Part shown: piece by piece, positions 1-64,000 of the stretch | Position numbering within the stretch: position 1 is the first letter of the stretch | Layout: every line of letters begins with the position of its first letter | Source of the DNA: Candidatus Latescibacterota bacterium | Lineage (GTDB): Bacteria > Latescibacterota > UBA2968 > GCA-2709665 | NCBI GenBank assembly: GCA_965219995.1 | Contig: CBDCOX010000002.1 | Span: 1,376,001 to 1,440,000 of the forward strand | Direction of reading: 5' to 3' | Length of the DNA: 64,000 nt | Notes under the pieces: model-generated | Database searches by the model: none | Seen by the model: the letters and a program-made list of their open reading frames with translations, nothing else | What the model was told of the DNA's origin: nothing | Translations under genes and position numbers: made by a program

Positions 1-35
1 ATCCGAAAGCGAATTGTCGCGTCCACAAGACCCGC

Positions 36-1019
36 ATGTCAAATCCTATCGATCGGAGGAAACCCACTGTGAGTCAGGAAGTGATTATGGTCGTCGGTTT
101 TTTGCTCGGCGCCTATTCTATCGTAGGAAACGACGCGATCCAGACCCTCGGCACCTTTCTCAGTTCGAACGCGAGACGCCCGTGGTGGGTACTCTGGATC
201 TTCGCCTGCAGTATTCTGGTGTTGGTACTCGTGTACGGATGGTGGGTCCACGACGACGTCTCCTACGGCAGGCTGGAGAAAATCCCCGAACCCGAACAGT
301 GGACGTGGATCTACTGCGTCCCTCCGTTCGTTCTGCTCCTGCTGACCCGTTGGGGCATCCCGGTGAGCACCACGTTTCTGACCCTGACGATCTTCGCCCC
401 GAAGGCACTGCCGAGCATGCTGATCAAATCGCTGGCCGGGTACGCGACCGCCTTCATTGCGGCCATCCTGATCTATCGATGGGTCACCCGCGGGCTCGAG
501 TCCCGATTTCACAAAACGGAGGGTCCCACGAGCGGCTGGTGGGTCGTCGCGCAATGGTGTTCGACCGGTTTTCTATGGAGCCAATGGCTGATACAGGACC
601 TGGCAAACATCTTCGTCTTCCTTCCACGCAGCCTCAGTGCGGAATGGTTCTTCTCGGCGGTCGTCGTCATGCTGGCCCTGCATGCCATTATCTTCTACAA
701 CCACGGTGGCGCAATCCAGAAGGTGGTCCTGACCAAGACGAACACCACCGACATCCGGTCTGCCACATTCGTTGACCTGATCTACGGCATTGTGCTGTTC
801 CTGTTCAAGGAGGTATCAAAGCTTCCGATGAGTACAACGTGGGTCTTCGTCGGCCTTCTGGCAGGACGCGAGATCGCGGTCTCATGGAACCAGCGGCACC
901 GGGGACGCAAGGAAGTGACTCGGCTGGTGGCAACGGATTTCGCCAAGATCACGGGCGGACTGCTCGTCAGTATCGGTCTCGCCTACCTCCTGCCCGAACT
1001 ACAGGCGATGTTCGGTTGA
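36..1019 (+). CDS. Multi-pass membrane protein, PiT/PHO4-like putative transporter
   Basis: About 9-10 hydrophobic segments; GNDAIQTLGTF and repeated PVSTT/PMSTT motifs resemble the PiT-family GxND and PvStT signatures. Confidence 0.55.
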   Translation: MSNPIDRRKPTVSQEVIMVVGFLLGAYSIVGNDAIQTLGTFLSSNARRPWWVLWIFACSILVLVLVYGWWVHDDVSYGRLEKIPEPEQWTWIYCVPPFVLLLLTRWGIPVSTTFLTLTIFAPKALPSMLIKSLAGYATAFIAAILIYRWVTRGLESRFHKTEGPTSGWWVVAQWCSTGFLWSQWLIQDLANIFVFLPRSLSAEWFFSAVVVMLALHAIIFYNHGGAIQKVVLTKTNTTDIRSATFVDLIYGIVLFLFKEVSKLPMSTTWVFVGLLAGREIAVSWNQRHRGRKEVTRLVATDFAKITGGLLVSIGLAYLLPELQAMFG

Positions 1020-1065
1020 TGGACGGCAGGTTGATTCGGGCCCGGATAGTAAAGGGAGAATTTGC

Positions 1066-2355
1066 ATGAGATACCATGCACCGAGGACAGACGCGCAAAT
1101 CGAGGCCGCCTTCACGCAGGCCTCCGAACAGTACGCGGCCCTTGGCGTGGACGCACGGGCAGCGGTGGATAGGGCGCTGGATGTGCCCATCTCGCTTCAC
1201 TGCTGGCAGGCCGACGACGTGGCGGGGTTCGAGACGAAGGATGAAGCCGTGGAAGGCGGCGGCATCATGGCCACCGGGAACTATCCGGGCAGGGCGCGAA
1301 ACGGCGAGGAGCTTCGAGCCGACCTGAAGCAGGTCATCCGCCTGTTGCCCGGCCGGCACCGCGCGAACGTCCACGCGTCCTACGGCGATACGGGCGGCAA
1401 GGTCGTGGACCGGGACCTCCTGGAACCCGAACACTTCGCCGGATGGATCGCCTGGGCAATAGAAAATGACGTCGGGCTGGACTTCAACCCCACGTATTTC
1501 GCCCATCCGAAGGCGAACGACGGGCACACCCTGGCCCATCCTCACAAAGACATACGAGAATTCTGGATCCGGCACGGCGTTGCCAGCCGGAGAATCGCCG
1601 AGGCTATGGGCACCGCGCTGGGCGACGAGTGCGTGAATAACCACTGGATCCCCGACGGGGCCAAAGACCATCCCGCGGACCGTCACGGGCCACGCGAACG
1701 CCTCGTGGCGTCGCTCGACGCCGTCCTGGACCCCGGGCTGGGCATCGGGCCGGCCTGCGTGGACGCCGTCGAGGGCAAGCTCTTCGGCCTGGGCGTGGAA
1801 GACTACACGGTGGGCTCCAACGACTTCTACGCGAACTACGCCCTGTCGCGGGGCGCCGTCCTCTGCCTGGACATGGGCCACTTCCACCCGACCGAATCCA
1901 TCGCCGACAAGATCTCCGCGCACCTCCCCTTCCACGAGAAGCTGCTCATCCACACCAGCCGGCCCATCCGCTGGGACTCGGACCACGTCGTACTCTTCGG
2001 CGACGACGTACGAAACGTCTTTCTGGAAGTGGTGCGATGCGGGGCGCTGGACCGCGTGTACGTGGCGCTGGACTTCTTCGACGCCAGCATCAACCGCGTC
2101 GGCGCGTACGTGATCGGCACCCGCGCGACGCGGAAAGCCATCCTCTTCGCGCTGCTGGATCCTACGGAAAGTCTAAAGGAACTGGAACGGGAAGGGAAGC
2201 TGGCGCAGAAACTCGGCCTGATGGAAGACATGAAAACCATGCCGTTTGCCGCAGTCTGGGACATGGCCTGCCTGAAATCCGGCGTCCCCCCCGGCGCCGC
2301 GTGGATTCCCGAAATGGAAGCCTACGAAGAACAGGTTTTGTCACTGCGGGGATAA
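1066..2355 (+). CDS. rhaA: L-rhamnose isomerase
   Basis: ISLHCWQADDV, GLDFNPTYFAHP, WIPDGAKD, VEGKLFGLGVE, LDMGHFHPTE, RWDSDHVV and LDFFDASINR motifs; GGGAGA RBS. Confidence 0.93.
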   Translation: MRYHAPRTDAQIEAAFTQASEQYAALGVDARAAVDRALDVPISLHCWQADDVAGFETKDEAVEGGGIMATGNYPGRARNGEELRADLKQVIRLLPGRHRANVHASYGDTGGKVVDRDLLEPEHFAGWIAWAIENDVGLDFNPTYFAHPKANDGHTLAHPHKDIREFWIRHGVASRRIAEAMGTALGDECVNNHWIPDGAKDHPADRHGPRERLVASLDAVLDPGLGIGPACVDAVEGKLFGLGVEDYTVGSNDFYANYALSRGAVLCLDMGHFHPTESIADKISAHLPFHEKLLIHTSRPIRWDSDHVVLFGDDVRNVFLEVVRCGALDRVYVALDFFDASINRVGAYVIGTRATRKAILFALLDPTESLKELEREGKLAQKLGLMEDMKTMPFAAVWDMACLKSGVPPGAAWIPEMEAYEEQVLSLRG

Positions 2356-2362
2356 AGAAAAT

Positions 2363-2400
2363 CGCGGATCGGCGTGTGTAACAACCCACACCGGTCCGCG
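2363..2400. terminator. Hairpin between convergent rhaA and hicB, probable terminator
   Basis: CGCGGATCGGCGTGTG ... CACACCGGTCCGCG imperfect stem; AAGAAAAT on the left gives a U-rich tail on the minus strand. Confidence 0.45.
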
Positions 2401-2463
2401 TTCCCTATCGGCTTTGATTCTCTTGAACACCCTACCGAATCAACCGGAAATCCCTTCCTTAAG

Positions 2464-2652
2464 TTACTTTCCGCTGATTTCCGTTTCGAGCTCGTCGAAA
2501 TATAACCTGATCGCTTCGGCGACCAGGTCACGCACCTCGTCCTTCGTCTCTCCCGCCACGCCAATCCCCGGAAGTTCCGGTACATACGCCCCGTAGGATC
2601 CGGGGCCGTCATTCTCTACGATGACCAGATATTCAGCCTGGGGCGTCTTCAT
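2464..2652 (-). CDS. hicB: HicB-family antitoxin (short form, no adjacent hicA)
   Basis: YLVIVE..GSYGAYVPELPGIGVAGETKDEVRDLVAEAIRLY matches the HicB N-terminal signature. Confidence 0.8.
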   Translation of the reverse strand: MKTPQAEYLVIVENDGPGSYGAYVPELPGIGVAGETKDEVRDLVAEAIRLYFDELETEISGK

Positions 2653-2787
2653 TTTCTGTGTTGTTCTCGTTCAAACCGGCGTTGATCGAACCATTCTTCC
2701 AAGCGATTGGTCTGTGTGTGCAGGATTCTATCCCGCGTTTTCGGTCGGAAGTAAGCGAACAAATGGTCATACGTAGCGTGACCTGCT

Positions 2788-5700
2788 TCAGGTGCCAACC
2801 GAATTGTAAGCGAGGTTGAACACGATGTCGGTCATCAAACGCTTGAAGTCCTTGTCGTCCATATACCGCTTGAACAGTTCGGTGTCATCCTTCATCACTC
2901 CGGTCATCACGCGCAGCAGCGCCTTGTCGTGCTCGATCCGCGCATTCTGCCGGTCGGAGTTCACCCTGGCGTTTCGGAACGCGGTGTCGGCGGCCACGCG
3001 GGCGGGAATGGTTTCAATGATGAGCTGTTCCACGCGGTCGCGATCTTCCCATTGAATATCACCGAAGTGTTCGTTGAAGTCCCGAAGTATGTTGGAAAGC
3101 CGGTCCAATTCCAGCTCCGGTTGATGTCCTCCACCCGCCGCCGGTACCGGATCGATCTCCGCATCCTCGTCCGGCAACAGGATATGTTGCATCGCCCGCT
3201 TCTCGACCCGGTAGCTGTCCAGATCGATCGCATCGAGGATCCCTTTGGAAAGGTCCTCCTCCTCGGGAGCGGGTAACTTCGGGACCAGGAAGTTGAGGAA
3301 AATCGAACGCTTTTCCCATTCCGCATCGTTGTATGGAAGAATGGATGAAAGAAAGGCGTAGGTCCGCACGAAAGCCTTGGCCCTGCCCTTGAACGCGACT
3401 TGGCCGTCTTCGTCCAGATCGCTTCGATAGACCGCAACACAAGCATCCAGGATTGGATCGAGACGGTCGCGCTCGGCCCCTTCCAGGTAGAGCTGCACAA
3501 ATTCGTCAATCTGCACATCCGAATAGACCTGTGCGCCGTCCAGGTCCGCCTGCAGGTCATGGAGCTTGTTCGGGTCGGTCTCGTCGGCCAGAATCGTCGT
3601 CCGGTAGAAGTCTGCGAAAGCGTCGCGGATGGTGTCCGTATCGTTAAGAAAATCAAGTACGAACACATCGTGCTTCTTCGGCTGAGCGCGGTTCAGGCGG
3701 GAAAGCGTCTGCACGGCCTTGATGCCGGACAGCGTCTTGTCCACGTACATCGTGTGCAGCAGGGGCTCGTCATAGCCGGTCTGAAACTTGTCCGCGCAGA
3801 CCAGGAACCGGTAAGGGTCCTCCCGGAATCGCCCGGCGATCTGCGTCGAGGGCAGGCCGTTCAGAGACGCCTCGCTGACCTTCCCACCGCCGTATTCGTG
3901 CTCCCCTGAGAAGGCAACCAGAGCCTGGTACTGGCTTTTCCGCTCCTTTAGATAGTTTCGGATCGCGTGATAGTACTGAATCGCGCGCTCAATGCCGTTT
4001 GTAACGACCATAGCCCGCGCCGATCCGCCGATCTTTCCCTGCTTCAACACCTGGTCGTGGAAGTGGTCGACCATGATCTCGGCCTTGAGCCGAATCGCGT
4101 GGTCGCTTCCTTCAACGAACCGACGCAGCTTCCTCTGTGCTTTCCGGATGTCGAACTCGGGGTCGTCTTCAACTGTCTTGGCGAGCTTGTAGTAGCTGTT
4201 CACGGGCGTGTAATGGGCGAGAACGTCGAGGATGAATCCTTCCTGAATGGCCTGCTTCATGGTGTAGCTATGGAAGGCCCGATGGCTCACCGTACCGTCG
4301 GGCTGCGGGTCCGGCGCGCCGAAGATCTCGAGCGTCTTGTTCTTGGGCGTGGCGGTAAACGCGAAATAACTGGCGTTGGGCAACAGTTTCCGCGACTCCA
4401 TCAGGCGGTTGATCCGGTCCTCGAAGGTATCCTGATCGTCATCTTCTCCCGCTTCCGACAGCGCCTGCGCCATGGCCGCGCTGGTGCGTCCCCCCTGGCT
4501 TGAATGGGCTTCGTCGATGATGATGGCGAAGCGCTTGCCCCGCTGTTCGTTCCCGATCTCGTCCAGGATGAACGGAAACTTCTGGACCGTGGAAATGATG
4601 ATCTTCTTTCCGCTTTCGATGAAACGGCGTAGATCTCCCGAGGCGTCTGCGTGCCCTACCGTCGCCGCCACCTGGGCGTACTGTTTGATGGTGTCGCGGA
4701 TCTGCCGGTCCAGGATGAGCCTGTCCGTGACGACGATGATCGAATCGAAGACAGGAGCGTCGTCCTTCTCCAACCCGATCAACTGGTGGGCGAGCCAGGC
4801 GATCGAGTTGCTCTTCCCACTGCCGGCGGAATGTTGGATCAGGTAGCGCTGCCCGGCGCCTCGTGCGGCCGCATCGTCCAGCAGGCGTCGTACCGCGTCG
4901 AGTTGATGGAAGCGCGGCCAGACCTGGGTCCTTCGGTTCTTACCGCTCTTCTCGTCCTTCGATGCCACCACTTGCGCGTAGTTCTCGAGGATGTTCGCCA
5001 GACTCTCGCGAGTGAGAACTTCCCGCCATAGATAGGCGACCGCGAGACCGTTCGGGTTGGGCGGATTGCCCGCGCCGTCGTTCCAGCCGCGGTTAAAGGG
5101 AAGAAACCACGACGCCTTCCCCTTCAGGTCCGTGCAAAAACGCACCTCACGCTCGTCCAGCGCGAAGTGCGCGATACACCGCCCGAATCCAAACAGCTTT
5201 TCTCGCGGGTTCCGGTCTTTTCGATATTGCCAGACTGCATCGTCCACCGTCTGTTTGGTGAGGCTGTTTTTCAATTCGAACGTGAACACGGGCATCCCGT
5301 TGATGAACAGGCCGATGTCCAGCGCCCGCTGCGCCTCGTCCCGGCTGTAGCGAAGCTGGCGGGTGACCGTGAAGCGGTTTTGTTCGAAGCGTTCCTGCGC
5401 GCTGGGGTTGTCGGTCGAAGGCGTGCCGTAGAACAGATCCAGGTACAGCGGTCCGTGCTTGATCCCGTTGCGCAGCACGTCGATGGTGCCGCGCTTGTTG
5501 ATCTCGCCCTGCAGCCGATTCAAAAACGCGCGCCGCGTCGGTCCGTCCTCGGAAAGCGAGAGCGACTCGGTGGCTTCGGGCTGGGTTATACGCAAGAATG
5601 CCGACAGTTGCACCAGATCGACGCAATACTCCCGATCGTAATCGTGGGGATTGCCGCAACTCCAGCCAACGCCCCCATAGCCGACATGGGGTTCTGCCAC

Positions 5701-5790
5701 GGTGCCCGTGGTCGGCGGCTCGCAGGCATTGCCCGTCAAGCCGGTGCAAATCAGGCGTTCAAGTCCGCGTTCGGAGGTGTCGGTGGGCAT
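2788..5790 (-). CDS. hsdR: Type I restriction endonuclease subunit R
   Basis: Nuclease motif DIGLFINGMPVFTFELKN, Walker A HSAGSGKS, DEAH box, FTATP, KFQTGYDEP, QTLSRLNR; 1000 aa. Confidence 0.96.
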   Translation of the reverse strand: MPTDTSERGLERLICTGLTGNACEPPTTGTVAEPHVGYGGVGWSCGNPHDYDREYCVDLVQLSAFLRITQPEATESLSLSEDGPTRRAFLNRLQGEINKRGTIDVLRNGIKHGPLYLDLFYGTPSTDNPSAQERFEQNRFTVTRQLRYSRDEAQRALDIGLFINGMPVFTFELKNSLTKQTVDDAVWQYRKDRNPREKLFGFGRCIAHFALDEREVRFCTDLKGKASWFLPFNRGWNDGAGNPPNPNGLAVAYLWREVLTRESLANILENYAQVVASKDEKSGKNRRTQVWPRFHQLDAVRRLLDDAAARGAGQRYLIQHSAGSGKSNSIAWLAHQLIGLEKDDAPVFDSIIVVTDRLILDRQIRDTIKQYAQVAATVGHADASGDLRRFIESGKKIIISTVQKFPFILDEIGNEQRGKRFAIIIDEAHSSQGGRTSAAMAQALSEAGEDDDQDTFEDRINRLMESRKLLPNASYFAFTATPKNKTLEIFGAPDPQPDGTVSHRAFHSYTMKQAIQEGFILDVLAHYTPVNSYYKLAKTVEDDPEFDIRKAQRKLRRFVEGSDHAIRLKAEIMVDHFHDQVLKQGKIGGSARAMVVTNGIERAIQYYHAIRNYLKERKSQYQALVAFSGEHEYGGGKVSEASLNGLPSTQIAGRFREDPYRFLVCADKFQTGYDEPLLHTMYVDKTLSGIKAVQTLSRLNRAQPKKHDVFVLDFLNDTDTIRDAFADFYRTTILADETDPNKLHDLQADLDGAQVYSDVQIDEFVQLYLEGAERDRLDPILDACVAVYRSDLDEDGQVAFKGRAKAFVRTYAFLSSILPYNDAEWEKRSIFLNFLVPKLPAPEEEDLSKGILDAIDLDSYRVEKRAMQHILLPDEDAEIDPVPAAGGGHQPELELDRLSNILRDFNEHFGDIQWEDRDRVEQLIIETIPARVAADTAFRNARVNSDRQNARIEHDKALLRVMTGVMKDDTELFKRYMDDKDFKRLMTDIVFNLAYNSVGT

Positions 5791-6148
5791 GCCATCAAGT
5801 ACCCGTCAAGTAAATTGAAATCTCCAACTTGCTGAAATAACGCAAATTGTGAACTTGATCGACTCAAGGAAAGCCGATTTGACAGTAAATCATCAAGTAA
5901 ATTCCAGGATTTCGGCCCTGGTCCACCAGGGTCCGTATCGCATCTGCCTGTGGGCTGTCCTTCTCAACATTGAGTCCATTCCGACAAGTTCCGTGTTTTA
6001 CATTCCCGAAAAACGTCATATTATAACTGTATCATATGAAATACGAACAAAACCGACATAAGTTGCTGACAAATAAGGTAAGTAAATTCAGATGCTTACG
6101 AAATATACAAATTCCAAACTTATGTAGAACTTATAACATAATTGCGTT

Positions 6149-6901
6149 TTAAACTTCCTCAGGCATAATGTCAATTGGCGTGCGTCCCGGGAACCAGCGA
6201 GCGGAACTGGTGTTTCCTTTTTTGTGGATCTGTCCTTCAACCCTTAAATCCTGGATCAACCTCTGGACCTGAACATACGAAAGAGCTGGCAGTACTTGAA
6301 CGAGTTCACGTAATCGACTCCCTTCTTTCCGGTTATCTTGAATGTGCTTCAGCAACAACATCTTATTCGTCCGACGGTCCAATCCACGCTTGCGCGTGTA
6401 GACTCCCGCCTTACCGATGTGCCGGTAGAATCGCCGGGACAAAAGCAGCCGTGCGCTCCGCCCACGACCCGAGCGTACGATGATCCCCCGTTCCAGCAGA
6501 GGTTCGATCCTCGGTTTAAGGTCGTCGGAAATTGGCTGTTCGCGATGGACGAAATCGACCAATAATAGATCGTCAAGTCCAAACAAGGCGACCTGTTCCT
6601 GCCCGATCTCCTCCAAAAAGCGTAAAAACTCCGGGTCTTGAATGTCACCGCGTAATGTGAGCCATACGGTGTGCGCGTCAGTATGGGAGAAGTCTGGCAA
6701 CGGCTTACTCTGCTGAATACACTCGCGAAATATGCTGTCAAACCCCTGTCCGGCCCGTTCAACCAAACCACATTTGCCGAGAACTTCCGCGATACGGCGA
6801 TTACGTGGATTTTGTTGTCGAAGGATATTCTCAGAGGTTATGCCCGGTGGGAAACCACCAGGACTCACGATCTCAATGCGCCGAGGGTACTGGCGTCTGA
6901 T
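6149..6901 (-). pseudogene. 5'-truncated AlbA_2/HATPase_c_4 (RecG-like) DNA-binding ATPase; only the C-terminal part remains
   Basis: Frame reads IRRQYPRRIEIVSPGGFPPGIT..PRNRRIAEVL..GLVERAGQG plus a wHTH tail; homology continues upstream of the GTG at 6868 and then stops; no N-terminal domain. Confidence 0.7.
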
Positions 6902-7031
6902 GCAGTGATTTATACACCCTCGACGAGGGGGTGGTAGGAAAGTGCGCTTTTGGCTTGTTTAGTCCCTCTGATGCAATTCCGGATGATTTTCGAACGCAAT
7001 GAACGGCGTTTCTGACCGCGGATTTCAGAAC

Positions 7032-7454
7032 CTACACGTTCGTGTACGGGTTGATGACCCGGAGGCCGTTGTAGTCCTGTTCCGTACTCAACTCTTCGGA
7101 ATAAACGGCGTCGCAGCCCAGGGCGAGGGCCGCGGCGAGAATTGCGCCGTCCCAATAGGACAGCCCGAAACGTTGGCTGATGGCGATTGCTGCAATGAAC
7201 AAACTGAGAGTGATGTCCTGCACCGGAAAGTGACTAATGCTCTCGATGAATTGCAGCGCGTGGTCCTGGGTGATCGCTCCAGGACGGCTGGAGCGCGTAG
7301 ACTGGTGATAGAACTCCTGGAGTACCTGGACGGACAACGCAAGATCTCCCTCTTCCAGCAGCCGTTGAGCCGAACGCTGCTTGCCGGCTTCATCAGGAGC
7401 GGGGCTGGCCGCGTATATCAGAACGTTCGTATCGACAAAGCGCACGGTGCTCAC
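7032..7454 (-). CDS. vapC: PIN-domain (VapC-like) toxin
   Basis: FVDTNVLIYA, QVLQEF, LSYWDGAILAAA, YSEEL, VINPY; GTGA overlap with the upstream antitoxin. Confidence 0.9.
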   Translation of the reverse strand: MSTVRFVDTNVLIYAASPAPDEAGKQRSAQRLLEEGDLALSVQVLQEFYHQSTRSSRPGAITQDHALQFIESISHFPVQDITLSLFIAAIAISQRFGLSYWDGAILAAALALGCDAVYSEELSTEQDYNGLRVINPYTNV

Positions 7455-7792
7455 CCGCTCTCGGGATCCTGGCGTTCGACAGCGGCCGCTGCCTCGGCTT
7501 CGGCCCTTGCCGTGGCCCGGTCGTACAGCTCCTCTCGAGACAGGTTGTCGGCGGCCCTGAATCCGGGTGAAGTGGTGCGAATTTTCTCTATGACCTCGCT
7601 CAACATCCTACGCCGACGCTTGGCCTCCGGCTCCGTGACCGTCCCGTTGTCGGCTGCGCCGCCTGCGCGGTCCGATGCCAGACTCTTCAGGTAGTCTCGC
7701 ACGAGGGCCGATACCGACGTGTCCAATTCTGCCGCACGGATGCGCGCGAGCCGATGTGTCTCTTCGTCGACGGATACGGTGATATTTCTCAT
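7451..7792 (-). CDS. RHH-type antitoxin (VapB/DUF6364-like)
   Basis: MRNITVSVDEETHRLARIRAAELDTSVSALVRDYL ribbon-helix-helix; LSREELYDR tail; coupled to the PIN gene. Confidence 0.85.
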   Translation of the reverse strand: MRNITVSVDEETHRLARIRAAELDTSVSALVRDYLKSLASDRAGGAADNGTVTEPEAKRRRRMLSEVIEKIRTTSPGFRAADNLSREELYDRATARAEAEAAAAVERQDPESG

Positions 7793-7827
7793 AGTCACAG
7801 CCTCACAGTTCTGTGTATCACAATATA
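7793..7827 (-). promoter_or_regulatory. Putative autoregulatory operator and -10 of the vapBC pair
   Basis: CACAG..CACAGTTCTGTG repeats next to TATATT (minus strand); a near-identical copy lies at 8393-8428. Confidence 0.5.
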
Positions 7828-7831
7828 CGCA

Positions 7832-8002
7832 TTAGCCGGCCGAATACCCGCGACCGGGCGGGCGGCCATCCTGATCGGCAGTGTCAAACAGGTATCCATT
7901 GGCCAACCGGTCCCACCCCTTTTCTGCCGCCGTATCGACTGAGTGTCCGGGGAATTCCCGCCTGAGGGGCCTGGGCGTACCGTGATCAAACGGTATCTTC
8001 AA
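7832..8002 (-). pseudogene. Truncated DUF5615 (PIN-like) toxin, partner of DUF433
   Basis: Hand translation from TTG 8002: MKIPFDHGTPRPLRREFPGHSVDTAAEKGWDRLANGYLFDTADQDG.. then a stop at 56 aa, about half the family length; not in the ORF track. Confidence 0.7.
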
Positions 8003-8234
8003 GGCTGCTCACCGGCACGGGCGCCTTCAGGGAGTCGGCCACGTATTGCAGGACGGCTCTCACCTTCCATTCGTCGACGGGCGCGAACCACTCCATGAAC
8101 TCCTCGATGGTGGCGCCGGCCTCCAGGTTCTCAAACAGGACGGATACGGGCAGTCTGGTGTCGGTGAAGAGCCAGGCGCCGCTGACCTTGCCCGGGATTC
8201 GCTCCACCCCAGGGCACTTAGACCAATCAATCAT
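7986..8234 (-). CDS. DUF433 protein (putative antitoxin)
   Basis: MIDWSKCPGVERIPGKVSGAWLFTDTRLPVSVLFENLEAGATIEEFMEWF. Confidence 0.88.
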   Translation of the reverse strand: MIDWSKCPGVERIPGKVSGAWLFTDTRLPVSVLFENLEAGATIEEFMEWFAPVDEWKVRAVLQYVADSLKAPVPVSSLEDTV

Positions 8235-8323
8235 ATTCTCCCGTCCTCTGCAGCTGTGTGCTCTTCCGCTGATTCTTCGGCGTCCGCCAAGCGTCTGTGG
8301 TCAAGCCGTAACGGTGAAGTGGT

Positions 8324-8392
8324 TTAACACAACCGTATCCGTCGTGCGAGCCGCTCGGTCAGCCCGTCGACGGATACGGTTATGTTTTTCAT
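8324..8392 (-). pseudogene. Stub of a second RHH antitoxin paralogous to 7451-7792
   Basis: MKNITVSVDGLTERLARRIRLC* versus MRNITVSVDEETHRLARIR; same upstream operator. Confidence 0.7.
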
Positions 8393-8451
8393 GGCCACAG
8401 CTTCACAGTTTCTGTGTTGTACAATTTAGCCAAGGATTGGTCGATGGGCAA
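8393..8451 (-). promoter_or_regulatory. Sigma70-like promoter plus CACAG/CTGTG operator upstream of the antitoxin stub
   Basis: TTGCCC-17bp-TAAATT on the minus strand followed by CACAGAAACTGTG. Confidence 0.5.
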
Positions 8452-8475
8452 CAGTGCGGTCGGCGCCGGTTCCCG

Positions 8476-8503
8476 GTAGGGGCGACCGGCCGGTCGCCCC
8501 TAC
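8476..8503. repeat. Perfect 28-bp GTAG-type REP-like palindrome
   Basis: GTAGGGGCGACCGGCCGGTCGCCCCTAC is its own reverse complement and overlaps the hsdS stop codon. Confidence 0.75.
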
Positions 8504-9930
8504 GTCGTTGGATGATCTGTCATGTGGTCTTCTGACGACTCTTGGGCGTCGCCAGAGACGTCGTCCTCACGCAATTCAGCCGCCTCCTCGCGCACGTCCA
8601 GCTTTCCAGTGACGACATCGGAGACCAAGCGGGTTCGGTACTCACGGAGGAGCTCGATCTGACGGTTAGCGCGGCTAGCATTGGTGTTCAGCCTTGAGAT
8701 ACGTGCTTCGATCTGTCGCACGATTAAGCCTTGCTCACAGACCGGCGCAATCGCAATTCCTCTAGAACCGATTCTATCAACATTGAGATTGCCCTGTGTA
8801 TTTACTGGCGCCTCGCGTACCAACTCCGGCTTCATTGCTTGAAATACATAGAACAGATAGTCTCGCTCCACGCCTTTTCGAGGGACGAATCCGACAACAC
8901 TGTCTGGAAAGCACGCCTCGAAGTCGAGAACTGCGACATCGCCAATGTTCGCGGCGATTGTCATTGCAAGCGTCCCGGCAGGGAACATCTGGCTCACGGC
9001 GAGTCCATTGTCGTTGAGGGTCTGCATGTACCTTGTTATAGCCTTTTCCGCACGAGCTACATCGCCCGTTTGAATAAAGGGATACGGCCCGTCATAGAGA
9101 GAGGCGTCGTTTCGTGGCCTGTGTGTGAACTTTCCCCTCAATATCTGCGCCGTCTGTTTCACTCGTGTCAATTTCCAATGCGCCGGCACCTCTCCCAGCC
9201 ACTCCACACCGGAGTTCTTGTATGCCGGGTACGGCCGACCGGTTCGGACGTCGATCTGGCCCGTGACGGCCTGGTGGATGATGGCCTGTTTCTGCACCTC
9301 CAGCAGCGCAATCAGCTTCTGTTTGGCGCGGATGTAGCGCTGGATGCGCCTGTCGGCGTGGTCGAGGAAGCGGACGATAGCGGTTTGTTCGGTGAGGGGC
9401 GGGAGTGGGAGCCACACCGATTTGATGCCAGTGTGAGAGAGCCCATATCTGGTTACGCCTTTCGCCTCGATATGGAATTGATAGGCCAGACCTTTGCTCT
9501 GCAAAGCACGGAGCAAATAACCGCCCGCGAGCTCATCAGTTCGTGGACGCAGCATCGCCAAATGATAGCCTGAAATAAGATCGGTCGCAGGCTTAGTTAC
9601 CAATGCTGGCACTCCAATATCATCCCATGTCTCGGAGTCCTTGGTGATGAGGACATCATCTTTCTCAAGTCGGAAACGATCAATCTCCTCATCGGTAGCG
9701 GTCGCCTGCATGAAGTTAATCTGTTCATTGATGTAGTCATTCTTGTAGACATCAACATAGTTACAAAGACGGACCCGCTCCTCATCCTCTCTTACGTGTT
9801 TATCCACGTTGCTTACTCGCATATCTATTACATTCTGAAGACGTCGCACCTCCCAATGTGCCGGAATGCCTCCGAGCCATTCGACGCCAGAGGGTTTGTT
9901 TTCTGGATAGGAGTGGGGAAATTGAGCCAT
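8500..9930 (-). CDS. hsdS: Type I R-M specificity subunit S
   Basis: Two repeats YPxxKxSGVEWLGxxPAHW, two TRDs, LPPLTEQTAIVRFLD and LLREYRTRLVSDVVTGKLDVR conserved helices. Confidence 0.95.
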   Translation of the reverse strand: MAQFPHSYPENKPSGVEWLGGIPAHWEVRRLQNVIDMRVSNVDKHVREDEERVRLCNYVDVYKNDYINEQINFMQATATDEEIDRFRLEKDDVLITKDSETWDDIGVPALVTKPATDLISGYHLAMLRPRTDELAGGYLLRALQSKGLAYQFHIEAKGVTRYGLSHTGIKSVWLPLPPLTEQTAIVRFLDHADRRIQRYIRAKQKLIALLEVQKQAIIHQAVTGQIDVRTGRPYPAYKNSGVEWLGEVPAHWKLTRVKQTAQILRGKFTHRPRNDASLYDGPYPFIQTGDVARAEKAITRYMQTLNDNGLAVSQMFPAGTLAMTIAANIGDVAVLDFEACFPDSVVGFVPRKGVERDYLFYVFQAMKPELVREAPVNTQGNLNVDRIGSRGIAIAPVCEQGLIVRQIEARISRLNTNASRANRQIELLREYRTRLVSDVVTGKLDVREEAAELREDDVSGDAQESSEDHMTDHPTT

Positions 9931-9938
9931 TAGAGACC

Positions 9939-10886
9939 TTATACTACTGGGATTCGCATCGTTGTCGATATGCCCCTGCTATAGTCGCCGACAAGATCGC
10001 CGTGTTGCCCTAACACGTAGAATGGATTTACGGCAATCGACACGGAAGAGTTCATATGCAAGGGGAAGTCACGAGGAAACAAACGTATCAATTGGCACAT
10101 CTCGTGAGCACGGGGATCACTGTTGGTTGACGCTACTGATTCGAGCGTTTCTTTAATCCGGTTTACGAGATATAATCCGGAAAACAGAGAAAAGAACTCC
10201 ATGTAGGAGAACACTCCGAACTTTATTCCGTCAATCATGGAGAACCGTGAATCGTTGTCCTCATCAGGTAGAACCGGCCCTACAATTGGTAGCCTCTCGT
10301 TGGTATGGGCCCCCTTCTTGACGGCCATGAGGTATAGAATGGATCGTGCGTCGAATTGCATTTCGTTAATATTCAGCAGCTTCGTTTTCATCCACTTACT
10401 GAACTTGACAGTTGTGGTCGAGGTATCAAACGGGCTAGAAAGAATAGTCCTACTTTCCGATTCATGGTAAATCCCATACAACGCATGCAATGAAACTGTA
10501 TGATCAAATGGAGGGATCTTAAGAGCGCGTGAAGATCCATCGGCGAAGTTTAATACACACTCTTGCCCTTTGAAAGACTGCGTTGCACGTAACGTCTTAG
10601 CGTTTTCTGGAGGCGCTTTCATAGGATGCATTTCGGGATTGACTATACATCGCTTCAACAACGACCCGTTTCCGTCCAGGAGTATCTTTCTAAGGGCGAC
10701 CGATATCTGTCTCGTTTTCGCAAGCATGAGGGTACCGGAAGGAGAATGCCGACGAGCGATCTGTCCGAACTCTTCAAGAGCAGTTGCAATCTCCGATACG
10801 CATTCTAATAGTATGAGAACCGTGGTCTGATGCACACTCGGGCGAATCTGCCACAGCATTGTCTGCCAGCTATTGTCGGCTTTCAT
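9939..10886 (-). CDS. Hypothetical protein (AT-richer cargo between hsdM and hsdS)
   Basis: 315-aa ORF, start coupled by ATGA to the hsdM remnant and stop 8 nt before the hsdS start; no recognised domain. Confidence 0.75.
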   Translation of the reverse strand: MKADNSWQTMLWQIRPSVHQTTVLILLECVSEIATALEEFGQIARRHSPSGTLMLAKTRQISVALRKILLDGNGSLLKRCIVNPEMHPMKAPPENAKTLRATQSFKGQECVLNFADGSSRALKIPPFDHTVSLHALYGIYHESESRTILSSPFDTSTTTVKFSKWMKTKLLNINEMQFDARSILYLMAVKKGAHTNERLPIVGPVLPDEDNDSRFSMIDGIKFGVFSYMEFFSLFSGLYLVNRIKETLESVASTNSDPRAHEMCQLIRLFPRDFPLHMNSSVSIAVNPFYVLGQHGDLVGDYSRGISTTMRIPVV

Positions 10887-11089
10887 TCTTCAATCCCTTC
10901 GGAGGCAACCTCTCGTCCGGTTAACTCCGCTAAGAGCACCTCCGCCGTATTTTCAAGCGCCAGGATTTCAGCCCGAATCTCCTCCAGTGTCCGCATTGGT
11001 TGTGGTCTGTCGAAATATCGCATAAAGCTGATCTCGTATCCGATTATTACACTGATCGATTGGTACCACGCGTCAGTGGCAGATGGCAG
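10883..11089 (-). pseudogene. hsdM: Remnant 3' end of an hsdM gene
   Basis: LPSATDAWYQSISVIIGYEISFMRYFDRPQPMRTLEEIRAEILALENTAEVLLAEL matches hsdM 12721-12888 at 39/56 aa; in-frame stop upstream and no 5' portion. Confidence 0.88.
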
Positions 11090-11149
11090 GCCCGCGCGGC
11101 ATTGGCTACCAAATGGGCTGAATTAGCCATGATTTTCTTGAGTTCTATT

Positions 11150-11449
11150 GGTATTCCACTCTTGCATCTCTTGAGGAAGCTTCGAAGAGGGTTTTGACGC
11201 AAGATTGTTAAAAATACTCGACTATCCTCGAGCGATTGGTCAACCCCAACCCTGTGATCGCAGTAGTAAGCCAATGCCGCATATACATCTGAGAGGGTTA
11301 AATCGTAATCACCGACAATTTCGTCGGCGCTCGTGCCAGATACCGATATTTACCACGGTAATTCGATGACCGGCAATACGAGGTTTGCCGCCTAAAATAC
11401 CCGGGGTGATCTCAATATGCTGATTCTGGATTTCCGTCGTCCTTTTCAC
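11150..11449 (-). pseudogene. Frameshifted DUF433 gene
   Basis: GTG 11449 gives ..HIEITPGILGGKPRIAGHRITVVNIGIWHER, then another frame continues SADEIVGDYDLTLSDVYAALAYY; 3' end approximate. Confidence 0.8.
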
Positions 11450-11558
11450 CTTCAGTTGAGTTTGGCGCCGGTCACGGAGCCCTCACGTTCATCGCCGACA
11501 TTAAAGAACAACCTGGGTCAGGGCATCACTCGCTCTTGCGCTTTCGTTTCCCTTCGGG

Positions 11559-11774
11559 TCAGCCGTCGCGACGATTTGTTGGCTGGACCTGCGTTGATTC
11601 GCGTATCCGCGCGGCCATTGCTTCCAGCATGGGGTCGGAATACCGCCTGGAATTGAACCACTCCACCGTTTCCTTTGCAGTCATGTCGGCGGTTTCGGCA
11701 GTATTGCGGGCGCGGGCCTTGCGCATGAATTCGACACAGTCGAAATTCTTCTTGTGGCTGGGGCTTTCAGACAT
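11559..11774 (-). CDS. Small putative antitoxin (FDC-motif family), paralog of 12039-12242
   Basis: KNFDCVEFMRKARARNTAETADMT..RYSDPMLE; start overlaps the stop of a decayed PIN 3' end. Confidence 0.7.
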   Translation of the reverse strand: MSESPSHKKNFDCVEFMRKARARNTAETADMTAKETVEWFNSRRYSDPMLEAMAARIRESTQVQPTNRRDG

Positions 11775-11850
11775 GGACGATTTTCTCATGGGCTCGATTG
11801 TCGATCGTGGCGTATCCATTGACGCCGTTGCAGAGCACGATGTGCATGAA
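11767..11850 (-). pseudogene. Decayed 3' end of a PIN toxin gene
   Basis: FMHIVLCNGVNGYATIDNRAHEKIVHV* aligns with gaps to FRHMVN..YNAVNRQMGYEELNVLSPEAISYDK* of the hsdM-fused PIN. Confidence 0.55.
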
Positions 11851-12038
11851 TCCTTCTATGCGGGAAAAGGCTCTAGGTCGGGGATCATGGAGTTACCCAT
11901 AGAGAGTATCTCGTACTTCGCGATTGAATAAACCAAAAAGACCCGCAACGTCGGCAATGATTCAGTCAAGCGTCCCGACTCGCTCGTCCCGATGCCTCGG
12001 TACGGTCTCGCCGTGCCGGCTGCTTGTCAAGCCATTGA

Positions 12039-12242
12039 TCAGGGTTCATTCTCTTTGTCTTTTTCCGATTCGCGCAATGGCGCCGCCAGTCGTTCCAGAA
12101 CAGGATCTTCATAGCGATACGTGCGATAGTACTGGATTCGCTCTGCAGGGCTCATGCCGGCTGTTTCTGCGGCAATCCTCGCACGAACCTCACGCACAAA
12201 GCGGATGCAGTCGAACCTCTCGGTTGCGGTATCATTTGTCAT
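12039..12242 (-). CDS. Small putative antitoxin (FDC-motif family) coupled to hsdM-PIN
   Basis: ERFDCIRFVREVRARIAAETAGMS; start overlaps the last 11 nt of the hsdM-PIN frame. Confidence 0.75.
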   Translation of the reverse strand: MTNDTATERFDCIRFVREVRARIAAETAGMSPAERIQYYRTYRYEDPVLERLAAPLRESEKDKENEP

Positions 12243-14673
12243 AGCTGATCGCCTCCGGGGATAGGACGTTCAGTTCCTCGTACCCCATTTGCCGGTTGAC
12301 TGCGTTGTACAACCGGTTTCGTCGCCAGTTCACCATGTGCCTGAAATTCCAGCTTGCCATAACGTCGGCCTCAGCCAGGGTTACCAGGGCGATATGCTCC
12401 GCGTCGGCGCGGTTCGCAAGGCCAAGAGCCCCGGAACCAATGTATGCGTCCGCAAGCCGTTCTGCCTCATCTGTGAGAAAGAGCATCTCTTTGTTCGCAG
12501 CGGGAATCTGATCGATCACATTGCGCACGCTTTCTGGTGCCCCCGCCAGTTCCCTGAGAATGACTTCTGAATAAACGAGGATAGCATCTCCGCGCTTGAA
12601 CTTATCAAACAACTCCATGGATGCCTCACGGACCTCCTCGTCCAGACACCCGCCGATCACCGAGGTGTCCACGTAGATGCGCGGCTTGCCGTACACAGCC
12701 GGCGGTTCCCGCACCATCGGCAGGTCGCCGAGTAACCCCTCGGTCTCTTTCTCCAGCGCTCTGATATCCGCCCCGATCTCCTCCAACGTCCGCATCGGCT
12801 GGGGCTTGTAGAAGTAACGCGTGAAGCTGATTTCGTAGCCGATTTTCACGCTGTCCTGTTGGTACCAGGCGTCACCCGCGTAGGGCAGGACCTCCCGCTT
12901 CAGGAAAGCTTTGATGCCGCCCTCGTCTTGCAGCGGAATCTGTTCTGTGTCGCGCAGGTCTGTGTCCGGTTCGTACTCGACGACGGTCGGCTTGCCGTCG
13001 AGAGTCGCCTCGAACCGGCCGCGCAGCGGGTCGGCTTCCGTGCCTCTCTTGTGGACCTTTTTGATGACGGGCTGCGCGGTTTCGCTACGCTCGAAAGTCT
13101 CCTTTAACTTCTTGATTTCGGAGGCCTTATAGGCGCGGTTGGGGTCAATCCCTTCGAGCCGTAGCGGTCGTTCGACCGTGACCTTCCAGTAGCCAAAGGC
13201 GGCGTTGTCGAAGATCTTGCTCTGTTCGGTTTCCTCGAACGCCAGAAAGGTGTCGCAGATGCGCTGGATGTCTTCCTCGCCGAGTTCGCAGTTCTTTTTC
13301 CCCAGGTTCTTGCGCAACGGTCGGTACCACTCGGTGGCATCGATCAGCTGCACTTTGCCCCGGCGATGCTCCGGCTTATTGTTGGTGAGTACCCAGACGT
13401 AGGTGGCGATGCCGGTGTTGTAGAACATGTTGAGCGGCAGGGCGACGATCGCTTCCAGCCAGTCGTTCTCGATGATCCAGCGGCGGATGTTGCTCTCGCC
13501 CTGCCCGGCATCGCCGGTGAACAGGGAACTGCCGTTGTGCACCTCGGCGATGCGGCTGCCGCCCTCCTTCACCTTGGATAGTTTATTGGCGAGAAAGAGC
13601 ATCTGCCCGTCGCTGGAACGTGTGACCAGCGAATATTCGGGATCGTCCGCGTGCTCAATCACAAAGCGCGGGTCCCGCATTTCCTTCTTGCCGCCCATGC
13701 GTTCCAGATCGGTCTTCCAGCTCTTGCCGTAGGGCGGATTGGAGAGCATGAAGTCGAACTCCCGGGACGGGAAGGCGTCGTTTGCGAGGGTGGAATGCTC
13801 CGGTCCGCCCACGATGTTATCGGCCGCGTCTCCTTCACCCTTCAGCAGCAGGTCGGCCTTGCAGATGGCGTAGGTCTCGGCATTGATCTCCTGGCCATAC
13901 AGATGGGTGGAAACCTGTTTGTCGCGCTCGGCGGCGAGTTGCTGAAGTACGTCTTCTGCCACGGTCAACATGCCGCCTGTACCGCATGCGCCGTCGTAGA
14001 TCAGGTAGGTGCTGGATGTAATCTCGTCAGCGACGGGCAGAAAGACCAGCTTCGCCATCAACGTGACGGCGTCGCGCGGGGTCCAGTGTTCGCCCGCCTC
14101 CTCATTGTTCTCCTCGTTGAATCGACGGATCAGCTCCTCGAAGATGGTGCCCATGCCGTGGTTGTCCAGGCCGGCGTGCCTGACCGTTCCGTCGCCGTTC
14201 TGCACAGGATCCGGGCTCAGGTTGATGTCGGGGGACGTCAGCTTTTCGATCAGCGTACCGAGGGCGTCGGCCCTGGAGAGCCGCGGGATCTGGATCCGGA
14301 ACTCGAAGTTTTCAAGGATGTCCTGGACGCTGGGCGAGAACCCGTCGAGCCATGCTCTAAAATCGGCCTCGAGCTGCTGGCGATTGGCGCGGGCGCGCAG
14401 GTCGCGCAGGGTGAACTTTGATGTATTGTAAAAAGCCTGTCCCGCGACTTGTCGCAGGGTTGCGTCCTGCTCGACAACCCCGGCCTTGTCGAGGTTGGTC
14501 TTCATGTCGAGGACGGCCTGCTTGCTGTCTTCCAGCACCGCGTCCAGCCGGCGCAGTACGGTCATCGGCAGAATCACGTCCCGGTACTTGCCGCGCACGT
14601 ACAGGTCGCGCAGAACGTCGTCTGCGATTCCCCAGATGTAGTTTGCGATCCAGTTCAGGTTGGCATTGCTCAC
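12232..14673 (-). CDS. hsdM: Type I R-M methyltransferase subunit M with a C-terminal PIN-domain fusion
   Basis: IWGIADDVLRD N-terminus, YDGACGTGGML (motif I), SNPPYG (motif IV), IGYEISFTRYFY; last ~150 aa RIYVDTSVIGG..ELAGAP..ADAEHIA..SWNFRH is PIN-like; GAGGAG RBS. Confidence 0.93.
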   Translation of the reverse strand: MSNANLNWIANYIWGIADDVLRDLYVRGKYRDVILPMTVLRRLDAVLEDSKQAVLDMKTNLDKAGVVEQDATLRQVAGQAFYNTSKFTLRDLRARANRQQLEADFRAWLDGFSPSVQDILENFEFRIQIPRLSRADALGTLIEKLTSPDINLSPDPVQNGDGTVRHAGLDNHGMGTIFEELIRRFNEENNEEAGEHWTPRDAVTLMAKLVFLPVADEITSSTYLIYDGACGTGGMLTVAEDVLQQLAAERDKQVSTHLYGQEINAETYAICKADLLLKGEGDAADNIVGGPEHSTLANDAFPSREFDFMLSNPPYGKSWKTDLERMGGKKEMRDPRFVIEHADDPEYSLVTRSSDGQMLFLANKLSKVKEGGSRIAEVHNGSSLFTGDAGQGESNIRRWIIENDWLEAIVALPLNMFYNTGIATYVWVLTNNKPEHRRGKVQLIDATEWYRPLRKNLGKKNCELGEEDIQRICDTFLAFEETEQSKIFDNAAFGYWKVTVERPLRLEGIDPNRAYKASEIKKLKETFERSETAQPVIKKVHKRGTEADPLRGRFEATLDGKPTVVEYEPDTDLRDTEQIPLQDEGGIKAFLKREVLPYAGDAWYQQDSVKIGYEISFTRYFYKPQPMRTLEEIGADIRALEKETEGLLGDLPMVREPPAVYGKPRIYVDTSVIGGCLDEEVREASMELFDKFKRGDAILVYSEVILRELAGAPESVRNVIDQIPAANKEMLFLTDEAERLADAYIGSGALGLANRADAEHIALVTLAEADVMASWNFRHMVNWRRNRLYNAVNRQMGYEELNVLSPEAISYDK

Positions 14674-14840
14674 TTTACCGCTACTCCTCGAAATAGGACT
14701 GCAGATTTCCTGGCAGCTTTGGGCTTGTATGACTTCCTTTCAAACAAGACAAAGGCGGATCGCCCATAGGGAACCCGCCGTGATGCCAAGTGAGTTTACC
14801 GCAGCAGTTTTCCGTCGGCGTGATACATGATGACTATCTG

Positions 14841-15158
14841 TCACCTGGTCCCGGCGGCAAGGGCAACTACAAAGATGAACAGATAGATGAACATAAACAC
14901 AAGGATGCTGGCGGCCAATCCTAACCATGCACCGCGTATCTGCTTGGTTTTCATACGGTCACAGTAGGCGCGTTCGAACGCCACCCCATCTTCTGCTTCC
15001 CGTGATCTTTGAAGAAAAATGAGTGGAACACGAGGCTCGATAAGGTGGGCAACAAAAACAGCCGGCAGCCACGTTAGAAAACCGAAGAGACCCCATAAGA
15101 ATACAGACTTATCATCTGCTACCAGCCTGCCTTCGCTCGAGCCTCTGTCGCTGTTCAC
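14841..15158 (-). CDS. Small hypothetical membrane protein
   Basis: AGGAGGA RBS before GTG 15158; two hydrophobic segments. Confidence 0.55.
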   Translation of the reverse strand: MNSDRGSSEGRLVADDKSVFLWGLFGFLTWLPAVFVAHLIEPRVPLIFLQRSREAEDGVAFERAYCDRMKTKQIRGAWLGLAASILVFMFIYLFIFVVALAAGTR

Positions 15159-15195
15159 TGTGTCCTCCTTGCTGTAGAAATTCTTGCGTCGCCGA

Positions 15196-15214
15196 CCCTT
15201 CGACAAGCTCAGGG
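15196..15214. repeat. REP-like motif CCCTTCGACAAGCTCAGGG
   Basis: Resembles a widespread extragenic repeat type (recognised from memory); single copy in the window. Confidence 0.45.
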
Positions 15215-15373
15215 AGCGGCTTAGTTCGCGCGAAAATTTCAATCCGGGTGAGTCGACGGCTGAATATGTACTTTCAGGTTCTGGGACATCACACCAAGTG
15301 GGGTTTCTGTTACAATGCTCGACATCTTACTGTCTTCGTATCCCGTGTTTTCGCCAAGGATGTGTGCCTTCCC

Positions 15374-16549
15374 TCACCCCCGGTTTCCTCCTCCCCACGC
15401 GGACGAGAACTGGTCGCCGTCGATGAATCTGGAGGGGCGGAACGGGTGCAGATCGAACGCAGGTGTCCGGCCGAGGATCATGTCGGTCAGCGAATCGGCG
15501 ATGGGAGGTCCCAGCTTGAACCCGTGTCCGCTCCCGCCGAAGAAGGCGTAATAACCATCAAGTCCGGGTTCAGGCCCGACCAGGGGATGCCAGTCGTCGG
15601 TAATCGTATAGACCGACGCCCATCCCTTCACGTATTCGCAATTCCGGAACGCCGGCACGCGTTCGAAGGTCCCGTCCTCGATGCGGCGGCGCGTGGGTTC
15701 ATCCAGGTCCGGATCGTACGCGTCGACGTCCATCGGCTCCACCTCTTTGGGAAAACTCAGGCCGGCCAGCAGCCCGTTGTCGCCGTCGGGTCGGAAGTAG
15801 ACTCTCAGATTGGGATCCGAAACCACCGGAAGCGGCCCGTATCCCTCCGGCAGGCGCAAGACCAGATCGCTCTCCCGGCTCCATCGCAGCGAATAGTTCA
15901 GCCCCACGGACAGTCCCATCCGGCGCCCCCAGGGACCCGCGGCGTTGATCACCAGACCGGTCCGGATTTCGCCGGCCTCGGTTTGCACCCCGGTCACCCG
16001 GTTGCCGGACAGGCAAATCCGCGTTGCCCCCACCCCCTCGTAACACGCCAGCCCCCATTCCTTCGCCCGCGTCACCAGGCTCCGGACCGTCTTGACGGGG
16101 TCCGCATACCCGGAAGCAGGTTCGTAGATGCCCGCGACGATCCCGTCCGTGTTCACACCGGGAATCAGCTCCCCGATCTCGACCCTGTCCACCTCCACGG
16201 CGCCGGTGCCGTTCCGCTGCTCCGCCTCGAGCACCGCCCGTCCCGCCGCGGCGGTTTGCTCGCCCAGAACACAGATATATCCCGTATTGCGAAAGTCGCA
16301 GTCTCCTCCCAGCGCCTCCTCCCCGTTCGCGAACATCTCCAGCGCCGCCGCGGACAACCGAATGGTCAGGTCATTCGTGTAAAACGTGCGGATCACAGCG
16401 GCCGAATGCCCCGTACTCACGGCGGCCAGCGACCGTTTTTCCAGGAGAACGACGTCGCCGAGGCCCTTTTTCGCCAGAAAATGGGCCGCGCTTGCCCCCA
16501 TGATCCCTCCGCCGATCACCACCGCATCTGCTGTCGTACCCATTCGCAT
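15374..16549 (-). CDS. FAD-dependent oxidoreductase (DAO/sarcosine oxidase beta-like)
   Basis: VVIGGGIMGAS dinucleotide-binding motif, STGHSAA, INAAGPW, GGSGHGFKLGP. Confidence 0.88.
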   Translation of the reverse strand: MRMGTTADAVVIGGGIMGASAAHFLAKKGLGDVVLLEKRSLAAVSTGHSAAVIRTFYTNDLTIRLSAAALEMFANGEEALGGDCDFRNTGYICVLGEQTAAAGRAVLEAEQRNGTGAVEVDRVEIGELIPGVNTDGIVAGIYEPASGYADPVKTVRSLVTRAKEWGLACYEGVGATRICLSGNRVTGVQTEAGEIRTGLVINAAGPWGRRMGLSVGLNYSLRWSRESDLVLRLPEGYGPLPVVSDPNLRVYFRPDGDNGLLAGLSFPKEVEPMDVDAYDPDLDEPTRRRIEDGTFERVPAFRNCEYVKGWASVYTITDDWHPLVGPEPGLDGYYAFFGGSGHGFKLGPPIADSLTDMILGRTPAFDLHPFRPSRFIDGDQFSSAWGGGNRG

Positions 16550-16608
16550 TGCTCCCGTGCCATTCTTAACATCCCGAAATACCGGCCTGCCAATCCCGCC
16601 AACACCGG

Positions 16609-17010
16609 TCAGACCTTGACGAAGACCATCGTCACCTGCGACCCGCCAAGGCTCGAAGCCAATGTCAGTTCATTCCCGTCGACGGTCGCATTGGTACCGA
16701 TCAGGCCCAGTGTCGCCGACTCCTGGAACAGAATACTTGAATCCTGTATGGTGTAGGTTCCGTCGGAGTACCGGTCTTCAAGCTGAAGCGTCGGAATGCT
16801 CAGACTCATCGAAAAGTCGCCCGTTGTGGACAGAACAAGCGTACCGGTCGCTTCCGGCGGTCGGAGTGTCTGGGTCTGCGCACCGCCTGTCAACTGTATT
16901 TCGCGCAGCGTATACGTCCCCGCGAGCGTATCGTAGTTCAGCGAATTGTCATCCCCGCACGACACCAGAAACAGTGCCACGACAGTCAAAAGCGGAAGAA
17001 TCTTCCTCAT
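16609..17010 (-). CDS. Lipoprotein, lipocalin-like beta barrel
   Basis: Signal peptide with lipobox LVSC; LAGTY and GTYT beta-strand motifs. Confidence 0.7.
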   Translation of the reverse strand: MRKILPLLTVVALFLVSCGDDNSLNYDTLAGTYTLREIQLTGGAQTQTLRPPEATGTLVLSTTGDFSMSLSIPTLQLEDRYSDGTYTIQDSSILFQESATLGLIGTNATVDGNELTLASSLGGSQVTMVFVKV

Positions 17011-17055
17011 CGTGCACCTCCGGACCCGTTGTCACACATGAAATTCGAGACGTCG

Positions 17056-17919
17056 TTAACGAATGATTTCCTCCAGATAGGCCTTGGCCGCAAGCAACCC
17101 CTCCTGATTCAGGGCGGTGCTGCCCATATACCGGTCGTCTTCGAGCTCAATTGCCAGTGGCCCGTCGTAGCCGAATTCCTCGAGCCGCGCGACAATCCAT
17201 ATCCAGTCGGCGTCGCCCCAACCGGGTATGCAGTAGCGCCACCAGCCTTCCCCGTGGCCGTACCGCTTGCCGAAACTCTGTCCCAGGCTGCCGTACAGAT
17301 ACAGGCCGTCAGCCAGCAGTTCCGTATCCTTGGCGTGCACGTGCCGGACGCGATCACCGAATTCCATCAACAAGCGCTGATAGTCCACGCCGATGCGGAT
17401 GAAATGGGAGGGATCGTAGCAGATCCCCAGATGAGGCGAGGGCACGACCTCGAATACCGCCCGAAGCGTCTCGGGGGTACATCCCAGGTTGCCGTACCCC
17501 GGCGCACCACCCGGATAGGGTTCGATGGCGAGGTACACGCCCTGCTGTTCCGCGAATTCGACCACACCGGGATAGACCTCCTTGAAGACGCCGAAACTCT
17601 CGGATCGGGACTGCATCGGGTCGTCCGGCGCCAGACACAGGAAGACCACGCCGGAACCGTGGTCGCCCGTGGCCCGGATGCGATCCTTCATGGCCGAGAC
17701 CGCCGCGCTTCGCACCTGCGCGTCCTTGCTCAACAGGGCCCCTCCCACGCCCCAGTCTACCGTTCCGATCGCCAGACCTGCATCGTCGAAAACTTTTCGA
17801 ATTCTCCCATCGACTTCCGGGACGTCCACAGATCCGAATCCGCACTCGCTCGCCCAGGCCGCCACACCCTCGAGGCCCAATTCCCTTCCCATGGGTGGAA
17901 TCCGCATCCCAACGTGCAT
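17056..17919 (-). CDS. Sugar phosphate isomerase/epimerase (xylose isomerase-like TIM barrel)
   Basis: LAIEP, YDPSH, HVHAKD, LAIELED metal ligands; start at MHVGMR after GGGAGGG. Confidence 0.85.
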   Translation of the reverse strand: MHVGMRIPPMGRELGLEGVAAWASECGFGSVDVPEVDGRIRKVFDDAGLAIGTVDWGVGGALLSKDAQVRSAAVSAMKDRIRATGDHGSGVVFLCLAPDDPMQSRSESFGVFKEVYPGVVEFAEQQGVYLAIEPYPGGAPGYGNLGCTPETLRAVFEVVPSPHLGICYDPSHFIRIGVDYQRLLMEFGDRVRHVHAKDTELLADGLYLYGSLGQSFGKRYGHGEGWWRYCIPGWGDADWIWIVARLEEFGYDGPLAIELEDDRYMGSTALNQEGLLAAKAYLEEIIR

Positions 17920-17990
17920 ATTGCCCTCCCGAAAAAAACGTGAGAAGATCTCCAATGAACCCGGCCCGGACCCCGTCTGGAGGAATCCGT

Positions 17991-18896
17991 TTAAACCTTC
18001 CAGAGTTCCGCGACGTCGGACAGGATGGTATCCAGTTCGGCGTGATCGTGCGCATCCAGCGGGCGGGTCGCCGCCGTCCTTACGTATGCCGAGCGAATCA
18101 CCCCGCGGCGGCGCAGCACTTCCTTGTATGCGTGTACGCTGTGAAGCATTTCGAAATTCAACAACGGCAACAGGCGGTTGAAGACTTCCCTGGCGCCGGA
18201 CACGTCGCCCGCCTGCCAGGTATTCCAGACCGCGGCGTGCACGTCGGGAACGTCGCATGCGGGCATCGTACCCGCGGCGCCCCGCCTCATTTCATCCAGC
18301 ATGAACCGGCCGGCCGCACCGCCGAACACGCCCTCGACCGACTCTCCGCAGGCCACGATATCGGCCGAAACCGAATGTGTGACCGGGGGGACTTCCTCCT
18401 TGATGTAGCGCACGCTTTCGATCTCGCGGGCAAGTCGGCCCAACAGCGCGGGCGACATCGGAACCCCGATCGGCAACGGATAGTTCTGTATGAATACCGG
18501 CAGCCCCGTCGCCCCCGCGATCGCCTCGTAATACGCCTGCACGCCATCGGCCGGGGGCTTGGAAATATACGGCGGCAACGCCATCACCGCGTCCGCCCCC
18601 TCGGCCTCCGCGTGTTTCGCGAACCACACGGCCACCGGGGCGCTCACCCCGGACACGCCGGCGACGAAAGGCAGTCGCCCCCCCACCGCCCGGCCTATGA
18701 CCTCGATCACCCGCAACCGTTCGGGATCCGAAAGCGCGCTGAATTCGCTCGCGTTCGCCGGCGAGACCAATCCGTGCGCCCCCGCCGCGATCGAAAATTC
18801 CACGACGCTGCTCAATCCCTCTTCGTCGAGCGAACCATCGTCTGAAAACGGCGTTGCCAGGATGACAAACACCCCCCGAAACGGCCGCCCCGCCAT
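17991..18896 (-). CDS. Dihydrodipicolinate synthase/N-acetylneuraminate lyase family protein
   Basis: TPF, ANASEF, MALPPY, IQNYP, YIKEE (Schiff-base Lys). Confidence 0.85.
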   Translation of the reverse strand: MAGRPFRGVFVILATPFSDDGSLDEEGLSSVVEFSIAAGAHGLVSPANASEFSALSDPERLRVIEVIGRAVGGRLPFVAGVSGVSAPVAVWFAKHAEAEGADAVMALPPYISKPPADGVQAYYEAIAGATGLPVFIQNYPLPIGVPMSPALLGRLAREIESVRYIKEEVPPVTHSVSADIVACGESVEGVFGGAAGRFMLDEMRRGAAGTMPACDVPDVHAAVWNTWQAGDVSGAREVFNRLLPLLNFEMLHSVHAYKEVLRRRGVIRSAYVRTAATRPLDAHDHAELDTILSDVAELWKV

Positions 18897-18934
18897 TCAT
18901 CGCCCTTTCAATCGGGATTCTGCGACTGACCCTT

Positions 18935-19096
18935 GTGTCCTGTCCCAAAAATACCTCACCATTCTTCCGCCGATTCATCCCGTCTCGCAGCGTTGCCATC
19001 GCTCGCCGACCTGGCCAGGTCGCCTGCGCTCTGGCGCCTTGCGAGCCGGGCGACTCGACGGCCGAATTCAGGCAACTTATTTCCGGGACAGAACAC
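18935..19096. mobile_element. 162-bp MITE-like element with terminal inverted repeats
   Basis: Left GTGTCCTGTCCCAAAAATA, right TATTTCCGGGACAGAACAC; internal inverted arms; partial copies at 27992-28039 and 15244-15265. Confidence 0.7.
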
Positions 19097-19109
19097 TAAA
19101 CCCCATTCA

Positions 19110-19191
19110 ATGGTAAGGCGGAGAGGCCAGATGTCAAGCGGAAAATCCCCGTGATATTTCCATTGACTTGCCCCGGACCCCAACCTACAAT
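19110..19191. promoter_or_regulatory. Divergent sigma70-type promoters
   Basis: Minus strand TTGACA-16-TACCAT (19110-19137); plus strand TTGACT-17-TACAAT (19163-19191). Confidence 0.6.
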
Positions 19192-19230
19192 ACCCATTCC
19201 ACGGACCCGAACACCACGTGCCGCGAACCG

Positions 19231-19968
19231 ATGCAGATCGACCCGAAAAGACTTCGTGAGCTCCACGCCTTCATGGACAGGCTCAAACCAGTCGGTCCAC
19301 CGAGGGCGGCGTTTCTCCGCAGGGGGGCGAGCCGTCTCACCCGTCCCGGCGGCAACCTGGTTGTGATGGATGCCTCGTTCAATCCCATGACCGTTGCCCA
19401 CGAAGCCATGCTGAATCGCGCTTCCGACGCCTGCCGTGCCGGCGAAGCCCTCCTGCTGCTGTCTCACGCAAACGTGGACAAGAGCGTCTACGGGGCGACG
19501 CTGGCGCAGCGCCTGGCCATGCTCGACCATTACGCGGAATCATCTCGAAACCTCTCCGTCGCCGGTTGCAGCCATGCCAGATTCGTCGATAAGGCACACG
19601 CCCTCGGTCCACTCTACCCGAAATCGACCGTTCTGTATTTCGTGGTCGGATACGACACCCTGCTGAGGCTGTTCGACCCCCGGTATTACAGCAATTTCAG
19701 GGATGAACTGTCCGCATTCTTCGCCGGCGCACGCGTCGTCGCGGCCAACCGCGCCAATACCGACCCGGACGCCCTGAGGAGGCTGAGAACGAGTCCGGAA
19801 TTCGGCGCATTTTCCGACAGAATCCATTTCATCGGCCTGGACGACAATCATTCGCGCATGTCCTCCACGGAAGTCAGGGCGCTCAAGAAAGCAGACGCGC
19901 GGATCGGTCACCTTGTTCCGTCCCGCATCGCGGAAGCCATCGACGCGCTGGACCTGTATGGCGACTGA
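19231..19968 (+). CDS. Nicotinamide/nicotinate mononucleotide adenylyltransferase-like (Pof1-type)
   Basis: DASFNPMTVAH, NVDK, FVDK, VGYDTLLRLFDPRYY, MSSTEVR; start placed downstream of the promoter. Confidence 0.75.
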   Translation: MQIDPKRLRELHAFMDRLKPVGPPRAAFLRRGASRLTRPGGNLVVMDASFNPMTVAHEAMLNRASDACRAGEALLLLSHANVDKSVYGATLAQRLAMLDHYAESSRNLSVAGCSHARFVDKAHALGPLYPKSTVLYFVVGYDTLLRLFDPRYYSNFRDELSAFFAGARVVAANRANTDPDALRRLRTSPEFGAFSDRIHFIGLDDNHSRMSSTEVRALKKADARIGHLVPSRIAEAIDALDLYGD

Positions 19969-20065
19969 AGGCGCGCCCCGGCGTCAGCGAAAGGCTGCAA
20001 TGCCTTTTCCGCGCCGACAATCTCGAACCTGAAAATCCACACAAGGACTCATTGGAGGCCCGTAC

Positions 20066-21697
20066 ATGAACGGTGCGGATCTGCTGGCTGCGGAACTAAT
20101 GAAGAAGGGCGTCGCCTTTGTCGCGACGCTGTGCGGACATGGGCTGGACGACCTCGACGATGCCTGCGACCGGGCGGGAATGCGGCTTGTGGACGTGCGC
20201 AATGAACAGGCCGCGGGGTATATCGCCGAGGCCGTCGGACGCCTCAGCCGCAACGTGGGCGTCTGCGCGGTCAGCAGCGGCGTGGCGCACGTGAACGCGC
20301 TCACCGGCGTCTGCAACGCCCACTTCGACGGCGCGCCGATGCTGCTCATCACCGGAAGCGGATCCGCGGGCACCGCCGGTCTCGGACACTTTCAGGACCT
20401 CGACCAGGTTGCCATCGCGGCGCCCCTGTGCAAGTACGCGGAGACCGTCCGCCATCCGGAGCGGATCCCGCAGATGCTGCACGAGGCCTTCGAAGCCGCC
20501 GTTTCCGGAAGGCCCGGACCCGTGCACCTGACCGTTCCGCAGAACGTGCTGGCCGCCGACGTTCGCGCCGACGCGGTCCATCGGGTTCACGACTCCCGCC
20601 ATCCCGCCCCCACCCTCGCGCCGGGGCGCCCGGAGGATATCGACCGGATCGCCGACCTGCTTGAACGCTCCGACCGCCCCCTTCTGATCGCCGGAGGTGG
20701 CGTACACTATGCGGACGGCGGCGCTGCGCTGGTTGAATTCACAACCACCCTTGCCGTTCCGGTGATGGTACCGATCTGGGACCGCGGCGCGATACCGCGG
20801 CCCATCGATCCGTATATGGGCGTCGTGGGCGCGGCGAGCGGCGGCCCCCGCCTTCTGCCCGACGCCGACCTGGTGCTGATGGCCGGGGCGACCTGCGATT
20901 ACCGTGTGGGCTACCTTCAGCCGCCCGCCGTGCATCCCGAGGCAACCATTGTGCGCATCCACGCGGATGCCTTCTGCCTCAATCAGGGCGCAGGCGCCCA
21001 CTTGCGCGTGGCGGCCGATCCGGGTTCCGCGCTCAATCAGTTGACCGAAGCCGCGCGAGCAAGAGAATTCGCGCCCAGGACCGCCTGGCTCAAGGAAGCC
21101 GCCAGGCGCCGGAACGCGTATCGCCGGAGGTGCATGGAGGCCCGCAAAGCAAACGGCCTGCACGCGCTCGACATTATCCAGGCGGTACAGACCGTCCTGA
21201 CTGACGACACCGTCGTCGTCATCGACGGCGGCAACATCGGGCAGTGGGCGCACCAGATCCTCTGCGACCGGTATCCCGGCCACTGGCTCACCTGCGGCGC
21301 CAGCGGCGTTGTGGGCTACGGGATTCCGGCAGCGATGGGCGCCCGCCTGCTCTATCCCGACCGGCCGATTATTCTCATTTCAGGGGATGGGGCGCTCACG
21401 TTCACCGTCGCCGAACTCGAGGCCGCCGCCCGCCAGAATCTGCCCTTTGTGGTCCTGCTCGCGGACGATGAAGCCTGGGGCATCACCCTCACCGGGCACG
21501 AGGCGCGTTACGGCCGCGGGATCACCTCCGAACTGGGTCCCATCCAATACGCGGGCATGGCGGAAGCTTTCGGCGCACAAGGGTTTCGAATAGAACACGC
21601 CGATCAGATCCTTCCCGCGCTTCGGGACGGCCTCGATGCGGAGACGCCGACACTCATCCATGTGCCGGTTGCCCGGAGCAGTCCCGCCGACAAATAG
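20066..21697 (+). CDS. Thiamine pyrophosphate-dependent enzyme (IlvB/2-hydroxyacyl-CoA lyase-like)
   Basis: DVRNEQAAGY, RPGPVHL, GDGA...DDEAWG TPP-binding motif. Confidence 0.88.
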   Translation: MNGADLLAAELMKKGVAFVATLCGHGLDDLDDACDRAGMRLVDVRNEQAAGYIAEAVGRLSRNVGVCAVSSGVAHVNALTGVCNAHFDGAPMLLITGSGSAGTAGLGHFQDLDQVAIAAPLCKYAETVRHPERIPQMLHEAFEAAVSGRPGPVHLTVPQNVLAADVRADAVHRVHDSRHPAPTLAPGRPEDIDRIADLLERSDRPLLIAGGGVHYADGGAALVEFTTTLAVPVMVPIWDRGAIPRPIDPYMGVVGAASGGPRLLPDADLVLMAGATCDYRVGYLQPPAVHPEATIVRIHADAFCLNQGAGAHLRVAADPGSALNQLTEAARAREFAPRTAWLKEAARRRNAYRRRCMEARKANGLHALDIIQAVQTVLTDDTVVVIDGGNIGQWAHQILCDRYPGHWLTCGASGVVGYGIPAAMGARLLYPDRPIILISGDGALTFTVAELEAAARQNLPFVVLLADDEAWGITLTGHEARYGRGITSELGPIQYAGMAEAFGAQGFRIEHADQILPALRDGLDAETPTLIHVPVARSSPADK

Positions 21698-21721
21698 GCG
21701 TGGCAATTAAGATCGTCTGAC

Positions 21722-23830
21722 TCACATGACGCCGTACCAGCCATACTGATCTTCCGGAACCAGCACGAAATTGGACCGCGCCGCGGGATACCATGTGTCC
21801 GGGTTCTTCTCCCGGTGATCGTCCACGGCGCGGACCTCCACGTAATACATCCGATTGGCCTCCGGCACCTTCCAGACGACCGACGTGTCACCGGTCGTAT
21901 CGGACATCACCTCCTCCCGACACGCCCGATCCGAGAACACGCGGACGTCGTATTCGATCCTGCCGCCGCCCATCTTTATGGCACGCGCCCAGTTCAACCG
22001 GACCTCGTCCCGGCCGGCGCGCTGCGCGGGCAGCGGCAGAGGGAACGTTGGCGGATGCGCCTTTTCGGCACCCAGATAGTACGAGTAATACGGTTCCGAC
22101 CCCCAGATGCCGAAAACGTACCCCAGAATCCAGAACCGGTCCTCGCTTTCGAGCAGTTCTGGATCATACGCGAAACATTCCTGCGCGAAGCCGTCGGCGA
22201 AATAGATGTCCGACTTCAGCTCGGCCACGGACAACACACGGCCGGCTTTGTGCGGCTGGTTGGCGCCGAAAAACAACGCGTCCACGATGTGGTCGCTGCC
22301 GTCGTACGTGGCCTCCGCGACCACGTGGTGGGACAGACCCACTGATCGCACCGGAATGCCGAGGGCTTCCAGAATAGCCACCGTGACCGTGACGCCCTGG
22401 CCGCACCTCGCGTCGTGCCCCTCCAGAATGGCCACCGGATCCTTCGTGTCGGGTATCTGAATCGGATTGTAGTACAGCGTCCGGTTCACGTATCCTGCAA
22501 CCTGCCTGACGGCCTCCGCATCCGTAGAAGCACCGCCGGTGATGGTCTCGGCAAGATGCCCGAGGTACTCCGCCCGGTCGGTCCCGGCGGCGCGGCGGAT
22601 CAACTCGGCTTCCTTCCCGGGCGGGTAATCCGTTGCCGGACCCTCCATATTCACAGTGGGCGGCGTCCACGGCAGTTGCGGCAGGTACAACGACCTCTTT
22701 GCGCCGTAGGTCCGCCGGTACCGGCCCAGATGCGCCTGCCTGTCGAAAGCCGTGTCCGGAACGCCGAACCCCGGCTCCTGTCCGGCCGGCTCGCTCTGCA
22801 TCACAAGCCAGGACCCGAAGACCTCGCCCGGTGTGCCGGGTTGCGTGTACGGGACCGTCGTGCCCGTAATGGCGAACCGCTCGCCATCCGTCCAGTGATA
22901 GCAAAGCAGCGCGAAGCCGTCCGGCTGTTCCGGAGCCGCCAGGTAGTCGAAGGTCCCGGCGTCCGGGTCATATACGAGAAAGCGGTCCAGAAACCTGGGT
23001 GGCCCGCCGTCGATTGTCAGCGGTCCGTCGGGGACTACAATCCGGCCGGTTTCGGGATCCAGCCGGCTCGGATGCATATAGGTGCTCAGGCAGATGTACG
23101 CACGGCCCCCGTAACCGAAGCCCCCGCCCATGAAGCCGTAGATTTTCCCGTGGTCCGGCGTCGAAATCCCTTCTCCCCAACGACCCCGGCCCGGCTCCAG
23201 CGGAAAGATCCGTCCCTTCGAGACATCCCATACATAGAGCACGCCGCGGTGCAGGAGGTGCCCCGACAAAGCGGCCTCCGGGCAGGGCCCCGGGCGCTCG
23301 TCTATGAATCGTTCCGAGCCGGGATCGAACCTGATGATTCGCGACGGGTCGCACAGCGGGGAATGGACCATCCCCTCAACGCACCATCCGCCCGCCAACT
23401 GCCCGGAAAACGGGCAGTCCACAACCCGCGGTTCAGCCAGCGGGCCGTCCAGAACCAGAATCCTGGACTCCGACCGCTCGAACAGCAGCACTTTACCGCC
23501 AGGTGTCTTCAGTCCATACCAGACAATGGGCCTCGCGCCCGGGATTTCCCGTTTTTCACAGGTCCGCCGTTCGGGGTCGAAAACCAGGTAGTACGGAACG
23601 TCCCCAAGGGTGAGCACCAGCTTCTCCTCCCAGGCAATGACCTGGACAATCGACCGACCGGCCATCTCGGGCACGGGAATCTGAACCGTCTCCGCCGTAC
23701 GCAAGTGATGACCCGTCAATCGGTTGCGACCACATCCCTCCCAAAGCCAGTCCGCGGTGTCGACGTCCACGCCGAACGGCCTTCCGGTCCGGATTTCGTC
23801 GTGTCTGTACAACCACACCTGATCTCTCAT
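21722..23830 (-). CDS. Hypothetical protein: beta-rich N-terminus, transglutaminase-like core and Fn3-like C-terminus
   Basis: ARCGQG..LEALGIPVRSV..HHVVAEA..IVDA Cys-His-Asp pattern; LNWARA..YDVRV..YYVEVRAVD Fn3 pattern. Confidence 0.65.
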   Translation of the reverse strand: MRDQVWLYRHDEIRTGRPFGVDVDTADWLWEGCGRNRLTGHHLRTAETVQIPVPEMAGRSIVQVIAWEEKLVLTLGDVPYYLVFDPERRTCEKREIPGARPIVWYGLKTPGGKVLLFERSESRILVLDGPLAEPRVVDCPFSGQLAGGWCVEGMVHSPLCDPSRIIRFDPGSERFIDERPGPCPEAALSGHLLHRGVLYVWDVSKGRIFPLEPGRGRWGEGISTPDHGKIYGFMGGGFGYGGRAYICLSTYMHPSRLDPETGRIVVPDGPLTIDGGPPRFLDRFLVYDPDAGTFDYLAAPEQPDGFALLCYHWTDGERFAITGTTVPYTQPGTPGEVFGSWLVMQSEPAGQEPGFGVPDTAFDRQAHLGRYRRTYGAKRSLYLPQLPWTPPTVNMEGPATDYPPGKEAELIRRAAGTDRAEYLGHLAETITGGASTDAEAVRQVAGYVNRTLYYNPIQIPDTKDPVAILEGHDARCGQGVTVTVAILEALGIPVRSVGLSHHVVAEATYDGSDHIVDALFFGANQPHKAGRVLSVAELKSDIYFADGFAQECFAYDPELLESEDRFWILGYVFGIWGSEPYYSYYLGAEKAHPPTFPLPLPAQRAGRDEVRLNWARAIKMGGGRIEYDVRVFSDRACREEVMSDTTGDTSVVWKVPEANRMYYVEVRAVDDHREKNPDTWYPAARSNFVLVPEDQYGWYGVM

Positions 23831-24017
23831 CGATCGACCCCTCGTTCGCCGCAGTCCCGGCCGTAATCCACGATCGGGAACGGCACGCACGGCGGCCGGC
23901 AGGACACCCCGGCCGTTAAAACCGTTGACAAACCAAAAATACTCACTAACTTATGCCGATCTTCAAATCCCGTCACCATCCGCTGAACGCTGACATCTCA
24001 CATCAGCGAGGCTCACT

Positions 24018-24710
24018 ATGGGTGTGATTACCGTATCAAGAGAATACGGCAGCGACGGACGATCGGTCGCGCAGAAAGCCGCCGACCTGCTGGGCTATCT
24101 TTGCATGAACAAAGACCTGCTCGTGGAAGTGGCAAACGAAGCCCAGGTACCGGTCTCGGAGGCCGAACGTTTCGACGAGCGGCCGGAACATCCCGCGATG
24201 CGCGTGATCCGAAAATTCCTCACACCCGGGCACCCGGAAGCCATCACCGGCCTCTCGGAATACGAATGGTGGGCAACCGCCACCGTCCCCGAACTGACCG
24301 GGCGAAGCAATTCCGGTCTGCCTCTGCCGGATGAAGAGGCCTTTGTGAACATCACGCGCGAAGTCGTCACGCGCCTGGCCGAGCGGGACAACGTGGTCCT
24401 GGTGGGTCGGGGCGGGCAGGCTCTGCTGAGAGATCGACCCGCCACGCTGCATCTGCGGGTGGTCGCCGCGATCGACTATCGGATTCAGGTGGTTATGAAA
24501 CGGGAAGAACTGGATGCCGACGCCGCGGCCAAACGCATTCGAAAAATGGACGAAAACCGGAAACGCTATATCAAGAGGCACTACGGTATTGCCTGGAACA
24601 CCGCGGAAAATTACCACCTGACGCTCAATACCAGCCAGACCGGTATCGAAGGGGCCGCCAGCATCGTCGCCGAAGCCATGAGATATATGGTGAAGTCGCG
24701 GCAAAACTGA
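24018..24710 (+). CDS. Cytidylate kinase-like family protein
   Basis: ITVSREYGSDG, VVLVGRGG, YHLTLNT; upstream TTGACA-16-TAACTT. Confidence 0.85.
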   Translation: MGVITVSREYGSDGRSVAQKAADLLGYLCMNKDLLVEVANEAQVPVSEAERFDERPEHPAMRVIRKFLTPGHPEAITGLSEYEWWATATVPELTGRSNSGLPLPDEEAFVNITREVVTRLAERDNVVLVGRGGQALLRDRPATLHLRVVAAIDYRIQVVMKREELDADAAAKRIRKMDENRKRYIKRHYGIAWNTAENYHLTLNTSQTGIEGAASIVAEAMRYMVKSRQN

Positions 24711-24747
24711 CGGCCGAGGTCCGGAAGTTCGAAGAACGCACAAAGAT

Positions 24748-24777
24748 GCCCCGGGGGTCCCTCCGGGGCGTTTTTTT
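24748..24777 (+). terminator. Rho-independent terminator
   Basis: GCCCCGG...CCGGGGC stem followed by T7. Confidence 0.8.
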
Positions 24778-24798
24778 GCGAACCGATCCTGCGCGGGC

Positions 24799-25239
24799 TC
24801 ATGCTTCTTCCGCGAGCAACTCCACCAGCAGCTCCAGCGCCGCGATATAGCCCCGCCATTTGAATCCCGCAACCTGCCCCGCTACAATCGCTGAAAAGCA
24901 GGACCGGCTCCGGAACGCTTCCCTCGCATGAATATTGGACAGATGCACTTCCACCGCGGGCAGCCGGCTGTCTTCGATCGCATCGCGCAGCGAGTATCCG
25001 AAACCGGTCAGCCCACCGGGATTGAGAATGATCCCCCGGACACGGTCCCGCTCCGCCTGGACCTTATCGACGAGAACGCCTTCGTGGTTGGACTGCAGAA
25101 ACTCCAACTCGCAGTCCAGCGCACACGCACGTTCCTCGAGCCGGCGGTGAATCTCGTCCAGCGTAACATCCCCGTAGTGTGCCGCCTTCCGCCTTCCGAG
25201 CATATTCAGATTGGGGCCCTGGAGTACCAGAATTCTCAT
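24799..25239 (-). CDS. aroQ: Type II 3-dehydroquinate dehydratase
   Basis: GPNLNMLG, QSNHEG, NPGG, EVHLSNIHAREAFR. Confidence 0.95.
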   Translation of the reverse strand: MRILVLQGPNLNMLGRRKAAHYGDVTLDEIHRRLEERACALDCELEFLQSNHEGVLVDKVQAERDRVRGIILNPGGLTGFGYSLRDAIEDSRLPAVEVHLSNIHAREAFRSRSCFSAIVAGQVAGFKWRGYIAALELLVELLAEEA

Positions 25240-25266
25240 GTAGACGTCTCCGTTGGAAGTTGCAGG

Positions 25267-26340
25267 CTAGAGATACCTGGCGCGGCCGTCTCGCAGGGCC
25301 GCGACAACGTCTCTGACACGCTGGGCACGGTCGCGCCGGCAGATCAATAACGCATCCGGCGTATCGACGACGACCAGACCCTCCACATCCACGAGGGCGA
25401 TCAGCTTGCCATCGACGCCATACGCGGTGACGTCCCGCGAGTCCAGATTCAGCACGTCGCCGGAGATCAGATTGCCCTCGGCGTCGACGGGAAGGATGTC
25501 CGACAACGCGCCCCAGCTGCCGATGTCGCTCCAGTCGATATCGGCTTCGAGGGTGGCCACACTGGGGGCTCTTTCGATGATGGCATTGTCAATGGCCACT
25601 TCCTTCATACGGGGATATTCCCGTTCGATCGCGGTTCTTTCCGCTCCCGTGCCCACCGCTGCCCGAATACGCATCAGAATCCGGTAAAGGTCGGGTTCGA
25701 ACTGTTCGAACAGCGCCAGAACCGTCCGCGCCTTCCAGACGAACATATTGCTGTTCCAGAGATAATCTCCACTTTCCACGTACCCCCTTGCGGTCGGTTC
25801 GTCGGGTTTCTCCCTGAACCGGGCCACGCCGTACACCGGCACTCCATTGACCCGCCTTGCGACGCCGCCCTTCTGGATGTAGCCGTATCCCGTTTCCACG
25901 CGGGTGGGTTTCACCCCCAGCGTAAACAGGGTATCGGGGTCCTCCTCCGCGGCTTCTCCGGCCGCACGGAGCAGACGGCAGAATTCCTCCGGCTTTCCGA
26001 TGTGATGGTCTGAGCCAAGGCTGGCCACCGTGCAGCCCGGGTACCGGCTCTCGAGCAGCACGCATTCGAGCCCCACGGCCGGCCCCGTATTGCGTAACGC
26101 GGGTTCGACGATCAGTCCGGTCGAGGGGAGTTCGGGGAGTTGCTCCCGAACCAGCGCAACCAGATCGTTGCCCGTTGAAACGAGGAGATCGCGGACGCCG
26201 ACCAGTGGCCGGATCCGGTGTACGGCCTCCTGCAGCATGGTCCGTTCGCCGACCATGCTATGGAACTGCTTGGGGCGCGTCGTCCGACTGAAGGGCCACA
26301 GACGTGTGCCGAAACCGCCGGCCCGAATCACGAATTTCAT
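25267..26340 (-). CDS. manC: Mannose-1-phosphate guanylyltransferase
   Basis: AGGFGTRLWPFSR..PKQF, EPALRNTGPA, SDH, FREKPD, WNS, WSDIGSW. Confidence 0.9.
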   Translation of the reverse strand: MKFVIRAGGFGTRLWPFSRTTRPKQFHSMVGERTMLQEAVHRIRPLVGVRDLLVSTGNDLVALVREQLPELPSTGLIVEPALRNTGPAVGLECVLLESRYPGCTVASLGSDHHIGKPEEFCRLLRAAGEAAEEDPDTLFTLGVKPTRVETGYGYIQKGGVARRVNGVPVYGVARFREKPDEPTARGYVESGDYLWNSNMFVWKARTVLALFEQFEPDLYRILMRIRAAVGTGAERTAIEREYPRMKEVAIDNAIIERAPSVATLEADIDWSDIGSWGALSDILPVDAEGNLISGDVLNLDSRDVTAYGVDGKLIALVDVEGLVVVDTPDALLICRRDRAQRVRDVVAALRDGRARYL

Positions 26341-26870
26341 GGGTCTTCCCGTTGTCCGGGCAATCCCCCGATTGCCTGCCGACTCACTCTTACAATGCTG
26401 ATGGCGCCTCGGGTCGTCGCGTCTTCTACCGCAAAATACACGTCCGAAGAACCGGATCCCTCTGTCGCAAGCGCCAGATTCAGCGCGTATCCGGCGTTTT
26501 CGACGAGGTCCAGGTCGCTCACGCGGTCCAGCGCAACCCAGTGCAGCCGGCCTTCGTTACAGGGCGTCAACTTCTCACGATCGGTTTGCCCCGTAAAAAA
26601 CACCACGGTGGTGACGTCTTCGCCTTCCGGCCGGGTGAGCACGACGCGCATCTCGAGGTTCTCGATATCCGCCGCTCCGATTCCGGCTTCTTCACCCACC
26701 TCACGGAGCGCGGCCATTTCCAGATCCGCCATCTCGTCCGGTTCCACCCGTCCGCCGATCCCTGTCCACCGGCCCGGCGCAAAACCCTTGTGAGGCGCGC
26801 GCTCGAGTAACAAAACACGGTTTTTCCGAAAGAGAAAAACCGTCACATAGACATTCAGACCCGTACCCAT
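26337..26870 (-). CDS. NUDIX hydrolase
   Basis: GGRVEPDE..AALREVGEEAGI Nudix box. Confidence 0.85.
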   Translation of the reverse strand: MGTGLNVYVTVFLFRKNRVLLLERAPHKGFAPGRWTGIGGRVEPDEMADLEMAALREVGEEAGIGAADIENLEMRVVLTRPEGEDVTTVVFFTGQTDREKLTPCNEGRLHWVALDRVSDLDLVENAGYALNLALATEGSGSSDVYFAVEDATTRGAISIVRVSRQAIGGLPGQREDP

Positions 26871-26948
26871 TCCCGCCTCGAGGATAATCGCCGTCCGGGA
26901 ATCGGGACAGCGGGGCGACGGGGTCCCGGATTCCGACCGGTCGCGCGG

Positions 26949-27824
26949 TCAGGCGCGCACGTCCGCGCCAGATTGCGGGTTCAGCAGAAGGGAAAACAGC
27001 CTGGCCAGCATCTGGCGCATTTCGCTGCGCGGCACGATCATATCGACAAATCCATGCTCCAGGACTTTTTCCGCGCGCTGGGCGCGACGCAGGGCTTCCA
27101 GTTCCTCCTCACCCACCGAACTTCCGGTTATCCGCTCGCCCGTAAAGCCGATCAACGCGTTGGGTTCCGCAATGTTGATATCGCCGATCAGCGCATAGCT
27201 GGCCGACACTCCTGCCGTCGTCGGATCGGTCAGGATGGAAATGAACAGAAGCTCCTCGTCTGCGAACCGGGCCAGTCTGGCGTTGATTTTCGCCAGCTGC
27301 ATCAGAGAGAGCGCGCTTTCCATCATCCTCGCACCACCCGAGCGACAGATCAGGATCAGCGGCAGGCGCTCGGTGATACAGCGGTCGATCAGCCGGCAGA
27401 ACCGCTCTCCCTCCGCCGAAGACAGGGTACCCATGATGAACGACGGCTCGTGTATGCCCACGCCCGCGCGCCAGCCATCGAGCTTACCGATGCCTACACA
27501 GACCGCCGCATCCAGCCCCGTGGCCTTGCGACCTTCCCTGATTCGATCGGCATATCGCTTTCTGTCTTCGAAATTCAGGGGATCGGCGGACTTCACTTCC
27601 CTGGCGATTTCCTCGAAAGTACCCGGATCCAGGATGTGATCCAGATACTCTTTGTAGCTTATTCTGAAATGCGCGCCGCAATGGGGACAGATCCCGTATT
27701 CCTGCCGGACCTGCTTGCTGTAGAGCGTCTGGTGGCAACGTTCGCACTTGATCCACAGATTGTCGGGCATCGTCCGCCGGACAAGCGTCTGAATGCCGGA
27801 TTTCAATCGATCGAACCAATTCAC
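26949..27824 (-). CDS. accD: Acetyl-CoA carboxylase carboxyltransferase beta subunit
   Basis: LWIKCERC..CPHC zinc finger, DPLNF, SGGARM, IAEPNALIGF, HGFVDMIV. Confidence 0.9.
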   Translation of the reverse strand: MNWFDRLKSGIQTLVRRTMPDNLWIKCERCHQTLYSKQVRQEYGICPHCGAHFRISYKEYLDHILDPGTFEEIAREVKSADPLNFEDRKRYADRIREGRKATGLDAAVCVGIGKLDGWRAGVGIHEPSFIMGTLSSAEGERFCRLIDRCITERLPLILICRSGGARMMESALSLMQLAKINARLARFADEELLFISILTDPTTAGVSASYALIGDINIAEPNALIGFTGERITGSSVGEEELEALRRAQRAEKVLEHGFVDMIVPRSEMRQMLARLFSLLLNPQSGADVRA

Positions 27825-27991
27825 GATGAATTTTCCCTGTAAGGTCCTGCTGAATTACCCTGCCTTCAGGGTCCAGATCCCTTCCGGGCGGAACGCGAAA
27901 TATACCCCCATGAGCAGTTTGACACAAGAAAATTAAACCATAGCAAGCAGTTAGCAGTCCATTGAAAAAGTCGCTCTGCAGGCGAGGCATG

Positions 27992-28039
27992 GTGTCCCGT
28001 CCCGGAAATATGTCACCATTCATCCGCCGATTCATCCCG
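27992..28039. repeat. Partial (left-end) copy of the MITE at 18935
   Basis: GTGTCCCGTCCCGGAAATATGTCACCATTCATCCGCCGATTCATCCCG aligns to 18935-18982. Confidence 0.7.
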
Positions 28040-28253
28040 CGAAGAGATCCGGAAACGCATCCCGGTCATATAGAATTTCTATTGACATACTTTCGCAAAT
28101 CTTATAGTTTCCCTTCGTAATTCACCGACCGATGCCGAGGAACGTCCGCTCGTCGCGGCGCCCTGATTCCGTGAGGACCCGAAGCCGTTTCGCACGACCG
28201 GCATCACGAACGCATCCGGAAAACGTCCGTCACACCGAACGGGAAACCGGCTT

Positions 28254-29138
28254 GTGCTAACCGAGAGTCTGAAGGTCTTCTGCGACCTCATCGAAACCCA
28301 GAGCTTTTCCAAAACCGCCGTACTCAATGACGTCAGCCAGTCGGCTGTGAGCCAGCAGCTGAAGAGCATCGAGAAACGACACGGGCGTCAACTCGTACAG
28401 CGGGAAAAGAGGCGACTTTCCCTTACGGCGGAAGGTGAAATCTTCTATGGCTACGCCCGGGAAATCGTCCGCCGCTTCGATGAAATGCAGCACCGCATTC
28501 AGGCCTTGAGCGGCGAGGTTTCCGGTACGGTTCGACTCACCGCCATCTACGGCGTGGGCATGATGGAACTGGCGCCATATCTGAAAACCTACCTCAAATC
28601 CCATCCGGGAGTGAACCTGCGACTGTCATATTCTCAGGCCGGACACATCTACGACAATGTGGCAAGCGGCCAGATCGATCTGGGCATCGTCGCCTTTCCC
28701 CGCTCTCAACGAAACGTGGACGCGGTCCCGTTTGCGCAGGACCGTATGGTCGTGATCTGCTCCGTGTCCAACCCGCTCAGCGTGCAATCGTCCGTCAGTC
28801 CGGGTCAGCTGGCCGACCATCCGCTCATTCTGTTCACACCCGAGGCGCCCACCCGGACGGCCGTCGACCGCCATTTCAGGAAACACGGCGTGACCCTCCG
28901 ACCGGTCATGGAACTGGACCACATCGCAACCCTGATCCACGCCGTCGAGGTTGATATCGGGATCTCCCTCGTGCCTGCATCGGCATTGAGGCAGGGACGA
29001 TTCAAAGACACCCTCAAAGCGCTTCCGCTCCAGGGCAAGCCGCTGATCCGAACCCTCGGCGTCCTGCAACGCAGGGGCCGCAGTTTTTCCATGGCTGCGC
29101 AGAAGTTGATGGAGACGCTGTCCCGCGGCCAACAATGA
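28254..29138 (+). CDS. LysR-family transcriptional regulator
   Basis: SFSKTAVLNDVSQSAVSQQLKSIE HTH, LTAEG, IDLGI; promoter TTGACA-17-TAGTTT at 28082-28110. Confidence 0.92.
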   Translation: MLTESLKVFCDLIETQSFSKTAVLNDVSQSAVSQQLKSIEKRHGRQLVQREKRRLSLTAEGEIFYGYAREIVRRFDEMQHRIQALSGEVSGTVRLTAIYGVGMMELAPYLKTYLKSHPGVNLRLSYSQAGHIYDNVASGQIDLGIVAFPRSQRNVDAVPFAQDRMVVICSVSNPLSVQSSVSPGQLADHPLILFTPEAPTRTAVDRHFRKHGVTLRPVMELDHIATLIHAVEVDIGISLVPASALRQGRFKDTLKALPLQGKPLIRTLGVLQRRGRSFSMAAQKLMETLSRGQQ

Positions 29139-29207
29139 GCTGCCGCAGTGATCCCGCCATGTCGAAAACCCGCGGGAACGGCCGCATGGCGCAGATAAGG
29201 AGCCCGT

Positions 29208-29768
29208 ATGTCGATACCGAGCCGGGATGAAGCCTTTCAACTGTTGTGCGAACACACCAGGAATCCGAATCTGATCAAGCACATGCTGGCTGTCGAAGCC
29301 GCAATGCGGGCCTATGCGCGCAGCTTCGGACAGGACGAGGACCTGTGGGGCATCACGGGGCTGCTGCACGACTTTGATTACGAAAAACACCCGGACCCCG
29401 AAGAACACCCGATGGTGGGCGTCGGCATCCTATCGGAAAAGGGATATCCTCCGGAAGTCCTCCACGCCATCAAATCCCACGCCACCTATCTTGGCGTGCC
29501 CAGGGACAGTCTTCTCGACAAGGCCCTGTTCGCCGTGGACGAACTCACCGGGTTTATCGTGGCCGTAACGCTGATGCAGCCTTCCAGGAAGCTGGCGGAC
29601 CTGAAGACCTCGTCCGTACGCCGGAAGCTGAAGCAGAAGGGATTCGCGCGGGCGGTCAGTCGGGAGGACATCCACGCCGGGGCAACGGAACTGGGTGTGG
29701 ACATGGACGATCACATCGCATTCGTACGCGATGCAATGGCCGGCATCGCTCAGGAACTGGGCCTGTAG
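29208..29768 (+). CDS. HD-domain (HDIG) phosphohydrolase
   Basis: KHMLAVE, GLLHDFDYE, IKSH, AVDELTG. Confidence 0.88.
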   Translation: MSIPSRDEAFQLLCEHTRNPNLIKHMLAVEAAMRAYARSFGQDEDLWGITGLLHDFDYEKHPDPEEHPMVGVGILSEKGYPPEVLHAIKSHATYLGVPRDSLLDKALFAVDELTGFIVAVTLMQPSRKLADLKTSSVRRKLKQKGFARAVSREDIHAGATELGVDMDDHIAFVRDAMAGIAQELGL

Positions 29769-29880
29769 CAGTCGGACCGTGGGTCACACGGCTTCCCCGG
29801 GCCTGCCCGGGCCGAAATCACAGACAGGCCTCGGAATCTACGGGGGCGGCGGTCCCCGCCTCGGGGGTCTCTCACACCGG

Positions 29881-32800
29881 CTACCTTTTCAACACATACA
29901 GCACGCCGTCTTCGGATGCAGCGGCAATCTCGGGGATGCCGTCACCGTCCACATCCGCGGCAGCCATCGTCAACAACGGCCCGCCCGTCCTGAACCTCGC
30001 GACCGTCCGTCCGTCTTCGTTGGCGAGCAGGTGTACCACGCCATCCCCGGTGCCAGCGACGACTTCGGGTTTGCCGTCGCCGTCGAAGTCACCCACGGCA
30101 ATACAACGCACGACTTCCCCCAGGTCCGCCCGCCAGACGAGGGTACGTCCGTCGCCCTTGATCACATACACGTTGAAACTCATCGAAGACGCCACCACCT
30201 CGTCCAACCCATCGGCGTCCATGTCGACCGTCACGACCTGCGTCACCTCATCCCCCGTGTTGAACTGCCACAGGAGTTCGCCGCCGGCGTTCAGGGTGTG
30301 GACATGCGTATCGGCCCCCGCGAAGATCACTTCCTTGCGTCCGTCGCCGTCCAGGTCTCCCGCCGCGGCGGAATTGGTCCGAGGACCCGTCCGCGGATGG
30401 TAGGACCACCGGATCTCTCCGCTGCCGTCAATGCAGTGCCATCTGTGATATTCGGTTCCGGCAATTACCTCATCCCTGCCGTCGCCGTCGATGTCCGCCG
30501 CGCATCCCTGCGTGGATGAGTGTACCGTCATCTGATACCACAGCAGCTTGCCATCGTGGGTGAACGCGTAGTATCGCCAGGACTCCGCCCCCGCGATCAC
30601 CTCCAGTTTACCGTCCCCGTCGATATCGCCGGCAAAAACGGTTTTCAACATCGGCTTACGGTAGTACAGAGGGATTTCGTAGTCCCATTTCAACTCTCCC
30701 CTTGCGTCGAGCACGTAGATCTTCGTATCGGCAGACCCGGCAATCACCCGGGTCCTGCCGTCCCGCGCCAGATCCGCCGCCCACACGGACCGGACCTCGC
30801 CTCCCGTACCGAACCGCCAGAGGGCTTCGCCGTCGCGCAGCGCACAGACCGACGCGCCCCGGCCGCCCGCCACCAGTACGTCCGACCCGTCTCTCAGAAG
30901 ATCGGCCCGTTGCACTGAAAGAAACGGACCCTCCTCAGCATACGCCCACAACGCCTTCAACCGGCCCACGCGACCCCATCGGGGCCGGATCAGCGCCGGC
31001 TGAGCAACTTTCGGGCGGACCGTACGGACGGCCGCCTCGCGCAAGGCCATCACGGCGTCCGGCACCAGGGCGAATCGATGGTCTCCCTTCCGCAACGCGA
31101 ATGACACCATCCCGTCGGAAACCGACGCATCCACGGGTTTCCCGTTGACGGTGACACCGGAACGACCATCCGACCACAGACACAGCCGCGTGGCCTGCCG
31201 GACCGAGGCGCGCCCTTCTCCTCGAACCGGATCGTACTCGACGGAAATCGGGTGCTCCGATTTCAGCTGTACGCCGCCCCAGGAGACCAGCGTGCCGTCC
31301 ACAACCGCAATCCCGGACGGAGACACCATAAACTGCGCGGCGGCCACGGTGGGTCCATCGGGAATTTCGACCGGAACATCGCTCTCCCCCACGCCGGCGA
31401 ACATGACATCCTCGCCTCCGTCGATCCGGACCGCCCCGTCGGCCAGCTGCACCAGTTTCAGCCGCCGCGCCGCCGAATCGCCGGCGCAGTAGAGCAGATT
31501 GAAGAACCGGTACGTCTCGCCCGCCTTCAAACGAACGTCCACGATCTGCTGCAGAATCCGCACGACCGGTTCCGCGTGCGGATAGTCCGTCCAGTTGGCG
31601 CCGGTCTCGTGGTCGTCCTCCAGCTTAAGCGACGGTCCCTTCAGTCCTTCGATATAGAACCGCTCCCCATCCTGTTCCACCGCGAGCCCGCCGCCTCGCA
31701 GAGTCACGTTGCCCAGCGTCTGCCATACCGCCCGGAAACCGTAATCGTCGTCCGACAGCGCTTCCATCTCGTCGATGACGAGGAAGAACCGGCCCCGGCT
31801 CCAGAGAATGTTGCGGTGCCAGTCCACCCCGCTATAGTTGCGAAGTGTCGTTTCGGAAAATCCCGAACAGCCCAAATCCGCGGCGCGCTCGAGCTCGACA
31901 AACGGGGGGATTTCGGCGGACTGTCCATCCCTGAAAACCAGCACCCCGTTGTGAAATTTGGGCAGGGACTTGATATAGTCGCAGTCGGCCAGCCAGATCC
32001 GCCGCCGCTGCGTGATGCGTGATATCGAATTCCCGTCGTAGTGCTTGTGACCTCCATTGGAGAGTCCGTCGAGAAAAAGGTACTGCGACATCGGATCGTA
32101 CCCGTCCCTGAACACCACCTTGTCGAAAGTCTTCTTCAGGGGAAGATGGTCCTCGCCGCTGTTCGACGCGTAATACAACGGGTCCACCGGAAACACCTGA
32201 GTCCCGTCCAGGTCCGAGGGTTCGACGGGGGTTATCCGCCTGTGATATTCATAGGCGGCAAATTGGGACTCGACGGACGTCTTCTTGTCCAGCATCCACT
32301 GATGCCGACCGTCCCCCAGCGCGAAAACCGCCGCACGAAGATACGGCAGTTCGCTCCACCACCCGAATGGCGACGCATTGTCGCCGTAGGGAAGCGCATA
32401 GCCCAGATTGTCCGTGGTCAGGATCGCGTAGTCCGCTGCCTTCCGGGCGCATCCATTCTCGAAAAACGTCAGATCTCCGCTGGAGAGCGAATACCTGGCC
32501 AGGTGGTAGTGGGTCAGCCACTGGTATCCACTGCAGTCTTCGTGGGGTTTGAATGCCTTCGCCTGGAACCGGAAGCACTCGTCGGACAGCGCCAGCCAGG
32601 CGTCGGCCTCCGGCAATCCGTAATATTTCCGATAATAGGCGCCCGCGTAGTGCAGGCCCAATGCCGCGAACGTGGTGTGGTTGTGCCTCACGTGGGGGAC
32701 TTTCATATCACCCACGTGGTCCACGCAGTCGGTAACGAACTCGAACAGGATCCGGGTAATCCGCAGCCGATCGTCCTCGGAGATGACCGGGCTTTCCTCC

Positions 32801-33579
32801 ACGAGGTCCCACCCCGGGATCACCTTGTGGAGTGCAAAATCCGCGTCGAATCCCCAGATGCCGCCGTAGTTGTCCGGATCGGACATCGCATGCCTGTACA
32901 TGCGATAGACGAGGCGCTTGTAGAGTTCGGCGTAGAGATCGTTTCCCGTGAGGCCGTACAACAACCCCCGTTCTCCGATCCGGCTCCAGAGGCCCGTATG
33001 TTCCCCCCGGCGCAACGCCTCCTCGGCGGCCTCCATTTCCGAATCCACGTCCGGATCATCTTCAAGTTTCGGAATCTTCAAGGCGTCGGGGCCGAACCGG
33101 ACGTCGAACCGAGGAGCCGTCGAAAGCGTCGTGTCCTCCGGTAACGTCTCCAGAAACCGGCCGACCGACGCGCGGACCCCTTCCAGGTCGCTGCCCAGCA
33201 GCCCCACCGCGTTCGTTCCACTCCCCCACGGGTCGTGTATGGTCTGAATCAGATAACCCCCGCGCCCCGGATACACATCGTCCGCGGGTGTGTAGTTGTA
33301 GCCGTAAAGACGGAATACCACGCGGTTCGTATTCACGTTCCCGAGCAGAAAAAGGTGCCTGTCCGGAGGCATTTTTGCCTCCGTATCCGTAACGATGGGG
33401 ACGTCCGCGCCGGAAAGCTCACGGATCGCGGCTTGAAGTTCGGTGGCAAGTTTCCGGTAGCGCGTATCCTCGGGACTGACGATCGCGGATGCGGGTTCGC
33501 CTCGTTCCACCAGCACCGTGTCCGGGTAGCGTTTCTTCGGCCGTTTCAGGTTCGGATGGGCCGTATTGCCGTTCGACAT
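29881..33579 (-). CDS. Large multidomain protein: heparinase II/III-like lyase core plus C-terminal FG-GAP beta-propeller
   Basis: RHNHTT, GHKHYDGNSI, HNGVL; multiple GDIDGDGKLEVIAG-type repeats. Confidence 0.7.
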   Translation of the reverse strand: MSNGNTAHPNLKRPKKRYPDTVLVERGEPASAIVSPEDTRYRKLATELQAAIRELSGADVPIVTDTEAKMPPDRHLFLLGNVNTNRVVFRLYGYNYTPADDVYPGRGGYLIQTIHDPWGSGTNAVGLLGSDLEGVRASVGRFLETLPEDTTLSTAPRFDVRFGPDALKIPKLEDDPDVDSEMEAAEEALRRGEHTGLWSRIGERGLLYGLTGNDLYAELYKRLVYRMYRHAMSDPDNYGGIWGFDADFALHKVIPGWDLVEESPVISEDDRLRITRILFEFVTDCVDHVGDMKVPHVRHNHTTFAALGLHYAGAYYRKYYGLPEADAWLALSDECFRFQAKAFKPHEDCSGYQWLTHYHLARYSLSSGDLTFFENGCARKAADYAILTTDNLGYALPYGDNASPFGWWSELPYLRAAVFALGDGRHQWMLDKKTSVESQFAAYEYHRRITPVEPSDLDGTQVFPVDPLYYASNSGEDHLPLKKTFDKVVFRDGYDPMSQYLFLDGLSNGGHKHYDGNSISRITQRRRIWLADCDYIKSLPKFHNGVLVFRDGQSAEIPPFVELERAADLGCSGFSETTLRNYSGVDWHRNILWSRGRFFLVIDEMEALSDDDYGFRAVWQTLGNVTLRGGGLAVEQDGERFYIEGLKGPSLKLEDDHETGANWTDYPHAEPVVRILQQIVDVRLKAGETYRFFNLLYCAGDSAARRLKLVQLADGAVRIDGGEDVMFAGVGESDVPVEIPDGPTVAAAQFMVSPSGIAVVDGTLVSWGGVQLKSEHPISVEYDPVRGEGRASVRQATRLCLWSDGRSGVTVNGKPVDASVSDGMVSFALRKGDHRFALVPDAVMALREAAVRTVRPKVAQPALIRPRWGRVGRLKALWAYAEEGPFLSVQRADLLRDGSDVLVAGGRGASVCALRDGEALWRFGTGGEVRSVWAADLARDGRTRVIAGSADTKIYVLDARGELKWDYEIPLYYRKPMLKTVFAGDIDGDGKLEVIAGAESWRYYAFTHDGKLLWYQMTVHSSTQGCAADIDGDGRDEVIAGTEYHRWHCIDGSGEIRWSYHPRTGPRTNSAAAGDLDGDGRKEVIFAGADTHVHTLNAGGELLWQFNTGDEVTQVVTVDMDADGLDEVVASSMSFNVYVIKGDGRTLVWRADLGEVVRCIAVGDFDGDGKPEVVAGTGDGVVHLLANEDGRTVARFRTGGPLLTMAAADVDGDGIPEIAAASEDGVLYVLKR

Positions 33580-33608
33580 GGGTATTTCCTCGCAAATAAA
33601 CTATGGGG

Positions 33609-34304
33609 CTATATTTCAACGAATTTTTCGAACAGAAACATCCCGATCAGCACAAAGACCAGGCCCGCGAGAATCGTATACGCCATCAACGCCGCTCCGA
33701 TTGGCAGGAAATCCTGCAAGGCGCCTACGAAATAACCCGCCAATGTCAGATAGACGACAACGCATGAGACAAATGAAAGAGCCGCCGTGAACCCGCGGTG
33801 ACGTGCCACCGTGTACTTCGCGCCCTCCATGGCTGTCACAATGCCAAGCGACAACAGCAGAAAGGACGCGAAAACGCCGGCGGTGGAGCCGATCGCCTCC
33901 GTCGGCGTGACACCGAAGAATCGCAAAACGGCGGAAACGGATTCCCAGGGCGCGCGCGACGCAATGAAGTACAACCCTGTACCCGAGATCCCGAACAGCA
34001 CAAGGCCGGCGCTCAGAATCGCGCCAAACTTGCACAGGCTCACGATGCCGGTCCTCACAGGAAGCGCAAACAGCAGATGGTTCGTGTTGGCACGCCATTC
34101 CCCGTTGAACGAGGAAGCCAGCAGAACCGGCAGGACAAACAGGGTCGCCCAGACCGGCAGCGACGAGAAGAAAAGGGCGATCGCGTGGGTCTCAATGGTC
34201 AGCAGGACCCATCCCTGCAGCACCACGGTTCCGATCGCCAGCAGACAGAAAACGCCCCTGACGTCCTTTAACTCCTTGATGTACAGCGCGGCCGTCATCC
34301 TCAT
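33609..34304 (-). CDS. ABC-2 type transporter permease
   Basis: KELK start, EWRANTNHLLFALPV..K motif, six TM segments. Confidence 0.8.
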   Translation of the reverse strand: MRMTAALYIKELKDVRGVFCLLAIGTVVLQGWVLLTIETHAIALFFSSLPVWATLFVLPVLLASSFNGEWRANTNHLLFALPVRTGIVSLCKFGAILSAGLVLFGISGTGLYFIASRAPWESVSAVLRFFGVTPTEAIGSTAGVFASFLLLSLGIVTAMEGAKYTVARHRGFTAALSFVSCVVVYLTLAGYFVGALQDFLPIGAALMAYTILAGLVFVLIGMFLFEKFVEI

Positions 34305-34324
34305 CGCGGGGTTCCTTCACTCAT

Positions 34325-35014
34325 TCAATCCACAAACAACGCGAAGATTTCGCTGAGAGACCTTTCGTAGTCCTGTTGCAGCCGGCGCGCGGGGCCCGCC
34401 GCTGAAATCTCGCCGTCGCGCAGAAAGACCACGTCGTCGATATAGGGCTCGACTTCCGAAACCAGGTGGGTCGAAATAAGAATCGTCTGGCCCTCACGCC
34501 GGAACTCGTTGAAAAGACTGTCCAGAATGCGGGCGCGCGACGGCGGATCGATACCCCCCAGGGGCTCGTCCATCAGGACAACTTCCGGGGTCCAGGAGAA
34601 TGCAGTCACCACCTTCAGCCTCGCGCGTTGCCCGCGTGAGAGGGCGCCGATCTTCCGGTCGTCCGGGAGATTCATGAATTCCAGGAGATGTCGGGCTTTC
34701 CGCCAATCCCAGCGCGGGCGAAACCGGGAAAGGAAATCCAGTTGCTCGCGCACGTTCATCCGGGAATAGAACGGATCGGTCTCGGGTAGATACGACACCA
34801 CCGGCTTTGTGGCAACCCCCGCCGGGGCCCCTCCGATCAGCGCCCGTCCCCGCGTGGACCGCGTCACCCCGGCGAGAATCCGGAACAACGTGCTCTTCCC
34901 GCTTCCGTTTTCTCCCAGTACGCCCGAAACCCTGCCGCGCGCCACCGTAAACGAGGCACCCCTGAGCGCCCATGCGCCGGGATATCTCTTCCAGAGGTCT
35001 ACGACGTCGACCAT
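34325..35014 (-). CDS. ABC transporter ATP-binding protein
   Basis: GENGSGKS, LSRGQ, LMDEP, STH. Confidence 0.93.
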   Translation of the reverse strand: MVDVVDLWKRYPGAWALRGASFTVARGRVSGVLGENGSGKSTLFRILAGVTRSTRGRALIGGAPAGVATKPVVSYLPETDPFYSRMNVREQLDFLSRFRPRWDWRKARHLLEFMNLPDDRKIGALSRGQRARLKVVTAFSWTPEVVLMDEPLGGIDPPSRARILDSLFNEFRREGQTILISTHLVSEVEPYIDDVVFLRDGEISAAGPARRLQQDYERSLSEIFALFVD

Positions 35015-35107
35015 CGGTGCAAATCCCCGGTATAGAAAACGACCGCTCCGGTACCCATTCCAGAAGCGGCCGTATTCAGATCGCCACCTGACTCACGCCA
35101 GCGGGAT

Positions 35108-35587
35108 TCAGCGCATATCGCGATCGATGAGAAACAGCCCGTATCGATCGTCGCCCACAAGCTCCAGCTTTTTCACGATCGCGCGTAGCCGGGCCTCTTC
35201 CTCCACCTGTTCGTTGACGAACCACTGCAGAAACGTGTTGGTCGCGTGGGCGCGGTTCTTCATTGCCAGATCGACCAGATTGTCGATCCGTCCGCTGGCT
35301 TCCTGTTCCCGCCTGTATGCCGCCGATATCGCGTCCAGGGGTGAACCCCAATCCGCCGGGGGCTCCGGAATGGGTTTGAATCCGACCGGCGCCTCCCGTT
35401 CGTGCAGGAATTCGTAGATCTTCATCGCGTGCGTCATCTCTCGCTGCGCCTGCTTGCCCATCCACCGGGCAAAACCGTTCAGATTCACCGATTTGAAATA
35501 GGAGGACATGGCCAGGTAGGTATACCAGGCGAGGAATTCGCTGTTGATCTGCTCGTTCAGCGCTGCCTGAATCTCCTTGCTAAACAT
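35108..35587 (-). CDS. ftnA: Non-heme ferritin
   Basis: LNEQINSE..YLAMS, EMTHA, FLQWFVNEQVEEE. Confidence 0.9.
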   Translation of the reverse strand: MFSKEIQAALNEQINSEFLAWYTYLAMSSYFKSVNLNGFARWMGKQAQREMTHAMKIYEFLHEREAPVGFKPIPEPPADWGSPLDAISAAYRREQEASGRIDNLVDLAMKNRAHATNTFLQWFVNEQVEEEARLRAIVKKLELVGDDRYGLFLIDRDMR

Positions 35588-35622
35588 CTACGCCCCCTGA
35601 GGGTTTTGCGTCTCTGCGACGT

Positions 35623-35976
35623 CTATTGGGCCGCCGGGACCTTGCAGCAATCCGGCAGGCTCGCGTAGGCCGTGCTGTCGGCAGGGGCCTGATTCGCCTG
35701 ATAGCCCGCCCCGGCAATTGCCTGTTCCAGCTTAGCCACGTCGGTGCGCGTCGCATCGTAGGTCACATTGACAACCTTGACATCCATGTCGACGTTCACC
35801 TCTGTCACGCCGTCGACCTTCTTCAAGGCCTTGTCAATGTTGTTTGCGCACATCATGCACTGCGCCGTGGGCACGTTGATTTTTGCCGAACGGGTTTCCG
35901 CCGTGGAACATGCGGCGACGACGAGAACGCCGAAAGCAAGTGCACTGCAAAGCACTACGGACATGGTCTTGCGCAT
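35623..35976 (-). CDS. Heavy-metal-associated (HMA) domain lipoprotein
   Basis: Signal peptide/VAAC, AQCMMC, IAGAGY, LPDCCK; GGAGA RBS. Confidence 0.85.
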   Translation of the reverse strand: MRKTMSVVLCSALAFGVLVVAACSTAETRSAKINVPTAQCMMCANNIDKALKKVDGVTEVNVDMDVKVVNVTYDATRTDVAKLEQAIAGAGYQANQAPADSTAYASLPDCCKVPAAQ

Positions 35977-36066
35977 GATTCGATCTCCTTTGTAAAAGGG
36001 AAAATTCCACACTCTCCCGAAACATGAAGCCATCAACGATGAATATATGACAACACCCATCGATAA

Positions 36067-39000
36067 TCAACGCTCATCTTTCAACGATCTGCCTTTCCAC
36101 AACGCGTATACCGCGGGGATCACGATCAGCGTCAGCAGCGCGGACGAGGCGACACCGCCCACCATCGGCGCCGCGATGCGCTTCATGGTCTGCGACCCGA
36201 TTCCATGCCCCCACATAATGGGCAGCAGCCCAAGCAGCGTTGTCAGCACCGTCATCATCTTCGGCCTGACCCGTTCGACGGCGCCGGCGACGACCGCCCT
36301 CCGGAGGTCCGCGGCGTTCATTTCACCCCCCCGCGCCGCGCGAATGCGATCGTACGCCTGATCCAGATAGACCAGCATAACCACGCCGGTTTCCGCCGCG
36401 AGGCCGCCGAGCGCGATGAAGCCGACGCCCACCGCAACGCTCATGTTGTAGTCCAGCAGGTACATCAGCCAGATGCCGCCCACCATCGCGAACGGGAGGG
36501 ACAGCATGACGATCAGGCTCTCCTGCACGTTCCTGAAATTGAGATACAACAATAGGAAGATGATTCCAAGCGTGAGCGGAACCACCAGCTTCAGGCGCTT
36601 TTCCGCCCGCAGCATGTACTCGTACTGACCGCTCCAGGAAACCGAATAGCCCGGCGGCATGGACACCTTCTCCATCACCGCCTGTTGCGCACGTTTCACG
36701 TAGGTTCCGACGTCGATGCCCTGGATATCCACGTACACCCAGGCGTTCGGACGCGCGTTCTCGCTCTTGATTCCCGGCGTGCCCTTTCTGATGCGGATAT
36801 CGGCAAGTTGCGCGATCGGGATCTGGGCGCCGGTGGGCGTGGGAACCAGCACGCGACGGAGCGCGGGCAGGTTGTCCCGCAATTCTCTATCGTACCGGAG
36901 ATTTACGGGATAGCGTTCCAGCCCCTCCACGGTTGTGGTGATGTTCTTCCCCCCCATCGCGAACATAATCACGTCCTGGACGTCGCCAACGGTGAGTCCG
37001 TAACGGGCGGCAGCCTCGCGGTCGATGTCGAAATCCAGGTAGTTGCCGCCGGCGGCCCTTTCCGCGAACACGCTCAGGGTACCCGGCAGGTCGCGAATCA
37101 CCGTCTCGATCCGTTCGCCCAGACGCTGCAGCACCTCCAGATCTTCACCCGCGATCTTGATGCCCACCGGCGTCTTGATCCCCGTGGACAGCATATCGAT
37201 GCGCGTCTTGATCGGCATCGTCCACGAATTGGTCAGGCCGGGAAACTGGATCGCCTCATTCAATCGCTCGATCAACTTTTCGGGCGTCATTCCGGGGCGC
37301 CATTCGCTCTCCGGCTTCAGCGTTATCGTCGTTTCTATCATGGCCAGCGGCGCCGGGTCGGTCGCGGTTTCAGCCCGCCCGATCTTGCCGAATACGTCCT
37401 GTACCTCGGGAAAAGCCTTGATGATCTTATCGGTCTGCTGAAGCAATTCGCGCGCCCTTGTCACCGATACCCCCGGCAGGGTGGTTGGCATATAGAGCAG
37501 GTCCCCCTCGTAAAGCGGCGGCATGAATTCGGACCCGATCCGCTGCAGCGGGAACAGCCGGTCCAATCTCACCAGGGCCCGGTACGCGAGGCTTTGCGGT
37601 GCGTCGGAAAACCTGTCGAGCACCAGGCTGCGGAACGGAAAGAGCGTAACCAGCAGAACGGCCGCCGCTATTACCAGTGTTGCCGCCAGGTGACTCAGGA
37701 CCCACGCAATCACCGGGCGATACATCCAGATGAAGAACCTGCTGCTGGGATTGCGCGCTTCGGGACGGATCTTTCCCCGGACGAAGACACTCACCAGCAC
37801 AGGCACGATCGTGATCGCCAGCAGGGCCGCCGCGCCCATCGCGTAGGTCTTGGTATAGGCCAGCGGTTTGAACAGCCGGCCCTCCTGCTCCTGCAGGGCA
37901 AAGACGGGAAGAAAGGAAACCGTAATCATCAGCAGCGAGTAAAACAGCGCCGGGCCGATCTCTTTCGATGCGTCGACGATGATCTCCAGATGCCCCTTCC
38001 TGCCGTTGTTCTGTTCCAGGTGTTTGTGAGCATTCTCGATCATCACGATCGACGCGTCGACCATGGCCCCGATAGCGACCGCAATTCCCCCGAGCGACAT
38101 GATATTGGAGTTCAGCCCCTGGGTGTGCATCACGCCGAACGAGATCAGTACGCCCGCGGACAGCGCGAATACCGCGACAAACGCGCTGCGGAAGTGCAGG
38201 AGAAATACGACGCAGACCAGCGCCACGACCGTCATTTCCTCGATCAGTTTGGTTCGCAGGTTGTCGATGGCGCCGCGAATCAACGCCGACCGGTCGTAGG
38301 CCGTCCGGATTGAAACGCCCTCGGGCAGACCCGGCTTGAGCGAGTCGATCTTCTCTTTTACCCGATCGATCACGGCAAGGGCGTTTTCGCCGTAGCGCAT
38401 GACGACGATTCCGCCCACGACCTCACCCTCTCCGTTCCATTCGGCAAGCCCGCGGCGCAATTCCGGCCCCAACCGCACGGTGGCGACGTCTCCGACCCTC
38501 ACTGGCGTTCCCCCGGCATCCACCCCCACCGCGATGTTCCGGATATCGTCGATCGAGCGGATATAACCGAGTCCGCGCACCATGAACTCGGTTTCCCCGA
38601 ACTCCACGGTCCGCCCGCCCACGTCATTGTTGCTCCGCCGAATCGCCAAACTCACCTTTTGCAGCGGAATATTGTACGCCAGCAGACGGTTCGGGTCCAC
38701 GGTGACCTGGTACTGCTTCACGTACCCCCCCACGGCTGCCACCTCGGCCACGCCAGGGACGCTGCTGAGTTCGTAACGCAGGTACCAGTCCTGGATGGAG
38801 CGCAACTCCGCCAGATCGCGACTTCCCGTACGGTCCACCAGCACGTATTCGTACACCCATCCTACCCCGGTCGCATCCGGGCCGAGCCGGGGCGCGACGC
38901 CGCGGGGCAATCGATTCGACACGGTGTTGAGCGATTCCAGAACCCGGCTCCTCGCCCAGTACATGTCCGTGCCATCCTCGAAGATCACGTAGACAAACGA

Positions 39001-39270
39001 CAAACCGAAGAAGGAAAACCCACGCACGGCCTTCGCGTAGGGCACCGCCAGCATCGCCGACGTGAGCGGATACGTGACCTGGTCCTCCACCACCCGCGGC
39101 GCCTGCCCGGGGTATTCGGTCAGAACGATGACCTGAACGTCCGACAGATCCGGGATCGCGTCCAGCGGCGTATTCAGCATCGCATAGACGCCCCAGGCGA
39201 TCGCGAACACGGTGGCTGCCGCGATCAGAAACCGGTTCCGAAGACTGAGCTCAATGACTCGACCGATCAT
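36067..39270 (-). CDS. cusA: CusA/CzcA heavy-metal RND efflux transporter
   Basis: LDAIPDLSDVQV, GPDATGVGWVYEY, MPIKTRIDMLSTG, AETGVVM, RPKMMT. Confidence 0.95.
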   Translation of the reverse strand: MIGRVIELSLRNRFLIAAATVFAIAWGVYAMLNTPLDAIPDLSDVQVIVLTEYPGQAPRVVEDQVTYPLTSAMLAVPYAKAVRGFSFFGLSFVYVIFEDGTDMYWARSRVLESLNTVSNRLPRGVAPRLGPDATGVGWVYEYVLVDRTGSRDLAELRSIQDWYLRYELSSVPGVAEVAAVGGYVKQYQVTVDPNRLLAYNIPLQKVSLAIRRSNNDVGGRTVEFGETEFMVRGLGYIRSIDDIRNIAVGVDAGGTPVRVGDVATVRLGPELRRGLAEWNGEGEVVGGIVVMRYGENALAVIDRVKEKIDSLKPGLPEGVSIRTAYDRSALIRGAIDNLRTKLIEEMTVVALVCVVFLLHFRSAFVAVFALSAGVLISFGVMHTQGLNSNIMSLGGIAVAIGAMVDASIVMIENAHKHLEQNNGRKGHLEIIVDASKEIGPALFYSLLMITVSFLPVFALQEQEGRLFKPLAYTKTYAMGAAALLAITIVPVLVSVFVRGKIRPEARNPSSRFFIWMYRPVIAWVLSHLAATLVIAAAVLLVTLFPFRSLVLDRFSDAPQSLAYRALVRLDRLFPLQRIGSEFMPPLYEGDLLYMPTTLPGVSVTRARELLQQTDKIIKAFPEVQDVFGKIGRAETATDPAPLAMIETTITLKPESEWRPGMTPEKLIERLNEAIQFPGLTNSWTMPIKTRIDMLSTGIKTPVGIKIAGEDLEVLQRLGERIETVIRDLPGTLSVFAERAAGGNYLDFDIDREAAARYGLTVGDVQDVIMFAMGGKNITTTVEGLERYPVNLRYDRELRDNLPALRRVLVPTPTGAQIPIAQLADIRIRKGTPGIKSENARPNAWVYVDIQGIDVGTYVKRAQQAVMEKVSMPPGYSVSWSGQYEYMLRAEKRLKLVVPLTLGIIFLLLYLNFRNVQESLIVMLSLPFAMVGGIWLMYLLDYNMSVAVGVGFIALGGLAAETGVVMLVYLDQAYDRIRAARGGEMNAADLRRAVVAGAVERVRPKMMTVLTTLLGLLPIMWGHGIGSQTMKRIAAPMVGGVASSALLTLIVIPAVYALWKGRSLKDER

Positions 39271-39327
39271 ACGTTGGACTCCTGGTGTTCCATCCCGAAA
39301 CGGATTGCCTGAATCCGGGTTGGGATG

Positions 39328-40632
39328 CTAATGTTGATGACCCTTCGACCCGACCGCCCCGTGATGTTCGCCCATGGTGGCCAACGCCGCCTTGAGATTG
39401 CTCTCCGAGTCGATCAGGAACTGCGATGAAACGACAATCCGCTCGTCTCCCCGCAGCCCTCCGGTCACCTCGTAGACCTCGCCTGTTTCGACACCAAGCG
39501 TCACCTCACGCGGCGCGAAACGACCTTCGCCAAGGTCCAGAATCACCACGTTTCTTTCGCCTGACCGGATCACCGCCTGGGAGGGAACCACCACGGCCTC
39601 CTTCGCAACCTCCGACCGGATCCTTACCGTGGCGAACATCTCCGGCTTCAGGTCCAGTTCGGGGTTGTCGAATACCATCCTGACTTTCGCGGTTCGAGTC
39701 TTCGATTCAAGGAACGGATAGATGTAGGTCACCACACCATCGAACACCCGCCCTGGCGCGTAGGACAGTTCGACCTCGGCCGCCTGGCCCTCCTCGATCC
39801 AGGGCAACTCGTACTCGTAGATGTCGGCAACTACCCAGACCCGGGAAAGATCGGCGATGCGATAGAGATGCTCTCCGGCCCTGATATACGCCCCGTCGAA
39901 TACCGCTCGATGCACCACCACGCCCTCCTGGGGGGAGTGTATCGTCATCGTACGTTTTGTGTGCCGGGTCTCTTCCAGTTCGGCGATCTGATCTTCCACT
40001 ATATCCCAGTAGATCAGGCGCTGCCTGGCCGCGCCCAGCAGCGCATGTGCGGCCTTCAAGGCTTCCGCCGAAGCACTCTGCTCGAGGCGTTGGACGTAGT
40101 CCAGCGCCGTCAGATACTCCTCCTGCGCTGCGACCAGTTCGGGACTGTAGATCTGAAGAAGCGGCTGGCCCTTCTTCACCTCCTGCCCGGTGAAATCGAC
40201 GAACAGCCCCTCCACCCATCCGGTCACCTTCGTGTTGACGTCCGTCATCCGGGTCTCGTCGTAATCGACGCGGCCCATGGCGCGAACGGTCCGGCTCAAC
40301 GCCCGCCGTTCCACACCGGCAGTTTTGACGCCCATATTCTGTACCGTCGACGGATTGATCCTGACCTCGGAAACCGCTTCACCGTGGCCGCCTTCGTGCC
40401 CCGACCGTCCCGGCTGATCCGGCACAAGGTCCATTCCGCAGACGGGACAGCCCGCCGGCCTGTCCGACACAACCGTGGGGTGCATCGGGCACCGGTAGAC
40501 CGCCGGTCCGGTATCTTGAGACTCCGACGCCTCCTCCCTGCCCAGCCAGATTCCAGCCACAAATCCGATCCCCAGGGCAAGGATGATCACAACAATCGTC
40601 TTTGGACTCATAACGCGACCTTTCTTCTTCAC
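39328..40632 (-). CDS. cusB: CusB-type RND periplasmic adaptor
   Basis: YRCPMHP..CPVCGMDL heavy-metal domain, GWVEGL, YSPELVAAQEEY, FLIDSESNL. Confidence 0.92.
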   Translation of the reverse strand: MKKKGRVMSPKTIVVIILALGIGFVAGIWLGREEASESQDTGPAVYRCPMHPTVVSDRPAGCPVCGMDLVPDQPGRSGHEGGHGEAVSEVRINPSTVQNMGVKTAGVERRALSRTVRAMGRVDYDETRMTDVNTKVTGWVEGLFVDFTGQEVKKGQPLLQIYSPELVAAQEEYLTALDYVQRLEQSASAEALKAAHALLGAARQRLIYWDIVEDQIAELEETRHTKRTMTIHSPQEGVVVHRAVFDGAYIRAGEHLYRIADLSRVWVVADIYEYELPWIEEGQAAEVELSYAPGRVFDGVVTYIYPFLESKTRTAKVRMVFDNPELDLKPEMFATVRIRSEVAKEAVVVPSQAVIRSGERNVVILDLGEGRFAPREVTLGVETGEVYEVTGGLRGDERIVVSSQFLIDSESNLKAALATMGEHHGAVGSKGHQH

Positions 40633-40651
40633 CGTGCGCAGGCACGGTCGC

Positions 40652-41914
40652 CTAGAACAGGCGTTTCCCCACGACCGACTCGAGTTCAGCCAGTTTTTTC
40701 TCGCGCTGGATCACATGCCGGTAGTATTCGATCTCAAAGTCGAAGAGGGAGACCTGGTTATTCAGCAGGGTCAGAAAATCCACCTTGTTCACCTGGTATG
40801 CGGCCATCGCGGATTCCAGCGACTGCTGCGCCTGGGGAAGAATTGCGGTGCGATACAGTTCCGCCTCCTTCCAATGCTGCTCGATTTCCAGACAGATCCG
40901 CTCCACCAGAAACAGAATCTCCCGGCTTGCGTCCACTTTGCGCGCGCGGCCCATTCGAACATGTGCCTGTGCCTCGGCAACCCGGGAATCCCTTTTTCTT
41001 CCATTGAAGACGGGAAGGTTCAATCCCACGCCGAACGACAGAAAATCGCTGCCCATTACGGGGTCTGAGCCTACAGCGTCGCGTTGCATATATCCGAGGT
41101 GAAACGTCAGGTCCGGCCATCCTGATCGCCGCGCAACCTGTTCGGTCGCCGACCAGCCGGATATTGCCTGCTCGATTTCTTTCAGCAGCGGGCGGTGCGC
41201 AAGTGCCTGCCTCTGTACCTCCTGTACCGAATGCTCGAATGGCGTGGGTCTCACCTGGGGGGGTGCAATCACGGAAGTCTGCGGGGGCCTGTCGAGCACG
41301 CGGTTGAGCCGCGCCAGCGCAAGCAGCCGTCCGGATTCCAACCTGATGAGGCGGTCTCTCAACGCCGACAGCGACACATGCGCCTTCAGGACATCCTGCT
41401 GCAGCCCGCTGCCCACCTCGTATTTTTTCTGCGCGATCCGGATCAGGTCTTCGAGCAGGGTCCGGTTCTTTTCCGTCACCTCCATGGCCCGGGCGTAAAA
41501 CGCCAGCGCGAAATATTCCTGCTTCACCAGATTGACAATTGAGACCTTTCGGTCCGAGAGCACTTCCCTGGCAGCGCCGGCGGCGTATTCCGCGGCCATC
41601 TGCTTGGCGCGAAGCACGCCGGGAAGGGGAAAGCGCTGGCTGACGGACAACTGTTTTCCGGACATCGGCGTACTGTCGAAATCCGGACTGCCGGCGGGCA
41701 TGTTTTTCAGATCCAGGCGCAGCATCGGGTCTTCCAGAGCGCCCGCCCGGGGCACCCCGGCCTCGAACGCCGCAAGCCGATGCTCCAGAACCTTCAACCC
41801 GGTATTTTTCGCCAGCGCCGTGTCGATCAGCCCCTCCAGGTCGGGCGGACCGGCCCCGGCGATACCGGGACGCTGCGCCAGGCACAGAGCAACGAGAATC
41901 AGGAATCCCTTCAA
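40652..41914 (-). CDS. TolC-family outer-membrane efflux protein
   Basis: Signal peptide, LEDPML, SQRFPLPG, YEVGSGLQQDVL, AAYQVNKVDFLTLL. Confidence 0.88.
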   Translation of the reverse strand: MKGFLILVALCLAQRPGIAGAGPPDLEGLIDTALAKNTGLKVLEHRLAAFEAGVPRAGALEDPMLRLDLKNMPAGSPDFDSTPMSGKQLSVSQRFPLPGVLRAKQMAAEYAAGAAREVLSDRKVSIVNLVKQEYFALAFYARAMEVTEKNRTLLEDLIRIAQKKYEVGSGLQQDVLKAHVSLSALRDRLIRLESGRLLALARLNRVLDRPPQTSVIAPPQVRPTPFEHSVQEVQRQALAHRPLLKEIEQAISGWSATEQVARRSGWPDLTFHLGYMQRDAVGSDPVMGSDFLSFGVGLNLPVFNGRKRDSRVAEAQAHVRMGRARKVDASREILFLVERICLEIEQHWKEAELYRTAILPQAQQSLESAMAAYQVNKVDFLTLLNNQVSLFDFEIEYYRHVIQREKKLAELESVVGKRLF

Positions 41915-42065
41915 GACGCGTCACCTCCCTGACAGAAATATGTGGAAATGCAAATATGGATACCGGAGACGACGCCAAGGGACTCGCCTCAGGCAAATGC
42001 CGTGCAGACTGTACGAAAAGGGATGAAACCTGAGATGCCGCGGAGGTCGCGGGCAGGGGGGGAAA

Positions 42066-42428
42066 TCAGATCAGAAACGACGCATTCATCACGTACACAG
42101 GGGGCAATGCACGGACGGAAGCCGCGGACGACGCATACCCATCGCGGCGGCGTGAAGATAGAATCTCGTGCGAACCGGTCGATTGAAGTACGGTATGGAC
42201 GTCCGCACCCGAGATTCTCGGACTCGCGGCCGCCAGGGCAGGCGGCAATTGCGCGGGCTCGTTGGTGACGCTGCCGTCGTTCCCGGCGCAGCAGCAGTCA
42301 GACTCCGCCGGCTGGACGTGGCAGGTCTCAGCCTCAACCGGCATCACGCATAGACACTGGACGGCGGCAAGAACGAAGCCGACGGCCAGACATGCGATGG
42401 AAAGGGTGCGAATCACGGCGTGCCTCAC
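42066..42428 (-). CDS. Small Cys-rich exported protein heading the cus operon
   Basis: Signal-like N-terminus, CLC..CH..DCCC, PPVYVMNASFLI tail typical of leaders of metal RND operons. Confidence 0.6.
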   Translation of the reverse strand: MRHAVIRTLSIACLAVGFVLAAVQCLCVMPVEAETCHVQPAESDCCCAGNDGSVTNEPAQLPPALAAASPRISGADVHTVLQSTGSHEILSSRRRDGYASSAASVRALPPVYVMNASFLI

Positions 42429-42449
42429 ACGAGGGCAGGTTGTGTCGGG

Positions 42450-42478
42450 ATTATGGGTACTTCATATACGTTTGTCAA
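42450..42478 (-). promoter_or_regulatory. Sigma70 promoter of the cus operon
   Basis: TTGACA-17bp-CATAAT on the minus strand. Confidence 0.65.
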
Positions 42479-42669
42479 GTCCAGTTGTTCAATAAAAGTG
42501 AATTCCGAATTTGTGCGCCGGCCCGGCGAACACCGTTTCCGGCCCGCCAGGCGCACACATTACCGCCGATTCCTGGTCGTGGCGGAACCCGCGCTACCCG
42601 CGATCGGCGCCGCGTCGGACGACCACCGGGATGAGGATCACGGACCTGCAAAACGGGGCGACTTCCTAT

Positions 42670-43857
42670 CTATGCGACCCGCTGGAACCGTTCCCAGGCT
42701 TCGCCCGCCGCGGCCGCCTGGCGTTCCAACTCGCCGCGCCAGCCTACCACCTCTCCAGCCTTGATCCGCCCGATGTCATAACCGGCGTAACGATCTTCCA
42801 GCGTATCTCCGAGCTTCTGCGTTTCGGCCCATCGGTCCCACGCCGTTTTCATCCATTCATAGGGCAAAGCGTCCCGCACGGCCGAATCGAGCTGCCACGC
42901 GCTTCGCACGTCGGCCACCGCGGGTTCATCCGTAAATGGCCCGGACCACCGGGACCATCCGATGGAAAGCGTGTTCCGTTCCCTGTCCGGGACGGTGTGA
43001 CCCGTGTGGATGTTCGAGCCGATTCGGATGAGGGCTTCACCGGCCCGGAGCCGGACCGCAACCTGATCCGGCAACGGGTCTGTGCCGTTCCAGCTGGGCG
43101 TGTGTGGTACTCCTTTTTCCTTCATGGCTTTCGGGAGGAGCACATCATGCTCGAAGGGCGTGCGCCACCGATCGTGACTGCCGGGTATCAGTTCGTGGCA
43201 CTCGTCGTCGACCAGCGCCAGGAACATGCTTACGCCGTTCCGCTCATCGATCGACCTGGCGTTGTTTTCGCGGATTTCCTTCCAGCGTATCCGCTCGACC
43301 TCCTCCGAATACGCTTCGGGTCCCTCGCCCCGGATCTCGCGCTGCGCGAAGTAGGGTTTTCCGGTTCCCCACCACGTCACGTCCCGGTGCCAGCCGAGGG
43401 CGTGTTCCGCCTTGCGCGGGTTGCACCACAGCAGCAGCCCGCCGTACGTAACCTCCTCGGGCCCGAGCCCGTCGCACCAGGATCCCACGAAGTCCAGAAA
43501 GTCGTTCGAGCCGTGAAATTCCGCGAAACAGGGCTCATTGAACGCGGGATGTACCAGACCGCGAATCGCCCACGGCTCGTTCGCGCCCGTCCGGTGCACG
43601 TAACCCCGGGAACAGTCGATCCTGTCATAGCCGTTTTCCGGTGCGCAGGCTTCGGTAACGCGGCGGCCGGCTTCACGGAGCACGGGAATCCATGGATTGC
43701 CCACAAAGTCGTTGATAATGACGAAGCCGTGCTCCTTCAGATGGGCCAGCCGCTCGGGCGTGGCCCCCGGGGAGGACAGTTCCGGCTTTGCGTCTGCGAA
43801 GGCGGGCGCCCTGTAGGCGGATTCCGCGCCCGCAGCCGATGCGTTGTCGGTTCTCAT
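42670..43857 (-). CDS. Phytanoyl-CoA dioxygenase (PhyH) family Fe(II)/2OG oxygenase
   Basis: EHGFVII, WHRD, LIPGSH, LRAGEA, IHTG..R. Confidence 0.82.
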   Translation of the reverse strand: MRTDNASAAGAESAYRAPAFADAKPELSSPGATPERLAHLKEHGFVIINDFVGNPWIPVLREAGRRVTEACAPENGYDRIDCSRGYVHRTGANEPWAIRGLVHPAFNEPCFAEFHGSNDFLDFVGSWCDGLGPEEVTYGGLLLWCNPRKAEHALGWHRDVTWWGTGKPYFAQREIRGEGPEAYSEEVERIRWKEIRENNARSIDERNGVSMFLALVDDECHELIPGSHDRWRTPFEHDVLLPKAMKEKGVPHTPSWNGTDPLPDQVAVRLRAGEALIRIGSNIHTGHTVPDRERNTLSIGWSRWSGPFTDEPAVADVRSAWQLDSAVRDALPYEWMKTAWDRWAETQKLGDTLEDRYAGYDIGRIKAGEVVGWRGELERQAAAAGEAWERFQRVA

Positions 43858-44177
43858 GTCAACTCCTCTCAATCTGGATCAGGATTCACAGGATTCATTC
43901 GCCAATGGTCAATCTCAATATACGGTAAATCCCTTCAGTAGCTTTGTCAATAGCAATATCAAAGGAACCGTTGCGGCACGGCGCCGCAACACTGCATTCG
44001 CAATCCGGTCGACGAAATACAAAATCCTCGCCCATCATGTGAATTGTCCGTATATTTGAACTTTGGCATCGCGCCATTCTGCAAACACAACGCCTTCCAT
44101 CCTCACCCTCGCCTGGTTGCGTGTCCGGCCGGGAACGTCTTCAGCCCAATTGACGAACCAGGCGTTCGGGGTGCCTT

Positions 44178-46118
44178 TTGATCGAGGAAACAGGTGTGAA
44201 TCGGATCGCTTCAGCGTGCTGTATCGCCTGGCTGGTCTTTGTTGCTCATCCCGTACCCGCACAATCTCCCATTTCCCGGACCGGCCGTGCGGAAGCCGAA
44301 GCCCGGTTTGAAAAAGCGCTTCACGACTACACCGACGGCCGCTATCGCGCGGCGAAACGGGCGTTCCAGGCGTTGGCCGTGGACGACCCCGCGAGCCCGC
44401 GTGCGTCTGCCGCCCGGCTGATGCTGGCCAGATCGCAGTACAAACTCAAAGAGTACAACCTGGCGGTGGCTACGGCGGCAGGACTCCGCGAGACCTTCCC
44501 GAGCAGCAGGTATCTCCCGGACACCGACCTCGTCGTTGGCGACTGCAAGTTCAAGCTGGGACAGGTCTACACGGCAGCGACCCGGTACGCGCGCGTGGTG
44601 TCGGGACGGGGCGACATGCGTTTGAAGGCCAGGGCGGCAGATCGACTGGGGCAACTTGCGGGAACCGGTAAACTCACCGATGACGACGTCGACCGTCTGC
44701 AGAGCGACTTCGGAACCGGCGTCATCGCGGAGGCCGTCGCATTCGGCCGGGCCCGCTGGCCGTCGAGACTCGCCGGGGTCGAACCGTCCGGTCAGGCCAT
44801 GACCGGTTTTCTGGCCCGGTATCCCAACGGTATTTTTGAGGCGCTGGTACGTGAGGATACTGCGGCGCCGGGGCGCCCTGCGCCGGCCCGGTCCGGCGAA
44901 AAGCGGACGCCTGAAGAAGGCGTCGCGGAAACGCCCGACGATGCGCGATACACAATTGGCGTGATCGCGCCGCTGGCGAGCCCCCCGGGAAAGGATATGG
45001 TCGACGGGGTCCTGCTTGCCAGAGAGCTGCATCAGCTCAAGACCGGAGAGCAGGTCGCGCTGGTTTTCAAAGACTCGGAGGGCAGCCCGGTACGCACGAT
45101 CAAGGCCGCTCAGAATCTTATCGAAGAGCACGGTGTCATTGCAATTATCGGCGCCCTGACAAGCGCTGAAACCCTTCCGATCGCCGCGCTGGCCGGACCC
45201 TACGAAGTCCCGCTGATTGCGCCGACCGCATCGGAAGACGGACTTGCGACCCTGAATCCCTATGTCTTTCAGGTCAACGCCACGCCGGGCGCCCAGGGCC
45301 GCCGTATTGCCGACTTCGCGGTCCGGGAATCAGGACTGCGCACGCTGGCGACGCTCGCGTCCCGGGACTCCTACGGGGAACGAATCGTGAAAGAGTTCAC
45401 GGCCCGTGCCGAGGAATCGGGTTCGGACGTCATCGTTCAGACGTGGTACGAACCCGGCACTACCGACTACAAGGGCCAGCTGGAACGAATCAGAGACGCC
45501 GGCCTGGCGCTGCACCCGCCCGCAATCCTGGCCGCTGAAGCAGAATCACTGCTTCTGGGGGGCATCCGCCTGGCGCCGCCGCCGCCGGTTGTCGTCGATC
45601 CCGACACGGTGCAGCCGGTGCCGGTGCGGACGCTGGAAGGCCTGCTGATCGCCGGTGGAAAGGACGACGTCCTGCTGATCGCGCCCCAGATTGCCTTTCA
45701 CCGCATCCATTCGCGCCTGCTGGGCAGCGACGGCTGGAATCACCACGAAGTCGCGAGAGATTCCTATACGGACAGCGCGGTCTTTGTGGCCAAGTACTCC
45801 ACGCGCAGCGATCAGGTGTCCGTACACGAGTTCCTGGGCGCATTCAGGGAACGGTTCAACCGGGACCAGGGCATTGCTGCAGCGCTGGGATACGACGCGA
45901 TGACAGCCGTGTTGACGGCCATCGACCGGGGCGGCACGTCTCCGCGGCGGCTTCAGAACGCGCTCGAGAATCTCGGCGAGATACCCGGCGCCACCGGGAA
46001 AATATCCTTCAGCAGGGGCAATCGTGAGAACGCCTGGATGTATCTGCTGACCATCCGCAAGCGAAAGATTCAGCTTCTCTCCATCGGCCGCTCGGACAAG
46101 ACCGTGTCCGAGCCCTGA
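44178..46118 (+). CDS. TPR plus periplasmic-binding protein (LpoA/LivJ-like)
   Basis: Signal peptide, TPR helices, IGVIAPL, AIIGAL, ALGYDA, GATGKISF. Confidence 0.75.
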   Translation: MIEETGVNRIASACCIAWLVFVAHPVPAQSPISRTGRAEAEARFEKALHDYTDGRYRAAKRAFQALAVDDPASPRASAARLMLARSQYKLKEYNLAVATAAGLRETFPSSRYLPDTDLVVGDCKFKLGQVYTAATRYARVVSGRGDMRLKARAADRLGQLAGTGKLTDDDVDRLQSDFGTGVIAEAVAFGRARWPSRLAGVEPSGQAMTGFLARYPNGIFEALVREDTAAPGRPAPARSGEKRTPEEGVAETPDDARYTIGVIAPLASPPGKDMVDGVLLARELHQLKTGEQVALVFKDSEGSPVRTIKAAQNLIEEHGVIAIIGALTSAETLPIAALAGPYEVPLIAPTASEDGLATLNPYVFQVNATPGAQGRRIADFAVRESGLRTLATLASRDSYGERIVKEFTARAEESGSDVIVQTWYEPGTTDYKGQLERIRDAGLALHPPAILAAEAESLLLGGIRLAPPPPVVVDPDTVQPVPVRTLEGLLIAGGKDDVLLIAPQIAFHRIHSRLLGSDGWNHHEVARDSYTDSAVFVAKYSTRSDQVSVHEFLGAFRERFNRDQGIAAALGYDAMTAVLTAIDRGGTSPRRLQNALENLGEIPGATGKISFSRGNRENAWMYLLTIRKRKIQLLSIGRSDKTVSEP

Positions 46119-46262
46119 TCGCCGCCACCCGAAGAATTCCTCTGCGCAACACAACTGGCTCCCCCCTGGCATTTCTATTGCAATGGATACGGCAAGCGAC
46201 CGCCGGACGCATCGTCGGCCGCGGATAAATCGCCTGCTGCCAATGATCCATGCGCAAGAGTC

Positions 46263-48095
46263 ATGCCAGGGGGGAAGTTCGTGATGCGCGATTTCTTTCA
46301 ATTCCGCCGGTCCGGAACGAAACTGACGTTCATCACACTGGCCGCCTGCGTTCTGAACGGTGGCGCGCCATGTGCACAGGAGTCCCTCAGTCCCGAATCC
46401 GCGGAAGCGTACCTGACCGCCTTGCGGGACCTGGAAGGCCGGGTCATCGACGTCAACAAGGCCAACGGGGAGGATCTGACGGCACTGCCCTGGATCTCGC
46501 CGGAGGTGGCGCGTGGGGTGGTCGCCCATCGAAACCGGTTCGGTCCCTTTCGCCGCCTCGACGATCTTCTCAAGGTACCCGGCGTCACATCAGAGATCCT
46601 TGCGGCCGTCCGGCCCTACCTTTCGATATCTTCCCGGCGCGGTCCCCGCGTCCGGACGTCCCTCCGTTTCACACGCCCGTCGAACCGTGCCACCGCCTGG
46701 CCCAATCTGAGGATCTACCAGCGGACCGTGATCGCGGCGCGGCACGTGGAAGGAGTTCTGCTCACGGAGCGCGACCCCCTGGAGCGACGGCTCGCGGACT
46801 TTCTCACCGGGTACGTGCGTGTCGCCGCCGTACCGGGCGTACAGCGGCTGCTCGTCGGCGCCTTCCGGCCCGGATACGGGCAGGGGCTCCTTTTCAGCAG
46901 ACACAACCGATCGGCGACCGGCCTCGAGTGGGCCCGGCCGGTCAGCACGAGAAGCGTGGGATATCGCTCCTCGGTCGAAGACGGCGCGCTCCGGGGCGTG
47001 TTCGCGGAGGGCCGGGCGGGCAGGGTTACGTGGGCAGCCATGGGTACCCGGAACCGGTGGGATGCCGCCATCGACAGCGCGGGGGTTGCAACAATCCGTA
47101 CGGCGGACCTGCACGTCACGCAAACCGAGCGAGAACGCAGGGGCAGATTGCGGGAGGACCTTGCGGCCCTTCGCTCCCACGTCGAACTGCCGTTCGGCAG
47201 GATCGGCGCCACCCTCGTGCGGACCACGTTCTCACCCTCGCTTCAGCAGGTTCGACGCAGGCTTTCCGCGGGTATGGACTGGAGCCTGCACGGGAGCGGT
47301 CTGGACGTTTTCGGCGAGATCGCGGCTTCGGAAAGAAACGCCGTCGCCTGGCTGACCGGCGCACGCGCGGACTTCGACCGCCTCCGGCTGGTCATCCTCG
47401 CCCGCAGGTACCCGGCCGGATTCTCAAGCTTGCGCGGCCGCCCGTTCTCGGCGTACAGCGGCAGAAACGAGTGGGGTCTGTTCACCGGCGCCGTGTGGCG
47501 GCCGGGGCGGCGTACGCGGCTCCAGGCCACGCTGGACCGGCACGGCCGTGTCGCGCCCGAGGGCAGATACGCGCTGCCGGAACGGGGCGAGCGATTTTCG
47601 TTCGATCTGAGGCGTCGCCTGAAATACGCGACCCTTCGGATTACGATGGGCACTCGTCGTCAGACCGTGGCGACGTCAGGCATTACGGGCGTGCGGGTCC
47701 GGAGACGCGCCCGCCTTCGCGTCACGATCCCGCGGTCACCCGCACGCCTCAATCTCTGGCTGGAAGGCGCGGGCGCCCGGTCTCCGATCCGCGAGAGCGA
47801 CGGACGGGCGGCGGGCATGGACCTCCGGATCCAGCGCGGGACCCGACTCCGGGCCGACGCATGGCTGGCTCTGTTCGACGTGACCCACTTCGACTCCCGC
47901 ATCTATACCTTTGAGCCCGACGTATGGGGAGGCAGCCGCATGCAACTCCTGTCGGGCAGAGGCCGATCGGCCGGAATCCGGCTCACCTTCGCCGGATCGC
48001 GTGTTCGCGTTTCCGTACGCTACGCCGTTAAGGACACCCGCGACGGGGCTTCGAACACCTGGGCATCGCAGATCGAATTCGGAACCGGGAAATAA
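46263..48095 (+). CDS. ComEA-like helix-hairpin-helix protein with a C-terminal beta-barrel-like region
   Basis: IDVNKANGEDLTALPWI..HRNRFGPF..LLKVPGV; ERDPLE, GYGQGL, RIYTFEPDV. Confidence 0.75.
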   Translation: MPGGKFVMRDFFQFRRSGTKLTFITLAACVLNGGAPCAQESLSPESAEAYLTALRDLEGRVIDVNKANGEDLTALPWISPEVARGVVAHRNRFGPFRRLDDLLKVPGVTSEILAAVRPYLSISSRRGPRVRTSLRFTRPSNRATAWPNLRIYQRTVIAARHVEGVLLTERDPLERRLADFLTGYVRVAAVPGVQRLLVGAFRPGYGQGLLFSRHNRSATGLEWARPVSTRSVGYRSSVEDGALRGVFAEGRAGRVTWAAMGTRNRWDAAIDSAGVATIRTADLHVTQTERERRGRLREDLAALRSHVELPFGRIGATLVRTTFSPSLQQVRRRLSAGMDWSLHGSGLDVFGEIAASERNAVAWLTGARADFDRLRLVILARRYPAGFSSLRGRPFSAYSGRNEWGLFTGAVWRPGRRTRLQATLDRHGRVAPEGRYALPERGERFSFDLRRRLKYATLRITMGTRRQTVATSGITGVRVRRRARLRVTIPRSPARLNLWLEGAGARSPIRESDGRAAGMDLRIQRGTRLRADAWLALFDVTHFDSRIYTFEPDVWGGSRMQLLSGRGRSAGIRLTFAGSRVRVSVRYAVKDTRDGASNTWASQIEFGTGK

Positions 48096-48277
48096 GCCGG
48101 TTAGACGCTTTCCCGGTCGGAACACGTGCGGCATTTTTTCCTTTATCTGGTCCTGTCAATTAGGTATTATGCCCACACAGCGGTCGAGACGGGCATGCAG
48201 AATCTGGATCCAATTGCCGGCAGCGACATTTGTCCGTCCGCCGGCATTTTCTTTTCCTTCGAAACGGTCAGCGGGAC

Positions 48278-49318
48278 ATGATGGCGAAGAATCGAAACCA
48301 ATCCTGGATGTTCGGGGTCGTGCTGTGGGGGGTCTTGCTGACCGGATGCGGTCCCCGACTGCCCGAGTCTGTAGGACCCGCGCAGGAGATCCTGGTCCTG
48401 ATCGATCCGGCCGACCGGCAGGGTCTGGAACCGCACCTGAAAGAGATATTCGAAAGAATACTCTATACGCCTCAGGAAGAGAAGATATTCCGGCTGCAGT
48501 TCGAAGACGTGGCCAATATCGACAGGTTCGAGAACAAGAGGCGCAAGAACATCCTGGTTATCGCCGAACTGGACGCTCCCCACGCCACCGCGTCCTTCCT
48601 GAGAAGCATCCTGAGCCCGGACGTCCAGGACGCCGTGCGGGGGAACCGGTCCGCCGTTTTCTGGAAAGAGGACGTATGGGCGAAAGAGCAGTTGCTGATC
48701 GCGGTGTCGGGCGCGGACAACGCCGCACTGGTGGACAACCTCAGGATGGAAGCGGACCGGCTCTACGAGCGGATCGAAGCCGCGCGAAACGAACGGATTC
48801 GACGGTTGATCTATCGATACGGCGAACGGAAGGACGTCACCGGGCGCCTTGGGCGGGAATTCGGCTGGCAGGTGCGCGTGGCCTTCGGATACCGCATCCT
48901 GGAGGCCGATCCCGACAGCGGATTCGTGGTATTGACCAAAGAGGAACCCAACCGGTGGCTGTTCGTCTACTGGGAGGACGGTATTTCCCCCGACGACCTC
49001 TCGGAAGAGTGGTGCATCCAAAAACGGGACGACATTACGCGGAGGTTTTTCGATCAGGACCGGATCGTGGACGATCACCTGCAGATCGGCCAGGCCGAGT
49101 TCGGGGGAAGACTGGCGTTCGTTCTGCAAGGCCTGTGGGAAAACAAAAGAAAATGGGCCGGGGGCCCATTCAAGAGTTACGCGTTCGTGGACGTGGAAAC
49201 CAACCGGTTTTTCTACATCGACTGCGGGGTATATTCACCAAACAAGCGGAAGGAACCCTATCTTCGCCAGATCGACCTTATGGCAAGGACCTTCAAACAG
49301 GTGGAATCTACACCCTGA
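48278..49318 (+). CDS. DUF4837-family lipoprotein
   Basis: Lipobox LTGC, TPQEE, DVWAKEQ, GLWE..GGPF, YSPNKRK. Confidence 0.75.
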   Translation: MMAKNRNQSWMFGVVLWGVLLTGCGPRLPESVGPAQEILVLIDPADRQGLEPHLKEIFERILYTPQEEKIFRLQFEDVANIDRFENKRRKNILVIAELDAPHATASFLRSILSPDVQDAVRGNRSAVFWKEDVWAKEQLLIAVSGADNAALVDNLRMEADRLYERIEAARNERIRRLIYRYGERKDVTGRLGREFGWQVRVAFGYRILEADPDSGFVVLTKEEPNRWLFVYWEDGISPDDLSEEWCIQKRDDITRRFFDQDRIVDDHLQIGQAEFGGRLAFVLQGLWENKRKWAGGPFKSYAFVDVETNRFFYIDCGVYSPNKRKEPYLRQIDLMARTFKQVESTP

Positions 49319-49404
49319 ACCTTGCGTTTCGTTCGCGAAGAGGGTATAATTCGGATTGTTAATCGTCCGATGAAACAGCACGACGCCAGCGGAGCGGAGG
49401 ATCG

Positions 49405-50115
49405 ATGGGCCGGCAGAATCGATTTTCGGGTCTGGGAAAACGCGCACGGATGAGCTTTCGCGGTACGCTTATTACCGGGGTCGCGCTACTGGTGCCGGTC
49501 GTGGTCACGTTTATCGTCCTTCAGATCACCTTCCAGTGGATCGACGACCTTGCCCAGCCGCTCGTGAAGCGCATTTTCCAGACCGAAGACGATGTCTTCG
49601 GGTTGGGGTTGGCCCTGACGCTCATCCTGATCTGGCTGGCCGGCCTGCTGGCCGGCAACGTGTTCGGAAAACGCCTCATCGGCAAAGGAAACGATCTGAT
49701 TAAGCGGCTTCCCGTCATCGGCAGCATCTACGGTCCGGTAAGACAGTTTATGGAATCGGTCGTCTCACCGGATGAGGGCCGGGGTTTCAATCGGGTCGTA
49801 CTCGCTGAATATCCTTCCGACGGGCTCTGGATTCTGGGTTTCGCGACAGGGGATATCCCAATGGACGACGAGGGCAGGGTCGGCTGTTGCGTATTTATTC
49901 CGACGTCACCCAATCCCGCCACCGGCTGGACGGTGGTGTTTCCGCCCGAGAAGGTGCGGAAGGTCTCCCTCACCGTGGAAGAGGCAATGCAGATGATCGT
50001 CTCTGCCGGTGTCGTCATTCCGAACGCGCTGAAATCCTCGCCATCAGATACTCCGCCGGGTCCCCTTGCGAACCTCCGGCCGGTTGCGGACCCATCCCAC
50101 GGGGAACGTACGTAG
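49405..50115 (+). CDS. DUF502 membrane protein
   Basis: LPVIGSIY, VVLAEYP, VFIPTSPNPATG; upstream TTGCGT-17-TATAAT. Confidence 0.88.
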   Translation: MGRQNRFSGLGKRARMSFRGTLITGVALLVPVVVTFIVLQITFQWIDDLAQPLVKRIFQTEDDVFGLGLALTLILIWLAGLLAGNVFGKRLIGKGNDLIKRLPVIGSIYGPVRQFMESVVSPDEGRGFNRVVLAEYPSDGLWILGFATGDIPMDDEGRVGCCVFIPTSPNPATGWTVVFPPEKVRKVSLTVEEAMQMIVSAGVVIPNALKSSPSDTPPGPLANLRPVADPSHGERT

Positions 50116-50145
50116 ATACCCGGCGCCCGGATCCCCACGGGTTCG

Positions 50146-50550
50146 TCAGGTCTCGAAATCGTCCACGTCCTCGAATTCTTCCAGCTCGTCGACGCCTTCC
50201 CGGATCAGCGCCAGTATGGAGTTATGCGGAATAATCAGGTATTTCTCACCTTCGAACTTGATCTCCATCGCCACTTTTTTCATGAAAAGGGCATAGTCGC
50301 CAACCTGGGCCTGCATGGGAAGGTACTTCGGTTCGTCGGGTACGCTCCGCCATGGCTCGTCGTCGACGTCGTGGGGCTGCGGCAGCGGCATCCCCGGGCC
50401 CGTCAGCATGATCCGGCCGCCCTGGACCTCTTCCTTTTCTATCACCGTCTGCGGCAGGTAGAGTCCCACCTCGGTACGTTCCTGGAGTTCCTCCTGCTTA
50501 ACCAGGACCCGATCCCCCACAATAATCAGTTCCTTGTTTCCTATCTTCAT
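50146..50550 (-). CDS. GroES-family co-chaperone (stand-alone)
   Basis: VGDRVLVK..TEVGLYLP..GPG..VGDYALF..KYLII; GAGGA RBS before MKIG. Confidence 0.85.
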   Translation of the reverse strand: MKIGNKELIIVGDRVLVKQEELQERTEVGLYLPQTVIEKEEVQGGRIMLTGPGMPLPQPHDVDDEPWRSVPDEPKYLPMQAQVGDYALFMKKVAMEIKFEGEKYLIIPHNSILALIREGVDELEEFEDVDDFET

Positions 50551-50583
50551 TGGACAGTCCTCTTGGATTCGGTCTTGAATGAG

Positions 50584-50669
50584 TGCCGGAGGCCGGACTC
50601 GAACCGGCACGGGCTGATCGGCCCGGGGGATTTTAAGTCCCCTATGTCTACCAATTCCATCACTCCGGC
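50584..50669 (-). tRNA. tRNA-Leu(TAA)
   Basis: GCCGGAG acceptor, GGGGA-CTTAAAA-TCCCC anticodon arm, long variable arm, GTTCGAGTC; no encoded CCA. Confidence 0.95.
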
Positions 50670-50679
50670 ACCGGATTCG

Positions 50680-50708
50680 AAAATAGCGAACCGCCCGAAT
50701 ATTGTCAA
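50680..50708 (-). promoter_or_regulatory. Promoter of tRNA-Leu
   Basis: TTGACA-17bp-TATTTT. Confidence 0.65.
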
Positions 50709-50787
50709 GCGGGATCAACCGTTTATCCTACTTCCCAAAAAAACAACGACTAATCTCTAGCAGACAGTCGTGTCGCCACCATTCTAA

Positions 50788-50862
50788 TGGAGGCGGCGGG
50801 CGGATTCGAACCGCCGAATAGGGGCTTTGCAGGCCCTTGCCTTACCACTTGGCCACGCCGCC
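50788..50862 (-). tRNA. tRNA-Cys(GCA)
   Basis: GGCGGCG acceptor, CTGCAAA loop, GTTCGAATC, U discriminator plus CCA. Confidence 0.95.
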
Positions 50863-50877
50863 TCGCGTTATGATCTG

Positions 50878-50906
50878 AAAATACAATACCTGCCAGCGGT
50901 TGTCAA
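50878..50906 (-). promoter_or_regulatory. Promoter of tRNA-Cys
   Basis: TTGACA-17bp-(TG)TATTTT. Confidence 0.65.
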
Positions 50907-50941
50907 GCCCCGCGCACTGGATTGCGGGATTTCAGGTCCGG

Positions 50942-51586
50942 TCAACGGCTTGCCCACAGCATCCCCCGCCTCTGTATTTCCCTCGCCTCCGGCACGTCGA
51001 AGTCCCGGGCAACGTGTCCCAGCGACGAGTAGAACACCCGTCCCTCGCCCCACATCCGCTTCCAGACGACCGGCATGACGCACCCGTTCACCCAGGGCGC
51101 CACGGTCGTCTGAAACGTCGTCGTCGCCAGCACGTGGTTGGACGGATCCACGTGCATGTAATATTGCTCCGAATGCATCCTGAAGTCCTGAATGCCGCGG
51201 GTGACCGGATCTTCGTGTTCCACAACGTTCACTTCGTAGTCGATAACCCCTCCGGGATGCGCCACCCACTGACCGCCAACCATGAACTGGTATTCGGTAT
51301 TCTCCCGGAACGCGTCGGCCATTCCTCCGTGCCAGCCGGCAATGCCCACGCCGCTCCTCACGGCTTCCAACAGACCCTTCTCCTGCTCCCGTTCGATGGC
51401 GCCCATCGTCCAGATGGGCACGACGAGACTCAGTTCGGACATCCGATCGGCATCCAGATACGCGTCCATCGACTCCGATAGCGTCACGTCGAAGCCTTCG
51501 TTGGCGAGGATTGGCGCGAAGATATCCACGCATTTTCCGGGCTCGTGCCCCTCCCAGCCGCCATAAACTATCAACGCTTTCTTCAT
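50942..51586 (-). CDS. ThuA-like (trehalose utilisation) domain protein
   Basis: [36 protein letters not shown]. Confidence 0.88.
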
Positions 51587-51697
51587 CGTACGCCTCTCGT
51601 TGAAGCTTTGTTGTCAATCGTGCACGAATCTTCCGGACGAATGGCTGAGCGGGCACGGCCGCCGGGTCGTCGATCTGCTCCGTGTCAGATCGTCCGA

Positions 51698-52930
51698 TCA
51701 AGCCCAGCCGCGAACCATATACGTTTGCAGCGTGCCGCTTTCGTCTGAATTGAAAAACCCCGAACTTCCATCCGGCGCCAGGAAAGGATGAATATGGGTG
51801 TCCTTTCGCCAGGAGGACCCGGGGTTCGCAACCCTTCTTGCGTTCGACAACGCGCCATCATCCGCCCCGGGAAGATCGAACAGCCAGACGGCGCCGCCGC
51901 CGTCTCGCGGACCGGAGTCGGTGATCAGGCGCCTGCCCGCAACATCGGTGGCGAAGTGATAGAAATCCGGCTCATTGACAGAACGGGAAAGGTCGTTCCG
52001 CCATCCGCCGGATGTCCGATTGCCGAAATGGCCGACGTGGGCCGCCGCGCGACCGGAAATGAGCTGCCGTTCGTCCGGTTCGCGTGTGGACGTGCTGGTG
52101 ATCGCAACGTCGGACTGCCCGTGCCAGCACTGGTGTCCCTGGCAGAATTCGTTCCCGTCCCGCCCCCAGGGAAAGTCCCGCAGCGACGACCCATCGTCAC
52201 GGATCACGTGAATGTCGGCGCCCCGTCCGCTCGTGAGCTTCTCGATCCTGCCGTCGGGCGATGCGACGTTGCCGTGGTTCTCCTGAATCATAATGTCGTG
52301 CGAGGCGTCCGCATCGGTCTGCCGCGTGTACTGCGGGTGAATATTGCACCAGGTCGGTCCTTGAAAAACCAGCCGCACCGATGGATCGTCAATCTCGAAG
52401 ACGAGCAGGCCCCAGGGCGCGCCATCGGTCTCGCCGTCGCCCAGGAATCCCGAAATGGCGATTCGCCTGCCGTCGGATGAAATGGTCGACAGCGGATAGG
52501 GACGGCTGAGCCGGAAATTCGTGCCGGGAACGGGGTGGTCCAGGACGTAGACCACCTCGCGGTCCGCCCCGTCCATCCCGACGCGCTTCAGCGCGAGCGG
52601 CCCCGGTTTCGCCGGATCGGTTTCATCCACGAAATAGTAGAGCCACTTCCCGTCGGGCGAGATGGACGGCGCCGTCGTCCCCACTTCCGTCGTTATGGGC
52701 GTCAGACGGCAGTGGTCTTCCAGGTCGCAGACCAGATATCTGTGTTCGGAGTCACGGGGATCGGAACCGTGCGGATGCGCGGAGCGGTGGAGCACCAACC
52801 GCCGCGAATCCGGCGTGAATATCTGCGCCTCCATATAGACATGCGACGACGGGACCGATTCATCCGTGAGCTGGATGACCTCCAGGTTGTCCTTCTCGGC
52901 CGCGGGAACAAGGTCGGGGCGGATTTTCAA
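51698..52930 (-). CDS. Oligogalacturonate lyase-like beta-propeller protein
   Basis: QLT..HVYME..FTPDS, HPQY, GHQCW, HIHP..PDG..FNSD. Confidence 0.7.
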   Translation of the reverse strand: MKIRPDLVPAAEKDNLEVIQLTDESVPSSHVYMEAQIFTPDSRRLVLHRSAHPHGSDPRDSEHRYLVCDLEDHCRLTPITTEVGTTAPSISPDGKWLYYFVDETDPAKPGPLALKRVGMDGADREVVYVLDHPVPGTNFRLSRPYPLSTISSDGRRIAISGFLGDGETDGAPWGLLVFEIDDPSVRLVFQGPTWCNIHPQYTRQTDADASHDIMIQENHGNVASPDGRIEKLTSGRGADIHVIRDDGSSLRDFPWGRDGNEFCQGHQCWHGQSDVAITSTSTREPDERQLISGRAAAHVGHFGNRTSGGWRNDLSRSVNEPDFYHFATDVAGRRLITDSGPRDGGGAVWLFDLPGADDGALSNARRVANPGSSWRKDTHIHPFLAPDGSSGFFNSDESGTLQTYMVRGWA

Positions 52931-53043
52931 TTGGCGGTTCCTCCGTGAAAGCCACGCCGAAAGTGTATTCTTATGCCGGCTTGGGGCGTATATTACGGCG
53001 CTCGACGATCAATGATTGCAGGTTTCCAGGAGAGGACGTACCG

Positions 53044-53421
53044 ATGAAGAAACGACCGTTCACGAGTTCGAAAGGCAACATCCCCAAATTCCCGTATTCT
53101 CAGGCCGTCATATACGGCGACCTGATATTCATCTCCGCGCAGCCGCCGGTGGATCCGGAAACGGGGGACGTGGAGTCCGGCGACGTAAAGGCCCAGACCC
53201 GTCGTGTGCTCACCAACGTTTCCGGCATCCTGGAAGACGCGGGCACCTCGCTGGACAACGTGCTCAAGGTCACCGTCTTCCTGAAAGACCGGTCGCTGTT
53301 TTCCGATTTCAACGACGCCTATGCCGGTATCTTCCCGGAAAACCCGCCGGCGCGTTCACCGGTCTTCACCGACACCGGCGACTATCTCGTGACCATGGAT
53401 TTTATCGCGGGCATGGCTTGA
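53044..53421 (+). CDS. RidA/YjgF family protein
   Basis: PYSQA, QTRRVLTN, VLKVTVFL, FNDAY, PPARS. Confidence 0.9.
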   Translation: MKKRPFTSSKGNIPKFPYSQAVIYGDLIFISAQPPVDPETGDVESGDVKAQTRRVLTNVSGILEDAGTSLDNVLKVTVFLKDRSLFSDFNDAYAGIFPENPPARSPVFTDTGDYLVTMDFIAGMA

Positions 53422-53450
53422 GACCGCAGGCATGACGACCGGCCATCGGC

Positions 53451-54470
53451 TCAGGCTTCATCGTCCGATCCGTCCCGCCGCTTGAGCGCGAGGCGTGCGC
53501 CCAGACGCAGCGTTTCGAGCATATTGGCTTCGTCCGCGACGCCCTGTCCCGCAATATCGAACGCCGTGCCGTGGTCCACGGACACCCGGACGACAGGCAG
53601 ACCCAGCGTCACGTTGACCGCGTCGTGAAACGCCACCAGCTTGACCGGCGCGTGGCCCTGGTCGTGGTACATGGCCACGACGCCATCGAAACCGCCGTTG
53701 TACGCCTTCAGAAAAACCGTATCCGCGGGCAACGGCCCCACAGCGCGCATCCCCCCGGCCATCGCCTTCTGAACGGCCGGCCGGATCAATTCAGCATCCT
53801 CCCGCCCCAGGACTCCCGCCTCTCCGGCGTGCGGATTCAGGCCGCACACGGCAATGCGGGGATCCGGCCTGTCCATTTCTTCCAGGGCGCCGTGCAGCAG
53901 TCTGATCGTGTCGAAGACGCGCGTTTCCGTCACCTGTACCGGTACACGGCACAGCTCCAAGTGACCCGTGACGTGGGCCACGTTCAGGCGTTCGGACGCC
54001 AGCATCAATCGGACGCCCGAAACGCCGAGGCGATCCGCCAGCAGTTCCGTATGACCCGCGTACCTGAACCCGGCCCGGTTCATCGCCTCCTTGTTCAGCG
54101 GCGCCGTTACGATCCCGTCGATCCGCCCCGCCGCGGCCAGGTCCACGGCCCGGACGACCCACTCCACGGCCGCCCGGCCCGCCTCCGGACAGACCCTGCC
54201 CGTCTCAACCCGCGAATGATCCAGTTCGACCGGCGCCCACAGATCGATCTGTCCGAAGCGGTATCGGCCCTGTTCGGGCACGTCTATCGCCCGGACCTCG
54301 AGCGTGCACGCAGAATGCGCGAGGTTTGCCGCGAGAACATCCGGGTCGCCGACCACCACCGGCCTGCAGAACGCATAGACCTCCGGGTGACTCAATGCCT
54401 TCACGATCACCTCCGGGCCGACACCGCAGACGTCTCCCATCGTGATCCCCAGCAATGGACGCGGTGTCAT
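53451..54470 (-). CDS. pdxA: 4-hydroxythreonine-4-phosphate dehydrogenase PdxA family
   Basis: ITMGDVCGVGPE, TAPLNK, GHTE, LNPHAGE, MYHDQG, VDHGTAFDIAG. Confidence 0.92.
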   Translation of the reverse strand: MTPRPLLGITMGDVCGVGPEVIVKALSHPEVYAFCRPVVVGDPDVLAANLAHSACTLEVRAIDVPEQGRYRFGQIDLWAPVELDHSRVETGRVCPEAGRAAVEWVVRAVDLAAAGRIDGIVTAPLNKEAMNRAGFRYAGHTELLADRLGVSGVRLMLASERLNVAHVTGHLELCRVPVQVTETRVFDTIRLLHGALEEMDRPDPRIAVCGLNPHAGEAGVLGREDAELIRPAVQKAMAGGMRAVGPLPADTVFLKAYNGGFDGVVAMYHDQGHAPVKLVAFHDAVNVTLGLPVVRVSVDHGTAFDIAGQGVADEANMLETLRLGARLALKRRDGSDDEA

Positions 54471-54517
54471 CGTACCACCCTTCGGTGTTCCCACCCGGTT
54501 TCGACCCGCCGAGGCGC

Positions 54518-55381
54518 CTATCCTTTTTCAGGTCCCGACGTCGCATAGACGTGCCGCGGACGGCCGCTGAAGGGTTCTCCGCCCAGGTACATCCGCGTGA
54601 ATCCGCGCTGCACGGAAAACCCGAACTCCTCGGCCAACGCCGTACCGTCCGGATTGACGAGCGGCACGTCGAAGAAAACCGGTTCGCCGGCCAGCCGGTC
54701 CAGCGCCCAGCAGAACAGCGCCCTGCCCGCCCGCTCGTGTGCCGCCACCAGCGGCCCGATCTGAAACGCGTTGCTGCCCGGCCTGACGATTACGTAGCCC
54801 TCGACCGCGCGCCCGTTCCCGGGGAAAACGCTGCATAGGCCCCCTGAATCCCGATACAGATGCCTGAGGAGGCCGTCCCGGCAGATGCCATAGAAGGGGG
54901 TGTCAAAGGCAATCACGTCTGCCAGGTCCGCGCCGCGCATCGCCCGCACCGACGTCCACCGGCACGCCTGTCCGACTCCTTCCCGCCGCTCCAGCGCGTA
55001 CTCGTCCCGGAACCCGAGCGGCACGTACACGTTCCGGCCCATCGGCGTCGCGTCCAGTTTGATCGTGTCCACGCCACTGGTCTGGAGGTGCGCAATCCCG
55101 TGACGCAACATCGCGCTGCCGATTCCCTGACGCCGCCGCGCCGGCGGGACCAGCACCATCGCCACCCAGCCGCAGACCCCGCCGAACGTCACCGTCACGA
55201 CCGTACCGGCTGGCTCGCTCCCGATCTCGGCGACAAAACAACCGTCGGGAGAAAGCGACAGAAAGCGCCGCCAGTCCTGTTCGACCTGGTTCCAGCCGGC
55301 CAGTGACTTGAACCGCATGCCGGTCGCGACGTCCGCCGCTGTCATCGGCCGAATATGCAGCCGGTCTTCTATATTGGACAC
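54518..55381 (-). CDS. Tandem GNAT acetyltransferase (YitH-like)
   Basis: GWNQ, RRQGIG, LDATPMGRNVY, IGPLVA, TRMY, GPEKG. Confidence 0.85.
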   Translation of the reverse strand: MSNIEDRLHIRPMTAADVATGMRFKSLAGWNQVEQDWRRFLSLSPDGCFVAEIGSEPAGTVVTVTFGGVCGWVAMVLVPPARRRQGIGSAMLRHGIAHLQTSGVDTIKLDATPMGRNVYVPLGFRDEYALERREGVGQACRWTSVRAMRGADLADVIAFDTPFYGICRDGLLRHLYRDSGGLCSVFPGNGRAVEGYVIVRPGSNAFQIGPLVAAHERAGRALFCWALDRLAGEPVFFDVPLVNPDGTALAEEFGFSVQRGFTRMYLGGEPFSGRPRHVYATSGPEKG

Positions 55382-55575
55382 TCACCCTCCGACGGACCGC
55401 CGCACGCGAAAGAAAACGCGAGAAACACGGGCTGTTCACCCGTTGACACAACGGCCCAAACACTCCATATTATCGCCACCTCAGGTCCAGCGCGCAACAA
55501 CCAGGCGTCGTTTCCGGACGTCAACCGCTGGGCCCCCATCCATGCAATCCCGCGCACGCGCGGCCCCCGCACTCT

Positions 55576-57495
55576 ATGGCACAGATTGTCAGCCGCCGAT
55601 CCATCCTCATCGGCCTTGCGCTTACCATCGTCATCTGCCTCTTCGCGACAGACACCACCTACCGCCTGCGCGCCTCCCGCGTCTCCCTGGGCCACCTGCC
55701 CATGTCCCTCTGGCTTCCGTTCCTGCTCCTCTTCCTAGGCAACCGGATCCTGCAAAACCTCCGTCCCCGCTGGTCCCTGAACGCCGGGGAGCTCGGTCTC
55801 GTCCTCTGCATGGGATTCATCGGGGGCGCGTTCCCCACGAAGAATATCGCGGGCCGCCTGGTCGCCGTGCTCGCAACGCCGTATTACAAGGCCACGCCCG
55901 AAAACCGTTGGGGAGAGTACGTCACGGAACACCTGCGGCCCTGGTCGATCCCGGGCAACCGCGACGGCGCTATTACCCACCTGTGGGAAGGACTGCCCAA
56001 AGGTCAGCCCGTTCCGTGGGAGGCCTGGGCGGCACCTCTCTTCTGGTGGTTCACGCTGCTCTTCGCGCTCTTCTTCGCCTGCCTCTGCATCGCCGTGATC
56101 CTCCGCAAACAGTGGGTGGAACACGAACGGATCGTCTTTCCCCTGGCGCGGCTGCCACTGATGATGATTTCCGATCCCGGGTCGGGCGCGATCCCGCTGT
56201 TCAACAACCGGCGGTTCTGGGCGGGATTCGGGATCGGCATATTCGTTCTGGCGTGGAACGTGCTCCCCAGATTCTCGCACCGCGTCCCGTACATCCCGCT
56301 CGGCCCCACGTTTTCGAGCGCCCTCTCCCTCGGGCACGACTTCCCGCCGCTGCAAATCAAATTCAACTTCGTCGTGGCCGCGTTCGGCTATCTCACGAAC
56401 CTGGAGGTGCTTCTATCCGTCTGGCTCTTCCATGTGCTTTCGCTCTTCGAGATCGGCCTGACCAACCGACTCGGCATCGCCGTGAGCAGCGAATACCACG
56501 GGGGCGTTCTTCTCCAGCAGGCGGGGGGGTTCACGGCCCTTGTATTTCTGGGCCTGTTCATCGCGCGAAAGCACATCGCGGGCGTGTTCCGCAGCGCCTG
56601 GCGGCGGCAGCCGGGAATGGACGACCGGGACGAACTGCTGTCCTATCGCGCCGCGGTCTTCGGCCTTCTCCTGTCCCTCGCCTACGCCGTCGCCTGGCTC
56701 CACGCGCTGGGTATTTCCATCCTGGCCGTAACCGTCCAACTGGGCCTGCTTCTCGTCTTTTTCCTCGGCCTGTCGAAAATCGTGGCCGAAACCGGCCTGG
56801 TCTACATCGAAACGCCGCAGCGCACCCAGGCGCTGACGGCAGCCATCCTGGGCACACAGGTACAAACCGCCGACCACGTAGGGTTGGCCCTCTCGGCCAA
56901 CGTCGTGGAGAGCCACAGGCAATACATCCTGCCTTCGCTGGTACACGTCGCCCGAATCCAGCACAGCTTCAGGTGGAACCGATCCCGCGTCACCGCGGCG
57001 CTCTGCGCGGCCTTCGTCGTCGGTTTCGCCGCTTCCGTCGCCTATACCCTCAATCTCTGTTACAGCGCAACCGGCGCCGCGAATATCCGCCACGTGTACG
57101 TATTCGGCGGCTACGGCCTTCGCATGTTCGATCGCGTGGTCACGTGGGCCGGGGCTCCGCCCACCTTCACGGGTACGGAACTCGCATTCCTGGCGGCCGG
57201 TGTTCTGGGCACCCTGCTCCTGGGGTTGCTCCGGCTGCGCTTTCCCTGGTGGCCGCTCCACCCCGTCGGCTTCACCGTCGGATATGCATTTCCCGTAAGG
57301 GTAACGGCATTCACGGTCTTTCTCGTGTGGGCCTTCAAGTCCCTTGTGCTCCGGTTCGGCGGCATCGGGCTCTACCGGAGTTTCCAGCCGTTCTTCGTGG
57401 GTCTGCTGATGGGCTACACCCTCGGCGTGGGCATCTCCACACTCACCGATGCCATCTGGTTTCCCGGTGACGGGAAAATGGTACACACATGGTGA
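55576..57495 (+). CDS. DUF6785/DUF6784 membrane protein (putative peptide transporter)
   Basis: VPWEAW, RKQWVEHERIVFPL, AETG, WWPLHPVG, RFGG; upstream TTGACA-17-CATATT. Confidence 0.75.
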   Translation: MAQIVSRRSILIGLALTIVICLFATDTTYRLRASRVSLGHLPMSLWLPFLLLFLGNRILQNLRPRWSLNAGELGLVLCMGFIGGAFPTKNIAGRLVAVLATPYYKATPENRWGEYVTEHLRPWSIPGNRDGAITHLWEGLPKGQPVPWEAWAAPLFWWFTLLFALFFACLCIAVILRKQWVEHERIVFPLARLPLMMISDPGSGAIPLFNNRRFWAGFGIGIFVLAWNVLPRFSHRVPYIPLGPTFSSALSLGHDFPPLQIKFNFVVAAFGYLTNLEVLLSVWLFHVLSLFEIGLTNRLGIAVSSEYHGGVLLQQAGGFTALVFLGLFIARKHIAGVFRSAWRRQPGMDDRDELLSYRAAVFGLLLSLAYAVAWLHALGISILAVTVQLGLLLVFFLGLSKIVAETGLVYIETPQRTQALTAAILGTQVQTADHVGLALSANVVESHRQYILPSLVHVARIQHSFRWNRSRVTAALCAAFVVGFAASVAYTLNLCYSATGAANIRHVYVFGGYGLRMFDRVVTWAGAPPTFTGTELAFLAAGVLGTLLLGLLRLRFPWWPLHPVGFTVGYAFPVRVTAFTVFLVWAFKSLVLRFGGIGLYRSFQPFFVGLLMGYTLGVGISTLTDAIWFPGDGKMVHTW

Positions 57496-57511
57496 AATGC
57501 GCCGGACTTCC

Positions 57512-58534
57512 TCACGGCTTGCGCGGCTGGGACCGCACCCCCTCATCTCCGAACATGAACGAGAGCAGGGCGAAGCGCTTGCCGGTCGTCACCTCCGTGA
57601 CCTCGTGCAGGTGCGAACAGGAAAACACCACCGCTCCGCCGGCGCCGGGTTTGTAGAGGTGGGGGCCGAATTCCGGAAACCGCAGGTGCCCGCCCGAGTA
57701 CCGTTCGTTCAGGTTCAGCGTGAGCGCGAACCGCCGGTGCGCGGTCGAAGGGCTCAGGTTGTCCCGGTGCGGGTGAAAAAACCCTCCTGCCGCGGCGTCG
57801 TAGCATGCGATCTTGAACCCCTCAAACCGCGTGGCGCGGTACGCGAAGGACCGCTGCAACTCCGGAATCACCCTGCGGCCGATGGCGGACGAAAGCAACC
57901 TGACCAGCTTGTCGTCCTCTACGGTATGGTCCCTGCGGCTTTTCTGTCCGGCGTCGATACGTGCTCCCCGCCCCGTACCCTGCGACTGCTCCACGCCGGT
58001 CTCCACATGGCCTCTGTTTTCCCACACTCCCATCAGAAAATTGCAGATTTCGGGATCCAGGACATTGGGAACCAGCAGTACGGGGGCCTGCGCGTCGACC
58101 ACCCTGGGTTCGGTCTCTGGCCGCCTTGAATCCAGCACGTTTCTCACCTTGCGCGCCGCGTTGCGCGGGTCATCCAGCACGACCGACGCAAGCACGCGCA
58201 GATTCGGATCCAGCACGAATACGATGGATGCGGCTGAATCGCCGATCCGGTACGCGGAACGGACCACGCCTTTCGCATCCACGAAAACCGGATGCGGAAA
58301 CTGCGAATTTCGCGCCGGTTTGCAGGCCGAAACCGAAAGGATGTCCACGTCCCGTCCGTCCAGCGCGGCCGGGAAGCCCGCGAGGCGCTCATCCTCGCCA
58401 GGGGAAAAGATCAGAACCGCGGGGGCGCCGCCCGCCTTCGAATAGAACCGTGTCGGGGTCCCGTCGGGCGCAAGCGGAAGCACGAAGTCCGTGGCCCGCT
58501 CGCCTCGTTCCAGTCCCTGTGTCGGTGTCTTCAT
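57512..58534 (-). CDS. Redoxin-like domain fused to a 2OG-Fe(II) oxygenase
   Basis: GERATDF..FVLDPNLRV; APVLLVP, HRDN, GGHLRFPEF, FSCSHLHEV..R. Confidence 0.82.
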   Translation of the reverse strand: MKTPTQGLERGERATDFVLPLAPDGTPTRFYSKAGGAPAVLIFSPGEDERLAGFPAALDGRDVDILSVSACKPARNSQFPHPVFVDAKGVVRSAYRIGDSAASIVFVLDPNLRVLASVVLDDPRNAARKVRNVLDSRRPETEPRVVDAQAPVLLVPNVLDPEICNFLMGVWENRGHVETGVEQSQGTGRGARIDAGQKSRRDHTVEDDKLVRLLSSAIGRRVIPELQRSFAYRATRFEGFKIACYDAAAGGFFHPHRDNLSPSTAHRRFALTLNLNERYSGGHLRFPEFGPHLYKPGAGGAVVFSCSHLHEVTEVTTGKRFALLSFMFGDEGVRSQPRKP

Positions 58535-58856
58535 GTCTCGGCTTTTCGTTGCCAATGGGGCAGGCAATTGATGAAACCGGTGTGTCCGGCGCAGCGTCCT
58601 ATCCGAACCCGGGATCAATCGCCGGGAGTTTCAAAAGAGCCGGATTCCCCGCTTTTCGAATTCTCCGGGGGTCAAAAGATACCCGCAGAGGCGGGTACGT
58701 CAAAGCACAAATGACCCCAGCGAGTGCGGACGGCGCCGCTGGCTGCGGCCTCCCATTAAATCCCTTGCAACAATCCGCATAACGCGCATATAATACGGCA
58801 GTTATTACGGGCACAAAAGGCTTGATCCGATCCGTCTTTCGGGGCTGCGCGCTGTC

Positions 58857-59960
58857 GTGAACGGACCATCGATGATTCCCGGACCACGCATCCTTTTTAT
58901 CGCCCGGCGGTATCCGCCGTCGGTTGGCGGCATCCAGACCTACGCGAAGGAGCTCTATTCCAGACTTCGCCGGCGGTGCCCGGTGACGCTCATTGCTCTC
59001 GGCAGGGAGCCGCTCGTTCACCTGGCCTGGTTCATGCCCTACGCGTTTTGCGCTGCCGTGTTTCACATACTCCGTCGCCGTCCCGACGTGATATTCTTTA
59101 TGGACGGGGTTACGGCCGCCCTGGCGCCGTTTCTGCGCCCCTTTACGCCGGCGCGGTTTGCGGTGACGCTTCACGGCACGGAATTGACGTTCCGCCGCGC
59201 GCTTTTCAGCCACCTGATGCGGGCGGGCGCGCTGGCCTGCGACCGGACCGTTACGGTCAGCCGCGCCACGGGTGCGCTCGCCGCCGGGATCGGCCTGCCG
59301 GCGGCCAGAACGCGCGTTATCTATCAGGGTATTCACGTCGCCATCCCGCCCGATACCGAACATCGACGGCTCAAAGACCGCTTTGAAGGGGCGCACGGAC
59401 TGAGCCTGGAAGAACACCCGGTTCTCCTGAACTACGGGCGCCAGGTCCGGCGGAAGGGCGTGGTCGACTTCATCGAAAACGGCGTCCCGCTGATGAGGGA
59501 GGAGATCCGCATGATCATCAGCGGCAGCGGCCCAATGCAGGATGGGATCCGGGCCGCCGTGGAGTCCAGGGCTCTGGAAGGCCGCATCTTCACGCCGGGC
59601 CGGTTGGACGATGCGACCCTGGCGATGCTTCGCCGGGAGGCGCAACTCTTCCTGATGCCGAACATCCATCTCAGGCACGACGCGGAAGGGTTCGGAATCG
59701 CCCCCCTCGAGTGTCTGTACGCCGGCCTGCCGGTCGTCTATTTCAACGTGGACGCCCTGGGCGAGAGCCTGCGCGACGGCGGCTACGGTGTCCCGCCGGG
59801 CGACTATACCGGCTTTGTCGAACGGATCCACCGGTACCTGGACCTCTCCCCCAAAGATAGGGAACAGGAGCGCGCGCGCGTCCGGGCCTTTGTTCGGCGT
59901 GAGTATTCCTGGGAGAAAACCACCTCGGAATACATGGACGTATTTACGGGACAAGCCTGA
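58857..59960 (+). CDS. Glycosyltransferase family 4
   Basis: YPPSVGGIQTY, HGTE, GRQVRRKG, EGFGIAPLE, YSWE; upstream TTGCAA-18-TATAAT. Confidence 0.9.
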   Translation: MNGPSMIPGPRILFIARRYPPSVGGIQTYAKELYSRLRRRCPVTLIALGREPLVHLAWFMPYAFCAAVFHILRRRPDVIFFMDGVTAALAPFLRPFTPARFAVTLHGTELTFRRALFSHLMRAGALACDRTVTVSRATGALAAGIGLPAARTRVIYQGIHVAIPPDTEHRRLKDRFEGAHGLSLEEHPVLLNYGRQVRRKGVVDFIENGVPLMREEIRMIISGSGPMQDGIRAAVESRALEGRIFTPGRLDDATLAMLRREAQLFLMPNIHLRHDAEGFGIAPLECLYAGLPVVYFNVDALGESLRDGGYGVPPGDYTGFVERIHRYLDLSPKDREQERARVRAFVRREYSWEKTTSEYMDVFTGQA

Positions 59961-59983
59961 CCTCCTCTAAAAAACCCAAACTC

Positions 59984-60641
59984 ACATGGATGGACAGGAT
60001 GTACAGGATAAGAACCAAAAAGCGGGATAAAGGCACGGGAAAACCAACATCATAAACTACGAAACACGCGAAAAAACGAAAAATCCGTGACTGACCCCAT
60101 TAACCTCAATTCGAAAAAGATAACCGTCAAATTGGCCACAAAAAGCACAAAAGACACAAAGCGTTTCAGTGCGAAACGCGGCGAAGAGATTGTCCAAAGG
60201 GATGTTTTCTCCGTTCACGTCCAGTGACCTGATGTGTCTTGGAAATCCCACGTCAAATCGCCTTTGTTCTTCTATGGAATATTTGATTTATGGTCTTCAA
60301 AAAACGAAGAATCAAGGTTAACCCCATTAAATCATCAAACGGAACTTACATGGATCGACAGGAGGAAATCAAAAGGCGCAAGAAATGCACGAGAAAACAA
60401 GGAACGACAGTGAATCGATTCACCATAGACCGTACGTCATCACATTGACCACCGCGATCCCCGAACGCTAACGGTCTTTCTTACGTCTTACACTGAATAT
60501 TCTGAAAAACGACAGGTAAGTTAAGAAAACGGGGATTTTTCGTGAAATATTCACGCCCAAAAAGGCCTGAACGGGTAAATTTGTGGCGATACGATTGAGG
60601 GCTAATTGAGACCAATGGCCACAAAAGGCACAAAAACACAA
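59984..60641. repeat. Cluster of short ~9-bp-period asymmetric repeats in an AT-rich spacer
   Basis: ACATGGATGGACAGGATGTACAGGAT (59984; related 60348), AACTACGAAACACGCGAAAAAACGAAAA (60055), TGGCCACAAAAAGCACAAAAGACACAAA (60133; related 60616). Confidence 0.6.
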
Positions 60642-60771
60642 GAGGAAACGACCCCGAAAAACGTCTCGTGGCCGGAAAAAACACGGAGCAGAAGGGGACT
60701 GCTGTGGGTAGTGGTTTGCATGCCGTGTACTGCGCCCATTGTGCGCTGAACCGCAAACGCAAGGGGGAAAG

Positions 60772-61155
60772 ATGAGCATGGACAAACTGAAATGGGCGGC
60801 GTTCGGGCTGGCGCTGGGCATCATCGGCGGCGGCATCGGTAACGCGGCGGCGGACAAGTGGTTGCCGGGCGTTACCCGGTTTGACACGATCGAAGCGCGG
60901 CGCCTGAAGATTATCAACGATAAGGGGAAGCAGGTTGCCGAGTTGACCACAGGAATAGACGGCGTGGGTTTGATGACGATCTACAACAACCGCCTGAAAC
61001 CAGTTGCCCACTTGACGGCAAATCTGGGGGGTGGGGGAGTTTTGGGTATCTATGACGACCGTGGGGAGCAGGTTGTCGGGTTGGCGGCACTAACGAATGG
61101 CGGCGGGTTAACTATCTTTAACAATCGGGGCATACCCGTCTACGTACGTCCTTGA
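60772..61155 (+). CDS. Hypothetical exported protein with ~23-aa beta repeats
   Basis: GGGGGA RBS, hydrophobic N-terminus, four LxIxNxxGxxVxxL-like units. Confidence 0.7.
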   Translation: MSMDKLKWAAFGLALGIIGGGIGNAAADKWLPGVTRFDTIEARRLKIINDKGKQVAELTTGIDGVGLMTIYNNRLKPVAHLTANLGGGGVLGIYDDRGEQVVGLAALTNGGGLTIFNNRGIPVYVRP

Positions 61156-61298
61156 GTGTGAGCGGCTTACGCGGGGGGTCGGCTTCCGGTCTGCCCTTTG
61201 GCAAACGGGCACCGTATATGAAGGAAACGTGTGTGGTCGATTGACAGATATTGCATTGGTCGCGAGAGACTCGCGTGGCAGGATCGATTGATGAGCGC

Positions 61299-61322
61299 GG
61301 CAGACAGGAATGTCTGCCCCAC
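61299..61322. repeat. GTGG-type REP-like palindrome
   Basis: GGCAGACA-GGAA-TGTCTGCC followed by CCAC (GTGG on the minus strand). Confidence 0.6.
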
Positions 61323-61588
61323 CCTCAAGTCGGCTTCCTCAACGTTTCGGCAAGCCATCGTTGTCAGTTGTCGGCCTGTCAGACAGTCGATGGGCAGTAT
61401 GTTTCGTTTTATTCAATATATCTTCAATTAAATTGAATTATGTTTAATGTTGAAAAACATAAGTCAACGCCACATCGTTACGGCACAAACCCCAGTGCAA
61501 TGATCCGGGACTCGACCGTTCCAAAACAGAGGTACGGATTCATCACTTTAGCCCGCAATAGTGAGCATATATTCTGCTCTTGATTTTA

Positions 61589-61614
61589 ATCCTGAATATC
61601 CTGTTTATCCATGT
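61589..61614 (-). repeat. Inverted copy of the ACATGGAT..CAGGAT repeat
   Basis: Reverse complement ACATGGATAAACAGGATATTCAGGAT matches 59984-60009. Confidence 0.65.
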
Positions 61615-61626
61615 AAGTTTGAGTCT

Positions 61627-62340
61627 ATGAACAAAAGTCTGCTGACAAATCTCATATCGCTCGGGCTCATCGGCGCAGGTACGATCAGCCCGTTATATCG
61701 GGAACAGATCCTGACCGTCGGCCTGTTCGCGACCTCAGGTGCGTTCACGAACTGGCTGGCCGTACACATGCTCTTCGAAAAAGTTCCCGGGCTGTACGGA
61801 TCCGGTGTGGTGCCCGCGCGCTTCGAAGAATTCAAAGCCGGGATTCGAAAGCTCATCATGGAGCAGTTCTTCACGCGCGAGAAGGTGGAAGAGTTCCTCG
61901 CCATGGAATCCCCGCACGACACCGAGCCCTTCGACCCGGACCCGGTTGTCGACGCCGTTGATTACGATCGCATCTATGCCGGTTTCGTCGACGTCGTACT
62001 CGCTTCGCCATTTGGCGGCATGCTCGGCATCGTGGGCGGCGCCAGAGCGCTCGAACCGCTAAGGGACCCGTTCAAGACCAAGATGAAGGAGGAACTTCGC
62101 GACATGCTGCTTTCCCGCACTTTCAAAGACGCCATCATAGACGGACTGCAAAGCGCTCACGCCGGCGAAGCACTGGTGGCCAGGGCGGACACGATCGTGA
62201 CCCGCCGGCTGGAGGAACTCACACCCGAAATGGTCAAGCGGATCGTTCAGGATATGATCCGCGAACACCTTGGCTGGCTTGTGGTCTGGGGCGGCGTTTT
62301 TGGCGGTTTCCTCGGACTCGTCGCCAGTTTCGTCCGGTAA
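61627..62340 (+). CDS. DUF445 family membrane protein
   Basis: MNKSLLTNL, TNWLAVHMLFEKVPGLYGSGV, HLGWLVVWGGVFGG. Confidence 0.88.
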   Translation: MNKSLLTNLISLGLIGAGTISPLYREQILTVGLFATSGAFTNWLAVHMLFEKVPGLYGSGVVPARFEEFKAGIRKLIMEQFFTREKVEEFLAMESPHDTEPFDPDPVVDAVDYDRIYAGFVDVVLASPFGGMLGIVGGARALEPLRDPFKTKMKEELRDMLLSRTFKDAIIDGLQSAHAGEALVARADTIVTRRLEELTPEMVKRIVQDMIREHLGWLVVWGGVFGGFLGLVASFVR

Positions 62341-62346
62341 CATCCC

Positions 62347-64000
62347 ATGTTCGTGTACGACGGAAACTGCGGCTTCTGCGTACAATGGGTGGAACGCATT
62401 CGCGCCGCCGCCGGCGACCGGGTGGCGTTCGCGCCGTCGCAGGAGGTCGGCGGCCGGTTTCCGCAGATCGCTCCGGAGCAGTTCGAAAACGCCGTCCAGT
62501 GGATCGGTCCTGACGGCGACGTCTGCAGCGGCGCCGAAGCGGCATTGCGGGTACTCGCGGTCACCGGTCCCGCGGGGAAGCTGCTGTGGTGGGCTTACCG
62601 GCGGCTGCCCGGGTTTGCCGCGTGCGCGGAAGCGTGTTACCGTCTGGTCGCCCGCAACCGGAAAACCGTGTCAACGGCGACCCGATGGCTCTGGGGGCAG
62701 GACCTCCGCCGGCCCGGGTACCGCACGTCCGCCGATCTGTTCCTGCGCGCCCTGGCTGTCATCTACCTGATTGCTTTCCTGTCGTTCTGGGTGCAGGCGC
62801 ACGGCCTCATCGGCGCCCGGGGCATCCTGCCGATCGACGAATCCGTTCGATTGGCCGCGGAAAGAGGCCACCCGCTCCGGTTCCCCACCCTGTTCTGGTT
62901 CGATCAGAGCGACGCCTTCATACACGGCCTCTGCGGCGCGGGTACGCTGCTTGCAATCGTCGCCGCGCTCGTTCCCGCTTCCGCCCTGCTATTCCTGATG
63001 CTGTGGATCGGATACCTTTCCATCGTCACGGGCGGCGGCCCCTTTCTGTCCTTTCAGTGGGACGTCCTTCTCCTGGAGGCCGGTCTGCTGGCCGTGTTTC
63101 TCGCGCCCTGGAAACTTTCGCCGAGACACCGCGCCCAAGAGCCCCCACGACTCGTCGCCTGGCTCTTTCGCTGGCTGCTGTTCCGCTTCATATTCGCCTC
63201 CGGTGTTGTAAAGCTCACCAGCGGCGACGCGACCTGGCGCGACCTCAGCGCACTCACGTACCACTACCAGACACAGCCCCTTCCCAATCCGCTGGCGTGG
63301 TACGCGCACCATCTGCCGGAAAGCATCCACGTCGTTTCCGTGGCCGCGATGTTCACCATCGAGCTGGCGGTGCCCTTCTTCATCTTCGCGCCGCGACGCC
63401 TTCGGATTGCGGCCTGCGCATTGCTTGCCGGCCTCCAACTCGTCATCGCGCTCACCGGAAACTACACCTTTTTCAACCTGCTCGCGGCGGCCCTCTGTCT
63501 CTGGCTGATCGACGACGCGTCGTGGCCGAAACGCCTGAGAGCACCGCATCCCGGCGCCGATCCCGGACCCCCGAAGCTGCAAAGACTGGCGGCAGTGCCG
63601 CTTGCCGTTCTGATCGTGACCCTGAGCCTCGTGTACCTCTACAGCTTCAGCCTGCGAATGAGACCCCGCTGGCCTGAACCCCTGATCGCGCTCAACCGGG
63701 CCGTGGCCCCGTTCAACATGGTGAACAACTACGGCCTCTTCCAGGTGATGACCACGCGAAGGCCGGAAATCATCCTGGAAGGCAGTAGGGACGGCAAGAC
63801 CTGGCTGCGCTACGAATTTCGGTACAAACCCGGCGCGCCGGACCGACGACCCCCGGTTGCGGCGCCGCACCAGCCCCGTCTGGACTGGCAGATGTGGTTC
63901 GCCGCGCTCGGCCATTACCGGCAGAGCCCGTGGTTCGTCCACTTCTGTCTGCGCCTGCTCGAAGGATCGCCGGCAGTGGCCGACCTGCTTGCCCGGAATC
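62347..64000 (+). CDS. DCC1-like thiol-disulfide oxidoreductase fused to lipase maturation factor (runs off the window end)
   Basis: Hand translation MFVYDGNCGFC.. then GLIGARGILP, FQWDVLLLEAG, YHYQTQPLP, TGNYTFFN, NNYGLF, YKPG, PHQPRLDWQMWFAA; absent from the ORF track. Confidence 0.88.
   Translation, partial: MFVYDGNCGFCVQWVERIRAAAGDRVAFAPSQEVGGRFPQIAPEQFENAVQWIGPDGDVCSGAEAALRVLAVTGPAGKLLWWAYRRLPGFAACAEACYRLVARNRKTVSTATRWLWGQDLRRPGYRTSADLFLRALAVIYLIAFLSFWVQAHGLIGARGILPIDESVRLAAERGHPLRFPTLFWFDQSDAFIHGLCGAGTLLAIVAALVPASALLFLMLWIGYLSIVTGGGPFLSFQWDVLLLEAGLLAVFLAPWKLSPRHRAQEPPRLVAWLFRWLLFRFIFASGVVKLTSGDATWRDLSALTYHYQTQPLPNPLAWYAHHLPESIHVVSVAAMFTIELAVPFFIFAPRRLRIAACALLAGLQLVIALTGNYTFFNLLAAALCLWLIDDASWPKRLRAPHPGADPGPPKLQRLAAVPLAVLIVTLSLVYLYSFSLRMRPRWPEPLIALNRAVAPFNMVNNYGLFQVMTTRRPEIILEGSRDGKTWLRYEFRYKPGAPDRRPPVAAPHQPRLDWQMWFAALGHYRQSPWFVHFCLRLLEGSPAVADLLARN

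What the first reader, a model, noticed from the sequence alone, without database searches (positions are those of the whole stretch)
12039..14673. Type I methyltransferase HsdM fused in frame to a PIN ribonuclease domain, with a coupled putative antitoxin
Seen: the normal HsdM C-terminus (..RTLEEIGADIRALEKETEGLLGDL, ending at 12721) has no stop. It continues through PMVREPPAVYG into a complete ~150-aa PIN domain (YVDTSV, LRELA, ADAEH, SWNFRH) with its acidic residues intact. A 67-aa FDC-motif ORF overlaps the stop. The internal ATG at 12717 lacks a well-spaced RBS. Established: PrrC anticodon nuclease is held silent by type I EcoprrI and is triggered by phage anti-restriction. Inference: this may be a covalently tethered guard toxin that triggers abortive infection when the R-M complex is inhibited, or that makes the R-M locus addictive.
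Basis: partly seen in the sequence, partly recalled or inferred. Interest (0 to 1): 0.85.

Follow-up and report, generated by a model that had tools for sequence, protein, structure and literature searches.

The report
Restriction methylase carrying swappable toxin tail
A DNA-methylating subunit of a bacterial restriction system carries a built-in VapC-like toxin domain followed by a small partner gene, and related bacteria swap this toxin-partner pair and keep old partner genes, which points to an undescribed link between restriction and toxin-antitoxin defence.

Summary
ORF 12232..14673(-) encodes an 813-aa protein. Residues 1-651 are an intact type I HsdM, 652-662 are a short linker, and 663-813 are a PIN domain. 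Pfam does not detect the PIN, but its model matches VapC toxins (Z 13.0). The join is not an error. It is bridged by contigs from other studies, occurs in 149 protein clusters from several phyla, and keeps D669/E708/D757/N776 in 114-115 of 115 fused sequences. PIN dN/dS is 0.10-0.30.

The PIN plus the overlapping 67-aa ORF is a widespread two-gene cassette: 79 of 80 species-level loci have the partner directly downstream. It usually stands alone and was captured by one very conserved hsdM lineage; 28 of the 120 nearest HsdM carry it.

Within the window's genus, four PIN alleles sit on a near-identical hsdM, each with its own partner type. Downstream lie intact orphan partner genes, PIN 3' stubs and hsdM 3' stubs. 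In the window these are small2 (11559..11819) and the stub at 10931..11098. This resembles polymorphic toxin-immunity loci.

My best reading is an HsdM-tethered toxin neutralised by a cognate small immunity protein. Its role (abortive infection or addiction) is inferred. I found no paper describing the fusion.

The parts
12232..14673 (-). hsdM-PIN fusion gene, 813 aa plus stop
   Evidence: ORF list. Pfam HsdM_N and N6_Mtase. PADLOC MTase_I PDLC03029, 2.3e-238. 149 clusters of the same architecture.
12721..14673 (-). HsdM part, residues 1-651, ending in the C-terminal helix ...ALEKETEGLLGDL
   Evidence: Unfused relatives of the same family end 1-20 residues after this helix.
12688..12720 (-). 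Linker PMVREPPAVYG, residues 652-662
   Evidence: Model pLDDT for the first 10 residues is about 54. The linker is 12-15 aa in 114 of 119 fused homologues, with a recurrent (V)RE(P) motif.
12235..12687 (-). VapC-like PIN domain, residues 663-813; conserved D669, E708, D757, N776
   Evidence: A family HMM hit covers 12238-12687.
12039..12242 (-). small1, 67 aa, FD-motif three-helix protein (type A): the putative cognate antitoxin/immunity partner, overlapping the PIN stop by 11 nt
11559..11819 (-). small2, 86 aa, paralogue (type B, 39% identical to small1): an orphan partner gene whose type follows the type-B PIN allele in G014, G006, G012 and G004
10931..11098 (-). Displaced 3' remnant of an older, unfused hsdM (matches HsdM residues 593-648). 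Its stop overlaps the ATG of the next ORF.
   Evidence: E 2.3e-17; translation ends ...LLAELTGREVASEGIEE.
9939..10886 (-). 315-aa ORF of no known family, embedded between the hsdM remnant and hsdS
8500..9930 (-). hsdS specificity subunit
   Evidence: Pfam Methylase_S, 1.1e-18.
2788..5790 (-). hsdR restriction/translocase subunit, 1000 aa
   Evidence: Pfam HSDR_N, SWI2_SNF2, ResIII and T1R_D3-like.

Best explanation
The gene encodes a working type I methyltransferase subunit whose C-terminal helix is followed by a 12-15-aa linker and a VapC-like PIN nuclease domain.

The PIN and the small three-helix protein encoded across its stop codon are a pre-existing toxin/partner cassette that one conserved hsdM lineage captured. 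I propose that the small protein is the cognate neutraliser (antitoxin/immunity) of the tethered PIN.

Because a type I methylase is M2S1, two PINs would be held together on each R-M complex. The toxin is thereby physically coupled to the first line of defence. It could act as a second line (abortive infection when the partner protein runs out or the M complex is disturbed), and/or it could make the R-M operon addictive.

The toxin tip and its partner are exchanged between strains by recombination. Displaced partner genes are kept as orphan immunity genes.

Shown: the architecture, the fold, the conservation, the cassette linkage, the allele swapping and the orphan arrays. Inferred: nuclease activity, toxicity, neutralisation by the small protein, the trigger, and the M2S1 geometry (the last from general knowledge of type I enzymes).
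For: Fusion real and old:
- 149 clusters of 447-1423 aa match the PIN region, and 118 of the 120 listed show the DTSV junction.
- There are 7 intact and 2 disrupted fused loci among the top 80 species-level loci, from Latescibacterota, Acidobacteriota, Pseudomonadales and others.
- 9 of 15 genomes of the window's genus have a fused form.
- Contigs from other studies bridge the junction.

PIN fold. A fused homologue (L042) passes Pfam PIN, 29.7 bits against a 23.6 cut-off. PGAP names a plasmid homologue a VapC family toxin.

Selection:
- D669 and E708 are kept in 115/115 fused sequences, D757 in 114/115 and N776 in 115/115.
- PIN dN/dS is 0.10-0.30.

Cassette: a small-ORF family hit lies at the PIN stop in 79 of 80 loci. 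The 80th contig ends 75 nt after the stop.

Cognate pairing: there are four PIN alleles and four partner types. Type A follows the window-type PIN (WIN, G010, G009 and the G001 orphan). Type B follows G014/G006/G012/G004. Type C follows G008. Type D follows the G001 main copy.

Swapping: hsdM dN is 0.02-0.04 while PIN dN between alleles is 0.30-0.36. Nucleotide identity falls from 81-94% to 43-58% at about nt 2130 of the gene.

Orphans:
- Two or more partner genes occur in 8 of 9 fused loci of the genus and in 7 of 9 in the broad set. Among free-standing loci, 2 of 64 have more than one.
- 24 of the 25 partner ORFs are intact, and orphan dN/dS is 0.21-0.69.

R-M completeness: the operon keeps hsdS and hsdR here and in most fused loci.
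Against: - No experiment and no RNA data bear on this.
- The window's own PIN fails every sequence-profile library.
- The fourth canonical acidic residue is Asn, so catalysis is unproven.
- The partner is downstream and has no detectable DNA-binding domain or known fold, unlike VapB.
- Orphan dN/dS values are only moderately below 1 and come from genes of about 65 codons.
- 92 of the 120 nearest HsdM relatives do without a full PIN, and two of those carry a truncated PIN start, so the fusion is dispensable for R-M function.
- 13 'stand-alone' sequences nest inside the fused clade, so the fusion has been undone or the genes were mis-called.
- Nothing links the PIN's activity to the state of the R-M complex.
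Confidence: 0.5

Rival explanations
1. This is a hitch-hiking selfish cassette. PIN and small ORF form an ordinary toxin-antitoxin pair that landed at the 3' end of hsdM and lost the intervening stop. The covalent link has no mechanistic meaning, and the pair only stabilises the DNA segment it sits in.
For: - The cassette is overwhelmingly free-standing. 759 proteins of 90-287 aa matched (most of the 120 listed are 145-164 aa), 2825 clusters matched at E<=0.001, and there were 581 species-level matches.
- The window's genome also has a free copy.
- 92 of the 120 nearest HsdM lack a full PIN.
- Type I operons commonly hold embedded toxin genes: Fic, DarT-Macro, Mrr, PIN and HicB in the fused loci, and PIN genes near type I R-M in Matelska 2017 (section 17 read).
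Against: - The in-frame join, with a 12-15-aa linker of conserved character, persists in 149 clusters across phyla.
- It survives repeated allele replacement: each new PIN allele is again fused.
- 34 of 35 fused representatives fall in one PIN clade (SH-aLRT 94, quick tree).
Confidence: 0.25
2. The PIN is a working nuclease arm of the R-M complex, for example cutting RNA, R-loops or flaps at sites where M2S1 or R2M2S1 is bound. It is not a growth-arresting toxin. The small protein is a regulator or assembly factor.
For: - PIN-like folds include structure-specific nucleases (general knowledge).
- Tethering to a DNA-binding complex would localise the activity.
- The partner lacks the DNA-binding domain of classical antitoxins.
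Against: - The nearest structures are VapC/FitB toxins.
- The same PIN and partner pair is mostly free-standing with no R-M nearby.
- HsdR with its own nuclease domain is retained.
- Allele swapping with retained orphan partners is the signature of toxin/immunity pairs.
Confidence: 0.15
3. The PIN is made as a separate protein from an internal start in the linker, so the long ORF is not the functional product.
For: - Met653 (ATG 12717) exists. 67 of 119 fused homologues have a Met in the linker.
- Gene callers have emitted 186-243-aa products starting inside the hsdM 3' end (P0003, P0007).
Against: - There is no Shine-Dalgarno motif before ATG 12717.
- 52 of 119 linkers have no Met.
- The frame is kept open through linkers of variable sequence in every intact locus.
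- The short calls lie on loci where the long ORF is also called (P0003 and P0130 share a longest-contig length of 339584) or where hsdM is frameshifted (L002).
Confidence: 0.07
4. The join is an assembly error, a private mutation or a pseudogene.
For: None found. Two related loci (L002, L056) are disrupted.
Against: as described above.
Confidence: 0.01

Closest known systems
VapBC type II toxin-antitoxin systems (PIN toxin VapC plus antitoxin VapB)
   Same: PIN fold with Z 12-13 to solved VapC toxins. The conserved D, E, D set is present. A small partner gene sits in a two-gene unit with overlapping stop and start. PGAP names a homologue a VapC family toxin.
   Different: The toxin comes first and the partner second. 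The partner is a three-helix protein of about 45-70 aa with no RHH/AbrB/HTH hit and no PDB fold match. The fourth acidic residue is Asn. Here the toxin is covalently part of HsdM. For contrast, the window also holds a classical RHH-PIN pair at 7032..7798.
PrrC anticodon nuclease held latent by the type Ic EcoprrI R-M complex
   Same: An RNase-type suicide effector is physically associated with a type I R-M system.
   Different: PrrC is a separate ABC-ATPase plus HEPN protein and has no antitoxin. Here the effector is a PIN domain fused to the methylase and has a dedicated small partner. No ABC or HEPN domain is present.
Polymorphic toxin systems (CdiA-CT/CdiI, Rhs; recalled from general knowledge, not from a call)
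   Same: A conserved body carries a variable C-terminal toxin tip. The cognate small gene lies immediately downstream. Arrays of displaced tips hold intact orphan immunity genes, and some orphans retain a piece of the conserved body as a recombination handle (G001: hsdM 3' fragment, full PIN and partner).
   Different: Those toxins are exported to attack neighbours. HsdM is a cytoplasmic DNA methylase, and no secretion or delivery domain was seen. Only PIN alleles, and no other toxin folds, were found at this position among the 120 nearest HsdM.
Toxin genes embedded in or fused to R-M systems (Matelska 2017; Anantharaman 2013; Payne et al. 2024 preprint)
   Same: PIN genes transcriptionally coupled to type I R-M operons are on record (PMC5499597 section 17). 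HEPN RNases fused to R-M subunits and 'embedded' defence genes are known.
   Different: The passages read describe neighbouring genes, not a covalent HsdM-PIN protein. Anantharaman 2013 states that R-M-associated HEPN domains fuse to nucleases, helicases and ATPases 'but not to the methylases'. This case is a toxin-type RNase fold on the methylase. Supplementary Figure S7 of Matelska 2017 could not be seen and might show such a case.

Membership tests
Type I R-M methyltransferase subunit HsdM | HsdM_N and N6_Mtase domains | tested here: met
   Pfam 3.3e-19 and 3e-54. PADLOC MTase_I 2.3e-238.
Type I R-M methyltransferase subunit HsdM | Catalytic NPPY-type and AdoMet-binding motifs | tested here: met
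   SNPPYG and DGACGTGG are read in the translation. The motif definitions are recalled.
Type I R-M methyltransferase subunit HsdM | Operon with hsdS and hsdR | tested here: met
   hsdS at 8500..9930 and hsdR at 2788..5790, on the same strand.
Type I R-M methyltransferase subunit HsdM | N6-adenine methylation of a bipartite site | not testable with these tools
   Needs methylome or enzyme data.
PIN domain superfamily (VapC-like) | PIN fold | tested here: met
   Model pLDDT 91.3. Z 13.0, rmsd 2.5 A over 114-125 aa to VapC toxins. Foldseek E 2e-4, TM 0.59/0.69.
PIN domain superfamily (VapC-like) | Conserved acidic active-site residues (3-4 per Matelska 2017 table) | tested here: met
   D669, E708 and D757 are kept in 114-115/115 fused and 193-198/199 free sequences. 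The fourth position is Asn776, not acidic. Spatial clustering in the model was not checked.
PIN domain superfamily (VapC-like) | Match to a curated PIN sequence profile | tested here: inconclusive
   The window protein has no Pfam, NCBIfam or PADLOC hit. The homologue L042 scores 29.7 bits against a 23.6 cut-off for PF01850. Some relatives carry precomputed PF01850/PF13470.
PIN domain superfamily (VapC-like) | Metal-dependent nuclease activity | not testable with these tools
   Needs an enzyme assay.
Type II toxin-antitoxin system of the VapBC kind | Antitoxin gene upstream, with an N-terminal DNA-binding domain | tested here: not met
   The partner is downstream in 79 of 80 loci. It has no Pfam or NCBIfam domain, is a three-helix model, and has no PDB fold match at E<=0.001.
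Type II toxin-antitoxin system of the VapBC kind | Two tightly coupled genes, toxin plus small partner | tested here: met
   The overlap is 11 nt here. A partner-family hit lies at the PIN stop in 79 of 80 loci.
Type II toxin-antitoxin system of the VapBC kind | Partner binds and neutralises the toxin | not testable with these tools
   Indirect only: PIN alleles and partner types co-vary.
PrrC-type R-M-guarded anticodon nuclease | ABC-ATPase plus HEPN nuclease protein encoded inside hsdMSR | tested here: not met
   No such domains in the locus.
Polymorphic toxin-immunity locus | Conserved body with variable C-terminal toxin alleles | tested here: met
   hsdM dN is 0.02-0.04 and PIN dN between alleles is 0.30-0.36. 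The breakpoint is near nt 2130.
Polymorphic toxin-immunity locus | Cognate immunity gene directly downstream, plus orphan tip/immunity arrays | tested here: met
   Four PIN alleles pair with four partner types. Orphan partners, PIN 3' stubs and hsdM 3' stubs lie downstream.
Polymorphic toxin-immunity locus | Secretion or delivery module; action on other cells | tested here: not met
   Only HsdM_N, N6_Mtase and PIN were found. Not filed as a member; the resemblance is in locus dynamics only.

The most novel reading that the evidence does not exclude
The C-terminus of a type I methylase is a platform for polymorphic-toxin-style diversification inside the cell. PIN toxin tips and their cognate small immunity genes are exchanged by recombination on a near-invariant hsdM. 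Displaced immunity genes are retained as a protective archive. The tethered toxin couples R-M integrity to cell fate. This would be an arms race, against phage anti-restriction or antitoxin mimics or between competing R-M elements, played out on the modification subunit, which earlier surveys found not to carry RNase toxins.
Probability: 0.35. Interest if true: 0.85.

Novelty: new variant of a known kind. Interest (0 to 1): 0.72.

Why it matters
R-M systems and toxin-antitoxin or abortive-infection systems are thought to cooperate. PrrC is almost the only case where a physical link is understood. Here the link is covalent, lies on the methylase rather than the nuclease or helicase subunit, and is widespread. 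It also comes with a natural experiment: several toxin/partner alleles on the same hsdM, plus orphan partners.

That makes three questions directly testable in a laboratory host:
- Does a defence complex gate a suicide effector?
- What does the previously unnamed small partner family do? It accompanies the PIN in 79 of the 80 species-level loci kept from 581 matches.
- Why do displaced partners persist?

For annotation, these proteins are currently labelled only 'N-6 DNA methylase' or 'SAM-dependent DNA methyltransferase'. The PIN and its partner escape Pfam, NCBIfam and PADLOC.

Tried and rejected
- Complex prediction of the PIN (A1) with small1 (A2) returned 'no answer'. The scores were 0.87, 0.82 and 0.87, but one unrelated control scored 0.85. 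I do not use it either way.
- No RNA holder was listed among the public runs, so nothing can be said on expression.
- Sequence-profile searches of the PIN part and of both small ORFs found nothing: Pfam at E<=10, NCBIfam, PADLOC. PDB by sequence and by profile gave only chance-level rows.
- hhalign of the PIN alignment against the window's own canonical VapC-like protein gave probability 0.1. It is too weak to fix residue equivalences.
- The ESM Atlas gave only unnamed 'hypothetical protein' clusters for small1 and no usable hit for the 315-aa ORF.
- Foldseek of the small1 model against PDB found no match at E<=0.001.
- The phage collection had no tblastn match to the PIN. The plasmid collection had only 3 Leptospira records, all free-standing.
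- I looked for other effector domains at the HsdM C-terminus. Among the 120 nearest relatives I saw only PIN (28), truncated PIN starts (2) and short tails. Longer or more distant HsdM were not surveyed.
- I considered that the 670-aa ORF in L020 is an HsdS-DarT fusion. The HsdS matches lie in another frame, so I treat hsdS and darT as adjacent genes.
- Linker dS looked low in some pairs. With only 17 codons I draw nothing from it.
- P0030 (small-ORF-like N-terminus joined to a PIN) could be a Rosetta-stone fusion or a read-through of an orphan array. It is not used as evidence.
Full report
**1. The observation**

The window holds one 813-aa ORF at 12232..14673 on the minus strand. Reading the strand shows no stop between the HsdM C-terminal helix (...ALEKETEGLLGDL) and PMVREPPAVYGKPRIYVDTSV. 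Pfam finds HsdM_N (residues 9-145) and N6_Mtase (171-483). PADLOC's type I methyltransferase model PDLC03029 scores 2.3e-238. The 67-aa ORF 12039..12242 starts 11 nt before the PIN stop and has GGAGG about 9 nt upstream. hsdS (8500..9930) and hsdR (2788..5790) follow on the same strand.

**2. Is the tail a PIN domain?**

The last 164 residues (P0001) hit nothing in Pfam even at E<=10. They also hit nothing in NCBIfam, PADLOC or PDB sequences. They do belong to a large family. 759 proteins of 90-287 aa matched, and most of the 120 listed are 145-164 aa. Several of these are named 'PIN domain-containing protein' by their sources, and a few carry precomputed PF01850 or PF13470. The 50%-identity library holds 2825 matching clusters at E<=0.001.

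An AlphaFold model built on a 43-sequence alignment has mean pLDDT 91.3. Foldseek puts VapC/FitB toxins at E about 1e-4 to 1e-3 with TM 0.54-0.69. VIA-align gives Z 13.0, rmsd 2.5 A over 114-125 residues, and VapC/FitB or other PIN proteins make up nearly all of the 50 listed rows (the cyclodehydratase RohQ also appears). One fused homologue (L042) passes Pfam's PIN threshold (29.7 against 23.6 bits). PGAP labels a Leptospira plasmid homologue 'type II toxin-antitoxin system VapC family toxin'.

The family's invariant positions are D669, E708 and D757, plus the block S-W-N776-F-x-H. So three acidic residues are conserved, and the fourth canonical position is Asn throughout the family.

**3. 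Is the fusion real?**

A search scored on residues 630-812, with candidates of 447-1423 aa, found 149 clusters. Of the 120 listed, 109 are 788-896 aa long and the other 11 are shorter. The PIN region is 46-100% identical, and many sit on megabase contigs. 118 of the 120 show the same junction, ending in Y-x-D-T-S-V. The linker is 12-15 aa in 114 of 119 and 33-40 aa in 5.

In a scan of one genome per species, 581 stretches encode a relative. Among the best 80 loci, 7 carry an intact HsdM-PIN gene (L001, L003, L004, L005, L011, L020, L042). These come from Latescibacterota, Acidobacteriota/Thermoanaerobaculia, Pseudomonadales and others. Two more are disrupted (L002, L056). In the window's own genus, 9 of 15 genomes have a fused form.

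Contigs from other organisms and studies bridge the junction. X5 covers 12066-13200 with no difference, and X7 covers 11634-12811 with 23 differences. X1, which may be the source, covers everything.

Among 115 fused sequences, D669 and E708 are kept in 115, D757 in 114 and N776 in 115. Pairwise dN/dS of the PIN part within the genus is 0.10-0.30, against 0.04-0.09 for the HsdM body. An assembly error, private mutation or decaying pseudogene is excluded.

**4. Separate translation?**

ATG 12717 (Met653) has no nearby Shine-Dalgarno motif. 52 of 119 fused homologues have no Met in the linker. Non-ATG starts cannot be excluded by sequence.

**5. The small ORF is part of a conserved cassette**

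An HMM grown from small1 and small2 finds a family member beginning at the PIN stop in 76 of 80 loci under my strict window. Three more (L024, L026, L061) also have one; my farthest-start rule merely pushed their start back. The remaining contig (L014) ends 75 nt after the stop. Most of these PINs are free-standing proteins of about 150 aa. The window's genome itself has a free copy with its partner.

The partner's conserved core is K-x-F-D-x-V-x-x-x-R-x-x-R. It models as three helices (pLDDT 85). It has no Pfam or NCBIfam family and no PDB fold match. The Atlas knows it only as unnamed clusters. So the unit is 'PIN first, small partner second', which is unlike VapBC in order and in partner type.

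**6. Which came first?**

In a quick ML tree of 35 fused and 111 free PIN representatives, 34 fused rows fall in one clade (SH-aLRT 94). That clade also holds 13 'free' rows. One fused protein (P0310, 774 aa, HsdM_N and N6_Mtase) sits elsewhere. This fits one main capture plus later separations or truncated gene calls, and possibly a second capture.

The HsdM carrier is a very conserved family. The 120 nearest relatives are 83-100% identical over residues 540-648. Of these, 28 carry the PIN. Two (P0389, P0419) stop about 20 residues into it. The rest end 1-20 residues after the helix, apart from one odd tail. The fusion is therefore optional for the R-M system.

**7. Cassette swapping and orphan arrays (not in the original finding)**

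Across the nine fused loci of the genus, the hsdM body differs by dN 0.02-0.04. The PIN falls into four alleles with dN 0.30-0.36 between them:
- allele A: WIN, G010, G009;
- allele B: G014, G006, G012, G004;
- allele C: G008;
- allele D: the G001 main copy.

Nucleotide identity to the window runs at 81-94% through the linker and the first 45 or so PIN codons. It then drops to 43-58%. Conversely, WIN and G010 differ by dS 0.42 in hsdM but only 0.04 in the PIN.

The partner genes form four types of 26-49% mutual identity, and each PIN allele is followed by its own type. Further downstream lie extra partner genes of the other types, 3' fragments of PIN, and 3' fragments of hsdM.

In G001 the main hsdM-PIN(D)-partner(D) is followed by an orphan. 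The orphan consists of the last 58 or so codons of hsdM, a complete A-type PIN 97% identical to the window's, and an A-type partner.

In the window, small2 (11559..11819) is a type-B partner, 68-80% identical to the other type-B partner genes of the genus. A remnant of an older, unfused hsdM 3' end lies at 10931..11098. The remnant's stop overlaps the ATG of the 315-aa ORF.

Two or more partner genes occur in 8 of 9 fused loci of the genus and in 7 of 9 fused or ex-fused loci of the broad set. Among free-standing loci with at least 1.5 kb of downstream sequence, 2 of 64 have more than one. These loci are kin, so I give no test statistic.

24 of the 25 partner ORFs in the genus have a start and are uninterrupted. 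Orphan-orphan dN/dS is 0.21-0.69, and cognate-cognate is 0.23-0.72 (short genes, noisy).

Taken together, the pattern is:
- a conserved body;
- a variable toxin tip;
- a cognate small gene;
- displaced tips with retained small genes;
- handles on the orphans.

This is what is known from polymorphic toxin-immunity loci (recalled). It is the strongest indirect argument that the small protein is an allele-specific neutraliser.

**8. Mechanism**

Shown: the anatomy, the conservation and the population dynamics described above.

Inferred: the PIN is an active nuclease and is toxic, the small protein binds and silences it, and two PINs are brought together on M2S1.

The biological role could be a second-line abortive response when the methylase complex or the partner supply is disturbed. 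It could also be addiction of the R-M operon. It could be both. This rests on analogy with PrrC/EcoprrI (passages in PMC3710099 and PMC3506569) and with TA biology. I put 0.5 on the tethered toxin/immunity reading with a functional link to R-M. I put 0.25 on a functionally unlinked hitch-hiking TA, 0.15 on a nuclease arm of the complex, 0.07 on separate translation and 0.01 on artefact.

**9. What is in print**

Five full-text searches found no paper describing an HsdM-PIN protein:
- HsdM, PIN domain, fusion;
- type I restriction, methyltransferase, VapC, fused;
- six R-M/TA terms;
- polymorphic toxin, HsdM;
- N6_Mtase, PIN.

Matelska 2017 (section 17 read in full) reports PIN genes next to type I subunits and says no direct interaction had been shown. 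Its Supplementary Figure S7 was not available to me. [quoted passage not shown] Payne et al. 2024 (preprint, passages) describe embedded defence genes, including a PIN partnered with an ABC ATPase; it is not this architecture. Sources label the fused proteins 'N-6 DNA methylase'.

**10. Verdict**

This is a real, conserved and apparently undescribed architecture. It is a new variant of the known theme 'toxin coupled to R-M'. Its unnamed partner family and its polymorphic-locus behaviour raise its interest. Interest 0.72.

Noticed in passing
window 7032..7798 (-): A classical VapBC-like pair sits between hsdS and hsdR. An RHH-type ORF lies at 7451..7798 (DUF6364 6.8e-05, FitA-like RHH 0.0016). 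It is followed by a 140-aa PIN ORF at 7032..7454 (PF01850, 2e-11). The operon therefore holds two unrelated PIN toxins.
   Followed up: partly
window 9939..10886 (-): A 315-aa ORF with no Pfam, NCBIfam, PADLOC or Atlas match. It was found in none of the 40 related genomes searched with this query. Its ATG overlaps the stop of the displaced hsdM remnant and it ends 8 nt before hsdS, so it may be an unknown embedded defence gene.
   Followed up: partly
window 6149..6868 (-): A 239-aa ORF with a HATPase_c_4 (RecG C-terminal-like) match at residues 2-69 (9.8e-13). It lies between the VapBC-like pair and hsdR and may be a fragment.
   Followed up: no
L098 (G001:C8) 8432..9172 (+): A third hsdM 3' remnant runs in frame into an ORF that looks to me like a REP-associated Y1/IS200-type transposase. 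That label is recalled from the HVHGIV-type motif and was not tested.
   Followed up: no
L020 8333..10739; L005 10122..12054; L004 8994..10037; L001 9699..10803; L003 10382..11100: Other fused loci carry different embedded toxin-type genes around hsdS. L020 has DarT and Macro, L005 has Fic and a PF01850 PIN, L004 has Mrr_cat, L001 has HicB-like and PIN, and L003 has DUF433 plus a small ORF.
   Followed up: no
proteins P0389, P0419 (686 aa): HsdM relatives whose reading frame stops about 20 residues into the PIN (...LRVYADTSAIGGCEDEV). They appear to be decayed fusions.
   Followed up: no
protein P0063 (240 aa); protein P0030 (268 aa): P0063 joins the first 30 or so and last 40 or so HsdM residues directly to a PIN, an internal hsdM deletion. 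P0030 joins a partner-like N-terminus to a linker and PIN, which could be a read-through of an orphan array.
   Followed up: no
G000:C2:3268969-3269427 (L082): The window's genome has a second, free-standing copy of the PIN (42% identical) with its own overlapping small partner.
   Followed up: partly
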